64,000 bases of DNA from an uncultured Pseudomonadota bacterium (GTDB lineage: Bacteria; Bdellovibrionota_B; Oligoflexia; Oligoflexales; CAIMVM01): contig CAIMVM010000073.1 of assembly GCA_903844895.1 (NCBI GenBank), forward strand, positions 42,230-106,229, read 5' to 3'. The stretch's first letter is position 1. The number at the start of each line of letters is the position of its first letter. Below the pieces are notes generated by a model, which ran no database searches, had not been told where the DNA came from, and saw only the letters and a program-made list of their open reading frames with translations. Shown here one piece after another: positions 1-64,000 of the stretch. The position numbers and the translations under genes were made by a program.

Positions 1-38
1 TTTAGTACCTCTTCAAAAGCCGCATAAGGTTTGAAAAT

Positions 39-1430
39 ATGAACACAGTAAACTTATCTGATGATGACCTTAGATTTCGTGTCCACCGTGAGGGAGAAGT
101 GGTTCGCTTTTTTGGATGCATCGGCGATACGCCGGACCTTGCCGCACTGGATGGTGTCCTTACCGACAAATCAGTTTGTGACCTGAGCAATCTCAGCTTT
201 GCATCCTGGATCGGACTAGCTACACTTGGCTCCTACATCTCTGGCAAAAAATTTCACTTAGTCTTCCAGGCAGTACCTTTTAAAATTTATGATTCCATGC
301 GGATGATGAAGACATTTGAAGAGCAAGAAATCAAAAATGCAATTGCGCCACTCCTCGATGCCAATACAAACAAAGTAAATTTTAAATTGATTGAATTTGA
401 TCCTCTGCGCGAGGCAGCTATGTCGGGCGAAGATTGGGTAGAGACTACGCCAGGTCAAAAATTGTTGGTACCAGCGCGATACCTTTTTCCTGATCTTCGT
501 ATGCAACGCGAAGGGGGCCCCATCCTCTTAAAAGTTCAGCATCCTCAAAAAGATATTGCAAGTTTCTGGATACAGTATGCGGCCTATTGCAATACCACTG
601 TTGAAATCAGCAGCGTGCTCGTGTACGCCGCCAAATTCAATATTATGCAAATTCTGGGTGAGATCAAATCGAAGATGGCGTCAGGAGAAGCAGCACTTAA
701 ACTTATTGACCCCAAAAATTCCTATACGTTGGTTCAACGCATGGAGAACATGATCAAGAACATTGAGAGCAGCTTTGATACCCTTGCCCGAAAGGTACAG
801 ACGCAACACGACGCAAGCCTAAAAACATATGCTGAATTGACTTCTCAATCGACTACCTCTGACATCGATGGCTCAACCTTCACGGCAGCGATGGCTGCCT
901 ATGCCACTTCCATTACCGAGATGGTTCATGTAGCAGCTGGCTGCGAGGACTGCGGAAGCGCCATAGGCGAACAACTTGGGTCCCTTCGAGCGACGCAGGT
1001 ACTTAAAAACGGCATGTCAACGTTTACAAATCCATCTCCAGAAATGCTCACCGCGATCCGTGATGCTTTCGCTATTATGGATATCATGTCTGAAGACGAC
1101 TGGATGGCAACGCGGGTCATCATCATGGACGAGATTGAACACATCGAGGGCCTCATAGGACGCTGTATCGTTACTTTGCAAGGGTTTGACATGATGCGTC
1201 AGATACTGGAACACCGCATTCAAGAGATGTTGTTAGTAACTGAGCTCTTCAAAGCCAATGGTGCTGATTCCCTCTTAGATCCAGATGTGAAAGAACAAGT
1301 ACTTGGTAAAATCGGCGCCCACATGGTGACCGAACAAGAGAAGGTTGCGTTTGAGTTCTATCTTCCGGACGGATTCGCGAGATTTGCGCAAACGGACCGT
1401 AAAGAGCCGGGTGATGTTCTATTGTTCTGA
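39..1430 (+). CDS. Hypothetical signalling protein: N-terminal STAS/anti-anti-sigma-like domain plus C-terminal helical CheZ/chemoreceptor-like region
   Basis: 463-aa ORF. N-terminus (VVRFFGCIGD...VCDLSNLSFASWIGL) resembles STAS. C-terminal LQGFDMMRQILEH resembles the CheZ-type DxxxQ motif. Ends in GDVLLF. Confidence 0.55.
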   Translation: MNTVNLSDDDLRFRVHREGEVVRFFGCIGDTPDLAALDGVLTDKSVCDLSNLSFASWIGLATLGSYISGKKFHLVFQAVPFKIYDSMRMMKTFEEQEIKNAIAPLLDANTNKVNFKLIEFDPLREAAMSGEDWVETTPGQKLLVPARYLFPDLRMQREGGPILLKVQHPQKDIASFWIQYAAYCNTTVEISSVLVYAAKFNIMQILGEIKSKMASGEAALKLIDPKNSYTLVQRMENMIKNIESSFDTLARKVQTQHDASLKTYAELTSQSTTSDIDGSTFTAAMAAYATSITEMVHVAAGCEDCGSAIGEQLGSLRATQVLKNGMSTFTNPSPEMLTAIRDAFAIMDIMSEDDWMATRVIIMDEIEHIEGLIGRCIVTLQGFDMMRQILEHRIQEMLLVTELFKANGADSLLDPDVKEQVLGKIGAHMVTEQEKVAFEFYLPDGFARFAQTDRKEPGDVLLF

Positions 1431-1483
1431 TTGTAAATTCGCAGGCCAGGAGAATGGCATTACGGTCGACTCAAGGCTATAAA

Positions 1484-1774
1484 CTATTTATTTGCAGGTG
1501 AGGATTCGTAACAGATGACTTCAGTATGTTTTGAAATGTCTTTATCTGCAATTTGACCATGCTCAGAAGCGATATGAACTTTCAATTCTGAGATTAACCG
1601 GGCTTTCTTTTGCGACAGAGAAAGATCACAGGAAACGTCCGCGTTCACATAAAAATCAGTGGATTCCTTATTTATAAAGTTACAAGTGGCTTTGCAAAAA
1701 CATGTCTTCGCAGATGCTGATCCCGAATGCGCTATGCCCATGCTTCCGGCAACTAAAAGTAGCAATTGTTTCAT
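1484..1774 (-). CDS. Small secreted Cys-containing hypothetical protein
   Basis: 96 aa, signal peptide MKQLLLLVAGSMGIAHSGSASA, several Cys (CFCKATC...C...C). Confidence 0.6.
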   Translation of the reverse strand: MKQLLLLVAGSMGIAHSGSASAKTCFCKATCNFINKESTDFYVNADVSCDLSLSQKKARLISELKVHIASEHGQIADKDISKHTEVICYESSPANK

Positions 1775-1848
1775 GATCTATGTCTTTTTTTGAAAAGAAA
1801 TCTACACGAGGCGAATCGAAGATTCACGATCCATTAAGTGGGGAAAAA

Positions 1849-1925
1849 TGGTGGGTCCAGCAGGACTTGAACCTGCGACCTTCGAGTTATGAGCACGCTG
1901 CTCTAACCAACTGAGCTATAGACCC
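1849..1925 (-). tRNA. tRNA with CAT anticodon, most likely tRNA-Ile2 (lysidine-modified, ileX-like)
   Basis: GGGTCTATAGCTCAGTTGGTTAGAGCAGCGTGCTCATAACTCGAAGGTCGCAGGTTCAAGTCCTGCTGGACCCACCA: 77 nt with intact acceptor, D and T arms and encoded CCA. Similar to E. coli ileX and located downstream of rpoD. G1-C72 is paired, so it is not the initiator tRNA. Confidence 0.88.
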
Positions 1926-1968
1926 ACGCGACAACTAAATTGCCACAACCAGCAGGAATTTCAACAAT

Positions 1969-1992
1969 AAAAGCCCACCAGGAGGTGGGCTT
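1969..1992 (-). terminator. Intrinsic terminator after rpoD
   Basis: AAGCCCACC-TCCT-GGTGGGCTT hairpin followed by TTATTG on the minus strand. Confidence 0.75.
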
Positions 1993-2015
1993 ATAAACTA
2001 ATTTTAGGCTAGCAT

Positions 2016-4397
2016 CTAGCTTTCAATAAAGGCGCGCAGCTTCTTAGATCGGGAAGGATGGCGCAGCTTTCTCAAAGCTTTTGCTTCAATTTGGCGAATA
2101 CGCTCTCGGGTCACATCAAAGTTTTGGCCTACTTCCTCAAGGGTATGATCGCTTCTCTCGCCAATACCAAAGCGCATGCGAAGAACTTTTTCTTCTCTCG
2201 GTGTAAGAGTTGCCAAAGCTTTCTCCGTTTGCTCCACAAGCGACGAACCCATCACATTCTCTGAAGGGGAATGGGTGGACTTATCTTCTAGGAAGTCACC
2301 AATATGATTGTCCTCTTCTTCACCAATAGGAGTTTCCAATGAAATGGGCTCTACGGCAATTTTTAAAACACGGCGAACTTTATCTAAAGACATGTCCATT
2401 CGCGCTGCAATTTCTTCAGGAGTGGGTTCTCGACCCATCTCTTGAACTAAATGGCGGCTGGTTCGAATGAGCTTATTGATCGTTTCAATCATGTGAACAG
2501 GAATTCGAATGGTTCTGGCTTGATCAGCAATTGCCCTAGTAATCGCCTGCCTGATCCACCAAGTCGCATAAGTTGAAAACTTGTATCCCCTGCGGTACTC
2601 AAATTTTTCAACAGCTTTCATCAAACCTATATTGCCCTCTTGAATCAGATCAAGAAACTGTAGTCCTCTATTGGTATACTTTTTGGCAATCGAAACCACG
2701 AGTCGAAGGTTAGCTTCGACAAGTTCTCGCTTAGCTGACTCAGCATCGGTTGCCATGGCGACAAGTTGACGATAGACACTCAGAAGCTCTTTAGAATCCA
2801 TGGAAGATTCATCAATGGTCCGAACGAGAGTATCCATAGCCGCTTTAAAGTTTCTATGAACACGCTGCCATTCCCTTTCAGTGGCCTTTCCAAAGGGAAC
2901 ATCAGGAGTTTTAAGAATATGCTCCTTAAGATCCTCGACAGTGCACTCCAAACGACGGCTATAGTAGGCTTGATCGTTATAAGCTTCCGTGATGGAAACC
3001 GTAAATCCAGCCATGATATCAATGGCTTTCTGCATCAACTTGCGGTTGATATTTAAATCCTTAAGGGACTTGAAAATTTCCATTTTAGATTGATGGATTT
3101 TCTCAGGCTTTGCCCCTTTTCTTTTCAGAATGGCCAAATATTCTTCAAATTCTTTGAGAAATTGCTGTGTAGCTACGCGAATTTTACTCTCATGAATTTC
3201 TTCGTTATTAGAAGCTTCATCGTCATCAAAGCCCTTGATCCAGCCCTTCATCCTAATTTCGCCAGATACGAACTTAGATGCAGTTTCGAAAATAAGGTCT
3301 CGGCCAATTTTCAAATCGAGCATGCGCTCTAGAATGCGGTTTTCTGCATCTTCAATCTTTTTAGCGATTACAACTTCACCTTCACGGGACAGAAGCGCTA
3401 CAGAACCCATTTTGCGCAAGTAGATTCTAACCGGATCATTCGAACGACCCAGATCTAAAGTGGCCATCGCCTGAACTGCTTTAACATCTACTTCTTCATC
3501 TTCTTTTTTATTTGAGTCTTCTTTAGAATTTTGTTCTGCTTGAACTCGCTTGCTTTCTGCTTTGCCTTCTAATGCAGGCTCGGCTATCGCTCCCTTTCTC
3601 AAGGAAGGACCTCTATCAATAATTTCGATACTGGCGTCTGAGGCCATAATCATCAATTCATTAACTTCTGCTGCGGTGATCGTCTTTACTGTGTCAGTAA
3701 TACTTTGAATATCTTTGTAGCTGAGGATTCCCTCTTTCTTCTTGGCAGCCTGAGCTACTTTATCAAAAAGTGCCTTTATATCCGTTTTAGAAGCTTCTGC
3801 TTTTGCGGGCTTCTGAGTTGCTTTCGAAGTTACTTCCACTTGGGCCACAGGCGACTTGACCGCCTTCTCGTCCATCTTTAAGGATTTTTTACCTGAGATC
3901 GATTCCAACTTAGTTACCGAAGCTTTAACTGGAGTCGCTTTGTGGTCTTTGCTACTAGCTTGTGATAGAGCCGACTTTACTGCTGACTTTACAGCTGTCT
4001 TTACAACGGACTGAACCACGGTTTTCACTTGAGCTTTAAGGGGCCCTTTGGATGACTTATTTACAGCCGTTTTAGCGGCTGGTTTGGTGGTCTTCACCAC
4101 TTTTTTTTCCTGAGGTTTGGCAGCCTGCTTTTTATCCGCGGGTTTTTGTGCAGGCTTAGAGTCTTTTTTTGCAAGACTTTTGGGCAAACTCTTTGCCGGC
4201 TTTCCCAATGATGCCTTTGCTAATACCACATCTTTTTTTGACAATACGGGTTTAGCCTTTATGGCTCCCGCCTTTTGTGACTTAGCAGAAGGAGATTTTG
4301 ACAAATTTTTGATGCCTTTATTTAAAGGCTTCCCGCCAGAAGCACCTGATTTACTTGTTGATTTTCCGTTTGGCTTGGCCGTCTTCTTGTTGAGCAA
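2016..4397 (-). CDS. rpoD: RNA polymerase primary sigma factor RpoD with long Lys/Ala-rich N-terminal extension
   Basis: [11 protein letters not shown] (region 1.2), [38 protein letters not shown] and [36 protein letters not shown] start with GGAGG RBS. Confidence 0.97.
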
Positions 4398-4473
4398 GGG
4401 AGCCTCCAGCTGAATTGTTCAAAAGGATCTTTTATATGACAAAGCCTATTTAATCAACTAATACCTTTCTTTA

Positions 4474-6255
4474 TTAACGGAGATTTCTCATCTCACGTTC
4501 CATCTGAAAAAGCTCGTTTTGCAGAGACTGAATTTCTTTGACCATCACCATAAGCTCATCACCTTCAGCTCGGCCTACTTGAGCCTTCAAATTCTGAACC
4601 GCCATCTTGAGCAGGTCCCCTCTCACCTTACCCATCAGTATAGAAACAGCACGAGTCCGGCTTTGAACTTCATAGAGAGGACGCAGAGTCGTCAAATACA
4701 TAATAAATTCAGCCGCTTCTGGATCCTGAGCCATCTTCATTCTTCCCATTTCGTAGCGGCTGGGGGATTCGCCAGATTGAAGAATATCCAAAAACTCTTC
4801 CGCAAGTTGAAGCACCCCTTGAGAGAGACGCATTTCCTCTCTTAAAAAGGCGAGTAAAACAGACACATCGACCTGACCTGGCTCAGCAAAGTAAAGGTGG
4901 GCCAAAAGTTCTCTCACATCGCCTTTTGCAGGAGCCTTAAAAGACTCTCTAGGAACGGCCGTGACGGGCTTCACTCTTTCAACTTTGGGTAAGTCTTCTT
5001 TTAATAATAGCTGCTCCTGAAGAACAGCTTCTGAGATTCCCGACAGCTGGGAAACTCTCGAAATCAAAAATGCCCTGCGAACGGGATCTAAAGTTTGTCT
5101 CACCCAAGGCAGTAACTCTTTAGACACAACATCAGGTATGGACGTTGAGGATGTTGTCTGGAGCTTTTTTTGAATCGCGTATTGAAGAATATCCGTGGCA
5201 CCAGCAAAATAGCTTTCAAGAGCATCTGGACCTCTTTCCGCTAAAAATTCATCAGGATCAAGTGCATCAGGCAAGGTTACCACTTTGATGCTAAGCTCTG
5301 GAACATTCATAGCTTCGGAAAGAACTCGCATGGTCGCGTTCTGCCCGGCACTGTCACCATCGAATAACAAATAGACTAAACCGGTCACATGACTCAAATG
5401 TTTTAAGTGAGCTAAAGTTAAAGCAGTGCCTTGGCTCGCGACAGTTTCCGAAAAACCGCTTTGCCACATTTTTAAAGCATCAATATAGCCTTCTACTACT
5501 ATCGCTCGACCCTTCTTTTTGATCTCTCCCCGAGCCTCGAAAAGGCCAAATAAAACATGACCCTTATCATATCTGGAGTTCTTATATTTTTGCGGCGATT
5601 GATCAAGCGCTCGCCCTCCAAAGGCTATGAGACGCCCTTGCCCATCACGAATGGGGATCATGACTCGATTTCTGAAGAAATCGTGCCATTTGCGGTCGCT
5701 ATCATAATAGGTAGCTAAGGAAGCTTGTTCCATTTCCTCATAACTATACCCTAGGCCCTTGAGATAATTGACTAAGTCAAAAGTGCCCCCCCTGGCATAT
5801 CCCATACCAAACGTCTTCATCGAAGCCTGAGAAAAGCCGCGTCCTTCGAGGTAATCAAGTACAGGCTTTCCTTCCTTGTCCCAAAGATGTTCGACAAAAA
5901 ACTCCTGAGCTGCCAGGACAATTTCATGGCGCCGAAGCCTTGCTTTCTTCTCATGGCTGTCCACGTCTCGGGTCAATTCAGAAACATCTGTACCAGTCTT
6001 TTGCCCTAACCATTTCAGGGTATCAATAAACCCTAAACCTATTTGCTTTCTAATAAATTCAATTGCGTCACCATGGGCTCTACACCCAAAACAGTGGAAA
6101 TGATCTGAATACACATAAAAAGATGGCGTTTTTTCGTTGTGAAAGGGACAACAGCCTCTATAATTTCCGGAGCTTTTTTGTAGTGGAACAAATTCCCCAA
6201 TGAGCTCGGGTAGTATCACTTTTTGAAGAATACTGCGTTTTAAGTCGTCACTCAT
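4474..6255 (-). CDS. dnaG: DNA primase
   Basis: CHC2 zinc finger CPFHNEKTPSF...CFGC, FGGR, KYKNS, Toprim motifs VEGYID and FDGDSAG, DPDEF. Directly upstream of rpoD. Confidence 0.97.
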   Translation of the reverse strand: MSDDLKRSILQKVILPELIGEFVPLQKSSGNYRGCCPFHNEKTPSFYVYSDHFHCFGCRAHGDAIEFIRKQIGLGFIDTLKWLGQKTGTDVSELTRDVDSHEKKARLRRHEIVLAAQEFFVEHLWDKEGKPVLDYLEGRGFSQASMKTFGMGYARGGTFDLVNYLKGLGYSYEEMEQASLATYYDSDRKWHDFFRNRVMIPIRDGQGRLIAFGGRALDQSPQKYKNSRYDKGHVLFGLFEARGEIKKKGRAIVVEGYIDALKMWQSGFSETVASQGTALTLAHLKHLSHVTGLVYLLFDGDSAGQNATMRVLSEAMNVPELSIKVVTLPDALDPDEFLAERGPDALESYFAGATDILQYAIQKKLQTTSSTSIPDVVSKELLPWVRQTLDPVRRAFLISRVSQLSGISEAVLQEQLLLKEDLPKVERVKPVTAVPRESFKAPAKGDVRELLAHLYFAEPGQVDVSVLLAFLREEMRLSQGVLQLAEEFLDILQSGESPSRYEMGRMKMAQDPEAAEFIMYLTTLRPLYEVQSRTRAVSILMGKVRGDLLKMAVQNLKAQVGRAEGDELMVMVKEIQSLQNELFQMEREMRNLR

Positions 6256-6423
6256 GTCTTGCCTTTTTTATGCGCAGAAGAGCATAGGCTGACTTTCTTA
6301 TTTTGTCTAGAAACATCATAAAGATGATTTGCAGATGCTTAAATAGGCCGAAAAAGATTTTACTAACGCCTCATTTCCCTTTACTATGCGACGATAGAGT
6401 AAACGCAACAAGTCGGAACAATT

Positions 6424-6936
6424 ATGATTTTAGGCTTCCAAAATGAAGTTCGAATGGAAAAAGCTATGCGCCTTTTAGTGCAAAATATCGACTCTCCATC
6501 TAAATCAGGTAGCCAAAAGCCCGTCATTGCCCATAGCCTGCGGGTTGCGCAGGTTTTAGAGTCTTTAGGTTATGGCGGCGACACGATAATTATTGCGCTT
6601 CTGCACGACATACTCGAAAAGAGCTCCGTTACGGAGAGGGAAATTGCTCAGCAATTTGGACAAGATATTGCGGGCGCGGTTGGGGCTTTAACCGTTCAAA
6701 AAGGCAACGACGATTCTTGGGCTAAGTCTCTGAAATTATGTCAGTTGTCTGGACGCCCTGCCATGCTCGTAAGGGCTGCAGATTTATATGATAATTTATG
6801 CCGCCAAAAGCACCTGGAAAATCGAACCAAAGTAGAAAAGTACCTAAAAAAAATGGTCCTTATGAAAGCATCTTGGGGCGAAGAACTGGCCTTTGAGCCT
6901 ATATGGCGGCGTCTTACTTTAAGCTTTGAAAGCTAG
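6424..6936 (+). CDS. Stand-alone HD-domain protein, RelA/SpoT-hydrolase-like (small alarmone hydrolase-like, degenerate)
   Basis: PVIAHSLRVA, ALLHDILE, VGALT and ADLYDN parallel the RSH/Mesh1 hydrolase motifs. Confidence 0.7.
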   Translation: MILGFQNEVRMEKAMRLLVQNIDSPSKSGSQKPVIAHSLRVAQVLESLGYGGDTIIIALLHDILEKSSVTEREIAQQFGQDIAGAVGALTVQKGNDDSWAKSLKLCQLSGRPAMLVRAADLYDNLCRQKHLENRTKVEKYLKKMVLMKASWGEELAFEPIWRRLTLSFES

Positions 6937-7005
6937 CAATCAAAGTCGGCATTAGCTTTTTCTTTCAAACCTGATACATTGCCCCTTCAGTTTTTTGGAG
7001 TGGAT

Positions 7006-7500
7006 ATGCCCTCATTTGATATAGTTAGCGAAGTTGATTTTCAAGAGATTGATAACTCCGTAAACCAAGCTGCCAAAGAGATTGAATCTCGATTTGACTT
7101 TAAGGGATCAAAATCGTCTCTCGATTTCGACAAAACAGCAAAGGTGATTAAGGTTCTTGCCGATGACGATATGAAGTTACGCGCGATGCACCAGATTCTC
7201 GGGACCAAAATGGCAAAGCGAGGAATCGACTTGCGCTCCCTTGATTATGGCAAGGAAGAACTCGGATCCATGAACACTATCAAGCAGACCATCACCCTTA
7301 AAAATGGTCTCGACAAAGAAGCAGCTAAAAAAGTGACAAAGATTATCAAAGAGTCTGGCTTAAAAGTTCAGGCCCAGATACAAGATGATCAAGTTAGGGT
7401 AACAGGAAAGAAGATTGACGATCTTCAAGAGGTAATTGCTCTGCTCAAGTCTAATACGGATCTAGGAATCCCCTTACAATATATAAATATGCGGAGCTGA
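7006..7500 (+). CDS. yajQ: YajQ family nucleotide/c-di-GMP-binding protein
   Basis: MPSFDIVSEVD...RFDFKGS...KVQAQIQDDQVRVTGKKIDDLQ. ATG at 7006 with GGAG RBS. Confidence 0.93.
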   Translation: MPSFDIVSEVDFQEIDNSVNQAAKEIESRFDFKGSKSSLDFDKTAKVIKVLADDDMKLRAMHQILGTKMAKRGIDLRSLDYGKEELGSMNTIKQTITLKNGLDKEAAKKVTKIIKESGLKVQAQIQDDQVRVTGKKIDDLQEVIALLKSNTDLGIPLQYINMRS

Positions 7501-7502
7501 AA

Positions 7503-8621
7503 ATGGGTTTTAAATGTGGAATCGTCGGACTGCCTAACGTAGGGAAGTCCACAATATTTAATGCCTTAACTTCCGCAGGAGCGGCGAGCGCTAACTACCC
7601 ATTTTGCACCATTGATCCCAATGTGGGCATGGTTGATGTGCCAGATGAAAGACTTGAACAGCTCAATATGATTATTAAAGCCCAACGCCTCATTCCAGCG
7701 TCTATGGAGTTTGTGGACATTGCCGGTTTGGTAAAAGGAGCATCAAAAGGCGAAGGACTGGGAAATAAATTTTTAGGTCATATAAAATCGACAGATGCTA
7801 TTGCCCATGTGGTGAGGTGTTTTGACTCAGGCGATATCATTCACGTTGAGGGAAGCGTTTCCCCCATTCGAGACATTTCTATCATAGAAACTGAGCTCAT
7901 TATGTCGGACTTTGAAACCGTCGATGCTGCCCTCAATCGGAATCGAAAGCTTTCTAAGGGCGGAAAAAAAGAAATCGGCCTCATAATCACGATGTTAGAA
8001 GCCTTACAAGCCCATCTTCAAGACTTAAAGCCAGCACGTACCTTTAATTTAGCGCCATTCATCGCGGAAAGCGTGGAAGTCTATCATGCCTATAGAGACT
8101 GCCACATGCTTACGGCAAAACGTGTAGTATATGTCTGCAATGTAGATGAAAGTCTTGCTGCTGGCGACGTTGACAATGAGTTTACAAAACAAGTAAAAGA
8201 ACATGCGGCAAAAGAAAATGCGGGCGTTGTCATTCTTTGTGGAAAGATAGAAGAAGAGCTGTCCAGTTTAACTGGCACAGAAAAAAAAGAAATGCTTGAG
8301 GCGATGGGTTTAAGTGAAGCCGGCTTGAACCGACTCATTCGAACGGGATATTCTCTATTAGGACTTCAAAATTATTTTACTGCCGGCGAAAAAGAGATTC
8401 GAGCTTGGACTATCACTCAGGGCACTAAAGCTCCCCAAGCTGCAGGAGTGATACATTCGGATTTTGAACGTGGCTTTATTTGTGCGGAAACTTACCGCAT
8501 TGAAGGCCTCATGAAAGCTGGCTCCAAAGCAAAACTTAAAGAACTCGGCCTTCTTCGCCTCGAGGGCAAAGAATACGTAGTACAAGACGGCGACGTCATG
8601 GAATTTAGATTCAATGTTTAA
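7503..8621 (+). CDS. ychF: Ribosome-binding ATPase YchF (Obg family)
   Basis: GIVGLPNVGKST, ANYPFCTIDPN, DIAGLVKGASKGEGLGNKFL, EGKEYVVQDGD. Confidence 0.97.
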   Translation: MGFKCGIVGLPNVGKSTIFNALTSAGAASANYPFCTIDPNVGMVDVPDERLEQLNMIIKAQRLIPASMEFVDIAGLVKGASKGEGLGNKFLGHIKSTDAIAHVVRCFDSGDIIHVEGSVSPIRDISIIETELIMSDFETVDAALNRNRKLSKGGKKEIGLIITMLEALQAHLQDLKPARTFNLAPFIAESVEVYHAYRDCHMLTAKRVVYVCNVDESLAAGDVDNEFTKQVKEHAAKENAGVVILCGKIEEELSSLTGTEKKEMLEAMGLSEAGLNRLIRTGYSLLGLQNYFTAGEKEIRAWTITQGTKAPQAAGVIHSDFERGFICAETYRIEGLMKAGSKAKLKELGLLRLEGKEYVVQDGDVMEFRFNV

Positions 8622-8708
8622 AGTTAGTGATGGACCTTGCTAAAAATGACCAGAAGCTGTCTAGGCGTTGCGTAAAGTCTGGCAGGTAAAACGTGGATGA
8701 TTTCTATA

Positions 8709-8765
8709 GTACCCAAGGGGGAAAACTGTTTATCTTTTTCGATCCAGTTTCACCCCAATGGGTAC
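8709..8765. other. Long imperfect inverted repeat between convergent genes (possible terminator or processing stem)
   Basis: GTACCCA-AGGGG-GAAAACTG ... CAGTTTC-ACCCC-AA-TGGGTAC. Confidence 0.45.
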
Positions 8766-8836
8766 CTACGTAAATACAGGCCGCTATAAGACTCAAAGTC
8801 AAGTTTGCATAGGTTTTCGACTTACTGTTTCAGCCC

Positions 8837-10075
8837 CTACTCGGGACAACGAACGGCATTCACTTCGCTAATTTTCTGTTTGAGCGCGGCCACCCACTTA
8901 TCAACGACAGTCTCGGCCGCATCGGGAAGGCGAATGTAAGCATACAACTCTACACGTGCGGCGACAAAGATGTCCCGCATCTGTCTTTCGGTCAACTGGT
9001 TTAAAAGTGACGCAAGGAAAGCTCTACCTGCTTCGTGAATCCGAGGTCGCTCAAACGAACCCGTGAAAATGGGGGGCAAACCGTTCAAATTGGTTAGACA
9101 GCTCCTCTCGTCAGCCCAAACTCGCGTGGTACTCCAACTGGCGAGATCCATCTTTCGAATTGTCATCGGATCGTTTGCCATCCATCCACCGCTGAAATTC
9201 CATCCAAAATCCTGCACAAGAGCAAAAGGTTTGCTACATATTTTTCTGCCATCATCGGTCATTGAAATTCCATCTTTCGGGCAAACCAGGCGCTGATTTT
9301 CTGGTTTGTTGTCAGGGTGCTGAAGGATGGACATGAGTAGAGCCAAAGCCTCGCGATGAGCCACCCGCTCCCGGCTCACCCCCTCAAAATTCATTAACTC
9401 GTTCCAGCCCCATCCCTGGTCTTCCAACGTCTCGATTTTTATCGCTTTGAACTTGTCCTCCACAGCAGCTGGCACAAATGTCCGCACGCTGCGAGCACTG
9501 GCTGCGGTGTAGCGATCGACTTCGGTCCTGCTGGGTTTAGTTCCAAAATGGTTGCCGTAAAAGTGGGGATCGGCTGGACAATTATCACAAACCACACGGA
9601 CAGAATACATGGCATCGGCGCCAAATCCCAATGTCCAAAGAAGGCGCGAGGAGGCCACTTCCGAATAAACCTCGCCATTATCGACTCCATATTTCACCTT
9701 GATGCGCTCGCCGTCAGGCTTGTCGCAGTAGAATTTTGGCGTACGACCACCTACATCTTCTTTCTCCGGTTCAACATACCTGCAGTTGATGGTCTCGCCG
9801 AATTTGAAACCTCTGTAGCCTTCCGGTCCCACAGCCGCATCCTTGCTCGCAATGTCCGATTTCATCCAAACATCAGCCTCCTTAAGATACTTCGCCCGCT
9901 CCTCTTTGGTAGAGACAATCGTCTTCGTCGAAGGGCTGTTTGTGGATCCAGAACGCACATCGGTAGCTCTTGAGTTGTCTTTGAAAAGGCGTGGTGCGCA
10001 GGAGGCAAGCGCCAATGACAGGCATCCCAAAAATACCGATCCCAAATGAAATGTCTGATTTTTCCTATGAGTCAT
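8837..10075 (-). CDS. Lipoprotein with atypical protein-kinase-like fold (HipA/PI3K-like)
   Basis: Lipobox LASC at C26. GGRTPKF (Gly-loop-like), IKVKYG, SEVASSRL, HPDNKPEN, QDFG. Confidence 0.6.
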   Translation of the reverse strand: MTHRKNQTFHLGSVFLGCLSLALASCAPRLFKDNSRATDVRSGSTNSPSTKTIVSTKEERAKYLKEADVWMKSDIASKDAAVGPEGYRGFKFGETINCRYVEPEKEDVGGRTPKFYCDKPDGERIKVKYGVDNGEVYSEVASSRLLWTLGFGADAMYSVRVVCDNCPADPHFYGNHFGTKPSRTEVDRYTAASARSVRTFVPAAVEDKFKAIKIETLEDQGWGWNELMNFEGVSRERVAHREALALLMSILQHPDNKPENQRLVCPKDGISMTDDGRKICSKPFALVQDFGWNFSGGWMANDPMTIRKMDLASWSTTRVWADERSCLTNLNGLPPIFTGSFERPRIHEAGRAFLASLLNQLTERQMRDIFVAARVELYAYIRLPDAAETVVDKWVAALKQKISEVNAVRCPE

Positions 10076-10658
10076 AACCTATCTCCCAACATCCAATCCT
10101 ATTCACAGCGCCCAACATCAAACGCCACAATTTACCCCACTGCGCTCCTTTCGCCAGAAAGGAGCTTTGCTCCCGATATTTCCATGTCACTATTATAGCT
10201 CCTCCCATTGAGGAATGGAGTATCGGCGCGCTAAAAATCCTACAATATTTTTGCAACCTGCTGGAACTATTTAAGTTCCAAATGCCCCGATGCGAAAATT
10301 CATGGACTTACAACGAAGAGGTAAAGAAACAGCCAGGGCTCCGTTTTCACCAACAATTAAAGTGACTAAATATCGCTGACCAAGGTCCAAACATACTCAA
10401 ACAATCATTTCACGGTACCCCGTTCGCCTCGTGCAAAATATATCTTCTATAAAGTAACGAATCTTAGGAGAACACGGAATTCGAAGTCCTCTCAAATTAA
10501 GGACTAAGCTTTACGCTCTATGGTTGGAAAGCTTCGCAAAAGAAAAAATCACTCAGGTGGGATGCACTTGAGTGATATAGAAATATAAATTCAATTTTCA
10601 AACACAAAAGCCGATTTTTTGGTCCTAAAAGAGATTTTTGAAACTCTCAATTCGGGTC

Positions 10659-11981
10659 CTAAGTCAACTTGGGTTCGCTTTTCAAATGGGGCACTTGTTC
10701 TGATGACTCTTGTCCGCTCATCCATCGCTTGAGCATGGGCACTAGGGCTAAAAGCGCAATCGCTGCCACTCCAGCTGTTACTGCAAGAATTCCAAAAAAG
10801 CTGTCTGGAGCCATCGTGTCATACTGCCCAGCAAAAATACCGCCAGCTAAATTAGCAACAAAACTAGAAAGAAACCAAGTTCCCATCAACAGTGATGCAA
10901 ACCTTGCTGGGGAAAGTTTTGTCACCACGGAAAGACCTACTGGTGAAAGACAAAGCTCTCCTAGAGTATGAAGAAAATAAACACCAAACAACCACCAAGC
11001 TGCCACTGGTCCACTCGTCATATAGGTTTTTGCGGCAACTGCCATAAGTACAAAACCAGCGGCGAGCAAAGCCAGGCCCCATACAAACTTCATGGGAGAG
11101 GACGGCTCACGATCTCTTTGGGATAGTTTGATCCAAATTGATGAAAAGAAGGGAGCTAAAACAAATATAAAGAGGGGGTTTAGAGATTGGTACCAACCAG
11201 CAGGAAATTCATAACCAAAAATAGTTCGATTGGTTTGAGAATCCGCAAAGAGAGTGAGAGAGCTTCCAGCCTGCTCAAAGCAGCCCCAAAAAAAGATCGT
11301 AAAGAATGCCAATATAAAAATAACAGCAATTTGCTTCTTTTCCGTACCCGTAAGCGCGACATTTCCCATTGATGCTAGATTCTTGGCGACTGGCGTAAGC
11401 CCCAAATCTCCCAAGTACTTTTTTTGGCCCCAAAGATAAAGAAATAAACCGGCCCCCATACCAATACCAGCTGCGGCAAAACCGTAGTGCCATCCGTACT
11501 TTTCACCCAGAGTGCTGCACACAAGAGGAGAAAAAAAGGCACCAAGATTGATCCCCATATAAAAAATTGTAAAGGCAGCGTCACGGCGAGGATCGTTCTT
11601 TTCGTAAAGGCCCCCCACTAGTATCGAAATATTTGGCTTAAAAAAACCATTGCCAAGGATCAACAATGCCAATGCAGAATAGAAAAAAGCGAGATTCTCC
11701 ACTGCCATGGCAAAATGACCTAGCATCATTAAAAGGCCACCGACTAAAATCGACTTGCGCTGACCCCAATACCTATCAGCAATATAGCCACCGATAAGAG
11801 GCGTTAGATACACGAGACCAGTGTAAAGGCCGTATACGGATCCGGCTTTCTCAGTAGAGAATTCCAAAGCTTTGAGCATATAGAGCATGAGTAGAACGCG
11901 CATACCATAGAAGGAAAAACGCTCCCACATCTCTATCCCAAATAACAAATAAAGTCCTTTTGGATGTCCCTCTTTAACCAC
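10659..11981 (-). CDS. POT-family proton-dependent di/tripeptide transporter
   Basis: GHPKGL, EMWERFSFYG (ExxERFxYY), GGYIADR, GNGFFKPNIS, FYMGINLG, GELCLSPVGLS. Confidence 0.95.
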   Translation of the reverse strand: MVKEGHPKGLYLLFGIEMWERFSFYGMRVLLMLYMLKALEFSTEKAGSVYGLYTGLVYLTPLIGGYIADRYWGQRKSILVGGLLMMLGHFAMAVENLAFFYSALALLILGNGFFKPNISILVGGLYEKNDPRRDAAFTIFYMGINLGAFFSPLVCSTLGEKYGWHYGFAAAGIGMGAGLFLYLWGQKKYLGDLGLTPVAKNLASMGNVALTGTEKKQIAVIFILAFFTIFFWGCFEQAGSSLTLFADSQTNRTIFGYEFPAGWYQSLNPLFIFVLAPFFSSIWIKLSQRDREPSSPMKFVWGLALLAAGFVLMAVAAKTYMTSGPVAAWWLFGVYFLHTLGELCLSPVGLSVVTKLSPARFASLLMGTWFLSSFVANLAGGIFAGQYDTMAPDSFFGILAVTAGVAAIALLALVPMLKRWMSGQESSEQVPHLKSEPKLT

Positions 11982-11999
11982 GTAATACTCCCAGCCTGC

Positions 12000-12023
12000 A
12001 AATGTAAATGTAAATGTAAATGT
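12000..12023. repeat. 6-bp tandem repeat (AAATGT)x4 just upstream of the POT transporter start
   Basis: aaatgtaaatgtaaatgtaaatgt. Confidence 0.8.
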
Positions 12024-12361
12024 GCCCCATTTTTAGAAATGGATCTTAAGAATCCCTTATATATTTGTTTTTAGAGCTAAGCTAGTGCGTTTCTTTGGCA
12101 GCCTAGGCGGAGGTGTCGCATCTAGCACCAAGGCTCTAAGGACCAGGTGATGCCAGGAAATGGGCAGGTTTAGTAAAGATGCCGAAGCCTCCTCCCTGCC
12201 TGGGGCCAGAGCTTCTGAGGCTGCGGGATCATGGAGAATTCCTCACTTTACCCTTCCGCAAGAACATGGCCGGCAGCTAATAGATGAGAAAAACTGAAGA
12301 ACGATAGTTGCCTTCGGCCAGCGACACCTAGGAAATCTAGCGCAGCGGACCTTATAAGAGT

Positions 12362-13000
12362 ATGATCATAGCGACTCAAAAAATGAGGGAGCAACTTGTG
12401 ATTAAGATTTATATTTCCATGTTCCTGATGTTTTCCTCTGCTATTGCTTCCGCTCGTCCTGTGGTTGTCGTCTTAGGTGACAGCCTAGCCGCAGGCTACG
12501 GAGTTGATAAAGATGAGTCCTTCCCAAGCCTTTTAGAGAAGAAGTTTAAATCCAACCATGTAGATATGAAAGTAATCAATGCCGGCCTTTCTGGTTCCAC
12601 CAGTGCCAGTGGACCCTCACGAATGAATTGGCAGTTAAAAGCAAAGCCAACTCATTTGCTTTTAGCTCTTGGAGCCAATGATGGCCTGCGAGGAATCAAT
12701 CCCGCAGACACCACAGAATCTCTTAGAAAGACTATTAAAATCGCTTTAGAGAATCACATAACTGTATTCCTGTTAGGAATGAAAGCGCCTCCTAATTACG
12801 GCAAAGAATTTACGCTTAAATTTGAATCGATATATGTAAACTTATCAAAGGAATTTAAGCTGGATCGATTTCCTTTCCTCCTGGAGGGAGTCGCTGGAGA
12901 AGCTTCGCTCAACCAGGGCGATGGAATTCACCCCAATGCTAAAGGACATCAAGTCATCGCAGATCATCTCTATAATTTTCTAAAAGGAAAAATTCATTGA
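12362..13000 (+). CDS. tesA: SGNH arylesterase / acyl-CoA thioesterase I (TesA-like); true start may be further downstream
   Basis: GDSLAAGYG, NAGLSG, GANDGLRG, DGIHPN, signal peptide; followed by ybbA/ybbP. Confidence 0.85.
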   Translation: MIIATQKMREQLVIKIYISMFLMFSSAIASARPVVVVLGDSLAAGYGVDKDESFPSLLEKKFKSNHVDMKVINAGLSGSTSASGPSRMNWQLKAKPTHLLLALGANDGLRGINPADTTESLRKTIKIALENHITVFLLGMKAPPNYGKEFTLKFESIYVNLSKEFKLDRFPFLLEGVAGEASLNQGDGIHPNAKGHQVIADHLYNFLKGKIH

Positions 13001-13698
13001 GCATACTAAGCCTGAAAAACATTCACAAATCCTATTCCCAAGGTAGCTCAACACTTAGTATCTTGAAGGACCTGGAACTTGAGGTCAACCAAGGAGAAAT
13101 CGTCGCCATCACAGGACAGTCTGGAGCTGGAAAGTCGTCTTTGCTTGCCATTATGTCGGGAATAGACCGTCCGGACTCAGGGCAAATCATTGTGGGAACA
13201 ACCCATTTAAGCTCACTAAATGAAAATGAATTGACCCAATTTAGAGGTAAGAATATAGGAATTGTGTTTCAGCAATTTCATCTCGTTCCGCATCTGACTG
13301 CCCTTGAAAATGTTATGCTCCCCCTTGAAATCGCTGGGGACAAAAGAGCTGAAGAAAAAGCAAGACAGTCCCTTTTAAACGTAGGCCTTGAGGCAAGATC
13401 AAACCACTTCCCTAGTCAACTCAGCGGCGGCGAATGCCAGCGAGTTGCCATTGCAAGAGCCTTCACCACGGAACCTGAATTTTTACTCGCTGATGAGCCT
13501 TCAGGAAGTTTAGATACCGCAACCGGAAGCCAAGTCATGGACTTACTATTTAATGAAGTAAAAAGACGCGGCATGACTTTAGTCATTGTGACTCACTCTG
13601 AAGACCTCGCCCTAAAATGTAGCCGACAATTTAAACTAAGCCAAGGAAAGCTCATAGAATCCATTAGACCTCCTGAATCGATTAAGGGAAATTTATGA
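12997..13698 (+). CDS. ybbA: ABC transporter ATP-binding protein (YbbA/LolD-like)
   Basis: GQSGAGKS, LSGGECQRVAIARA, LADEPSG; tesA-ybbA-ybbP synteny. Confidence 0.85.
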   Translation: MSILSLKNIHKSYSQGSSTLSILKDLELEVNQGEIVAITGQSGAGKSSLLAIMSGIDRPDSGQIIVGTTHLSSLNENELTQFRGKNIGIVFQQFHLVPHLTALENVMLPLEIAGDKRAEEKARQSLLNVGLEARSNHFPSQLSGGECQRVAIARAFTTEPEFLLADEPSGSLDTATGSQVMDLLFNEVKRRGMTLVIVTHSEDLALKCSRQFKLSQGKLIESIRPPESIKGNL

Positions 13699-16232
13699 AC
13701 TTTTTTCTGAGGTCCCTTAGAGAGTTACGTGGTCAGAAATCTTTTGTACTTCTATTTTGTATCAACATCACTTTCGGGCTTGTGGGTTTAGGCCTAATAA
13801 GCACATGGCGTCAAGCGTTTGAAGACACCATTGCTCAACGTTCTAAGACTATGTTAGGTGCAGACATCCAAATTTCTACTCGCAGGACCTGGGATCCCAA
13901 AGAAATCGCAATCATAGAAAAAGAGACTGCAGCTTTAGGAAGCCCTATAGCAAGATCTGCAACGCTCTACACTATGGCTTCTAGCGCATCCAAATCTCGT
14001 CTGATCGAACTTCGAGCGACAGAAGCTTCCCTGCCCTTTTATGGCCAAATCACAATCAAAGGCGATCCTTCGCATGTAAAACGCCTTAAAGATCAGGACC
14101 ATTCCATTTGGATCTATCCTGAAATCGCTACCACCCTTGGACTTAATGTTGGCTCAATTTTAAAGCTTGGAGAATCAAACTTTACTGTGACAGGCATCAC
14201 TGAAGACGACCCCGCAGGATCTTGGGCGGGGTCATCAGTTGCGCCCAGAGCGTACATAGACATAAAAGACTTGCAGGGCACGGAACTTGTTAGAAAAGGA
14301 TCTACAGTTTGGAGTTCTTACTTAGTCAAAACGGCAACGGAAATAGAAACGAAAGTCATCATTAATAATTTAAGCGCGTTATTGAATGATCCTGGAGTTA
14401 ATATAGTTGATCATCGAGAGTCCGGAGAGCAATCCGCACGCTTGTTTAAATATTTGACGGATTACCTATCCCTAGTCTCTATAACGGCACTTATTATGAC
14501 AGGCGTGGCTGCCTCTTGGCTTTATCGCCACTATTTTAGAAGACGCCGAAAAACTACAGCGATCTATATTTGCTTAGGAGCCACCCGCTACGAAGCTTTT
14601 GGAGTGGGAGTCATTCAGGTCCTCTTTTTAGGAATCCTATCTTCTTTAGCAGCTGCTACTATAAGCCTTTCCCTGTCTGGAGTTCTTGTTAAGTTAGTGC
14701 ATGAATTTGTCCCTTGGGCACTAACACCAGCTTTTAGCTTCGGCGTAGTTGCTAAATTAGTTTTCATTTCTGTGAGTACTTGTTTGGTAGTTTGCCTGCC
14801 ATGGCTACTTGAAACAAAAGATATTTCACCCTCGCTCCTATTGAACGAATCGGTGGCCCAAGGCTCCCAAAAAAGCAAGTATCGATTTCTATCTCTAGGA
14901 ATTCAAGTCCTCTTTTTTGCTGGACTAGCTATTTTAGAAGCCAAATCCTATTTATCTGGAATGGTCTTTTCCGGTACTCTGATTTTGGCAACCCTGATTA
15001 TTTTGTTGTCTTCGAGGCTGGTGCACAAAGTTCTGAAAGGCTTCGCTGCGGGACTATCAGCCCCCCTTAAGCACGGACTTTTAAGAAGTGTCCGCTGTGT
15101 AGAGGAATCTACCCCAGCCATCGTCTCCCTTGGCTTGGCTACAATCCTTACGGTTCTCCTTCCCACTCTGAGAGATATTTTAAGGACAGAACTCAATGTG
15201 TCGTCAGATCGGGGCGTTCCTTCCATGTTTGTTTTCGACATTCAAGACGAACAAAAGGCACCTCTCGAGGCCTTGTTGACAGAGCTAAAAGCCCACGTTC
15301 AAATGATCAGCCCGATGATACGAGGGCGGCTTTTGACTCAAAATGGTAGCTCCGTTGTCCGAGAAGAAATGAACCCAAAGGACAGTCGCGATGCGGAGCG
15401 GTCAAAGTTAATGCGAAACAGAGGTTATAACCTTTCTTATCGCACTAGCCTTGACCCTTCTGAAAAAATCACCTCCGGGACTTTTAAGGGAACACCATTC
15501 TCCCCCGAGCAACATGAATTGCCTGAAATTTCCGTTGAAAAAAACTTTGCCGACCGAACTAAAATAGAAATGAATGACATATTAAACTTTGAGATAGAAG
15601 GGGTAGAAATTCAGGGCAAGGTTACATCTTTAAGGTCCGTTAAATGGGCCAGCTTTCAGCCTAATTTTTTCATTCTTTTTCAGCCGGGAGTCCTTGATGA
15701 TGCGCCCAAGACCTGGGTGGCTTCAATTGGCGCTACGAGCCCTGATCTAAAAGTTGAAATACAAAACAAAATTGTACAAAACTTCCCAAATGTATCTGCC
15801 ATTGATGTCGAGCGAGTTTTAAGTCGACTTATGGAGCTCATGGAAAAATCCTCGATTGCCCTTGGAGCTTTGGCTCTTCTTTGCGTCATAAGTGGCTTCC
15901 TAGTTCTGATAAGTATAACCAGACAGATGCTACACGAGCGCGAAAAAGACTTACTCCTCTACAAGGTAGTAGGAGCCGATCGATCTTTTCTAGTTAAACT
16001 TCTGCTAAGTGAGATTTCTATAATCGCTGCAGTTTCGAGTTTTACAGGACTGTTTCTAGGCCTAGCCATCGCACAGTCCCTTTCGGTCATCGTTTTTCAG
16101 TCAAAAACAATAGTCAGTCCAGGAACTGTTGTATGGATTCCATTTTTGTTTACTTTTTTTGCTGTCGTATTGAGCTATAGTTCCATTCGCCGTATCACGT
16201 CTCGACCCACAAGTTTTGGTCTTCTATCCTAG
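13695..16232 (+). CDS. ybbP: ABC transporter permease, double FtsX-domain (YbbP-like)
   Basis: 845 aa with two TM clusters, LGADI and SLRSVKWASFQPNFF; synteny with tesA and ybbA. Confidence 0.85.
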   Translation: MNFFLRSLRELRGQKSFVLLFCINITFGLVGLGLISTWRQAFEDTIAQRSKTMLGADIQISTRRTWDPKEIAIIEKETAALGSPIARSATLYTMASSASKSRLIELRATEASLPFYGQITIKGDPSHVKRLKDQDHSIWIYPEIATTLGLNVGSILKLGESNFTVTGITEDDPAGSWAGSSVAPRAYIDIKDLQGTELVRKGSTVWSSYLVKTATEIETKVIINNLSALLNDPGVNIVDHRESGEQSARLFKYLTDYLSLVSITALIMTGVAASWLYRHYFRRRRKTTAIYICLGATRYEAFGVGVIQVLFLGILSSLAAATISLSLSGVLVKLVHEFVPWALTPAFSFGVVAKLVFISVSTCLVVCLPWLLETKDISPSLLLNESVAQGSQKSKYRFLSLGIQVLFFAGLAILEAKSYLSGMVFSGTLILATLIILLSSRLVHKVLKGFAAGLSAPLKHGLLRSVRCVEESTPAIVSLGLATILTVLLPTLRDILRTELNVSSDRGVPSMFVFDIQDEQKAPLEALLTELKAHVQMISPMIRGRLLTQNGSSVVREEMNPKDSRDAERSKLMRNRGYNLSYRTSLDPSEKITSGTFKGTPFSPEQHELPEISVEKNFADRTKIEMNDILNFEIEGVEIQGKVTSLRSVKWASFQPNFFILFQPGVLDDAPKTWVASIGATSPDLKVEIQNKIVQNFPNVSAIDVERVLSRLMELMEKSSIALGALALLCVISGFLVLISITRQMLHEREKDLLLYKVVGADRSFLVKLLLSEISIIAAVSSFTGLFLGLAIAQSLSVIVFQSKTIVSPGTVVWIPFLFTFFAVVLSYSSIRRITSRPTSFGLLS

Positions 16233-16420
16233 CATTCACGTCGCATGTGAAAAAGTACTGAAGCAGCTAGGCAATAGTTACAAAAGCATACTAACCCCAA
16301 AAATTCTGCCGCATAAACCTCAAGGGTTTTGCGGCAGAAGACAAAATACTTTTTACCTAAGATGCATCGTTGCAAATTTTTTCTCAAATGTAAATAAAGA
16401 TGCCTAATTCCTAATTGAAG

Positions 16421-17155
16421 TTAAGGCATCTCAGACCCATCGGGTAGCACCTTTACCAACTTTATAAAGACACTTCCTGCACCCGCTCCCATTTTATGGT
16501 CGTAGGTAGCGCCATTATTTGCGAGCGCGCGAACTACCATCATAATCTGACACGTACCCGCTGCGATTTCTCTTCCATGATTTACCGGACCATTGGCAGA
16601 GGAGTGAAGATGTATACCTACGGTAGTATCGTTACAAAATTTGATGCCCGCATAGAGGCTGTTAACTCCAGTAAAAGCAGCATCTCCAACGAGAGTATCC
16701 TTCACACCTGCCACCTGCTGATTGGTGGGCAAAGTAGGCGGCACAATGAGCGTTCCTGCTGCAGTAACCGGAACTTTTACAACTATAGGATTTGCTGCTG
16801 AAGTCCCCCAGCTTATGGGATTTGTAACATTGAACTGTGTGATAACTTTACCAGAAGCTAGCGTTGCAGCATTATCTGCTTTAGTTTTATCTACCGACAC
16901 CGGTTCTTTAGCCATTTCAGGCGTAGAAGGGGGAGCTTTCTTTGCATTTGGATCTATGGGAACTTCTTGTTTTGGATGAGTGGGATCCACAGAAACGGCA
17001 TCACTATCTTTTTTTGTCAGTACTTTATCGGAAGTTGTACCAGACGTCTTTGATAAAATCTGGTTGGAATCCGCCTGAGAACAACTCGCCAAATAGATCC
17101 AAGTCACCCCATAGCTTAGACCTCTTAAAACCCTAGACTTTGTGCCCATAATCAT
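16421..17155 (-). CDS. Hypothetical lipoprotein with Pro/Lys/Thr linker and His-containing beta-rich C-terminal domain
   Basis: Lipobox LASC; C-terminal KFCND...IHLHSS...NHG...C...YDH; GGAG RBS. Confidence 0.65.
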   Translation of the reverse strand: MIMGTKSRVLRGLSYGVTWIYLASCSQADSNQILSKTSGTTSDKVLTKKDSDAVSVDPTHPKQEVPIDPNAKKAPPSTPEMAKEPVSVDKTKADNAATLASGKVITQFNVTNPISWGTSAANPIVVKVPVTAAGTLIVPPTLPTNQQVAGVKDTLVGDAAFTGVNSLYAGIKFCNDTTVGIHLHSSANGPVNHGREIAAGTCQIMMVVRALANNGATYDHKMGAGAGSVFIKLVKVLPDGSEMP

Positions 17156-17280
17156 CTCCTCTAGTGATCAAGAAGCTATATCGTAAAAATGTAACTTTTA
17201 TATAGATCTCACTTAATCTCCCGAAATAATCAATACTTTCGGTGTCTTAGGCGAGCCTCGAAGGGCTCTATTCTTTACTC

Positions 17281-17350
17281 TACTTATTTTAAAATACTCG
17301 TTTTAAAATACTCGTTTTAGAATACTCGTTTTAAAATAGCCGTTTTAAAA
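17281..17350. repeat. 14-bp tandem repeat (TACTCGTTTTAAAA)x5, imperfect
   Basis: Units: tacttattttaaaa, tactcgttttaaaa, tactcgttttagaa, tactcgttttaaaa, tagccgttttaaaa. Confidence 0.9.
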
Positions 17351-17732
17351 GATGCATTGCCTTGCGCGCTAGAAGCACGGAGAATTGCACCTTGAAGCTT
17401 TGATGTTAAACAGAAATCGAACCATATTCTTTGTAAACCATCAACAAAATCAGGATACTACTGGCCTGTTGTGGCAAATCTTCCCTAGATAAACGTCAGC
17501 GGAGAGGAATGGCATTACTAAAAAGTCCCCCTTGGAGGGCTGAAAACTGAGAATTTCATGGCGTTTTGTGGGCTAAGGGCAGGCTTACGGCCAGTCCGCA
17601 CTAGGAAACCACGAATCGAGGAATTTCTAGAGAAAAACCGTTACTTGAAGGAAGTCCCTCCCTTTTTCGCCTGAAATCTTTCGTTGCAATTTTAGGTTTT
17701 CTGACTATATCTTCATCCGATATCCTGCGAGG

Positions 17733-18497
17733 GTGTATACTTTGGAAACCGACCACTTCATTCTTAATTTAAAGAGCGACAAAGACTGCTTGTTTGACTC
17801 TGCAGATTGGCCAAAGCCCTTCGAATTCAGCGAAGCCGTGGTTAAGGTGTTTGACGATATGGTATCGCGATCGGTACCTCTATATCGGGACGTTAATGAA
17901 AGTGTTCTTTTTTGGACACATTCTTACTACCAAAAAGACAGTGCTATTGTAGATCTCGGATGTTCTACGGGTACAACACTGGAAGTGATAGGACGACATT
18001 TTAAAAGCCCAATAATAATGCTTGGAGTGGACACTTCCCAGCCTATGCTTGATGTTGCTAAAGATAAACTTGCAGGCCTGTCGAAACGTCACCAAATTGA
18101 TTTTTTACAATGCTCTTTGGAGGACGTTGAGCTGCCCAAAGCCAGCGTCATCATTTTGAATTATACGCTTCAGTTTATTCCTGTAAGAAAAAGATTGCCC
18201 ATACTTCAAAAGATATTCACAGCACTAAAGCCAGATGGGATTGTCTACATATCGGAAAAGATCCGCTATGATAATTTAGGATTTCAAGAAACTACCAATC
18301 GCATTTATGAAAACTTCAAACACAGAGCTGGCTACTCGCAAAGCGAGATTGAGCGTAAGAAAGAAGCTCTAGATCAAGTACTCGTCCCCATGACCATCGA
18401 ACAACTTTCCGCCATGATAAAAACTGCCGGTTTTTCTGTTCAAGAGACGGTTTTAAAATGGAATAACTTTGTATCGATAGTAGCTCAAAAATCATGA
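17733..18497 (+). CDS. cmoA: Carboxy-S-adenosyl-L-methionine synthase
   Basis: FEFSEAVVKVFDDMVSRSVPLY, DLGCSTG, NYTLQF, GYSQSEIERKKEAL. Confidence 0.92.
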   Translation: MYTLETDHFILNLKSDKDCLFDSADWPKPFEFSEAVVKVFDDMVSRSVPLYRDVNESVLFWTHSYYQKDSAIVDLGCSTGTTLEVIGRHFKSPIIMLGVDTSQPMLDVAKDKLAGLSKRHQIDFLQCSLEDVELPKASVIILNYTLQFIPVRKRLPILQKIFTALKPDGIVYISEKIRYDNLGFQETTNRIYENFKHRAGYSQSEIERKKEALDQVLVPMTIEQLSAMIKTAGFSVQETVLKWNNFVSIVAQKS

Positions 18498-19447
18498 AAG
18501 ACTACCTAGATCTACTTTCCAACAAAGAATCGCGAGAACAAATTGAAAACTTGCGGAAGGATAGATCTGTTTGGCGAAACGATCCTAAGCTTGATTTGTA
18601 TCGCAAAGCCGTCGCTATGGCTCCTGCTATCGAAGTAGCAACCAAAACTTACAACACATCTGCAGTATCCTTTGAGTCCCCATCCACCTTGGACGCCCCC
18701 ACGCGCATTGAACTTTTAAAGTCTCTTGAAGCTTTTATTCCATGGAAAAAGGGTCCCTTCTCATTTTTTGGAATAGAAATAGATTCTGAGTGGCAGTCCC
18801 ACTTAAAATGGGAGCGTATACTTCCCCACATAAAGAGTCTTGAAGGTAAGCGTATTGCCGATATTGGCTGTCACAATGGCTACTTCATGTACCGCATGCT
18901 TCATGAAAATCCTGCCTTGGTAGTAGGATTCGAACCGGTTGCTAAACATCTCCTAGCTTTTGAACTCCTTCAAACCTACGCAAAAGAGGATAGACTCTTC
19001 TTTGAACTTTTAGGTGCCGAACATATGCATCTCTATGAAAAATTCTTTGATAGAGTGTTTTGTTTGGGCATCTTGTATCACCATACGGATCCTATAGAAC
19101 TTTTGAGAAAGATTCATACTTCCCTCAATACGGGAGGGCAGGTCATTATTGATTGCCAGGGGATAGACGGTGAAGATCCCGTCGCATTGATGCCGCAGTC
19201 TCGATACGCAAATGCAAAAGGCATATGGTGGTTACCGACAAAAAGCTGCCTCGTCCATTGGCTTTCTCGGGCAAAATTTAGAGACATAAATGTTTTCTAT
19301 GCGGAAAAACTTAATCCTGTAGAACAACGAACTACCAAATGGGCTCCCATCGATAGCTTAAGTTCTTTTTTAGATCCTTTAGATTCTAATTTCACCAAAG
19401 AAGGCTACCCCGCCCCCTGGAGATTTTACGTAACGGCGACAAAATGA
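18494..19447 (+). CDS. cmoB: tRNA U34 carboxymethyltransferase
   Basis: PWKKGPF...IDSEWQSHLKW, DIGCHNGY, LGILYH, EQRTTKW, EGYPAP; overlaps cmoA. Confidence 0.92.
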   Translation: MKDYLDLLSNKESREQIENLRKDRSVWRNDPKLDLYRKAVAMAPAIEVATKTYNTSAVSFESPSTLDAPTRIELLKSLEAFIPWKKGPFSFFGIEIDSEWQSHLKWERILPHIKSLEGKRIADIGCHNGYFMYRMLHENPALVVGFEPVAKHLLAFELLQTYAKEDRLFFELLGAEHMHLYEKFFDRVFCLGILYHHTDPIELLRKIHTSLNTGGQVIIDCQGIDGEDPVALMPQSRYANAKGIWWLPTKSCLVHWLSRAKFRDINVFYAEKLNPVEQRTTKWAPIDSLSSFLDPLDSNFTKEGYPAPWRFYVTATK

Positions 19448-19619
19448 CACTTTCCCATAGAGATATCTGCGGCTCTGTGAATCTCAACCTCTAGTGCTAA
19501 AATTGAAGGATACTTTAAGAGTTATCGTGACTTTCCCATTGAGATGCCATTTAACGACGAAACACAAAAACAGGTGAAATATGATTTCACTCCCTTTTTC
19601 AAATCTTCATTTTTAAGTC

Positions 19620-19680
19620 CGCAAAGATTGAGACGCAAAGATTGAGACGCAAAGATTGAGACGCGAAGATTGAGACGCGA
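19620..19680. repeat. 14-bp tandem repeat (CGCAAAGATTGAGA)x~4.4
   Basis: Three identical units, one unit with A>G, and a partial unit. Confidence 0.92.
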
Positions 19681-19796
19681 GCAACAACATCCAGGTAAAC
19701 ATATTCCACTAGGAGATAGACACGCTTACAGGAGGCAGCTCATAAAATGTCAGCATTTGGCGGTGCTAAAAATAAGTGTCTTTGCGAATCGCGCCA

Positions 19797-19857
19797 GCTC
19801 CAAACTGTTGCTCCAAACTGTTGCTCCAAACTGTTGCTCCAAACTGTTGCTCCAAAC
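19797..19857. repeat. 13-bp tandem repeat (GCTCCAAACTGTT)x~4.7
   Basis: Four perfect units plus GCTCCAAAC. Confidence 0.92.
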
Positions 19858-20017
19858 CGGAGCTCCCATCGGTTTCTCGATGCGACAACAAGCCGCAACA
19901 CCTAGGCGCGGTAGTAACTAATCATTATTAATGGTTTAATTTTATTTTTTTTGGACTCAATTAAAAATACACCTTGCCGATAAGTCTCCTTGTATCCCTG
20001 AAGCGTCGAGGTGGATT

Positions 20018-21571
20018 TTGAAAATTTTCTTTAAAGCGACATTTATAAGGGAGAAACCAGTTTTTAGCACTGAACTGCAACCACCAGATTACTTTCAACT
20101 GAAAAAAATCAATTATGATCCTGTCCCCGTTCTTTCCCCGAGTCTGCTTAAAGACATTCTAGATAGATTCCCTTTTATCCCAAGCACGCCTAACCATCAC
20201 GCCGCATTAGAGTATAGCTATCTTCAGCTGAAGCTTCTATCTGGAAAGAACTTTTTATCTCGAATGAAACGATTTGAAGAAGACTTTTTTAGAATCAAAC
20301 GTCAAGAGGCCAGAGAAAATGCATCAGCATTCAAGACACTTCAAACAGAGTTTTTGAGGGAAATAAAAATTGAGTTAGATACACTTAGAATCATTGATGA
20401 GGAATGTCTCAAAAGCAATTTTCATTTCCAACAAGCATTTTTGGAAAGAAGAGAGATCGCAAAAAAGCATTTCGAAAATCACCTAAAGGCTCTTGATCAG
20501 TGTGCGAACTGGTTTGATAAAAAATTAGATGAACTTGAAAACGAACATAGAACAGAGCTCGCTAGAAGACTTAAGAACCAAAACCTTCCCGGCTCAAGTG
20601 AATCTATACCGACTTCATCTAAAACGAGCATCATTGCTGTACTCGAGGGATTTCCTTCAACTGAAGCTACTAAGCTAGGTATTGCTCTTCAAAAAATATA
20701 TAGGCATCTCGTTCATGACTTCGATCACTTTCGGCCGACCCAAAAGTATTTGCTCAGAAAGAGCGAGCTGCACTTCGATAAACCTGCATCACAACAAGAA
20801 TTGTTTCAAAGAGAGATCTTCGACCAAAGGCTTTGGAAGCAGCTAAGTCATATTTCCGAAGCCTTGCAGAAAACATCATCTGGTCAAATTCACGATCCTG
20901 GTGCATTAGGACTTCATCCTCGCCTCGCTAAGAATGACAGTAGCTCTTCTTTTTTGGAGTTGCTTGAAAAGTCCACACGCCTCCAGGTCCAATTGGAGCC
21001 TCCGAACCTGCTAAAAAACGCGAAAGTCCTTGAAGGACTTCGTGCCTTTTCTCTTGTGAAAAGGCACGACCAATCGGTGTATTTGAATCCTACTACGAAT
21101 TCCCCCGAGAGCAGTTCCAAATTACCAACTTCAATTTTTGGCGCCATTTCTAAGGTCACATTCGATGTTCAAAAGGAAGCAGCTTTCATTTCTGTACCGC
21201 GCGAAAAGTGGAACCCGTTGCATACATGGAGCGGGGCTTTGAGCGCGCCCTTCGATGAGTCGTCTTACCTTCGGAGTGAGGAATCTGAGAGATTGATTGA
21301 AAAGCTTGAAGACGAAAGAAGCGCATTCGCAGAGCGCTTCCAAATAGAGGAATCCGACCCGCAAGCTTTCACGACCTATGGACCCAAAACAGCAAGCGCT
21401 CCAGCTGCAAAGGAAGTTACTCAAACTGGATCATCAAATCACCTTTTAGAAAAACCAAATCAAGAAAGTAGAGAGGGAGAGAAAGAGAAAGTGGATCCAG
21501 ATCTTTTAGACAGCTCAATTACAGCACCCCAAGAATCAAAAGCTTTTGCTTTTGCAAAAAAGACTGCATAA
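20018..21571 (+). CDS. Hypothetical protein (coiled-coil-rich N-terminal half)
   Basis: 517-aa open frame with GAGG RBS before TTG; no family recognised. Confidence 0.55.
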   Translation: MKIFFKATFIREKPVFSTELQPPDYFQLKKINYDPVPVLSPSLLKDILDRFPFIPSTPNHHAALEYSYLQLKLLSGKNFLSRMKRFEEDFFRIKRQEARENASAFKTLQTEFLREIKIELDTLRIIDEECLKSNFHFQQAFLERREIAKKHFENHLKALDQCANWFDKKLDELENEHRTELARRLKNQNLPGSSESIPTSSKTSIIAVLEGFPSTEATKLGIALQKIYRHLVHDFDHFRPTQKYLLRKSELHFDKPASQQELFQREIFDQRLWKQLSHISEALQKTSSGQIHDPGALGLHPRLAKNDSSSSFLELLEKSTRLQVQLEPPNLLKNAKVLEGLRAFSLVKRHDQSVYLNPTTNSPESSSKLPTSIFGAISKVTFDVQKEAAFISVPREKWNPLHTWSGALSAPFDESSYLRSEESERLIEKLEDERSAFAERFQIEESDPQAFTTYGPKTASAPAAKEVTQTGSSNHLLEKPNQESREGEKEKVDPDLLDSSITAPQESKAFAFAKKTA

Positions 21572-21839
21572 CTTTTTTCCGTCTATAGTTTCTCATTTAG
21601 AAATCGCTCAAAAGACCATAGTTACCTTGTTAAGAAAGCAAGACACGCTATTATTAAAGATGCAAGACGGCCCCTGAAGATGCCAGCAGGGAGGCTTAAA
21701 CTCGACAAAAAAACTGCTTAGAACTGCAACGAGTGAGTGAGGGTGAAGTCATTTGAGTTTAGCTACAGAAATATCAAATGTGGGACAGGATTGATCTCTA
21801 AAGATTGCATTTCGAATTGGACTGAAAGTTTGATTCCGT

Positions 21840-22598
21840 TTAAGGAATCATTAGTTCCCTTAGCAGGCGGGTCGAGACTTCATCGTAAAGACTGGGCTTG
21901 AGAATGGAAATTGTTGCAAAACCTTGTTTCATTTCTTGGAGATCTGTATCTGGTTCGGGCGCAAAAGGACCATTCCCGCCCCCAAGCCAGAAGTAGGCTC
22001 TTCCTCTTGGATCAACGGATTCAATAATGGGCTCTTCAACATTTCTGATGCCGACACTGGTAATTTTTATCCCTTTAATCGGTCCTGATTCTGGAACATT
22101 CAAATTGATAGTGAGCCCTTGGAATTTTTGAAATTTGGGGTCCATGATTGTCGACCTAGCAAGATCAGCAGCATGGGAATATTCCGATTTTTTAGAATGA
22201 TTGTTAAGTGAAACCGCTAGAGTTTTAGCTTGGTACATGGCTCCTTCAAGGGCTGCAGCACAAGTTCCTGAGTAGAGTGTGTCGTTGCCGAGGTTGGCGC
22301 CACGATTGATGCCTGAGACAACCCAGTCTGGCTTACGGGGGAGAATTTTGTGAAAAGCGACTTTCACACAGTCAACGGGTGTACCTTCCACGGCGAATTC
22401 TTGGTCACCCAATTTCTCCACAAACAAGGGGTAGTGGATCGTGATTGCATGACTGTTCGCAGAACGTTCCATGTGGGGCGCGACAATCCATAGGTCAGCG
22501 ACATTTGACAAGGCTGACGCAAGAGCTTTTAGTCCAGGAGCATGTATGCCGTCATCGTTAACTAGGAGTATCAATGGTTTTGATGTCATAAGCTTCAA
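21840..22598 (-). CDS. surE: 5'/3'-nucleotidase SurE
   Basis: ILLVNDDGIHAPG, GTPVDCV, SGINRGANLG, YSGT, DPRGRAYFW. Confidence 0.95.
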   Translation of the reverse strand: MKLMTSKPLILLVNDDGIHAPGLKALASALSNVADLWIVAPHMERSANSHAITIHYPLFVEKLGDQEFAVEGTPVDCVKVAFHKILPRKPDWVVSGINRGANLGNDTLYSGTCAAALEGAMYQAKTLAVSLNNHSKKSEYSHAADLARSTIMDPKFQKFQGLTINLNVPESGPIKGIKITSVGIRNVEEPIIESVDPRGRAYFWLGGGNGPFAPEPDTDLQEMKQGFATISILKPSLYDEVSTRLLRELMIP

Positions 22599-24766
22599 AT
22601 AGGATTGAATACGAATGGATAGTCAACATTAACAGCTTGGCCACCGCGAGGTCTTGGGAAGTTCCAAGTTCTGATCTTGCCGACGATACATCCTTGCATT
22701 TGTGCATCTGAAATGCTCGAATTAGCAACTGAGGCTGAATTGACTCTTCCGGATTCCCCCACGACAAATTTTACTTGTACTTTACCCGCAGATGAAGGCG
22801 ACCTTTGAAGGAGTTGTTCATAGCAGTGTCTAATTTCATTAAGATGGGAGCGTATCACAGCTAAAACTTCTTGTTGAGTAAGACCGCCATCCACACCAGG
22901 TGCGCCACCTTCGCTCACATTAACGTTAATCTTTCCGCGTCCTGCCCCCGACCCAAAAGCTCCACTTCCAGAACCGCCGGTGCCACCCTGTCCTGAAAGG
23001 AGACCTCCCGTTCCACTTCCGAAGTTATTGGCGGCACCATCGGTGCCCCCTAAACCAAGAGATTTTCCAGTCCCTACGCCACCACCCATTCCTAAGGTCT
23101 TTGCGCCAGAACCCATGCCTCCTCCGGCTCCGCCAGCAGAGTTTTGAAAATTTGTCATAATTGCGCCAGGCGACGTCTTGTTAAGTACTTTTCCTGCGCC
23201 CAATCCCAAACTAGAGAGATTTACACCTGAAGCTTTCTTGTTATTTACGTCCTCAACACCTTTCACACTGGCAGCATCCGTACCCTTGCGAGGAGCACCA
23301 GCAGTTGGATTTCCGCCCCCTTTGGGACCTCCAGAAGGACCCACTGCCTTGTTCGGTTGAACTTGTCCCGCAGCCTTGTTATTTGCAGGTAGGTTTGTTT
23401 TAGCCAAACCTGAGTTTGCTTGTTCAGCAGGGGGATTTACCTTATTAACTGGAGACGGCGGCTTCATGATTTCAGCTGCCACGTTTTTCTTTGGCTCTTC
23501 TACCGGCTTTTCCACCTGTTTCATTTGTTTAGGCTTCTCTTCCACAACCTTTGGTTCTGCCGGCTTCGGTGGCGTTGGCAATGGTTTTGGTGGCTGTTGA
23601 ACTTCAGGTGGCTTTTCCTTTTCAACAACTTCAATCTTGGGCTTAGGTGGTGTGATGACCTTTTCAATAGGTTTTGGTTTTTCGGGAAGGCTTACCACTG
23701 CCCAAGGATCATCTTTCTCATCATGAGGATTTGATGGCTTTCCAAGCACAAGCACGGGAATTAAAGCCAGCATCAGCAATGCCGCTGTAGTCATTAAGAA
23801 GAAAACCAGAGGGTCTACAGCTCGACGTTTAATCAATTCTAGGGCTGGCGGACGTACGAACAAAATAAAATAACTCACCGGACCATACTTTACCTGAGCG
23901 ATATCTCTTTGTCCGAGGGTGTATTTTCCTTCTTCAACCTTATCTACCTTACCTGCTCTGCGAAGACGAGCCTTCATACCTGACTTTAAATAAACTCGAT
24001 ACCCATCTTTAGCGACTTTTGCCAACGCGTAGCCCGTTAAATCTTCTGGACCAGCTGCTATAAAATGATCTTTAGGAGGTGTTCCAATTGTAGCTACTTG
24101 AGACGTCGAGCCCATATCGTAATGCTCAACTTCCAAAACCGTATCACCCCAATAAGCGACTACTTCTAATACATCTCCACCTGCTTTGGCATCTCGATTG
24201 ACAAAAAGACGTTGAGCTTTTTCCGCTTCTGTTTCTTCTTGTGGAACATCTCTATTCCCGCCAACTGAGCGATTGCCAGACCCTTTTTCGTCTTTTTTAA
24301 TGGCAATTTCCGTTTTTGAGCCGAGCTTTGAAGGGGAAGTATCATCATCCGTGCCTCCTATAGAGGTCGGCGCTTGAAGCTGTGTTTTGCTTCCTTGGGC
24401 GGAAACTGACGGTGGAGGGGGAGGGGGAGGGGGAGGGACAGCCACAGGAGGGCTAAATTTTTCAAAAACCAATTGATGGCTGCCTATTTTGATCACGTCG
24501 CCATCTTTTAAGTTTGTGTCTACATCAATTTTTTTGTTGTTCACAAATATGCCGGACTCAGAGCCTAAATCTGAAATGCGCCATGCGCCTGATTCCGTTT
24601 GCTCAATAATCCCGTGAACGGCTTCAGAGTTTGGCAACACGATTTTGTTTGATGCAAGTTTTCCAATAGTTAATGTCGGTTCATCCAGGGCCCTCATTTG
24701 AGGGAGTTTGCCTTCTAAACTATATTTGAGAACAAAATCCATATTTAATCCTGCAAAATGGCTCAC
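22595..24766 (-). CDS. gltG: GltG-like gliding protein: FHA domain, TM helix, Pro/Gly-rich linker, TonB-C/AgmX-PglI C-terminal domain
   Basis: N-terminal FHA (LTIGK...ISDLGSESGIFVN), one TM, C-terminal IRHCYEQLLQRSP...GKVQVKFVV...WNFPRPRGG..VDYPFVF. Confidence 0.75.
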   Translation of the reverse strand: MSHFAGLNMDFVLKYSLEGKLPQMRALDEPTLTIGKLASNKIVLPNSEAVHGIIEQTESGAWRISDLGSESGIFVNNKKIDVDTNLKDGDVIKIGSHQLVFEKFSPPVAVPPPPPPPPPSVSAQGSKTQLQAPTSIGGTDDDTSPSKLGSKTEIAIKKDEKGSGNRSVGGNRDVPQEETEAEKAQRLFVNRDAKAGGDVLEVVAYWGDTVLEVEHYDMGSTSQVATIGTPPKDHFIAAGPEDLTGYALAKVAKDGYRVYLKSGMKARLRRAGKVDKVEEGKYTLGQRDIAQVKYGPVSYFILFVRPPALELIKRRAVDPLVFFLMTTAALLMLALIPVLVLGKPSNPHDEKDDPWAVVSLPEKPKPIEKVITPPKPKIEVVEKEKPPEVQQPPKPLPTPPKPAEPKVVEEKPKQMKQVEKPVEEPKKNVAAEIMKPPSPVNKVNPPAEQANSGLAKTNLPANNKAAGQVQPNKAVGPSGGPKGGGNPTAGAPRKGTDAASVKGVEDVNNKKASGVNLSSLGLGAGKVLNKTSPGAIMTNFQNSAGGAGGGMGSGAKTLGMGGGVGTGKSLGLGGTDGAANNFGSGTGGLLSGQGGTGGSGSGAFGSGAGRGKINVNVSEGGAPGVDGGLTQQEVLAVIRSHLNEIRHCYEQLLQRSPSSAGKVQVKFVVGESGRVNSASVANSSISDAQMQGCIVGKIRTWNFPRPRGGQAVNVDYPFVFNPI

Positions 24767-24802
24767 GTTAATTATACATCGGCTGCGTGATTTTGTGAGC
24801 TT

Positions 24803-25756
24803 TCAGCCGCCGAGTTTTTCAAGAATTTTGTAGGCATCGTCGTCCCAGCGGGTAGGACCGCCTTCAAGCTTCACTGCTTTTGTCACCAAATCCTTGGCTT
24901 TAACCTTATCTCCCTTGTTTTGAAGAAAAAACAAACCACAATTGAACAGTATCATCTTGTTATTGCTGTACTTGCCTAAAAGACGAGAACAAATCCCCTC
25001 TGCTCGGGCGTCATCCCCAAGGTTTCGTACAGCAACCAAAACTCCACTTTGGGCATACCAATCATCTCCCAACGGCTCTAAATTCATTCGAGCCCCTTCA
25101 AAATCACCGTATTTTAGAGAAATAAATCCTAGGTTAAAGAGAGCAGCAGGGTAGTTTGAGCTCGCCTGTAATGCTTCTTTAAAAAGGACTGCAGCATCTG
25201 GAATATCCCCCGCAGTAAGCGCCATGACTCCTTGTGCATTAAGCACGCCTGCCCGAATCTTAGGGTTTTTTGAACTTGAAAGCTGATTGAGATATAGCCT
25301 AGCAAAGCCTGCGTTCTTAGCCTGAATAGCCGCTAACGCAAGCTCCAACTTAAAGGTTTCTGAAAGGTCATTTTCAACGCCTTTTTTAAGTTCTTCAGCA
25401 ACCATTGCCTTAGCTTTGCTAATCACCTGCTCGAGGCTACCGCTTGCTAGTCTCTGCGCATAAAAAGAAGACTGGAGCTCCATTAAATTCTTGGCCTCAG
25501 CCCCAGCTAATGCAGCGGCTGCTTCTCTATTGACTCTGCGACTTGTAAAGCCAGAATTACTTAGACTGGATACCATAGTCGAACCATATTTCTTTGACCC
25601 GCTTGAGCTGAGAAATTCCCCCCCACTAGGTGCCGAGGCCGCATCCTCTGCCGCCTCTTTCTTTGCCGCCGGATCCACAGATTCCATTTTGGGTTTGCTA
25701 CCAGTGGCACAAGACAGTTCATAGAAAACAATTAAGATGAGAGTCAGTAGTTTCAT
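24803..25756 (-). CDS. gltE: TPR lipoprotein, GltE-like
   Basis: Lipobox LSC, TPR motifs (AALFNLG); lies between gltD-like and gltG-like genes. Confidence 0.6.
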   Translation of the reverse strand: MKLLTLILIVFYELSCATGSKPKMESVDPAAKKEAAEDAASAPSGGEFLSSSGSKKYGSTMVSSLSNSGFTSRRVNREAAAALAGAEAKNLMELQSSFYAQRLASGSLEQVISKAKAMVAEELKKGVENDLSETFKLELALAAIQAKNAGFARLYLNQLSSSKNPKIRAGVLNAQGVMALTAGDIPDAAVLFKEALQASSNYPAALFNLGFISLKYGDFEGARMNLEPLGDDWYAQSGVLVAVRNLGDDARAEGICSRLLGKYSNNKMILFNCGLFFLQNKGDKVKAKDLVTKAVKLEGGPTRWDDDAYKILEKLGG

Positions 25757-25764
25757 GGGATATC

Positions 25765-28700
25765 CTATTGCAGCTTATTGGCTATACTCATGGGCACTTC
25801 GCCCCCTAGAAAATCAGGTAGAACCACCCAGTCTTGAAATGCTAAATTGCCAGATTTCGATCGCTGCAGTGAAACCGCAAGAAGTGCCGTATAATCGCTG
25901 TATATCCCAAATTTCTTGGCGGTGGCTTGCGCATTAGTGTAGAATTCAAGAGCCTTTTTGAGAGCATTTTCAGATAGGGGTGCTAACTGTTTTTTAACAT
26001 CCTCTAAGGAAGCACCATTAATTGCAGGTGGACTTGCAAGTTGCTTTCCAAGTTGCTCATAGGCATATCCAACTTGGTGAAGAGCCGCCACCCCCCAATA
26101 GGAATCTCTCACTTTACTTACTTCAAGATAGGCATTTTCCAACTGTGCCAAAGCATTTGACTTCACTTCAATAGACTTTTGCATCGCGGGTACCGTGCCA
26201 CCTTTTAAGGTTAATCCTAAATATTTTGTAATTCCAAGATTGGCATTGTTAAATACAATTTCACCCACATAGCGAAGATTAGAACCTTCCGCCTTGCCAC
26301 CAGCTGCCTTGAAGTCAGAAAGAACCATTTGAGCATACTTTAAGGCTTCAGGGCTTTTTTTGCCCAGAGCTGCATAAATGCGATAGTGCGCCGTAATATT
26401 TTGGGCAGAGCTCAATTTATATTTAGGTAGATAACTCTGAACATATATTTTTACCATTTCATCATACTTTTTTGCAAAATACAGCGACTCTAAAAGTTCT
26501 TCCACCGACGCTAAAGATGCCTCTTTTGAGTACCGTGCTACGTCCAAACAAGAGTTCAGTGCCGACTCTGGCGCCAGCGCAATGCGGAGAATACAGTTTC
26601 TTTGAACGGCACCACCTGCATCTTTGCTTTTAGGATACTGATTAGCAAACGCAGCATAATATTTAATAGCTGAGCCGTGCTCCATACGTTTGTCGTAGAT
26701 CTTGGCTAATTGGAGGTAAACTTCTTCATTCTGCTCAAATTTGGGGTATTTTTCCAGAATGGCGATATAGGCCAAAATGGCTTTGTCCACTTCGCCGGCT
26801 TTAAGAAAATCCACTGAGGCGTTATAAAGATACTTAGGGGCATCTTTACGAGATTTGTATTTCTCCGCTTGCTTCATCCATCCTTCACCCCGCTTTAGTG
26901 CGTCTTTTTCAGCCGCGACTGATTCCACCTCTGCTCCTTGAAGAAGCTCGCCAAGCTTTACTCCTAAGTCACCCTTTTGATAGTTTGGATTCGCGGAGAG
27001 CTTCTTAGCTGCTAGCAACAATCCTTTCTTATCATCTTTATAGAGAGGAATGATGTTTTCGACAGCCGCTTTCCCTTCAGGATCCTCTGAGTACTTATTT
27101 GCAACTAGCCAAAGAAATGGCAAGGCTTTCTTTTTGTCATTGGTTCTATAATAGATCTCAGCTGTATATACTTCACAATTCTTCATAATTTTTTTATCTT
27201 CAGGGTACATCTTCATATACGTGCCACATGCTTTTAGAAAATTTTGAGCACGTGCAGAGATAGGCTTAATGGGCTTACCTGGAGCAGGAACTTCTTTTAG
27301 AAGAAGTTTTAGCTCGGGATCAAAGTCCTTGCTAAAGGCATCGAGCATATACTCTGCGGACTTTTTATGAACATTTTCTACAGCAACCCCTTTTTCATTA
27401 TAAATTACTGCCTTGTCTGCTCCTAGGATAGCTAACTCAAGATAAAGCTTGCCAGCTTCGCGATATTTTTTTTCAAAGAATAAGATATCTGCCAGATTGT
27501 ATTTTACCTCTACTACCTCTTTTGACTTGGGGAACAACCTCAAATAGAGTTCATAGCCATATCGGGCTTGAGCAAATTGGCTTACATTATCCGAAGCCTG
27601 AGCTTTCTTGTGAGACAACTTCGCATAGTATAGTATTTGATCACGAATGGTCAGTTGAACCTCTAAAACCTTTTTTCTATTGTTTTTCGCGGCCCAAGGG
27701 CTTGATTCAGAGAACATTTTTGGAAAACGCTCTAGTTCCGTCCAAACTGTCTTCATTTGACCTAGCTCGTAAGATAGCGAAATAATTTCCACCTGAGCAT
27801 CTGGACTTTCTGAACTATATGGTGCAGCCTTTTGCAATCTTCGATAGGCATCAATAGCCTTGGCATATTTGCCCTGGTCGGAATAAGTATTTGCTAGAAG
27901 CTTTAGAAATTGGCCAACAAATTCTTGGCCCCCATTTGCATTAAAATAGGAAATTGCTGGTTCAACGTCACCAAGCTCAGCAAAAGCATAAACCATGTCC
28001 CGTAAGGCTTCATCCCTAAGTGCTGTATTAGATTTAGATGGATTGATTCGAGTATATGTAACGGTCTTCTTCCAAGAATCAAGGGCCTGGCGGTATTGCC
28101 CCAAATTGAAATGAGACCAACCAGATTTAAATAAGGCGAAGGAGTATCGGCTAGACTTGCGATATTTTAATGCTGAACCGTAGTTATTAAGTGCATTTCT
28201 AAAATCAAGTTTGTCGAAATAGTAATCACCTAATGAGCAGTAGGCGTCTCCTGACACCGGTGAGTTAGGATATTTCTGAATGAGCTGAGAGAAAGCTTTT
28301 GCCGATTCCTGCTCACGATTCAAAAATTGAAGCGCAAGTGCATAATTGAAAGCAACAATATCTGCTGACTTCCCTTTGGGATATTCCTGTAAAATTCGAT
28401 CAGCGACACCAGCAACCTTATTCCAATGGGCCATGGATTGGCTGGAATTGAGTTTAGGTGCCGATCCATGACTCCCGCCTTTTTCCCAAGCTTCAAACTC
28501 CTGATCATATCTGCGACTTTCTTGACTAGAGAGGTATGCCGCTTGTTCTAAACTTAGATTCAACACCTTTTCTAAAACATCAGCTCTTTGGGCTGACTGC
28601 CTGGGAAGGCGCTCACCTGTTGATTCCAAAATAGAAATTGTTTTCCGGATGTTAACAATGAGTTTTTCTTCGATCTTAGACGCATAGAGTTCGGATTGAT

Positions 28701-28872
28701 CGAATGACGGTTCCTTCTTTTTAGAACTACTGCCTTTTGCGTTCTGAACGCGCTTTCTCTCAACGACACTGACCGACCTTTCTTTATGGTCGGTTTCTGC
28801 GGCTCTTGCGTAAGTCGTCAGCCCGAGACAGAAGGCGAGCCAAAGAGCTAAAGATGGGAATACGAAAGTCAT
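25765..28872 (-). CDS. gltD: Large periplasmic TPR protein, GltD/AgmU-like
   Basis: 1035 aa, signal peptide, many TPRs (YPNSPVSGDAYCSLGDYYF, ALFKSGWSHFNLG); operon context. Confidence 0.7.
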   Translation of the reverse strand: MTFVFPSLALWLAFCLGLTTYARAAETDHKERSVSVVERKRVQNAKGSSSKKKEPSFDQSELYASKIEEKLIVNIRKTISILESTGERLPRQSAQRADVLEKVLNLSLEQAAYLSSQESRRYDQEFEAWEKGGSHGSAPKLNSSQSMAHWNKVAGVADRILQEYPKGKSADIVAFNYALALQFLNREQESAKAFSQLIQKYPNSPVSGDAYCSLGDYYFDKLDFRNALNNYGSALKYRKSSRYSFALFKSGWSHFNLGQYRQALDSWKKTVTYTRINPSKSNTALRDEALRDMVYAFAELGDVEPAISYFNANGGQEFVGQFLKLLANTYSDQGKYAKAIDAYRRLQKAAPYSSESPDAQVEIISLSYELGQMKTVWTELERFPKMFSESSPWAAKNNRKKVLEVQLTIRDQILYYAKLSHKKAQASDNVSQFAQARYGYELYLRLFPKSKEVVEVKYNLADILFFEKKYREAGKLYLELAILGADKAVIYNEKGVAVENVHKKSAEYMLDAFSKDFDPELKLLLKEVPAPGKPIKPISARAQNFLKACGTYMKMYPEDKKIMKNCEVYTAEIYYRTNDKKKALPFLWLVANKYSEDPEGKAAVENIIPLYKDDKKGLLLAAKKLSANPNYQKGDLGVKLGELLQGAEVESVAAEKDALKRGEGWMKQAEKYKSRKDAPKYLYNASVDFLKAGEVDKAILAYIAILEKYPKFEQNEEVYLQLAKIYDKRMEHGSAIKYYAAFANQYPKSKDAGGAVQRNCILRIALAPESALNSCLDVARYSKEASLASVEELLESLYFAKKYDEMVKIYVQSYLPKYKLSSAQNITAHYRIYAALGKKSPEALKYAQMVLSDFKAAGGKAEGSNLRYVGEIVFNNANLGITKYLGLTLKGGTVPAMQKSIEVKSNALAQLENAYLEVSKVRDSYWGVAALHQVGYAYEQLGKQLASPPAINGASLEDVKKQLAPLSENALKKALEFYTNAQATAKKFGIYSDYTALLAVSLQRSKSGNLAFQDWVVLPDFLGGEVPMSIANKLQ

Positions 28873-28894
28873 TTTTTCACTCCAATTTAGCGAT

Positions 28895-30424
28895 TTACTT
28901 TGACTTGGCAGATCCGGAAGCGCCGCATTTAGAGTCTAAATTATACACATATCCTCCTAGCTCATCTTCCCAGTACTCTCCCTCAAAAGGCCAATACTCT
29001 AGATCTTGACCAACCTCTAGCTCTTGAAGACCACCAATAAAATTCACAGTCCTATCGTTGGACTGAGTGACATTAAGCTCACCTCTCAACTTATCGATCT
29101 TTCCGAGTTGCATATCCAAATTGATGAATCTGGTTTGGTTGGAGAGGTCTTGAAGATAACTGTAGCTATTCCGAGCATTATTCAACATTCGCTTGCCAGA
29201 ATCATTCGCTGCTGCAAATTTCTTCTTCGAAAGAAAGTCGTTAAGTTCATCGATTAAACCGGTCGATCTCCATGAGCTGGGCGCTCTCGACAGCTTAGAA
29301 GTCTCTGAATCAGCTGCAGCAATCGTATAAGAAGCATCTCGGTAAGTATCCGTTCGCGAAAGGCTGTCGAGTATAGGAGCAATATCGCCTCCGTCTCTAC
29401 CACCGACCCTGTAATTTTTTACTAAACTATAGAATTTCGCTGGCTCTTGTTGATTTTCATTAATAGTTTGTGACAAAGAGCGAAAAATACCTTTGTATCG
29501 CTCTCTAAATTCTGAAAGAGACTTTTTAACTTGAGTGAATCTACAAAGCCTTAAAAAAGTGATGGATTGTAGAATATAAGTTTCTGGGAAAAACCTATTT
29601 TCGAAAAAAGGAGAATGGAGGGTGTGAATATTTCCAAGTGTATTATTAAATTTCTGAATCAGAAAAAACGCCCAAGACGACTCGAACATCGCTTGCAGCC
29701 AGTTGTCGCTTCGCCTGGGGATCTCAGCATAATACCGCATCGACTTTCTGAAGTCTTTCTTTTCATAGTAAACTCGAGCCAAGTTTAAATTCGCCTGTTC
29801 CTTTAAAAAGCTTGATTCAGGCCCTTTTGCTTCTGAGATTGCTCTTTCGAAAGCGCTCACGGCGCGAGCTGAGTCTCCATTCAAATTGGCTATCACTCCT
29901 AAATGAAATTGGGCTTTAGGATAGTCGATACTGCCAGCGGTGACGCGAGTCAAAAATTCTTGGGCTTTATCATACTGTTTGCGATCAAAAGCCTCGATAC
30001 CTTTAAAATAGAAATAGAAACCCCTTGCTTTCCCTGGGACTTGTGACGGATCCACTTCTTTTTGAAACAGCTGAACAACATGACTTCTGCCAAGGGAAAC
30101 GCGGTCATTGATGCGACCTAGAGCATCTAAAGATTCTGCAAAGAATGGATTTCCAGGTCCGGGACCGCGTCTAGCAATTAAACTAAAATATTTCGAAGCT
30201 GAGTATTCCAGCCCAGCGGCCTCTAAAGTTCTAGCGAGTCCCAATTCAGCCCTAGAACGCTCCATTTGAGTCCTGGCTAAGCTGTAAGCCTGATAGAAAA
30301 TCGGCGCTGCATTCATATAGTCTTTTTTAACCATAAGAGCTTCTGCCTGACGCAGGTCAGCAACAGCTATGCTTGAGCAAGCCAAGAAAACAAAGACTAG
30401 GATTTGATTTAGTTTACTCAACAC
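28895..30424 (-). CDS. gltC: GltC-like TPR protein
   Basis: Signal peptide, TPRs, LGNIHTLHSPFF and C-terminal YWPFEGEYWEDELGGY typical of GltC. Confidence 0.75.
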   Translation of the reverse strand: MLSKLNQILVFVFLACSSIAVADLRQAEALMVKKDYMNAAPIFYQAYSLARTQMERSRAELGLARTLEAAGLEYSASKYFSLIARRGPGPGNPFFAESLDALGRINDRVSLGRSHVVQLFQKEVDPSQVPGKARGFYFYFKGIEAFDRKQYDKAQEFLTRVTAGSIDYPKAQFHLGVIANLNGDSARAVSAFERAISEAKGPESSFLKEQANLNLARVYYEKKDFRKSMRYYAEIPRRSDNWLQAMFESSWAFFLIQKFNNTLGNIHTLHSPFFENRFFPETYILQSITFLRLCRFTQVKKSLSEFRERYKGIFRSLSQTINENQQEPAKFYSLVKNYRVGGRDGGDIAPILDSLSRTDTYRDASYTIAAADSETSKLSRAPSSWRSTGLIDELNDFLSKKKFAAANDSGKRMLNNARNSYSYLQDLSNQTRFINLDMQLGKIDKLRGELNVTQSNDRTVNFIGGLQELEVGQDLEYWPFEGEYWEDELGGYVYNLDSKCGASGSAKSK

Positions 30425-30439
30425 GTTCGACTCCTAGCA

Positions 30440-31186
30440 TTAAAAAAACTTAGAAGCGCCCAACTGAATCACAATATTTTGATTTGTGTCGGTCCCCTGG
30501 GGAGGATTTGCCTTGTCACATGCCCCATCCGCTTTGGAATACTGGAAGTAGTGATTTCTCACACTCCATTTCAGCGATGTAGAAGAGTTGATAAAGTACC
30601 GCTGACCAAGCCCGCCAATTGCAGTCAAATAAGATTTTGATTGGGGGCTTGGAGCTACATATGTCGGATTGTTGGAATTGGTCCCAGTGTCGCAATTGTC
30701 GTACTTATACTCGACCCCACTCATTCCTAAGCCTCCGATAAGAAACGTATCGAAGTAAATAAGCCGCCCACTCGCCAACTGGTATTTCCCGTAGATAGGC
30801 GACCAAAGCAAGGCCCCATCCATCATGTATTTTGTTCTTAGAATTTCTGTTTTGATCGAAAATTTCGCATCTAAATCGCGCTTGTCTGCTTTATCAATGG
30901 AAAACCCATAAGAACCTGCACCTTCGAATGCCCACGCTTCCGTAAAATGATACGTCGCATTTCCTGTTAGAAGATACGAATATATGAAAGTCTGGTTGGA
31001 AACGATACTAAAGTCAGCCCCGAGTTCAAAACGGTTTCTCTTTGTAAAGTACTTCGGCCGAATCACTCGAATTTCAACGTCTTTAAATCTGTCGTCTTGG
31101 GACTCTGCGCCCGCATAGGTTGCAAGGCACTGACTACCAACCAGGGCAGCAACCATAAATTTGACAAAAGGTCCAGACACTTTCAT
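30440..31186 (-). CDS. Outer-membrane beta-barrel protein, GltA/GltB-like
   Basis: Start reassigned to MKVSGP (31186). Signal peptide, IRVIRPKYFTKRNRFEL, WSPIYGK, C-terminal Phe. Confidence 0.72.
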   Translation of the reverse strand: MKVSGPFVKFMVAALVGSQCLATYAGAESQDDRFKDVEIRVIRPKYFTKRNRFELGADFSIVSNQTFIYSYLLTGNATYHFTEAWAFEGAGSYGFSIDKADKRDLDAKFSIKTEILRTKYMMDGALLWSPIYGKYQLASGRLIYFDTFLIGGLGMSGVEYKYDNCDTGTNSNNPTYVAPSPQSKSYLTAIGGLGQRYFINSSTSLKWSVRNHYFQYSKADGACDKANPPQGTDTNQNIVIQLGASKFF

Positions 31187-31199
31187 TAGATTTCCTTGA

Positions 31200-31700
31200 T
31201 CATCCATCATTAGCCTTATTGACCATAAGCTTAAACGCCACAAATTCGGCTTGCTGGGCAGTTAACATAACTCGTTTAAGCAGCTTAAAACTTAAGGATT
31301 GGTCCATTTCTACTGTCAAGGCATCTTTCTGCGGACCTTCTAGATCTACTGGCAAATCTTTGCGAACCCGATTTGCTTCTGCGAGTTTTTCTAGCTCCTT
31401 AAAGAGCGGGGCAATAGCGCCTTGGGTTCGGTTGGACTCAATAACGTCTCCATTCTCTAATCCTGTAACAATCAAGTCTCCCACTCGTATGTCTTTTTTA
31501 GTGATTGTAATCAGAGGATTTTCGTCAAGAGAGCGAATGGAAATGGACTCAGGAAGCTCCAGCCCCGCAGTAATGTCGTGGCTTACCGGATCAGTAGAAA
31601 AACTCATTAGAAGAAACAAAATGAGAATACTGAAAACGTCAAGCATCGGCATGATGTTTAACGATAGCGTCTCGCCTGATTCGGAGCTTACACTTGCCAT
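31200..31700 (-). CDS. aglS: ExbD/TolR family protein, AglS-like
   Basis: LNIMPMLDVFSILILFLLMSFS TM segment with the conserved Asp. Confidence 0.75.
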   Translation of the reverse strand: MASVSSESGETLSLNIMPMLDVFSILILFLLMSFSTDPVSHDITAGLELPESISIRSLDENPLITITKKDIRVGDLIVTGLENGDVIESNRTQGAIAPLFKELEKLAEANRVRKDLPVDLEGPQKDALTVEMDQSLSFKLLKRVMLTAQQAEFVAFKLMVNKANDG

Positions 31701-31710
31701 CTTCTTCCCC

Positions 31711-32256
31711 CTAAAGCATTACGCTTCCCATGATAACTTTTGGAAACAAGGATGGCTGTGACTCGCCATTCTTCATTGCTGACGGATCTTTTGGAGGCGG
31801 AAGAGTTTCTCCAGGCGCAAGAAATTTGATCGCATCTAAAACTTCAGCCAGCTCCTTATACGTTATGTCGTCTTCGGAATACATCGTTAGCTTATCTATG
31901 TCAGGATGCGCCGTTCGAATGCTTAGAAGTTCCCTGTGAGCTTCAGCTATACCTGCCTTGTTCCTGGGGAACTGCTTTTTCTTTTCATCAATTGGCGCCA
32001 CAGTCCATGACGATGAAATTTCAATGAATTCTTTAGACACATCGGCTTTCACTTCCAGCACACGTTCTGGCTTTTGAAAGTCAGGCGGCTTTGCGTTAGA
32101 CAAAAAGGGAATCTGTACTTCTAGAACACCAATTTGAATAAAGACCGCTGAAAATAGCAAGAAAGTCGTGAGAAGCGAGAATACGTCGATAAAAGGCATC
32201 ACGTTTAATTCGACAGCTCCGACCTCTATGGACGATCTTTTTCGTTTTCTTTTCAT
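31711..32256 (-). CDS. aglQ: ExbD/TolR family protein, AglQ-like
   Basis: ELNVMPFIDVFSLLTTFLL TM segment with the conserved Asp. Confidence 0.75.
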   Translation of the reverse strand: MKRKRKRSSIEVGAVELNVMPFIDVFSLLTTFLLFSAVFIQIGVLEVQIPFLSNAKPPDFQKPERVLEVKADVSKEFIEISSSWTVAPIDEKKKQFPRNKAGIAEAHRELLSIRTAHPDIDKLTMYSEDDITYKELAEVLDAIKFLAPGETLPPPKDPSAMKNGESQPSLFPKVIMGSVML

Positions 32257-32277
32257 CGTTTCAGTCCGCCCTTAAGA

Positions 32278-32937
32278 TTATTCTGCTGAAGAACTTTCAA
32301 TTTTATTTTTACGTGTATATAGAAGTTCTTTAAGCTTTGCTGAATGCTGATTGATGTCATCGAGTAAACCTTTTTGTTTAGCTGCCAAAACACCATAAGC
32401 AAAAAGACAAAGAAGAGCGGTGCCAAGACCGAAAGAAGTAGCGGTTAGTGCTTCAGCAATACCTTCAGCAAGCAATGTCTGCTTTTCAGAGCCAGTGGCT
32501 TTTGCGGCCGCGGCAAAAGAGTGCATCAAACCGAAAATGGTACCCAATAGTCCTAAAAGTGTCGCTACGTTTGCAGTCGTCGAAAGAAATCCGACCCCTT
32601 TTGTCAATTTAGGAGTAACCGCCAAAATGGCATGCTCTACAGCCAACTCCACTTCTTCTGGACTATGATTTGCCTTCTTTAAACCTTGAGCTAATACAAA
32701 GGGCAGTAGTTTTGGATCTACTTTCTTACAAAGACGGATGGCATTCTCAATAGAGTTATTCATAACCATTTTTTGCACTTGAATGACAAAGCCAGCGCTA
32801 TTAGGAAGGTCATAAGTCACCCAAAAGCGAAACGACCGTTCGATAATAATAATCATCGACGCCAGAAAAGTTAAAGTAATGCCTAACATTACCGGCACAC
32901 CACCACGATTAAATACATCAATAATAGTCTGTAACAT
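32278..32937 (-). CDS. aglR: MotA/TolQ/ExbB proton-channel protein, AglR-like
   Basis: ATLLGLLGTIFGLM...GIAEALTATSFGL. Confidence 0.8.
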   Translation of the reverse strand: MLQTIIDVFNRGGVPVMLGITLTFLASMIIIIERSFRFWVTYDLPNSAGFVIQVQKMVMNNSIENAIRLCKKVDPKLLPFVLAQGLKKANHSPEEVELAVEHAILAVTPKLTKGVGFLSTTANVATLLGLLGTIFGLMHSFAAAAKATGSEKQTLLAEGIAEALTATSFGLGTALLCLFAYGVLAAKQKGLLDDINQHSAKLKELLYTRKNKIESSSAE

Positions 32938-33015
32938 TGCTTGCTCCCTAGGTTGATCCCTTTAAATCAAGCAACTGATCTAAAGGAGATTTAAAAACAA
33001 AAATGATCTCCCTCT

Positions 33016-33045
33016 ATTTTACGAACGGCTGGGCATGTAAGTCAA
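33016..33045 (-). promoter_or_regulatory. Putative sigma70 promoter of the agl/glt operon
   Basis: TTGACT-N18-TAAAAT on the minus strand, about 80 bp upstream of aglR. Confidence 0.55.
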
Positions 33046-33087
33046 TTGAGGGGAAGAAAAAACTCACTAGGTCCTTTTTGCCGAGCA

Positions 33088-33115
33088 TTGCAGTGACCAT
33101 TGGGTGGGCTATAAT
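33088..33115 (+). promoter_or_regulatory. Putative sigma70 promoter of the divergent regulator gene
   Basis: TTGCAG-N16-TATAAT. Confidence 0.5.
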
Positions 33116-33138
33116 AAAGAATCAACTTTTTATGTGGG

Positions 33139-34122
33139 TTGCCGGTGATTACAATTTTAGCAGTTGAAGTGCGCGAAGCTTCTCCCGTTCTAGATCAAAA
33201 TAGATTGATGGTGGGGTGCTTTGGTAGTGAGTTTATTTTTGTTCAGTCAACGGAAGAAGCACTACACATTCTTAACACTCGAACGATTGATGTCTTGCTG
33301 GTGAATAGTCCCATCTATAGTCTTTATAGGTGCGCCAAGGATAAATCAAAAGGCTTGAAAACGATCCTCTATAGCAATATTACCATGGAAGAATACGCTG
33401 CCGAGCTCGATGGAGAACAAACGGAGCTTTTAGATCACTTTGTATTTTGCCGCAATGACAATAGGTTTTCTCAGTTAGAGTTGCTAACTACACTTCAAAA
33501 ATTGATTCGCTCTGATATCTTTGGGCTAGAAAAGTACTTGGAAGCCGGTTACGCCATGGAATCCTTTCCTATTGTTGGCACTGCTAGCCGCGATATCCTA
33601 GCCTTAGAAGTTGAAAACTTTTGTCGCAAGGCCTATTTGAGCGCCAATGCTACCAGAAGAGCTAAGGCAATTGTGGAAGAGCTGCTTATGAACGCCATCT
33701 ACGATGCTCCCGTGGCTGCTGGCCTTACGGCATATGAAGATAAGCGCAGCGACAGCTTTACATTGGAAGTCAATGAACAGAGCGTTTTGAAGTTAGGATG
33801 CGATAGCGAAGTGCTTCTTATTAGTGTGCGGGATCCTTTTGGGGCTTTTAAACGAGAAAAATTCTATGAATACGCCTCAAAAATACTCCTGCGAACCGAC
33901 AATGAGCGCCTTGTAGACACAAAGAGTGGCGGGGCTGGACTTGGGATTTTTAAAATGCTTTACGATTCTCAAGGTCTTATTGTCAATATTTGGCCTGGTA
34001 CTGCCACTGAAGTCCTCGCAATAATAGAACTTAATACCAAAAGCCAGTCCTTTTCAAAAGCTGGCCGGTCTCTGCACTATTTTATGCAAACCACCCCACC
34101 TATCGAAGTGGCGATCAAATAA
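33139..34122 (+). CDS. Degenerate receiver-like domain plus RsbW-like HATPase domain protein
   Basis: EEALHIL...IDVLLVN (receiver-like); EELLMNAIYDAP (N box), ISVRDPFG (G1), GAGLGIF (G2). Confidence 0.65.
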   Translation: MPVITILAVEVREASPVLDQNRLMVGCFGSEFIFVQSTEEALHILNTRTIDVLLVNSPIYSLYRCAKDKSKGLKTILYSNITMEEYAAELDGEQTELLDHFVFCRNDNRFSQLELLTTLQKLIRSDIFGLEKYLEAGYAMESFPIVGTASRDILALEVENFCRKAYLSANATRRAKAIVEELLMNAIYDAPVAAGLTAYEDKRSDSFTLEVNEQSVLKLGCDSEVLLISVRDPFGAFKREKFYEYASKILLRTDNERLVDTKSGGAGLGIFKMLYDSQGLIVNIWPGTATEVLAIIELNTKSQSFSKAGRSLHYFMQTTPPIEVAIK

Positions 34123-34211
34123 TCACCTTTCGACCCATGACATAATCCCAGAATTAGTCTAGATTGATGGGTCTATTGCCATTAATGATACATTATTGAG
34201 GAGACAGCATA

Positions 34212-35444
34212 GTGGGAAAGATTAAAGTAGCAAACCCCGTAGTAGAAATGGACGGGGATGAAATGACCAGAATCATATGGGATATGATTAAAAAGCAACT
34301 TGTGCTTCCTTATCTAGATATAGACATTAAATATTTTGACCTGAGTATTGAAAACCGCGACAAGACTGACGACAAGGTGACTGTGGAAGCGGCTGAAGCT
34401 ATTAAAAAATATGACGTGGGCATAAAATGCGCCACCATTACTCCCGACGAAGATCGAGTCAAAGAGTTTCAACTAAAGAAAATGTGGAAAAGCCCAAACG
34501 GGACCATTCGAAATATCCTTGGCGGCACCGTATTTAGAGAGCCCATCATCTGTAACAACATTCCCCGCCTTGTGAAAAACTGGAATCTCCCGATCGTAGT
34601 GGGTCGTCATGCCCACGCAGATCAGTATAAGTGTCAGGATTTTATAGTTCCCGGCAGCGGCACCTTGAAAATGGTTTTTGAAGGTAACGATGGCGCCAAA
34701 AAGGAATGGGAAGTTAATAAATTTGATGGCCCAGGAATAGGCATGGGGATGTTTAATACCGATGAATCCATCTATGGCTTTGCTCGCAGTTGTTTTGCCT
34801 ACGCCATTGACAGAAAGTATCCTCTTTATCTGTCAACTAAGAACACCATTCTTAAAGCTTACGACGGAAGGTTTAGAGATATTTTTGCTGAAGTTTTTGC
34901 CACAGAATACGCAGCCAGTTTTAAGCAACTAGGTCTCACTTATGAGCACCGTTTGATTGACGACATGGTGGCTCAAGTACTTAAATGGGAAGGCGGCATT
35001 GTCTGGGCATGTAAAAACTATGACGGTGATGTCCAATCAGATATCGTGGCTCAAGGTTTTGGTTCACTTGGATTGATGACCTCAGTTTTAATGTGTCCCA
35101 ATGGCCGTACCATTGAAACGGAAGCCGCTCATGGAACCGTTACCCGTCACTACAGACAACACCAAAAAGGCATGAAGACTTCTACCAATCCTATCGCTTC
35201 GATATTTGCTTGGACCAAAGGTCTATCCCATCGAGGAAAGCTTGACAACACACCCGACGTTGTTAGGTTTGCTGAAACCTTAGAAAAAGTCTGCGTTGAG
35301 TCCGTAGAAGCTGGCATACTTACTAAAGATCTCGCGATCTGCCAGTTCGGTGAAAAAGTAACGGATGACAAGTATCTCAACACAGATGCTTTTATGGCAA
35401 AGATTGCGAGCAATCTTGAAAAAGCCATGGGCAGCTGGAAATAG
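34212..35444 (+). CDS. icd: NADP-dependent isocitrate dehydrogenase (eukaryote-like type II)
   Basis: [49 protein letters not shown]. Confidence 0.97.
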
Positions 35445-35481
35445 AGAATATGTCGTTCCGAAAATGTCGCTTAGACGAAAT

Positions 35482-35518
35482 AAGCTGGTCTTTTTTAAAA
35501 AGAAAAGGACCAGCTTTT
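35482..35518. terminator. Intrinsic terminator between convergent icd and thioredoxin genes
   Basis: AAGCTGGTC(TTTT)...(AAAAG)GACCAGCTT followed by TT. Confidence 0.7.
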
Positions 35519-35558
35519 CGTTTGATGAAGACTTCTAGTTGTCGCGTTTTAAGAATGA

Positions 35559-35891
35559 TTAGAGTGATTCTGGCTTAGGCCCAAAGTTCGACTCCAGAAA
35601 ATCTTCTAAATTCTTTATTCCTTTAAACCCTTCTAATTTTCCTGCAAGTCTATGCTGGTGGAATGCAAAAAAAACGGGAAGGATCTCTGTACCTGCAATT
35701 TCTAGCATTTCAGGATAGTCACTTATACATATCTGCCCAAAGACGACTTCTTTTGACCAAGTCGCTTCAAGTCGAGTGACTGCAGGTTCAGACATTTTGC
35801 AGGGCCCACAGCCTTTCTTCCATAACTTTAGAAAAACTTTGCTATTTTGAACCAAAGAGGCTTCTAAGGTTTTCGGATCAAATTCAATCAT
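35559..35891 (-). CDS. Thioredoxin family protein
   Basis: 110 aa with WKKGCGPCK motif and ILP cis-Pro loop. Confidence 0.85.
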   Translation of the reverse strand: MIEFDPKTLEASLVQNSKVFLKLWKKGCGPCKMSEPAVTRLEATWSKEVVFGQICISDYPEMLEIAGTEILPVFFAFHQHRLAGKLEGFKGIKNLEDFLESNFGPKPESL

Positions 35892-36675
35892 TGCTATCTC
35901 CCATTAAAGGCTTTACCGGTTGAAGGTATCACTTACGTCTCTAAACTACTATATGTCCCACTAGCGCGTCTTTGTTTAATTGATTTGGCTAAAAAACAGC
36001 GTTTATAGAGGAGTTAAGCCACTTATCTAAAAAGTGCTTTTTGCCCAACGCTTATATGTATTCCCATCACGGGGCTAATGAGATGTGTTTCGTAGGGAGG
36101 GGTAGCCGAACAAAAACGAATTTGACTGTTTTTTGCACTCCGCGGGGACGCTTCCTTAATAAAAACTCACCGCACATAAGGTCCGCCGAATTCCTCCGGA
36201 ACCATCGGCAATGGATAAACGTGGGCCTGGCAGAGCATTGTCTAAAGCCTAAGTTCATGCGCTGGACGGCAGTATTTTCTAGTTCGGGCCACCTGAAAGA
36301 CCGAAAAATTCGGCTTTCATCGGTTTTAAACAACATGCGAACTACACTTAACCCAAAAAGCTGCGAATCTAATTGGTTTTAGGGAAAAGAAAATATTATC
36401 GAAGATATACAATTTCTCTGCGACGAAGCCACTTCCTATGTCACATAGCCAATCTCGTCGGGATCAAAGGAAACAATTTGGAATTGCAAAAAAAATGCTG
36501 TTTTGTAAGAAGACAGCTTCTAAAAAGGCCCGTAGAAAATGGCATCCACCGACAGATCAAATAGATGTCTACCCTCATAGAGACAAAAACTCCCATTAAC
36601 CGCAGACTATGGCACCATTCATAAATTAAATGGTGGACCCAAAAAGAATCATTTTTTCAATCTTGATCAAACTGC

Positions 36676-36709
36676 TAGTTCCTAATAGATAGTTCCTAAT
36701 AGATAGTTC
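36676..36709. repeat. 14-bp tandem repeat (TAGTTCCTAATAGA)x~2.4
   Basis: Two perfect units plus TAGTTC. Confidence 0.8.
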
Positions 36710-37212
36710 GGAGCGGAACAGGCGAGGAGGGAGTATCTACAGATGGGACATATCGCATTAGGGAAGAAGGAGTCTGTCTAGTCAATCTCTGAAGAATCCC
36801 AAAACCCGGAGGTGAAAGTCTACTTCGAAAGATACCTGCCAAAGAACTAACAGAACACGCAGAATTCTTTCGAAGAATTTAGGAACTTAAGATCTATATA
36901 CTAAGTTTAAAAAGTCACGACACTAAACTTAAAAGCAACTACGCAAAGAACTTTTAGGCACTGTCTGATTCGACCGCCTCGCCCAGACCCATTGGAAACG
37001 TATGGCTGAGTTTTGTAAAGAATGATCGCATGGACCAGACAATATGAACTCCCACAGGACTTCTGCCATCTGTCCTCGAACGCAAGTTATTCTAACGCAA
37101 CGCAGAACCGCGAACCTTCTTCTAACAAAGGAATTATAAGTGAAAAACATCCCTCAGCTGGCGCTAAACTCCTCCTAACTAGTGCGATCATTTCTAGCCC
37201 GACCTCAAGCGG

Positions 37213-37347
37213 TCTGTTTCATGTCTTCTGTTTCATGTCTTCTGTTTCATGTCTTCTGTTTCATGTCTTCTGTTTCATGTCTTCTGTTTCATGTCTTCTG
37301 TTTCATGTCTTCTGTTTCATGTCTTCTGTTTCATGTCTTCTGTTTCA
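37213..37347. repeat. 14-bp tandem repeat (TCTGTTTCATGTCT)x9.6
   Basis: Nine perfect units plus TCTGTTTCA. Degenerate TCAAGC(G/C)GTCTG occurs at both ends. Confidence 0.97.
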
Positions 37348-37455
37348 AGCCGTCTGAGTCATTCAGACAAAGCATTGAAGCGATTGGAAATGAATGCGAG
37401 TGGTCTTGGATTCTTTAATTTCTTGTTTATGTGATTTTTCCATGTTGGAGTATTT

Positions 37456-38124
37456 GTGATGTATCGAGTCCCTATTGTGACAATTTTTCTTTTTTCCTCT
37501 TTTTGTGCCTGTGGCGAATTTCGCGCTACAACCTCTACTCGCGTCGATGGATCTGTCAACGAACCAACGGAGTCTTTAACTAGGGTTGAGACAGCAAAGC
37601 CTTTAGTCTTAGTGAACGGCGAAACATTCACCGTTACGCTTCCTGACGACCCAAGTATTCAAACCCAAATGTTGGACTATGAAGGTAATAGGCAGCTCCT
37701 TGTTGCGATTCAGGACGCCAGTTCCAATAAAGAGTCAAACATCTGGATGGCACTAAAACCATGCAACCTTAAGCGCGAGAACGTCGATGCTTTCCAAGAT
37801 TCTCTTAATGCCTTTACACATTCATTTTTAGATGAAGGTCAAACAAATGGAGGGTTTAAACTTCTTGTTAACAATATCGACTACGCAATTCAGCGTGTAT
37901 CGATGACCGCAAAACCCCAATCGCTATTCGGATACTCGTTTGACTATGTGCGCACTTATCATCGCGAGAGAATGGAACGAATCGCAATTCTCGCCGACTT
38001 TGAACAACAGCGCGATATCTGTGCGCGTATAAAAGTCTTTGTTCCAGAACACAAGCCAATTACACCAACATCTCTAACTGGCAAAACGTTAGTTGCGATT
38101 CAAAAATCATTTCAATTTAAATAG
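37456..38124 (+). CDS. Hypothetical probable lipoprotein, first gene of the Hint/MACPF operon
   Basis: 222 aa, GGAG RBS, hydrophobic N-terminus ending FCAC-G. Confidence 0.65.
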   Translation: MMYRVPIVTIFLFSSFCACGEFRATTSTRVDGSVNEPTESLTRVETAKPLVLVNGETFTVTLPDDPSIQTQMLDYEGNRQLLVAIQDASSNKESNIWMALKPCNLKRENVDAFQDSLNAFTHSFLDEGQTNGGFKLLVNNIDYAIQRVSMTAKPQSLFGYSFDYVRTYHRERMERIAILADFEQQRDICARIKVFVPEHKPITPTSLTGKTLVAIQKSFQFK

Positions 38125-38145
38125 TCACAATAGGAGCATTAAACT

Positions 38146-39006
38146 ATGAAGATATATCTATTACTGCTGTGTTCGTTTCTAGTGCCTCATTCTTTCGCAT
38201 TGGCCACCGAATACACTTTTTGCGCTGATACCGTGGCCTACTCTGATCCAGGCCTTACCGCCAGAGATCCAGGAAAAGACTGGATTTGTGGTTTGACACC
38301 AGATGCATCTGGGGCGCGCTGCCCCTCTGCGCAAACTCGAGCATGTCAAGGCGGAACTCTACCAGGCCCTCATGACGTTCCAAACGGCGGTATCGCGTGG
38401 TTTTGGGCACAGTCTGCGAATGCTAGCCAGGACGTAAAATGTACCTGCGGTTGCTTCATTCCACACACTCTGATATTGACAGAAAACGGAGAAAACACGA
38501 TTTTCGAGACACTTGAAGCAGCAAAGTATCAAAATGTTCGAGTGAAGGTCCGTCAAAGCTTAAAAAACTTTGGTGAACTCAGAGACAGCAGCCCATTGCG
38601 AGCCAAACACTTTCGAGTGGGAGCAGAGAATAAAGCGCTCGTAAAACTTAGTTTGTCCAACGGACGAGCCCTTGAAATTACAGAAAAGCATCCAGTCCTC
38701 GTTCTGCGTAAAAATCGTCAGCAGATGCTACAAGCCCACTTCGTAAGAGAAAGCGACGTGCTCCTTGATGAACAAGGCAACGAAGTAGCTATTGTGTCAA
38801 TCGAAAGTAAGCAACTTCCAGAAGACTCTAACACCGTGATCAACTTTGCATCAGACGAAGAGAATCCTCTAGCACACCTCATTGTGGCTGAAGGAGTTCA
38901 GGTTGGAGACAACCGTTGGCAGGCCGCTTTAGAGGTTATTAAGTCTAGAGTAGATATACGAAATTCACAGGAACTGTCATATCTCGACGAGATTGTTGGC
39001 AACTAA
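38146..39006 (+). CDS. Secreted Cys-rich protein fused to a Hint (Hedgehog/BIL-type) autoprocessing domain
   Basis: Signal peptide (…SFALA), 6-Cys domain, G|CFIPHTLI (block A), LEITEKHPV (block B TxxH), VINF...HLIVAEGVQVGD (block F/G-like without terminal His-Asn). Confidence 0.82.
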   Translation: MKIYLLLLCSFLVPHSFALATEYTFCADTVAYSDPGLTARDPGKDWICGLTPDASGARCPSAQTRACQGGTLPGPHDVPNGGIAWFWAQSANASQDVKCTCGCFIPHTLILTENGENTIFETLEAAKYQNVRVKVRQSLKNFGELRDSSPLRAKHFRVGAENKALVKLSLSNGRALEITEKHPVLVLRKNRQQMLQAHFVRESDVLLDEQGNEVAIVSIESKQLPEDSNTVINFASDEENPLAHLIVAEGVQVGDNRWQAALEVIKSRVDIRNSQELSYLDEIVGN

Positions 39007-39022
39007 AAACTAAGGGGGTTTC

Positions 39023-39769
39023 ATGCGCACCAAATTTATCATTTCAATTGGACTTAGCGTTTTTTTAGCAGCTCTTATGTATTTCGTCTGGACCAGGAGT
39101 CATGCATCAAAAGTTATTGAAGCCTCAAATAAACGCATGGAAGTCCCGGCAAAGTTGACGGGAGCAGCGGGAGAAACTGGGTCAACGGGAACAAGGGGAA
39201 AGTCCCCGTTCGCTTTGCCTGTGGTAGTTACTCCCGTCACTCTACCAAGCCAAGGGCTGCACGCCTCGCAAGAGAAGACTGCAGTAATGCAAGCAGCTCT
39301 TATTCTTAAAGGAGGAAATATGCTAGATGCCGCTGCCCATCGTGAAGCAGTACAAACACTTAGTCATTATGGAGATAACGCATTGGTTATTATGCTAGAC
39401 GAACTAAAAGAAGGTAACCGCGCTCTCGATGACAAAAGTCTGCGTCAACGCATGGCTCTTATTGACATCCTTGGCCTGGCAGCTGAAACGAAACCATTTG
39501 TTCGCGACGAACTCAAGCGATTTTCTATGGCTCCCTTACTTTATAAAAAAGATAAGAGCATGATGCATAAAGACTTTATTGATAGATTAGAGACGTTTGA
39601 ATATGTCTCTCGGAACGACAAGGATACAGCTCTCCATTATATTAAGACACTTTCAAATCGAAAAATTCAATTAGAGTATTCAAAACACTACGTCGTAGGT
39701 CAAAAAATGAAAGGCCGAAGTGAGGACGATGCTGTTCTCGACCTGCTTCATTTCCTAAAAAAAACATAA
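39023..39769 (+). CDS. Membrane-anchored helical (HEAT-like) hypothetical protein
   Basis: Single N-terminal TM, low-complexity linker, all-helical C-terminal domain. Confidence 0.7.
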   Translation: MRTKFIISIGLSVFLAALMYFVWTRSHASKVIEASNKRMEVPAKLTGAAGETGSTGTRGKSPFALPVVVTPVTLPSQGLHASQEKTAVMQAALILKGGNMLDAAAHREAVQTLSHYGDNALVIMLDELKEGNRALDDKSLRQRMALIDILGLAAETKPFVRDELKRFSMAPLLYKKDKSMMHKDFIDRLETFEYVSRNDKDTALHYIKTLSNRKIQLEYSKHYVVGQKMKGRSEDDAVLDLLHFLKKT

Positions 39770-39782
39770 CGAGGTTATAATT

Positions 39783-41402
39783 ATGAAAGCACTTAGTTTT
39801 GCACTTCTTTCAACCGTTACTTATACAGCAATTGGTTGTTCAAGCAAGTTGTCTGAAAAACAACCATCTAAAGTTGATTCTATTATTGCACCACAGCTTG
39901 GCATGACTCTTGGTCGAGGATACGATCCAACTCACCCCAATGAACCAAAGGGAGACTGCATCGCCAACGTTAATGATGCCAAAACTGAAAGCTGGAATGA
40001 TGCTACAGGTATCGTTGGCTCTCTGACGGAAACAAGAATTCGCTCATGGGAGCAAATGCAAAGCGAGCTTTCGTTAACTGCCAATGCCGCGGCAGAAAGC
40101 TTATGGGGAAACGCGAATGCATCATTTTCAAAATTTGAAAAATTTCGCAGCGACGAAAACTCATTTACCTGGCTTGCCAAATTTGTTGTTGAATCTGGCG
40201 AAAAAACCCTCGACGGATCAAAAGCAATTCTTACCGTCGCTGCGCAAAACTTGCTGAATGCGAATCGTTTATCCGATTTTTACAAGATGTGCGGCACGGA
40301 GTACATTCGTTCCATTAAACTTGGAGGTCGAATTGTCGTCGCAAACGAGGTTAGCTCTCAATACAAAGACATAGTTAAAAGTATAACTGCAACGGTTGGA
40401 GGCAAAGCTACGTTTGGTGGTTTTGGATTTGCAGGATCAGCGGCCTTTTCTTCGTATTTTAATGATGCATTTTTCAAGAGTGTTCTTACGCGTGAAATTG
40501 ACCAAATTGGTGGAAGCGCGATAGACATCACACAATTAAGCCCTGATAACTTTTCGGCCTACCTAAATAGGTTTCAAAACGAGTTAAAGAATCTCAGGCA
40601 GGGCAAGGTTATTCAGATTGAAACTGCAAGTTGGGATACATTGGGGGTTTCAAATCTGGGAGGGTTGGCAGATTGGCACCGGAAGCAGACACTTGATGAA
40701 CTCTACAAAAACTATCGCTTGAATGTAAATTCTCTCAATCGAATATCAGACTTTGGCTTTTGGAAAAGTGAAGGAAAGATAGCAATTGCAGAGGAAACAA
40801 TGAGCTACTTAAATCGCATGAAGTTTCAGATTGAGAAACAAAATACAGCAATTGCTTCGCGAGCAACAAAGTGTATGGAGCTTAATAGTTGTGATGCTTC
40901 AGGATTTGATTACATCACAGTAAAGTTTCCGGCAGTTGAATCCAGTCCATCACAGGCTCGCGAGCAATTTGGCAATCTCAGATTCTCTGTGAGGGAAAAT
41001 GTTTCCAACTTTGGCTCAACGGCTGAATACGATGGTGAGACTGTTCGCTATTATGACATTCCAGTTGTCGAATTAAGTGATTCGAATCTCAAAACTGCTC
41101 GCATCTTGGTTTACGAAACACCTTGCGAAAGTGCAGAATCCTGGATGAAGACAAGTCATGACACGCTTCATGCGCGTGGCGTTCATACTGCTGGAGTCAT
41201 TCAATATGACCATCGTTTAAGAGCCTTAGAAACAAACTGGTTTGACGGGCATCTTTCACGGTTGGTGGTTTTTCAAAAAGGCACCAACGGACTTTGTCCG
41301 ATTCTTAAGGCCACGGCGGATGGCACTGGTGTTACTCGCTGGCTGAATGTGCCAGACTTCGATAGCGTTATACGTGATATCGAGCGCACCCTTCAAAACT
41401 AG
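39783..41402 (+). CDS. Lipoprotein with MACPF/CDC-like pore-forming domain
   Basis: Lipobox AIGC (C19); LGRGYD, FYKMCGTEYIRSIKLGG (MACPF-type GTxY-x6-GG), later QIGG; Gly/Ala/Ser-rich amphipathic segments; coiled coil and C-terminal domain. Confidence 0.72.
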   Translation: MKALSFALLSTVTYTAIGCSSKLSEKQPSKVDSIIAPQLGMTLGRGYDPTHPNEPKGDCIANVNDAKTESWNDATGIVGSLTETRIRSWEQMQSELSLTANAAAESLWGNANASFSKFEKFRSDENSFTWLAKFVVESGEKTLDGSKAILTVAAQNLLNANRLSDFYKMCGTEYIRSIKLGGRIVVANEVSSQYKDIVKSITATVGGKATFGGFGFAGSAAFSSYFNDAFFKSVLTREIDQIGGSAIDITQLSPDNFSAYLNRFQNELKNLRQGKVIQIETASWDTLGVSNLGGLADWHRKQTLDELYKNYRLNVNSLNRISDFGFWKSEGKIAIAEETMSYLNRMKFQIEKQNTAIASRATKCMELNSCDASGFDYITVKFPAVESSPSQAREQFGNLRFSVRENVSNFGSTAEYDGETVRYYDIPVVELSDSNLKTARILVYETPCESAESWMKTSHDTLHARGVHTAGVIQYDHRLRALETNWFDGHLSRLVVFQKGTNGLCPILKATADGTGVTRWLNVPDFDSVIRDIERTLQN

Positions 41403-41868
41403 CGTCGAATCTCCGTCGCTAAGAGCGAGCAGTGCCAAATACCTTAATAAGCTCTTGCAAAATTTTCAGAGAATGCCTTCAAGACCCTAAGGTACCATCC
41501 TTCAATACGATGCGCCTTAGGGCATTTTCAAACCCTAATGTATCACCCGTAGAATGCAGTAATCGCTGTGGAAATTTTAGATATACATTTCCCTGGGGCT
41601 AGTATTGCTTTTTGGCCTAACTCTTTAATAGACAAACTTCTAGCCGATGGGCTGAGGCAGGTTGTAGAAAATTTTCGGATTTGTTTGGGTGAAACACTAG
41701 GCGGGATTGGAGTTCTCTCACGCCTACGGTATATCAATAGCAGCTCAAGACAAAATTTTTGAAAGCTGGAAACGACCGACGTTCTACATCGTTCCCTGCA
41801 AAGAACCTTACCCCAAGACCCAGCCAAGGCTATGCGAGCATTTTGTACGGTTAACAAAATTGAAGTGC

Positions 41869-41911
41869 GAGCAAAAATGAGAGCACAAATGAGAGAGCAC
41901 AAATGAGAGCA
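41869..41911. repeat. 12/14-bp tandem repeat (GAGCACAAATGA)x~3.5
   Basis: gagcaaaaatga gagcacaaatga ga gagcacaaatga gagca. Confidence 0.75.
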
Positions 41912-42200
41912 GGACCCTTTTGGGCAGAGTCGGAAAAATCACCAATATTATTGGCATTTTACACAAAAACCCTGCCTAAAAGGCCCACTTAGGTACGCCC
42001 AATTGGGAGCTTTTGGTTAAACTTCCAACAAACCCATTAACTTCCCCCTAACAATCGGTTATGTTAGCGGTCGTTTGATTCTTGTTTTTCTCGTAACTGG
42101 CTGAATTTAGTGGGATAATGTGCTACTAAAGACGCCTTTAAGAGAATTTACCAACATAGAGAATCTAAAGTTATTCGTGACACCGCTAGGAGACTATTTC

Positions 42201-43511
42201 ATGAGACTAAAATTAGGGACTTTTTTACTTACAACTCTTCTATCCGGCTTTGCGTTCGGGCCTGCGTTTGCTGGCGATAAAGTTATCATTATTTCCCCGC
42301 ATAGAAAATCCATTCAGGAAGAGTTTGTCCCTAAATTTATTGAGTACTATAAAGCTAAGTATAAAGCTGATGTCGAAGTGGAATGGATCGATCAAGGCGG
42401 AACAAGCGACGATATAAGATTCGTATCCTCTAAATTTGCTACCAATCCCAGGTCCTCAGGGATCGATATTTTTTGGGGCGGCGGTGCTAGTGCCTTTGGT
42501 GACTTGGCAAAAAGTACGTTTCTGTCTGAGTACAAACTTTCGGCAGAGCTAAAGAAACAGCTGCCTGAAAAAATAGCCGGTGTTGCGATGTATGATGCTA
42601 CCCAAACCTGGTACGGCTCTGCGGCCAGCTCATTCGGCATATTTACAAATAAGAAGCTTTTAAAGATTCAAAGATCTGAAGCACCTAAAATATGGGCAGA
42701 CCTAGCCAACCCTAGATTCGAAGACCAGATTAGTGCGACAGACCCCAGACACTCCGGCGGGGCTGCTATTATGAATACGATTATTCTGCAAGGCTATGGA
42801 TGGGATAAGGGTTGGGAAATCCTTGGAAACATGGCTGCAAACGTTAGAAAGTTCACTCACTCATCTTCTGACCCTATAAAGGCTGTTGTGAGCGGAGATG
42901 TTTCTCTGGCCCCCACTATTGATTTTTATGCCGCGGCTAAAATAGGTGATCTGGGTTCGGAAAATCTCGGATTTGTGTTGCCTACAGATTTTAGCGTTTT
43001 AGATCCTGATCCTGTGGCCATACTTAAAGGCGCTCCCAATCGAAAAGTAGCTGAGCGGTTTATGGAATTTGTTCTTTCAGCTGATGCTCAAAAACTACTT
43101 GTTCTACCTAAAGGCCAAAGCGGTGGCCCCGTAAAAGACACTCTTGGGCGCATGGCTGTAAATCGAGACACCTACAATCAAGTTCAGCTGAAGTCCATTT
43201 CAGCTAATCCTTTGATGTTCAAAACTAGCTTCACCCTAGATGCCCAAAAAGCCGCAAAGCTTAAAAACATTCTAAATGATCTCATCGGTGCAATTCACAT
43301 TGATATACAAAACGAGCTCAAAAATGCCGTTAAAAACTTACGAAAGAAAGGCGCAAAGCCTGCTGATATTTCTGCTTTGCTTAAGCCACCTATGAGTGAA
43401 AAGGAAGCTTTGGCCTTAGCAGATAAATGGGATGACGATGTGATTCGGAATAAAACCATAAACTCTTGGATTAATGACTATAAGAGTCGCTATATCGCAG
43501 CTTCTAAATAG
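42201..43511 (+). CDS. ABC transporter substrate-binding protein (Fe3+/thiamine/AfuA-like)
   Basis: ATG at 42201 with AGGAG RBS, signal peptide, IISPH, DIFWGGG, DPRHSG, DPVAILKGAPN. Confidence 0.85.
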   Translation: MRLKLGTFLLTTLLSGFAFGPAFAGDKVIIISPHRKSIQEEFVPKFIEYYKAKYKADVEVEWIDQGGTSDDIRFVSSKFATNPRSSGIDIFWGGGASAFGDLAKSTFLSEYKLSAELKKQLPEKIAGVAMYDATQTWYGSAASSFGIFTNKKLLKIQRSEAPKIWADLANPRFEDQISATDPRHSGGAAIMNTIILQGYGWDKGWEILGNMAANVRKFTHSSSDPIKAVVSGDVSLAPTIDFYAAAKIGDLGSENLGFVLPTDFSVLDPDPVAILKGAPNRKVAERFMEFVLSADAQKLLVLPKGQSGGPVKDTLGRMAVNRDTYNQVQLKSISANPLMFKTSFTLDAQKAAKLKNILNDLIGAIHIDIQNELKNAVKNLRKKGAKPADISALLKPPMSEKEALALADKWDDDVIRNKTINSWINDYKSRYIAASK

Positions 43512-43569
43512 TTCAGAATTTCAGTATCTTACTTCTAATGTTTGAAGTTTTTTGGCTCGGGGACTTATT

Positions 43570-44682
43570 ATGAAAGTTGAATTTAAAGACGTTTACAAAC
43601 GCTACGGTAAAGTAGTTGCTGTGGAAAAACTTAATTTGCTCATCGAAAGTGGAGCTCTTCACTTTCTTCTGGGCCCATCAGGATGTGGTAAAACAACCAC
43701 TCTTAGGATGTTAGCAGGACTTGAGGAAGTGAGTGAAGGCCACCTTTTGTTCGATGGAAAAGATGTTACCCACCTGCCCGCGGCAGAGCGGGGCATAGGT
43801 ATGGTTTTTCAAAACTATGCACTTTGGCCTCATATGACCGTCCAAAAAAATATCGAGTATGGCCTTAACTTGAGAAAGCTTTCCCCAGAAATCAAGAAAA
43901 AGCGTGTTACAGAAGTTCTGGGAATCACTCAATTGACTCCCTTTAAAGACCGGCTTCCAGGTCAACTTTCAGGGGGTCAGCAACAAAGGGTCGCTTTGGC
44001 ACGAGCGCTTGCTATCGAGCCAAGCGTACTATTGCTCGATGAACCGCTTTCCAATCTTGATGCAAAGCTTCGACATGAAATGCGAGATAATATTACTAGA
44101 ATTCACAAACAAACCGGCATCACGACTCTTTACGTCACACACGACCAAAAGGAAGCCCTTTCTATGGGAACTTCTATCACGGTGATGAGAGCTGGCAGAA
44201 CCATTCAAACGGGCTCCCCACGAGACCTTTATACGAGACCTGCTACGCCATTTCTCGCAGGATTTATAGGCGAAACCAATTTGATTCCTGGCGTTATCAC
44301 TAGTGTAAATAGGGACACAGCTGGTACATCCATAACCGTAGATACGGAAATTGGTTCCATTTTTTCAACGAATTCTCAGCTGAAGGAACCAAAGTCAGGG
44401 CAAAAGTGCATGATATCAATTCGACCTGAAATGCTTCAAATCAGGATTGATCCCTCTTCACCAGAACCCTCAAAAAATAAGCTAAGACTCGCTCTAGATC
44501 GGTTGACTTACTTAGGTGAGTCTGAGCAGATTCAATTAAAGCATGGTTCTCTTTTAGTTCGTGGAAGCGTCTTCAGGCCCACTTCCCATATGCCAGAAGA
44601 AGGAACTTTGCTATCCGTCGGGGTCGAGCCCTCTGATGTCTTGTTGCTTGCTGAAGAAACCGATTTGAGTTCAGGAACCTAA
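43570..44682 (+). CDS. ABC transporter ATP-binding protein (FbpC/PotA-like)
   Basis: GPSGCGKTT, VFQNYALWPH, LSGGQQQRVALARA, LLDEPLSNLDA, TOBE-like tail. Confidence 0.92.
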   Translation: MKVEFKDVYKRYGKVVAVEKLNLLIESGALHFLLGPSGCGKTTTLRMLAGLEEVSEGHLLFDGKDVTHLPAAERGIGMVFQNYALWPHMTVQKNIEYGLNLRKLSPEIKKKRVTEVLGITQLTPFKDRLPGQLSGGQQQRVALARALAIEPSVLLLDEPLSNLDAKLRHEMRDNITRIHKQTGITTLYVTHDQKEALSMGTSITVMRAGRTIQTGSPRDLYTRPATPFLAGFIGETNLIPGVITSVNRDTAGTSITVDTEIGSIFSTNSQLKEPKSGQKCMISIRPEMLQIRIDPSSPEPSKNKLRLALDRLTYLGESEQIQLKHGSLLVRGSVFRPTSHMPEEGTLLSVGVEPSDVLLLAEETDLSSGT

Positions 44683-44683
44683 T

Positions 44684-46399
44684 ATGAATATGAAGTCTCA
44701 GAACTCTGCATTTAAGACCTATTTTCCCAAAGTCCTTGGCTATGGGACAGTTCTAGCTACATTAGTTTTACTTTTCTTCTTTTTGATTTACCCGGTGGGC
44801 ATCATCGTGTCTAAGGCTTTCCTTGGACCCAATGGTTTTACTTTGGAATATTTTAGTCTGCTGTTTCAAAATGAATTACAAACCACGGCAATTTGGAACT
44901 CTATACAATTAGGAATCGCCACCACGATTTTAGCAACTATTGTGGCACTACCACTCTCCATCATGACAACGAAGTTTGATTTCCCCCTAAAGGGCATACT
45001 TTCAGCATTACTTTTGATACCGATGATCATGCCGCCATTTGTAGGTGCCATCGGTATTCAAAGACTTTTTGCCCGAATGGGTTCCGTGAACCAGTTCCTG
45101 TTAGAGCACAATCTAATAGTAACTCCTATAGACTGGTTAGGGCATTCGAACCAGTTTTGGGCAGTCGTAATTTTAGAAGTGATGCATCTCTATCCTATTA
45201 TGTACCTTAATTTAACAGCAGCCCTATCTAATGTAGATCCGTCACTGGAAGAAATGGCTGGCATCTTAGGCGCTGGTAGATTTAAGCAATTTAAAGATAT
45301 CGTATGGCCCTTAGCGCGACCTGGTTTTTTTGCCGGAGCTATCATAACTTTTATTTGGGCCCTTACAGACCTAGGGACCCCGCTCCTTATAGGCTTCCAC
45401 GACACCATGCCGGTTCGTATTTTTAACATGGTAACGGATATCAATCAAAACCCCGTGGGCTTTGCTCTCGTGTTTATCGTGATCCTCATGACGATATCTT
45501 TCTTTCTAATCTCGAAGTCAGCACTAGGTGGAAAGAAATATGAAATGATGGCTAAGGGCCATGTCACTGAAAGCGCCAAGAAAACTGGCTTTTGGGGCAA
45601 GACTGTTATCTACACATCCATTCTTGTGGTGGTGATCTTGTCTTTGATTCCCCATTTAGGTGTGATCATTACCAGCCTATCCGATGACTGGTTTATGACC
45701 GTACTTCCACAAAAATGGACGACAGAACACTATGCTGCCGTTTTACAGAACTCTTTATCTAGCGCGGGAATCAAGAACTCTCTGCTTTTGGCTTCTGCGT
45801 CCACTTTGTTCGACCTTGGTCTCGGTATTTTAATTGCCTATGCCATTCAGCGGAAGCTCGTTCCCCTAGCCAATTGGTTAGATGCTCTCGTTATGATCCC
45901 CTTGGCGCTTCCTGGAATTGTTCTCGCGTTTGGCTATGTAGTAACCTATGACGGCACGTTTTTAGACCCTCTAAATAATCCTGTATATTTATTGATCATA
46001 GCCTATGCCATTCGCCGTCTTCCCTATATGGTTAGATCAGCAACGGCAGGGCTACAGCAAATGAGCATTTCCCTTGAAGAGGCAAGCACTACTTTTGGCG
46101 CTTCTAAGTTTTATACACTCAGAAAAATCACAATTCCACTTGTTGCCGCAAATCTCATTGCGGGATCTCTACTTTGCTTTTCTTATGCGATGCTCGATGT
46201 GTCAGATTCCTTGATATTAGCTATGAAAGATCGCTTTTACCCGCTTACAAAAGCAATATATGTACTTTTTCTTGAGCAAGGAAATGGCGAGTTTCTAGCT
46301 TCCGCTTTAGGAGTCATCGCTATGGGGATCCTGAGTGCTTGTATCTTAGGAGCCTCTCTTATTCTCGGCAAGAAAATGGGAGAACTCTTTCGAAGTTAA
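44684..46399 (+). CDS. ABC transporter permease with duplicated domain (FbpB-like)
   Basis: Two EAA loops (SLEEMAGILGA, SLEEASTTFGA) and about 12 TMs. Confidence 0.9.
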   Translation: MNMKSQNSAFKTYFPKVLGYGTVLATLVLLFFFLIYPVGIIVSKAFLGPNGFTLEYFSLLFQNELQTTAIWNSIQLGIATTILATIVALPLSIMTTKFDFPLKGILSALLLIPMIMPPFVGAIGIQRLFARMGSVNQFLLEHNLIVTPIDWLGHSNQFWAVVILEVMHLYPIMYLNLTAALSNVDPSLEEMAGILGAGRFKQFKDIVWPLARPGFFAGAIITFIWALTDLGTPLLIGFHDTMPVRIFNMVTDINQNPVGFALVFIVILMTISFFLISKSALGGKKYEMMAKGHVTESAKKTGFWGKTVIYTSILVVVILSLIPHLGVIITSLSDDWFMTVLPQKWTTEHYAAVLQNSLSSAGIKNSLLLASASTLFDLGLGILIAYAIQRKLVPLANWLDALVMIPLALPGIVLAFGYVVTYDGTFLDPLNNPVYLLIIAYAIRRLPYMVRSATAGLQQMSISLEEASTTFGASKFYTLRKITIPLVAANLIAGSLLCFSYAMLDVSDSLILAMKDRFYPLTKAIYVLFLEQGNGEFLASALGVIAMGILSACILGASLILGKKMGELFRS

Positions 46400-46400
46400 G

Positions 46401-46436
46401 AAAAAGGTCCCCAATTTATAGTTGAGGACCTTTTTT
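46401..46436. terminator. Bidirectional intrinsic terminator
   Basis: AAAAAGGTCC-CCAATTTATAGTTGA-GGACCTTTTTT between convergent genes. Confidence 0.8.
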
Positions 46437-46461
46437 ACTTTAAAATTTTTAGCTAGAACGC

Positions 46462-46896
46462 CTAAGAGGCTTTTTTTCTAATAAACTTCTGTCGGGCTAT
46501 TTCGTATTTGATAAGATCTTCTGCATCGACGGAAATAGCATCGGAATCAAATTCATGGGTCGTTTTTTTCGTAATATTGAGTTTGCGAATATGGCTGACC
46601 CCCTTATGATTTTTGATCTTTTCTTTTTGTTTTCTGAGTTGCCCTGCCAAACGATCGACTAAAATGTCAACTGATCCGTACATATCTGGGCTCACGCTTT
46701 CTACTTCAAAATTAAATCCATCGCCCCCCTTTATCGTGCATTTGACACGATGAAGTTCGCGCTGAACATCGAAATATATATGGGCTTCCACTGGTTTTGT
46801 TACCCATTTTGCAACCCGATCATCTACCTTGACTCGGGCGTATTGTTCTAAACTTGATGAGGTTTCCATGTGCTTAAATGTGAATCTGATCTGCAT
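46462..46896 (-). CDS. hpf: Ribosome hibernation promoting factor / RaiA family
   Basis: MQIRFTFKHMETSSSLEQYA...DMYGSVDILVDRLAGQLRKQKEK; GAAGGAGA RBS before 46896. Confidence 0.88.
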   Translation of the reverse strand: MQIRFTFKHMETSSSLEQYARVKVDDRVAKWVTKPVEAHIYFDVQRELHRVKCTIKGGDGFNFEVESVSPDMYGSVDILVDRLAGQLRKQKEKIKNHKGVSHIRKLNITKKTTHEFDSDAISVDAEDLIKYEIARQKFIRKKAS

Positions 46897-47375
46897 TAAA
46901 TATCTCCTTCGCAAATCTGTTCTTACCTAAACCATCATTGTGAACAAGCTCTGACTCTAGGTCCTCCTTTCTATGTACGTCTCCCCACAATCTGGTACCA
47001 GCTATTCTCATCGTCTATCGTCATAGCTGCGCCTCAAAACAATATAAGACGCTAAAATTAAAGTCTTTTTTTACTCGGAATTTTTAGTGAAAAAAAAGCA
47101 AATTTGCAGAGCACTCCTATTTTAAGTGGCAACTTTCTTAAAACTTTCAATTGTTACGGCATGTTGCCTAGAGATGAAAATCCACGGACCTAGAGACACA
47201 AATCTCAATTCTTTTTTATCTGCGCTATCTCTTAAACGGAGATTTTTTTGGTGCCAAAGACAATATAAAGAACCTCCATCGTATATTGCAAATCTTCAAG
47301 GATTGTCTTTGGGTATGTCGTTGCTGCCTTCATTTAATATGTCAAATGCAGAGTTTTACTTTTCTTGATGACTCG

Positions 47376-47660
47376 ATGACAGATAACTATAGTCCCCAAG
47401 AGTGCAGACTTCTCCTGGTAGACCTGAATTCACTCAGGAACGCCCCAAATATCTTTAGGATACAGGCTCGGTTAGGCTCCCCAATAAAGCCACTTAATTG
47501 TAGTTTTTGTAAAAGGAACCTCGCGCCTCCAAACTTAAAGATGCCAGCCGAATGCGAAGTCTTTGACCAAATCCGTCCTAAGGCAGACATTTATAAGCTT
47601 ACGACTGGAGCCAGGGAGAATCAGGAATACATGCCTGATGGCCTGCCAGCGGACTTATGA
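47376..47660 (+). CDS. Small hypothetical protein with CxxC
   Basis: About 94-aa frame containing CSFC; weak RBS; unverified. Confidence 0.35.
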   Translation: MTDNYSPQECRLLLVDLNSLRNAPNIFRIQARLGSPIKPLNCSFCKRNLAPPNLKMPAECEVFDQIRPKADIYKLTTGARENQEYMPDGLPADL

Positions 47661-47797
47661 CGAACGCCCTGAAACGTGTCTTATTCAATGATTACGTATC
47701 CAATTTGAATTACAGCCTTTATTAAAATTTTTAGGCGCGCGAAGGGGTTATAATTTGAGTCATTGAAATTCAGTGTTTTTTTTTGCATTGTTAGGGC

Positions 47798-50056
47798 ATG
47801 GAGGTTTTTTTGGCCGAGACTTCATTAAATTCACAAATTCAAATTCAAGTAGAAGATGTTCGCTTTTACAATGAAGATAATGGATTTTCTGTATTTAAAG
47901 CCAGAAATGTACATAACGACCGATTAGTCACCGTCACAGGTAATTTTCCGCCGCTTTCTCAGGGTGAAATGTTTGAGCTGCAAGGCACCTGGTCTGAACA
48001 TAAAGAATTTGGAGCACAGTTTAAAACTGAGACGGCTACTTCGATAAAACCTAGCACGAAATCAGCGATTAAGCGGTTTGTGCAATTCATTCTATTTAAA
48101 GATATTAAGGGATTAGGTGAAAAAGCCGCAGATCGAGTGGTTGCTCATTTTGGCACCACATTATTTGATGTTTTGGAGAATGAGCCTGAGCTGCTTTCCA
48201 ATGTAAAAGGCATTAGCGTAAAGCATGTGGATATTCTTTCTGAGACATGGCGTCAACATCGACAAAATATCGATGCTATTATGTTTCTTAATAGTCACCA
48301 TATATCCATGAGTCTCGCCCAAAAAATTGTTAAAAAATATGGTTCTTCCACTCAAAAAATTGTTGAAGATAACCCTTACAGACTCGCGATTGAAATGTCC
48401 GGTGTTGGATTTAAAACAGCTGATGCTATGGCTAGAGCCCTGGGGCTGCCTACAGACTCCCCTAAACGCATGGAAGCGGCTATTTTACATACCTTAGTTC
48501 AAGCTGAAGACGCAGGCCATTGCTATTTAACAAATGTCCAGCTTTTTGGCCAATTGTTAGTCCTTCTTGAACTACCAGAGGCAAGTTTAGTCAAAGAGTT
48601 GCCAGGTTGTATTCAAAAACTCAACGACCAACGCCACATGGTTACTGAACAAGTCCCAGCAAATGGGGATGTCGTTCAGAGCTACCATTACTCTTGGGAT
48701 ATATACGAAGCGGAGCAATATGTTGCAGACAACATCAGCCGACTTATGAGTGCTGATTTTGGCGGATTTGACCCAAGCAAAGCAGATATTGAACACCGTA
48801 TTCATGCTTGGCTTGATAAATTTAAAGATACCTCAGGAACTATGCTCAGTGAAGAGCAGCTGCATGCCGTTCGAATGGCTGTCTCAAGCAAAGTTTTTGT
48901 GCTTACAGGGGGGCCTGGTGTTGGTAAAACAACAACTGCCAACACGATCATCCGACTCCTTAAGGCGATGGGAAAGACGATTCTATTAGGCGCGCCTACG
49001 GGCAGAGCCGCGCAGAGGCTCTCTGAGGTATCTGGCCTGTCGGCTAAGACCCTACACCGCCTTCTGGAATGGAATCCTTCGGAAGGAGGATTTGTCAAAA
49101 ATGATCAAAACCCTCTTACCGCGGATGTGCTAATCGTGGATGAATCTTCCATGATCGACATAAAGTTAGCGGACCACTTACTTAGGGCACTCCCTGACCG
49201 TACACAACTTATTTTCATTGGGGATGTCGATCAGCTGCCTAGTGTAGGTCCAGGAAGTGTATTGGGAGACCTCATTGAAAGCAACGCCATTCCGTTTGTA
49301 AAACTTGATAAGATTTTTAGACAAGCCCGGCAATCTAAAATCATTCAATCTGCCCACGCCATTAATCGCGGGGAACTTCCAGTATTTGAAAATGACGCCC
49401 AAAGTGATTGCCGCTTCTTTGACGCAGATTCCAATGACCGCGTTAAGTCGATTATAAAGACCTTGGCCTCCGAAGAATTAAAAAAATTCGGCTGGGATCC
49501 GGTACGAGACATTCAAATATTGACTCCCATGAATAAGGGAGAACTTGGAAATGATCAGTTAAATATAGAGCTTCAGGACCTTCTTAATCCGGCTGGGTCC
49601 GATTCACTGCAATTCAAAAAGAGATCCTTGACCTTTCGCACGGGCGATAAAGTGATTCAAGTGGTAAATAATTATGAACTTTCCGTATTCAATGGCGATA
49701 TTGGTTTTGTCCGTCATATAAATTCTGGGGGCGCAAAACTAATCGTAGAGTTTGGTGACCGGTTGGTAGGCTATAACGATGAACAAACTGGAGATTTACG
49801 TCTGGCCTACGCCATTACCATCCATAAATCACAAGGCTCAGAGTTTCCTGTAGTTATAATTCCATGTTCGATGTCGCATTTTGTAATGCTACAAAGAAAT
49901 CTTTTCTATACCGGCCTTACCAGAGCCAGGAAATTGGCTTTATTTGTTGGAACAAAGTCGGCCCTTTCAATGGCGGCAAAACAACAGCAAGCAAAATCTC
50001 GCCAAACCAGACTAAAAGAAATTCTAAAAGAAAATCTCGCACAGAGAGTCTTATAA
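47798..50056 (+). CDS. recD2: ATP-dependent RecD2 helicase
   Basis: N-terminal OB/HhH region (HKEFGAQF, NPYRL, GVGFKTAD), TGGPGVGKTT, APTGRAA, IVDESSM, AYAITIHKSQGSEF, YTGLTRA. Confidence 0.95.
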   Translation: MEVFLAETSLNSQIQIQVEDVRFYNEDNGFSVFKARNVHNDRLVTVTGNFPPLSQGEMFELQGTWSEHKEFGAQFKTETATSIKPSTKSAIKRFVQFILFKDIKGLGEKAADRVVAHFGTTLFDVLENEPELLSNVKGISVKHVDILSETWRQHRQNIDAIMFLNSHHISMSLAQKIVKKYGSSTQKIVEDNPYRLAIEMSGVGFKTADAMARALGLPTDSPKRMEAAILHTLVQAEDAGHCYLTNVQLFGQLLVLLELPEASLVKELPGCIQKLNDQRHMVTEQVPANGDVVQSYHYSWDIYEAEQYVADNISRLMSADFGGFDPSKADIEHRIHAWLDKFKDTSGTMLSEEQLHAVRMAVSSKVFVLTGGPGVGKTTTANTIIRLLKAMGKTILLGAPTGRAAQRLSEVSGLSAKTLHRLLEWNPSEGGFVKNDQNPLTADVLIVDESSMIDIKLADHLLRALPDRTQLIFIGDVDQLPSVGPGSVLGDLIESNAIPFVKLDKIFRQARQSKIIQSAHAINRGELPVFENDAQSDCRFFDADSNDRVKSIIKTLASEELKKFGWDPVRDIQILTPMNKGELGNDQLNIELQDLLNPAGSDSLQFKKRSLTFRTGDKVIQVVNNYELSVFNGDIGFVRHINSGGAKLIVEFGDRLVGYNDEQTGDLRLAYAITIHKSQGSEFPVVIIPCSMSHFVMLQRNLFYTGLTRARKLALFVGTKSALSMAAKQQQAKSRQTRLKEILKENLAQRVL

Positions 50057-50111
50057 GTTTCTTGGAATTAACAAAATCATTGTCATCTTAAATATGCGCT
50101 CAACTGCTAAA

Positions 50112-64000: not shown

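Follow-up and report, generated by a model that had tools for sequence, protein, structure and literature searches.

The window, meaning the whole 64,000-nucleotide stretch of contig CAIMVM010000073.1 that was analysed, carries at positions 38146-39006 of its forward strand an open reading frame (ORF) of 286 residues plus a stop codon, which starts with ATG at 38146 behind a ribosome-binding site (AGGAG, 38132-38136). The gene lies in a run of ORFs that are all on one strand and separated by gaps of 21, 16 and 13 nt. The features of the locus are as follows.

37456-38124, + strand: upstream ORF of 222 aa, ending 21 nt before the Hint gene (ORF list, family searches)
38146-39006, + strand: precursor gene encoding leader, Cys-rich domain, Hint domain and tail (ORF translation, ribosome-binding site)
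38146-38205, + strand: residues 1-20, leader resembling a Sec-type signal peptide and ending in A-L-A (sequence reading)
38206-38451, + strand: residues 21-102, 82-aa six-Cys N-domain ending in C99-T-C101-G102 (translation, model)
38449-38454, + strand: Gly102/Cys103, predicted scissile bond and site of the N-S acyl shift (family conservation, structural alignment)
38452-38910, + strand: residues 103-255, Hint domain (TIGR01445, Foldseek, VIA-align)
38680-38691, + strand: T179-E-K-H182, intein block B with Thr B:7 and His B:10 (column counts; naming as in PMC4031507)
38905-38922, + strand: G254-D255-N-R-W258-Q259, family signature standing in for the intein His-Asn end and opening the tail helix (alignment columns)
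38911-39003, + strand: residues 256-286, tail with predicted helices at 256-274 and 278-285 (model block pLDDT 81-90)
39023-39769, + strand: 248-aa protein with N-terminal membrane anchor and helical body, family F3, 16 nt past the Hint gene
39783-41402, + strand: 539-aa lipoprotein-like protein (..AIGC/SS), family F1, MACPF/perforin-like (ESM Atlas, profiles)

No family could be assigned to the 222-aa upstream ORF, which had no relatives in the other loci. GC content is even over 33-43 kb (0.41-0.46) and so gives no pointer to recent insertion, and no Rfam family was found within 34000-43000.

Translation, motif scan and predicted fold together confirm the layout of the precursor: a predicted signal peptide, a six-Cys domain, a G/C-F junction, a Hint domain and a helical tail, which is the Hedgehog-like order of parts proposed in the first-pass annotation. 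The leader (MKIYLLLLCSFLVPHSFALA, followed by TEY) reads as a Sec signal peptide whose site is of the A-x-A type, and 92 of the 104 aligned family members satisfied a crude signal-peptide heuristic (K/R plus an uncharged hydrophobic run). Cysteines stand at positions 26, 48, 59, 67, 99 and 101, in addition to Cys9 inside the leader. The motif CTCGCF begins at residue 99 and contains the junction Gly102-Cys103-Phe104 (Cys103 codon, 38452-38454); GDNRWQ begins at residue 254. Cys103 is the sole cysteine of the Hint domain, and 103/104 members have no further Cys after Cys1.

To the Hint domain, NCBIfam TIGR01445 (intein N-terminal region) was assigned over residues 103-186 (E 2.1e-8; 35 bits, cut-off 24.5), and two Pfam families stayed below their cut-offs: Intein_splicing (21 bits vs 35.8) and Hint (PF01079; 16.3 bits vs 29.7, with weak matches in 13/104 members). 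The AlphaFold2 model, with an alignment of 104 sequences as input, had a mean pLDDT of 90.1. A Foldseek search against the PDB gave 65 matches at E <= 0.001, with inteins, BIL domains and the Hedgehog Hint among the matches listed. Model residues 103..255 were aligned by VIA-align to mini-inteins, BIL domains and the Hedgehog Hint with Z of 17-19 and rmsd of 1.7-2.2 Å, covering 1..440 of the Mtu RecA mini-intein and 1..125 of gp41-1, and Cys103 fell on residue 1 of inteins, BIL domains and the Hedgehog Hint. The predicted structure thus confirms that residues 103-255 belong to the Hint fold superfamily; a prediction of any other fold is what the first-pass annotation had named as refuting its reading. 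When the family profile was run against the PDB, BIL domains and mini-inteins were found with E values of 3.5e-9 to 1e-8 and Hedgehog with 0.6 (1at0: 0.64); by these values the sequence of the Hint lies nearer to BIL domains and mini-inteins than to Hedgehog.

We then turned to the conservation of individual residues in the 104-member alignment (A2). The residues for an N-S acyl shift are kept: in addition to Cys1, column 179 is Thr in 92 and Ser in 12 members, and column 182 is His in 103 and Tyr in one. Also conserved are F104 (99 members), N233 (103) and H244 (99). The patterns used to select A2 demanded a C-x-C-[GSA]-C junction and a G-[DSN] end, so that the junction columns are fixed by construction and the G, D and Q end columns partly so; with this reservation, position -1 is Gly in 96 and Ser in 8 members, and the end motif has G254 in 104, D255 in 103, W258 in 89 and Q259 in 103. 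Beyond the A2 selection, the junction could be seen in 143 family sequences, and 142 of them have [GS]-Cys. Among the 153 sequences retrieved, 145 contain the G-D-x-x-W-Q signature; a retrieved relative, P0132, has G-G-F instead of G-C-F.

Splicing is excluded because the His-Asn end is absent and position +1 varies and offers no nucleophile: Asn256, which follows Asp255, is unconserved, its column holding Leu in 49, Asn in 20, Gln in 8 and Val in 7 of the 104 members. Judged from the sequence, protein splicing by the window Hint is impossible, in agreement with the first-pass annotation. Moreover, an intein is inserted within a conserved host protein, and merely 31 residues follow the Hint here. 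Larger proteins carrying the same Hint subtype have it at their C-terminus in all eight cases looked at, with a G-D-x-x-x-Q end and a tail of 1-23 residues, which fits a general C-terminal processing module.

The N-domain, residues 21-102, has a computed mass of 8.49 kDa (about 8487 Da with three disulfides) and a pI of 4.6. Modelled alone, it reached a pLDDT of 95.0 and a pTM of 0.83. Its model found nothing better than E 1.9 by Foldseek against the PDB and no chain at Z >= 2 among 48,161 in the wide VIA-align search, and ESM Atlas offered no usable relative. The six-Cys domain is thus confidently modelled and matched no solved fold in these searches, which does not in itself prove a new fold. 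Across the 104 members, C59 and C67 are invariant and R58 nearly so, and the number of cysteines in the N-terminal part is even (6, 8, 4 or 12) in 93. The N-domain class of the window protein, comprising 47 of the 104 aligned members, is linked to the MACPF-like gene. Among 14 close orthologues, the N-domain had a mean pairwise identity of 44.9%, compared with 37.9% in the Hint and 38.3% in residues 256-273 of the tail, the reverse of the polymorphic N-domain that the alignment of homologues proposed in the first-pass annotation was to look for. A domain that is the best-conserved part of the precursor and is confidently modelled alone is what would be expected of the mature product. In 5 of 30 loci, paralogues consisting of the N-domain without a Hint adjoin the full-length genes; one of them ends in C-Q-C-G-stop, exactly at the -1 Gly, and another in C-R-C-stop. 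Such Hint-less paralogues could be decaying copies.

Partner genes were compared over 52 loci. F1 or F2 was present in 43, F3, F4 or F7 in 42, and both kinds in 37. The MACPF-like F1 was found in 20 of the 52 and was absent from 17 myxobacterial, Pseudoalteromonas and related loci, ORF picking being unreliable in the high-GC myxobacterial ones; because of these 17 loci, the MACPF link is not universal. For F1, Pfam MACPF (PF01823) matched 5 of 19 members (best E 5.8e-5) and did not match the 539-aa protein of the window itself. The F1 profile had its best PDB match in 9uj0 'Aeg-L' (E 4.6e-5), with Mpf2Ba1 at E 0.28, and in ESM Atlas the 539-aa protein gave feature scores of 0.90-0.95 and TM values of 0.45-0.55 to MACPF clusters. 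No link between F1 and F2 was detected by hhalign at a probability of at least 50%. A reading of F2 as a degenerate subtilase, suggested by D...H...S-like motifs, was rejected upon finding no Pfam, PDB or NCBIfam match. The 248-aa protein joined F3 through phmmer single linkage (E <= 1e-4), and hhalign relates F3 to F7 (probability 97.3%, E 1.8e-11; 55% for the 248-aa protein against the F7 alignment). F4 could not be tied to F3 or F7 by homology, hhalign reaching at least 50% for the F3-F7 pair alone and 2.6% for alignment A5 against an F4 member.

An exhaustive search yielded 261 cluster representatives that share the plan and the motifs C-x-C-G-C-F and G-D-x-x-W-Q, carried by Oligoflexia, other Bdellovibrionota, myxobacteria and Pseudoalteromonas. 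Complete family members bearing C-K-C-G-C-F and G-D-L-x-W-Q come from Archangium, Cystobacter, Hyalangium, Corallococcus, Myxococcus, Pseudoalteromonas and one genome of the Saccharospirillaceae, the family to which Reinekea belongs; those of the five myxobacterial genera are strong matches (E 1e-65 to 1e-73). The A2 profile matched none of five metagenome-assembled genomes (two Polyangiaceae and one each of Nannocystaceae, Pseudobacteriovorax and Silvanigrellaceae), and when applied to 251 genomes drawn from the phylum of a Polyangiaceae genome it gave 10 weak partial Hint matches, none with the family plan. The latter null result was misleading, as the strong members were later seen in other myxobacterial genera. 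One of the 10 weak matches (L140) proved to be of a different kind, with the order lipoprotein, Hint (His-Asn), Cys-rich region, and was set aside. Cultured and genetically tractable carriers include Fluviispira as well as Pseudoalteromonas luteoviolacea, Myxococcus and Corallococcus, in which the operon is of the Hint-F4-F2 type. The sequencing runs listed as containing the sequence are lake and freshwater metagenomes, with no RNA run among those listed.

In the open-access literature searched, no paper joins 'Hint domain' with Oligoflexia, MACPF and 'Hint domain' occur together solely in a chordate pangenome context, and 'Hint domain-containing protein' occurs only in irrelevant papers. The terms Hint, intein, perforin and pore-forming are all absent from the two genome papers, on Bdellovibrionota and Spirobacillus, that the search covered.

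From the conserved residues and the predicted fold, the Hint most likely cuts at Gly102/Cys103 and frees the small domain. We consider it probable that the gene encodes a self-maturing secreted precursor, whose thioester is resolved by water and whose freed N-domain joins the partner-gene products in a role outside the cytoplasm. The precursor would be exported by Sec and lose its 20-residue leader, and the 82-residue N-domain would fold round three disulfides. An N-to-S acyl shift at Gly102-Cys103, aided by Thr179 and His182, would then generate a thioester, to be resolved most probably by water, giving two pieces: a disulfide-rich protein of 8.5 kDa whose last residue is Gly102, and Hint plus tail as a fragment of 20.8 kDa. 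As a speculation, the near-invariant Asp255, located beside the scissile bond at the place of the intein terminal Asn, may together with Trp258 and Gln259 tune this resolution. The freed domain would be the functional product and would work outside the cytoplasm with the products of the genes that nearly always accompany its own: a helical protein with a membrane anchor, and a large partner that is secreted or a lipoprotein and in this window is of the MACPF/perforin-like kind.

A role in antagonism is possible, and we hold it only tentatively. The Cys-rich domain would be a toxin directed at bacteria or prey, or the targeting subunit of the MACPF-like pore-former, and the F3/F4/F7 protein would protect the producer. 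Consistent with such a toxin-immunity operon, the partner in the window is MACPF-like, and the carriers are largely Bdellovibrionota, myxobacteria and pigmented Pseudoalteromonas, all of them predatory or antagonistic groups. Genomes also carry several genes of the family, the highest number of Hint matches being 13; Cystobacter fuscus has 11. The top PDB match of the F1 profile is the chain 'Aeg-L', and fungal MACPF proteins with small membrane-binding partners are known from the aegerolysin/pleurotolysin systems. However, the N-domain is conserved among orthologues, unlike polymorphic toxins, and the Hint is placed after its cargo, whereas polymorphic toxins place HINT before the toxin domain (PMC3482391). 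PADLOC gave no matches, no known toxin or immunity family was found, and F1 occurs in just the 20 loci noted above. This reading is about what the product does, and it would hold whether the chemistry is hydrolysis or transfer.

Hydrolysis by water, the preferred chemistry, leaves the conservation of Asp255, Trp258, Gln259 and the first ~17 tail residues unexplained, and so leaves room for a transfer or binding role. The Gly102 thioester could instead be attacked by a specific nucleophile (for example a lipid of the membrane, an amine of the envelope or a partner protein), leaving the domain covalently tethered via its Gly, with the tail helix and the three residues as acceptor site. The architecture and the G/C-F junction are those of Hedgehog and Hog proteins, and the Hedgehog Hint 1at0 fits the model as well as inteins do (Z 17.2, rmsd 2.2 Å, 136 residues aligned). 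G-D-x-x-W-Q and the conserved tail residues come directly after the active site, and the conserved partners are all membrane-anchored or exported. Glu161, within a G-P-E motif upstream of block B, is conserved in 97/104 members at what we take to be roughly the place of the sterol-activating Asp of Hedgehog, a placement made without superposing the structures. Nevertheless, we regard such transfer as unlikely. The tail, 31 residues in the window protein, is short in the family (median 19 residues after Gly-Asp, range 16-38), its residues 274-286 being gaps in most A2 members. Its helix is hydrophilic or amphipathic (mean Kyte-Doolittle -0.66, net charge -1) with conserved positions W258, Q259, L262, R268 and R272, unlike a sterol-recognition region. 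In addition, the Hint is nearest in sequence to BIL domains and mini-inteins, the operon has no recognisable gene for an acyltransferase-like or lipid-handling protein, and stand-alone N-domains ending at or near the Gly occur without a Hint. The proposals of the first-pass annotation that the domain is ligated to a lipid or protein, and that the tail serves as an adduct-recognition element, though possible, are not supported by the character of the tail or by the sequence affinity of the Hint. A fuller counterpart of Hedgehog maturation seems quite improbable: the Hint would transfer the Gly of the N-domain to a lipid, an envelope component or the MACPF-like or F2 partner, G-D-x-x-W-Q and the tail would form the acceptor site, and the tethered domain would direct the perforin-like pore-former.

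It is very improbable that the Hint is catalytically silent, serving as a folding or binding module of an uncleaved 29-kDa periplasmic or surface protein. Pfam scores under the cut-off, Gly in place of the penultimate His and the G-G-F relative would accord with loss of activity, as would F:4, which is usually Asp in inteins and takes part in the first step (PMC4031507) and is Asn233 in the window protein. Against this, practically every member retains Cys1, Thr/Ser179 and His182 and has Gly or Ser at -1, a lone conserved Cys in an exported domain is hard to account for without chemistry, and Hint-less N-domain paralogues exist. We give hardly any credence to C-terminal cleavage by cyclisation of Asp255, releasing the 31-residue tail as a peptide, alone or with the N-terminal cut: Asp255 aligns with the intein terminal Asn in VIA-align, is kept in 103/104 members, and inteins with a terminal Asp or Gln are able to cyclise (PMC4031507), but the helper penultimate His is Gly in 104/104 (a Gly demanded by the selection pattern), and conservation of only the first ~17 tail residues, together with larger proteins having tails of 1-10 residues, is unlike a released signalling peptide.

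Hint domains are known to act in splicing (inteins), cholesterol transfer (Hedgehog) and toxin release (polymorphic toxins), and what a bacterial Hint does at the end of small secreted proteins has been a side-question for about twenty years. New here are a large and uniform family in which Gly-Asp-x-x-Trp-Gln takes the place of His-Asn as end motif, a small and conserved cargo domain that matches no known fold, and a gene spread over three phyla with the same uncharacterised partner genes. Cultured, tractable carriers turn the curiosity into a directly testable system. Were the thioester passed to a lipid or protein, ligation of the Hedgehog kind would be seen outside eukaryotes for the first time; if transfer also served to direct a pore-former, the result would be a new two-component attack system of Bdellovibrionota, myxobacteria and Pseudoalteromonas.

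Compared with known systems, Pretoxin HINT (PF07591) gave weak matches in 41/104 members (best E 4.3e-8) and is likewise secreted and autoproteolytic. Whereas Pretoxin HINT directly precedes and releases a C-terminal toxin domain (PMC3482391), a short helix alone follows the Hint in the window family, whose cargo is N-terminal and conserved. Pfam Hint_2 (PF13403), which we take to represent B-type BIL domains and used as a proxy for their motifs, matched 8/104 members weakly (best E 4.9e-6). The A-type BIL domain of Clostridium thermocellum (2lwy) is the best PDB profile match of the family (E 3.5e-9) and among its best structural matches (Z 18.2, rmsd 1.7 Å, 133/138 residues). A-type BIL domains are similarly bacterial, located in secreted proteins and self-cleaving; however, they sit inside variable regions of larger proteins, whereas the window Hint ends a small one, and they keep a C-terminal His-Asn (PMC7765530) where the window family has Gly-Asp. 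B-type BIL domains combine intein N-terminal motifs with the lack of a canonical C-terminal one, and N-terminal self-cleavage has been reported for them (PMC7765530).

With Hedgehog and Hog proteins (1at0, 6tyy), the window family shares a signal peptide, a secreted N-domain, a G/C-F junction, a Hint fold (Z 17.2-17.3, rmsd 2.2 Å), the absence of splicing and a short post-Hint region, as well as the use of one Hint type with differing N-terminal cargoes, as in nematode Hog proteins (PMC2362128). By contrast, the window family is bacterial, its similarity to the Hedgehog Hint in sequence is marginal, its tail is short and hydrophilic, unlike a sterol-recognition region, and its six-Cys N-domain was unrelated to the Hedge domain in any search run.

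The family very probably corresponds to the 'novel bacterial Hint-like' group of Bürglin 2008 (BMC Genomics 9:127, PMC2362128), to which we matched it by description and taxa. The passages of that paper on the group, which is also credited there to Dassa and Pietrokovski, give blocks A and B as its sole motifs and no operon, structure or function. They describe a C-terminal Hint-like domain, signal peptides in some members at least and two conserved Cys upstream, with examples from Stigmatella, Myxococcus, Reinekea, Photorhabdus, Serratia and Yersinia, MXAN_6253, STIAU_1829 and plu1731 being among the proteins listed (PMC2362128). The C-terminal Hint, the signal peptide and the two upstream Cys are all present in the window family, and the taxa overlap in the myxobacteria and the Saccharospirillaceae.

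The ORF encoding the Hint protein is a real gene, with an AGGAG sequence located 8 to 14 bases 5' of its ATG by sequence inspection. It belongs to a run of four same-strand ORFs separated by 21, 16 and 13 nt, in this order:

same strand: orphan of 222 aa
38146-39006, + strand: Hint gene, 286 codons, ATG start
same strand: 248-aa protein, membrane-anchored at its N-terminus and helical in its body
39783-41402, same strand: 539-aa lipoprotein-like protein

In the translation, every residue named in the first-pass annotation was found at its assigned position: Cys at 26, 48, 59, 67, 99 and 101, Gly102-Cys103-Phe104 (Cys103 codon at 38452), the block Thr179-Glu-Lys-His182, and a Hint end of Val-Gln-Val-Gly254-Asp255 followed by 31 residues. 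Residues 1-20 resemble a Sec signal peptide that ends in Ala-Leu-Ala. The computed mass of the predicted mature N-domain (residues 21-102) is 8.49 kDa (pI 4.6), and that of the Hint plus tail, which has one Cys, is 20.8 kDa.

The Hint domain proposed from the sequence was confirmed by profile and structural comparison. The NCBIfam intein N-terminal model exceeded its cut-off over residues 103-186 (E 2.1e-8; 35 bits, cut-off 24.5), and the Pfam Intein_splicing and Hint models were both under cut-off. An AlphaFold2 model built from 104 family sequences (mean pLDDT 90.1) hit 65 PDB chains at E <= 0.001 in Foldseek, topped by mini-inteins, the Clostridium thermocellum BIL domain and the Hedgehog Hint, and VIA-align superposed it on inteins, BIL domains and the Hedgehog Hint with Z of 17-19 and rmsd of 1.7-2.2 Å. 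Because the aligned range of the model was nearly always 103..255, Cys103 is Hint residue 1; Asp255 aligned with the last intein residue, as in 1..440 of the Mtu RecA mini-intein and 1..125 of gp41-1.

Judged by sequence, the protein is a member of a large, uniform family. A word-indexed search retrieved just four relatives, and exhaustive phmmer analysis of 1.84 billion representatives retrieved 261 at E <= 0.001, of which 80 reached E <= 1e-10 and 17 reached E <= 1e-30. Among 153 retrieved sequences, C-x-C-[GSA]-C-[FYLVIMH] was present in 122 and G-[DSN]-x-x-[WFLYM]-[QE] in 145. The 31 sequences without the C-x-C-[GSA]-C motif comprised 10 fragments or unrelated proteins, 20 near variants (C-x-x-G-C-F, x-C-G-C-F or C-R-C-G-C-S) and one with G-G-F and no Cys; therefore, [GS]-Cys stands at 142 of 143 visible junctions. 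One retrieved relative, a 1508-aa Corynebacterium glutamicum protein (P0135), aligned with query residues 68-160 over six stretches (E 7.5e-8) but lacks both family motifs; repeats or composition probably account for the match.

We aligned 104 full-length members that start with Met, are 230-340 residues long and carry both motifs. The N-part spans 69-161 residues (median 101), Cys1 to Gly-Asp 142-157 (median 150), and the tail beyond Gly-Asp 16-38 (median 19). Six Cys are present in the N-part of 66 members, eight in 18 and four in eight, and 103 members have no Cys beyond Cys1. The alignment was picked by the same motifs that it then serves to describe; beyond this selection, columns conserved in at least 90% of members are R58, C59, C67, F104, G159, E161, H182, A197, N233, H244 and A248, and largely D255 and Q259, with W258 in 89 members. 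The catalytic residues are conserved.

Blocks were named after the excerpted text of Mills et al. 2014 (PMC4031507), by which Thr179 is B:7, His182 is B:10, and Asn233 occupies F:4, usually Asp. The end of block F is His244-x-x-x-Ala248-[Glu/Asn]-Gly250, and G:6 and G:7 are Gly254-Asp255 instead of His-Asn. The A-x-G-x-x-x-G-D spacing of the family parallels the intein consensus A-x-G-x-x-x-H-N. Block F of the family profile aligned with Pho RadA, and its end point was backed by VIA-align. Since the +1 residue is variable and non-nucleophilic across the 104 members, and Gly254-Asp255 replaces His-Asn, splicing is excluded, as the first-pass annotation had argued.

The sequence has all that is needed for the first step, in which a thioester would form at Gly102-Cys103. 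The precursor would be exported, its disulfides would form, and an N-S acyl shift at Gly102|Cys103, suggested by sequence and fold, would release the 82-residue N-domain. We regard the predicted cleavage at this bond as probable, and lean slightly towards simple release of the product. Its transfer to another nucleophile is unlikely, and a C-terminal cut at Asp255 is a minor possibility, retained because a terminal Asp or Gln is able to cyclise in some inteins (PMC4031507, excerpted text). The tail is amphipathic.

The N-domain, the cargo released in the favored scheme, is conserved. The first-pass annotation had proposed aligning homologues to see whether it is polymorphic beside a conserved Hint and tail; the opposite was found among 14 close orthologues, whose mean pairwise identity was 44.9% in the N-domain, 37.9% in the Hint, 38.3% in tail residues 256-273 and 20.7% in 274-286. 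Across all 104 aligned members, the N-domain is the most diverged region (20.5% versus 27.4% for the Hint). By phmmer, 5312 of 5356 pairs recognized each other through the Hint versus 1282 pairs through the N-part, and the N-parts formed two linked groups, one with 57 members and the other with 47. Because Arg58-Cys59, Cys67 and C-x-C are common to both groups, we read the N-domains as a single diverged fold; in it, disulfides probably staple helix 60-66 to the final strand, immediately ahead of the scissile bond. Modelled alone, the N-domain reached pLDDT 95.0 and pTM 0.83; this model had no match in the PDB by Foldseek (best E 1.9) and none at Z >= 2 among 48,161 chains by VIA-align, and no relative was found in the ESM Atlas.

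Neighbours were clustered in 30 loci, consisting of the window and 29 fetched loci; ORF calling in fetched loci was naive. In 5 of the 30, Hint-less N-domain paralogues adjoin full-length Hint genes:

L112:6387-6833, - strand: Hint-less N-domain copy
L130:4682-5005, + strand: Hint-less N-domain copy
L128, L122 and L111: Hint-less N-domain copies

In one of them the reading frame closes with ...Cys-Gln-Cys-Gly-stop, precisely on the -1 Gly, and no Hint remnant follows; another closes with ...Cys-Arg-Cys-stop. Such paralogues fit a mature product ending at Gly, although they may be decaying copies.

Conversely, the same Hint subtype (G-D-x-x-x-Q end, tail of 1-23 residues) closes all eight larger proteins examined (482-825 aa):

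L151-L158, same phylum: eight larger Hint-ended proteins, ending ..TGDLYLQ..

Their N-termini look membrane-anchored or pilin-like (one with a weak N_methyl motif), and their junctions read [N/D/Q]-[L/M]-G-C-F. They also match the Vint model PF14623, described from eukaryotes, once above cut-off (34.8 bits). Because it closes all eight, the subtype acts like a portable module for C-terminal processing.

The neighbours are conserved as well. F1, the family of the 539-aa protein, occurred in 15 of the 30 loci, F2 (exported, about 450-540 aa) in 11, and the membrane-anchored helical families F3 (to which the 248-aa protein belongs), F4 and F7 in 26; F1 or F2 was present in 25, 22 had both partner kinds, and one had neither. 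By hhalign, F7 is a homologue of F3 (probability 97.3%, E 1.8e-11), and no link of F4 to either was found. Five of five further MAG loci, labelled Pseudobdellovibrionaceae, Bdellovibrionaceae, Bacteriovoracaceae, Bacteriovoracia and 'Myxococcota', had the order Hint-(F4)-F2-F1. Another 17, from myxobacteria, Pseudoalteromonas, a Saccharospirillaceae genome and an Oligoflexales MAG, were mostly Hint-F4-F2 (F2 and F4 in 13 each); in this set, several high-GC loci were spoiled by the crude ORF picker. Altogether, 52 loci contained F1 or F2 in 43, F3, F4 or F7 in 42, both in 37, and F1 in 20.

F1 looks like a divergent MACPF/perforin-type pore-former because its ESM Atlas entries carry MACPF features (0.90-0.95; TM 0.45-0.55 to MACPF clusters), Pfam MACPF matches 5 of 19 members, and its profile matches 9uj0 'Aeg-L' (E 4.6e-5) and Mpf2Ba1 in the PDB. 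The two F1 subgroups beside orthologues of the window's gene are related (hhalign 97%, E 8.4e-11). No named family was found for the partner families in Pfam, NCBIfam or PADLOC. F2 travels with the Hint gene in Bdellovibrionota, myxobacteria and Pseudoalteromonas. Its alignment (A9; L117:4538-5938 and 12 relatives) shows invariant columns of His, Ser, Asp and Cys, and its motifs suggested a degenerate subtilase, for which Pfam, PDB and NCBIfam searches found nothing. In four loci, the MACPF-like gene is followed by F9, a small exported protein ending ...GDCGC (L127:7103-7651).

About 2 kb (35445-37455) separate the isocitrate dehydrogenase gene from the operon, with no ORF of at least 200 aa and no match in an Rfam scan of 34000-43000. 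This gap holds a perfect intergenic 14-nt tandem repeat, TCTGTTTCATGTCT, at 37213-37347 (9.6 copies, 100% matches), and a second short 14-nt repeat at 36676-36709. The former lies about 110 nt upstream of the first operon ORF, and its period is not divisible by three; it could be prone to slippage that alters promoter spacing and so leads to phase variation. A search of sequencing runs turned up no RNA data.

The window is from an Oligoflexales-like genome, whose RpoD shares 92% identity with that of a MAG labelled 'Oligoflexales bacterium'. In the window's phylum-level group, 92 of 131 genomes matched the Hint at E <= 1e-8, frequently with several matches and with a maximum of 13 in a single genome. 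Members occur in Pigmentibacter ruber, Fluviispira vulneris, F. multicolorata, Oligoflexia and Pseudobdellovibrionaceae MAGs, and Archangium gephyra; named ones are annotated just as 'Hint domain-containing protein' or 'hypothetical protein'. A DNA search added Cystobacter fuscus, Hyalangium versicolor, two Corallococcus species, Myxococcus dinghuensis, eight Pseudoalteromonas genomes and one Saccharospirillaceae genome, and the family profile gave 2 to 11 Hint matches in each of five named genomes (E 1e-65 to 1e-73). No member with the family's plan was found in 251 genomes sampled around a Polyangiaceae centre, which was a sampling miss, not absence.

Our literature search found no paper on these proteins, their operon or a Hint-MACPF link. 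The excerpted text of Bürglin 2008 (PMC2362128) describes a bacterial group with a C-terminal Hint-like domain, exemplified by Stigmatella, Myxococcus, Reinekea, Photorhabdus, Serratia and Yersinia and previously seen by Dassa and Pietrokovski. Because described features and taxa overlap, we take our family to be the same as, or sister to, this group. Its type is not among the four in the excerpt of PMC7765530 (Hog, intein, BIL-A and BIL-B). By the structural model, inteins, BIL domains and Hedgehog are equally near; by sequence profile, BIL domain 2lwy (E 3.5e-9) and mini-inteins are nearest, and Hedgehog 1at0 is marginal (E 0.64). A Myxococcota lipoprotein (L140:1201-2298, + strand) has a Hint that keeps His-Asn, then a Cys-rich C-terminal domain, a BIL/pretoxin-like order unlike that of our family. 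The portability of the subtype may be likened to that of nematode Hog domains (PMC2362128, excerpted text). The cargo-Hint order of our family is the reverse of that in polymorphic toxins, where HINT precedes the toxin (PMC3482391, excerpted text).
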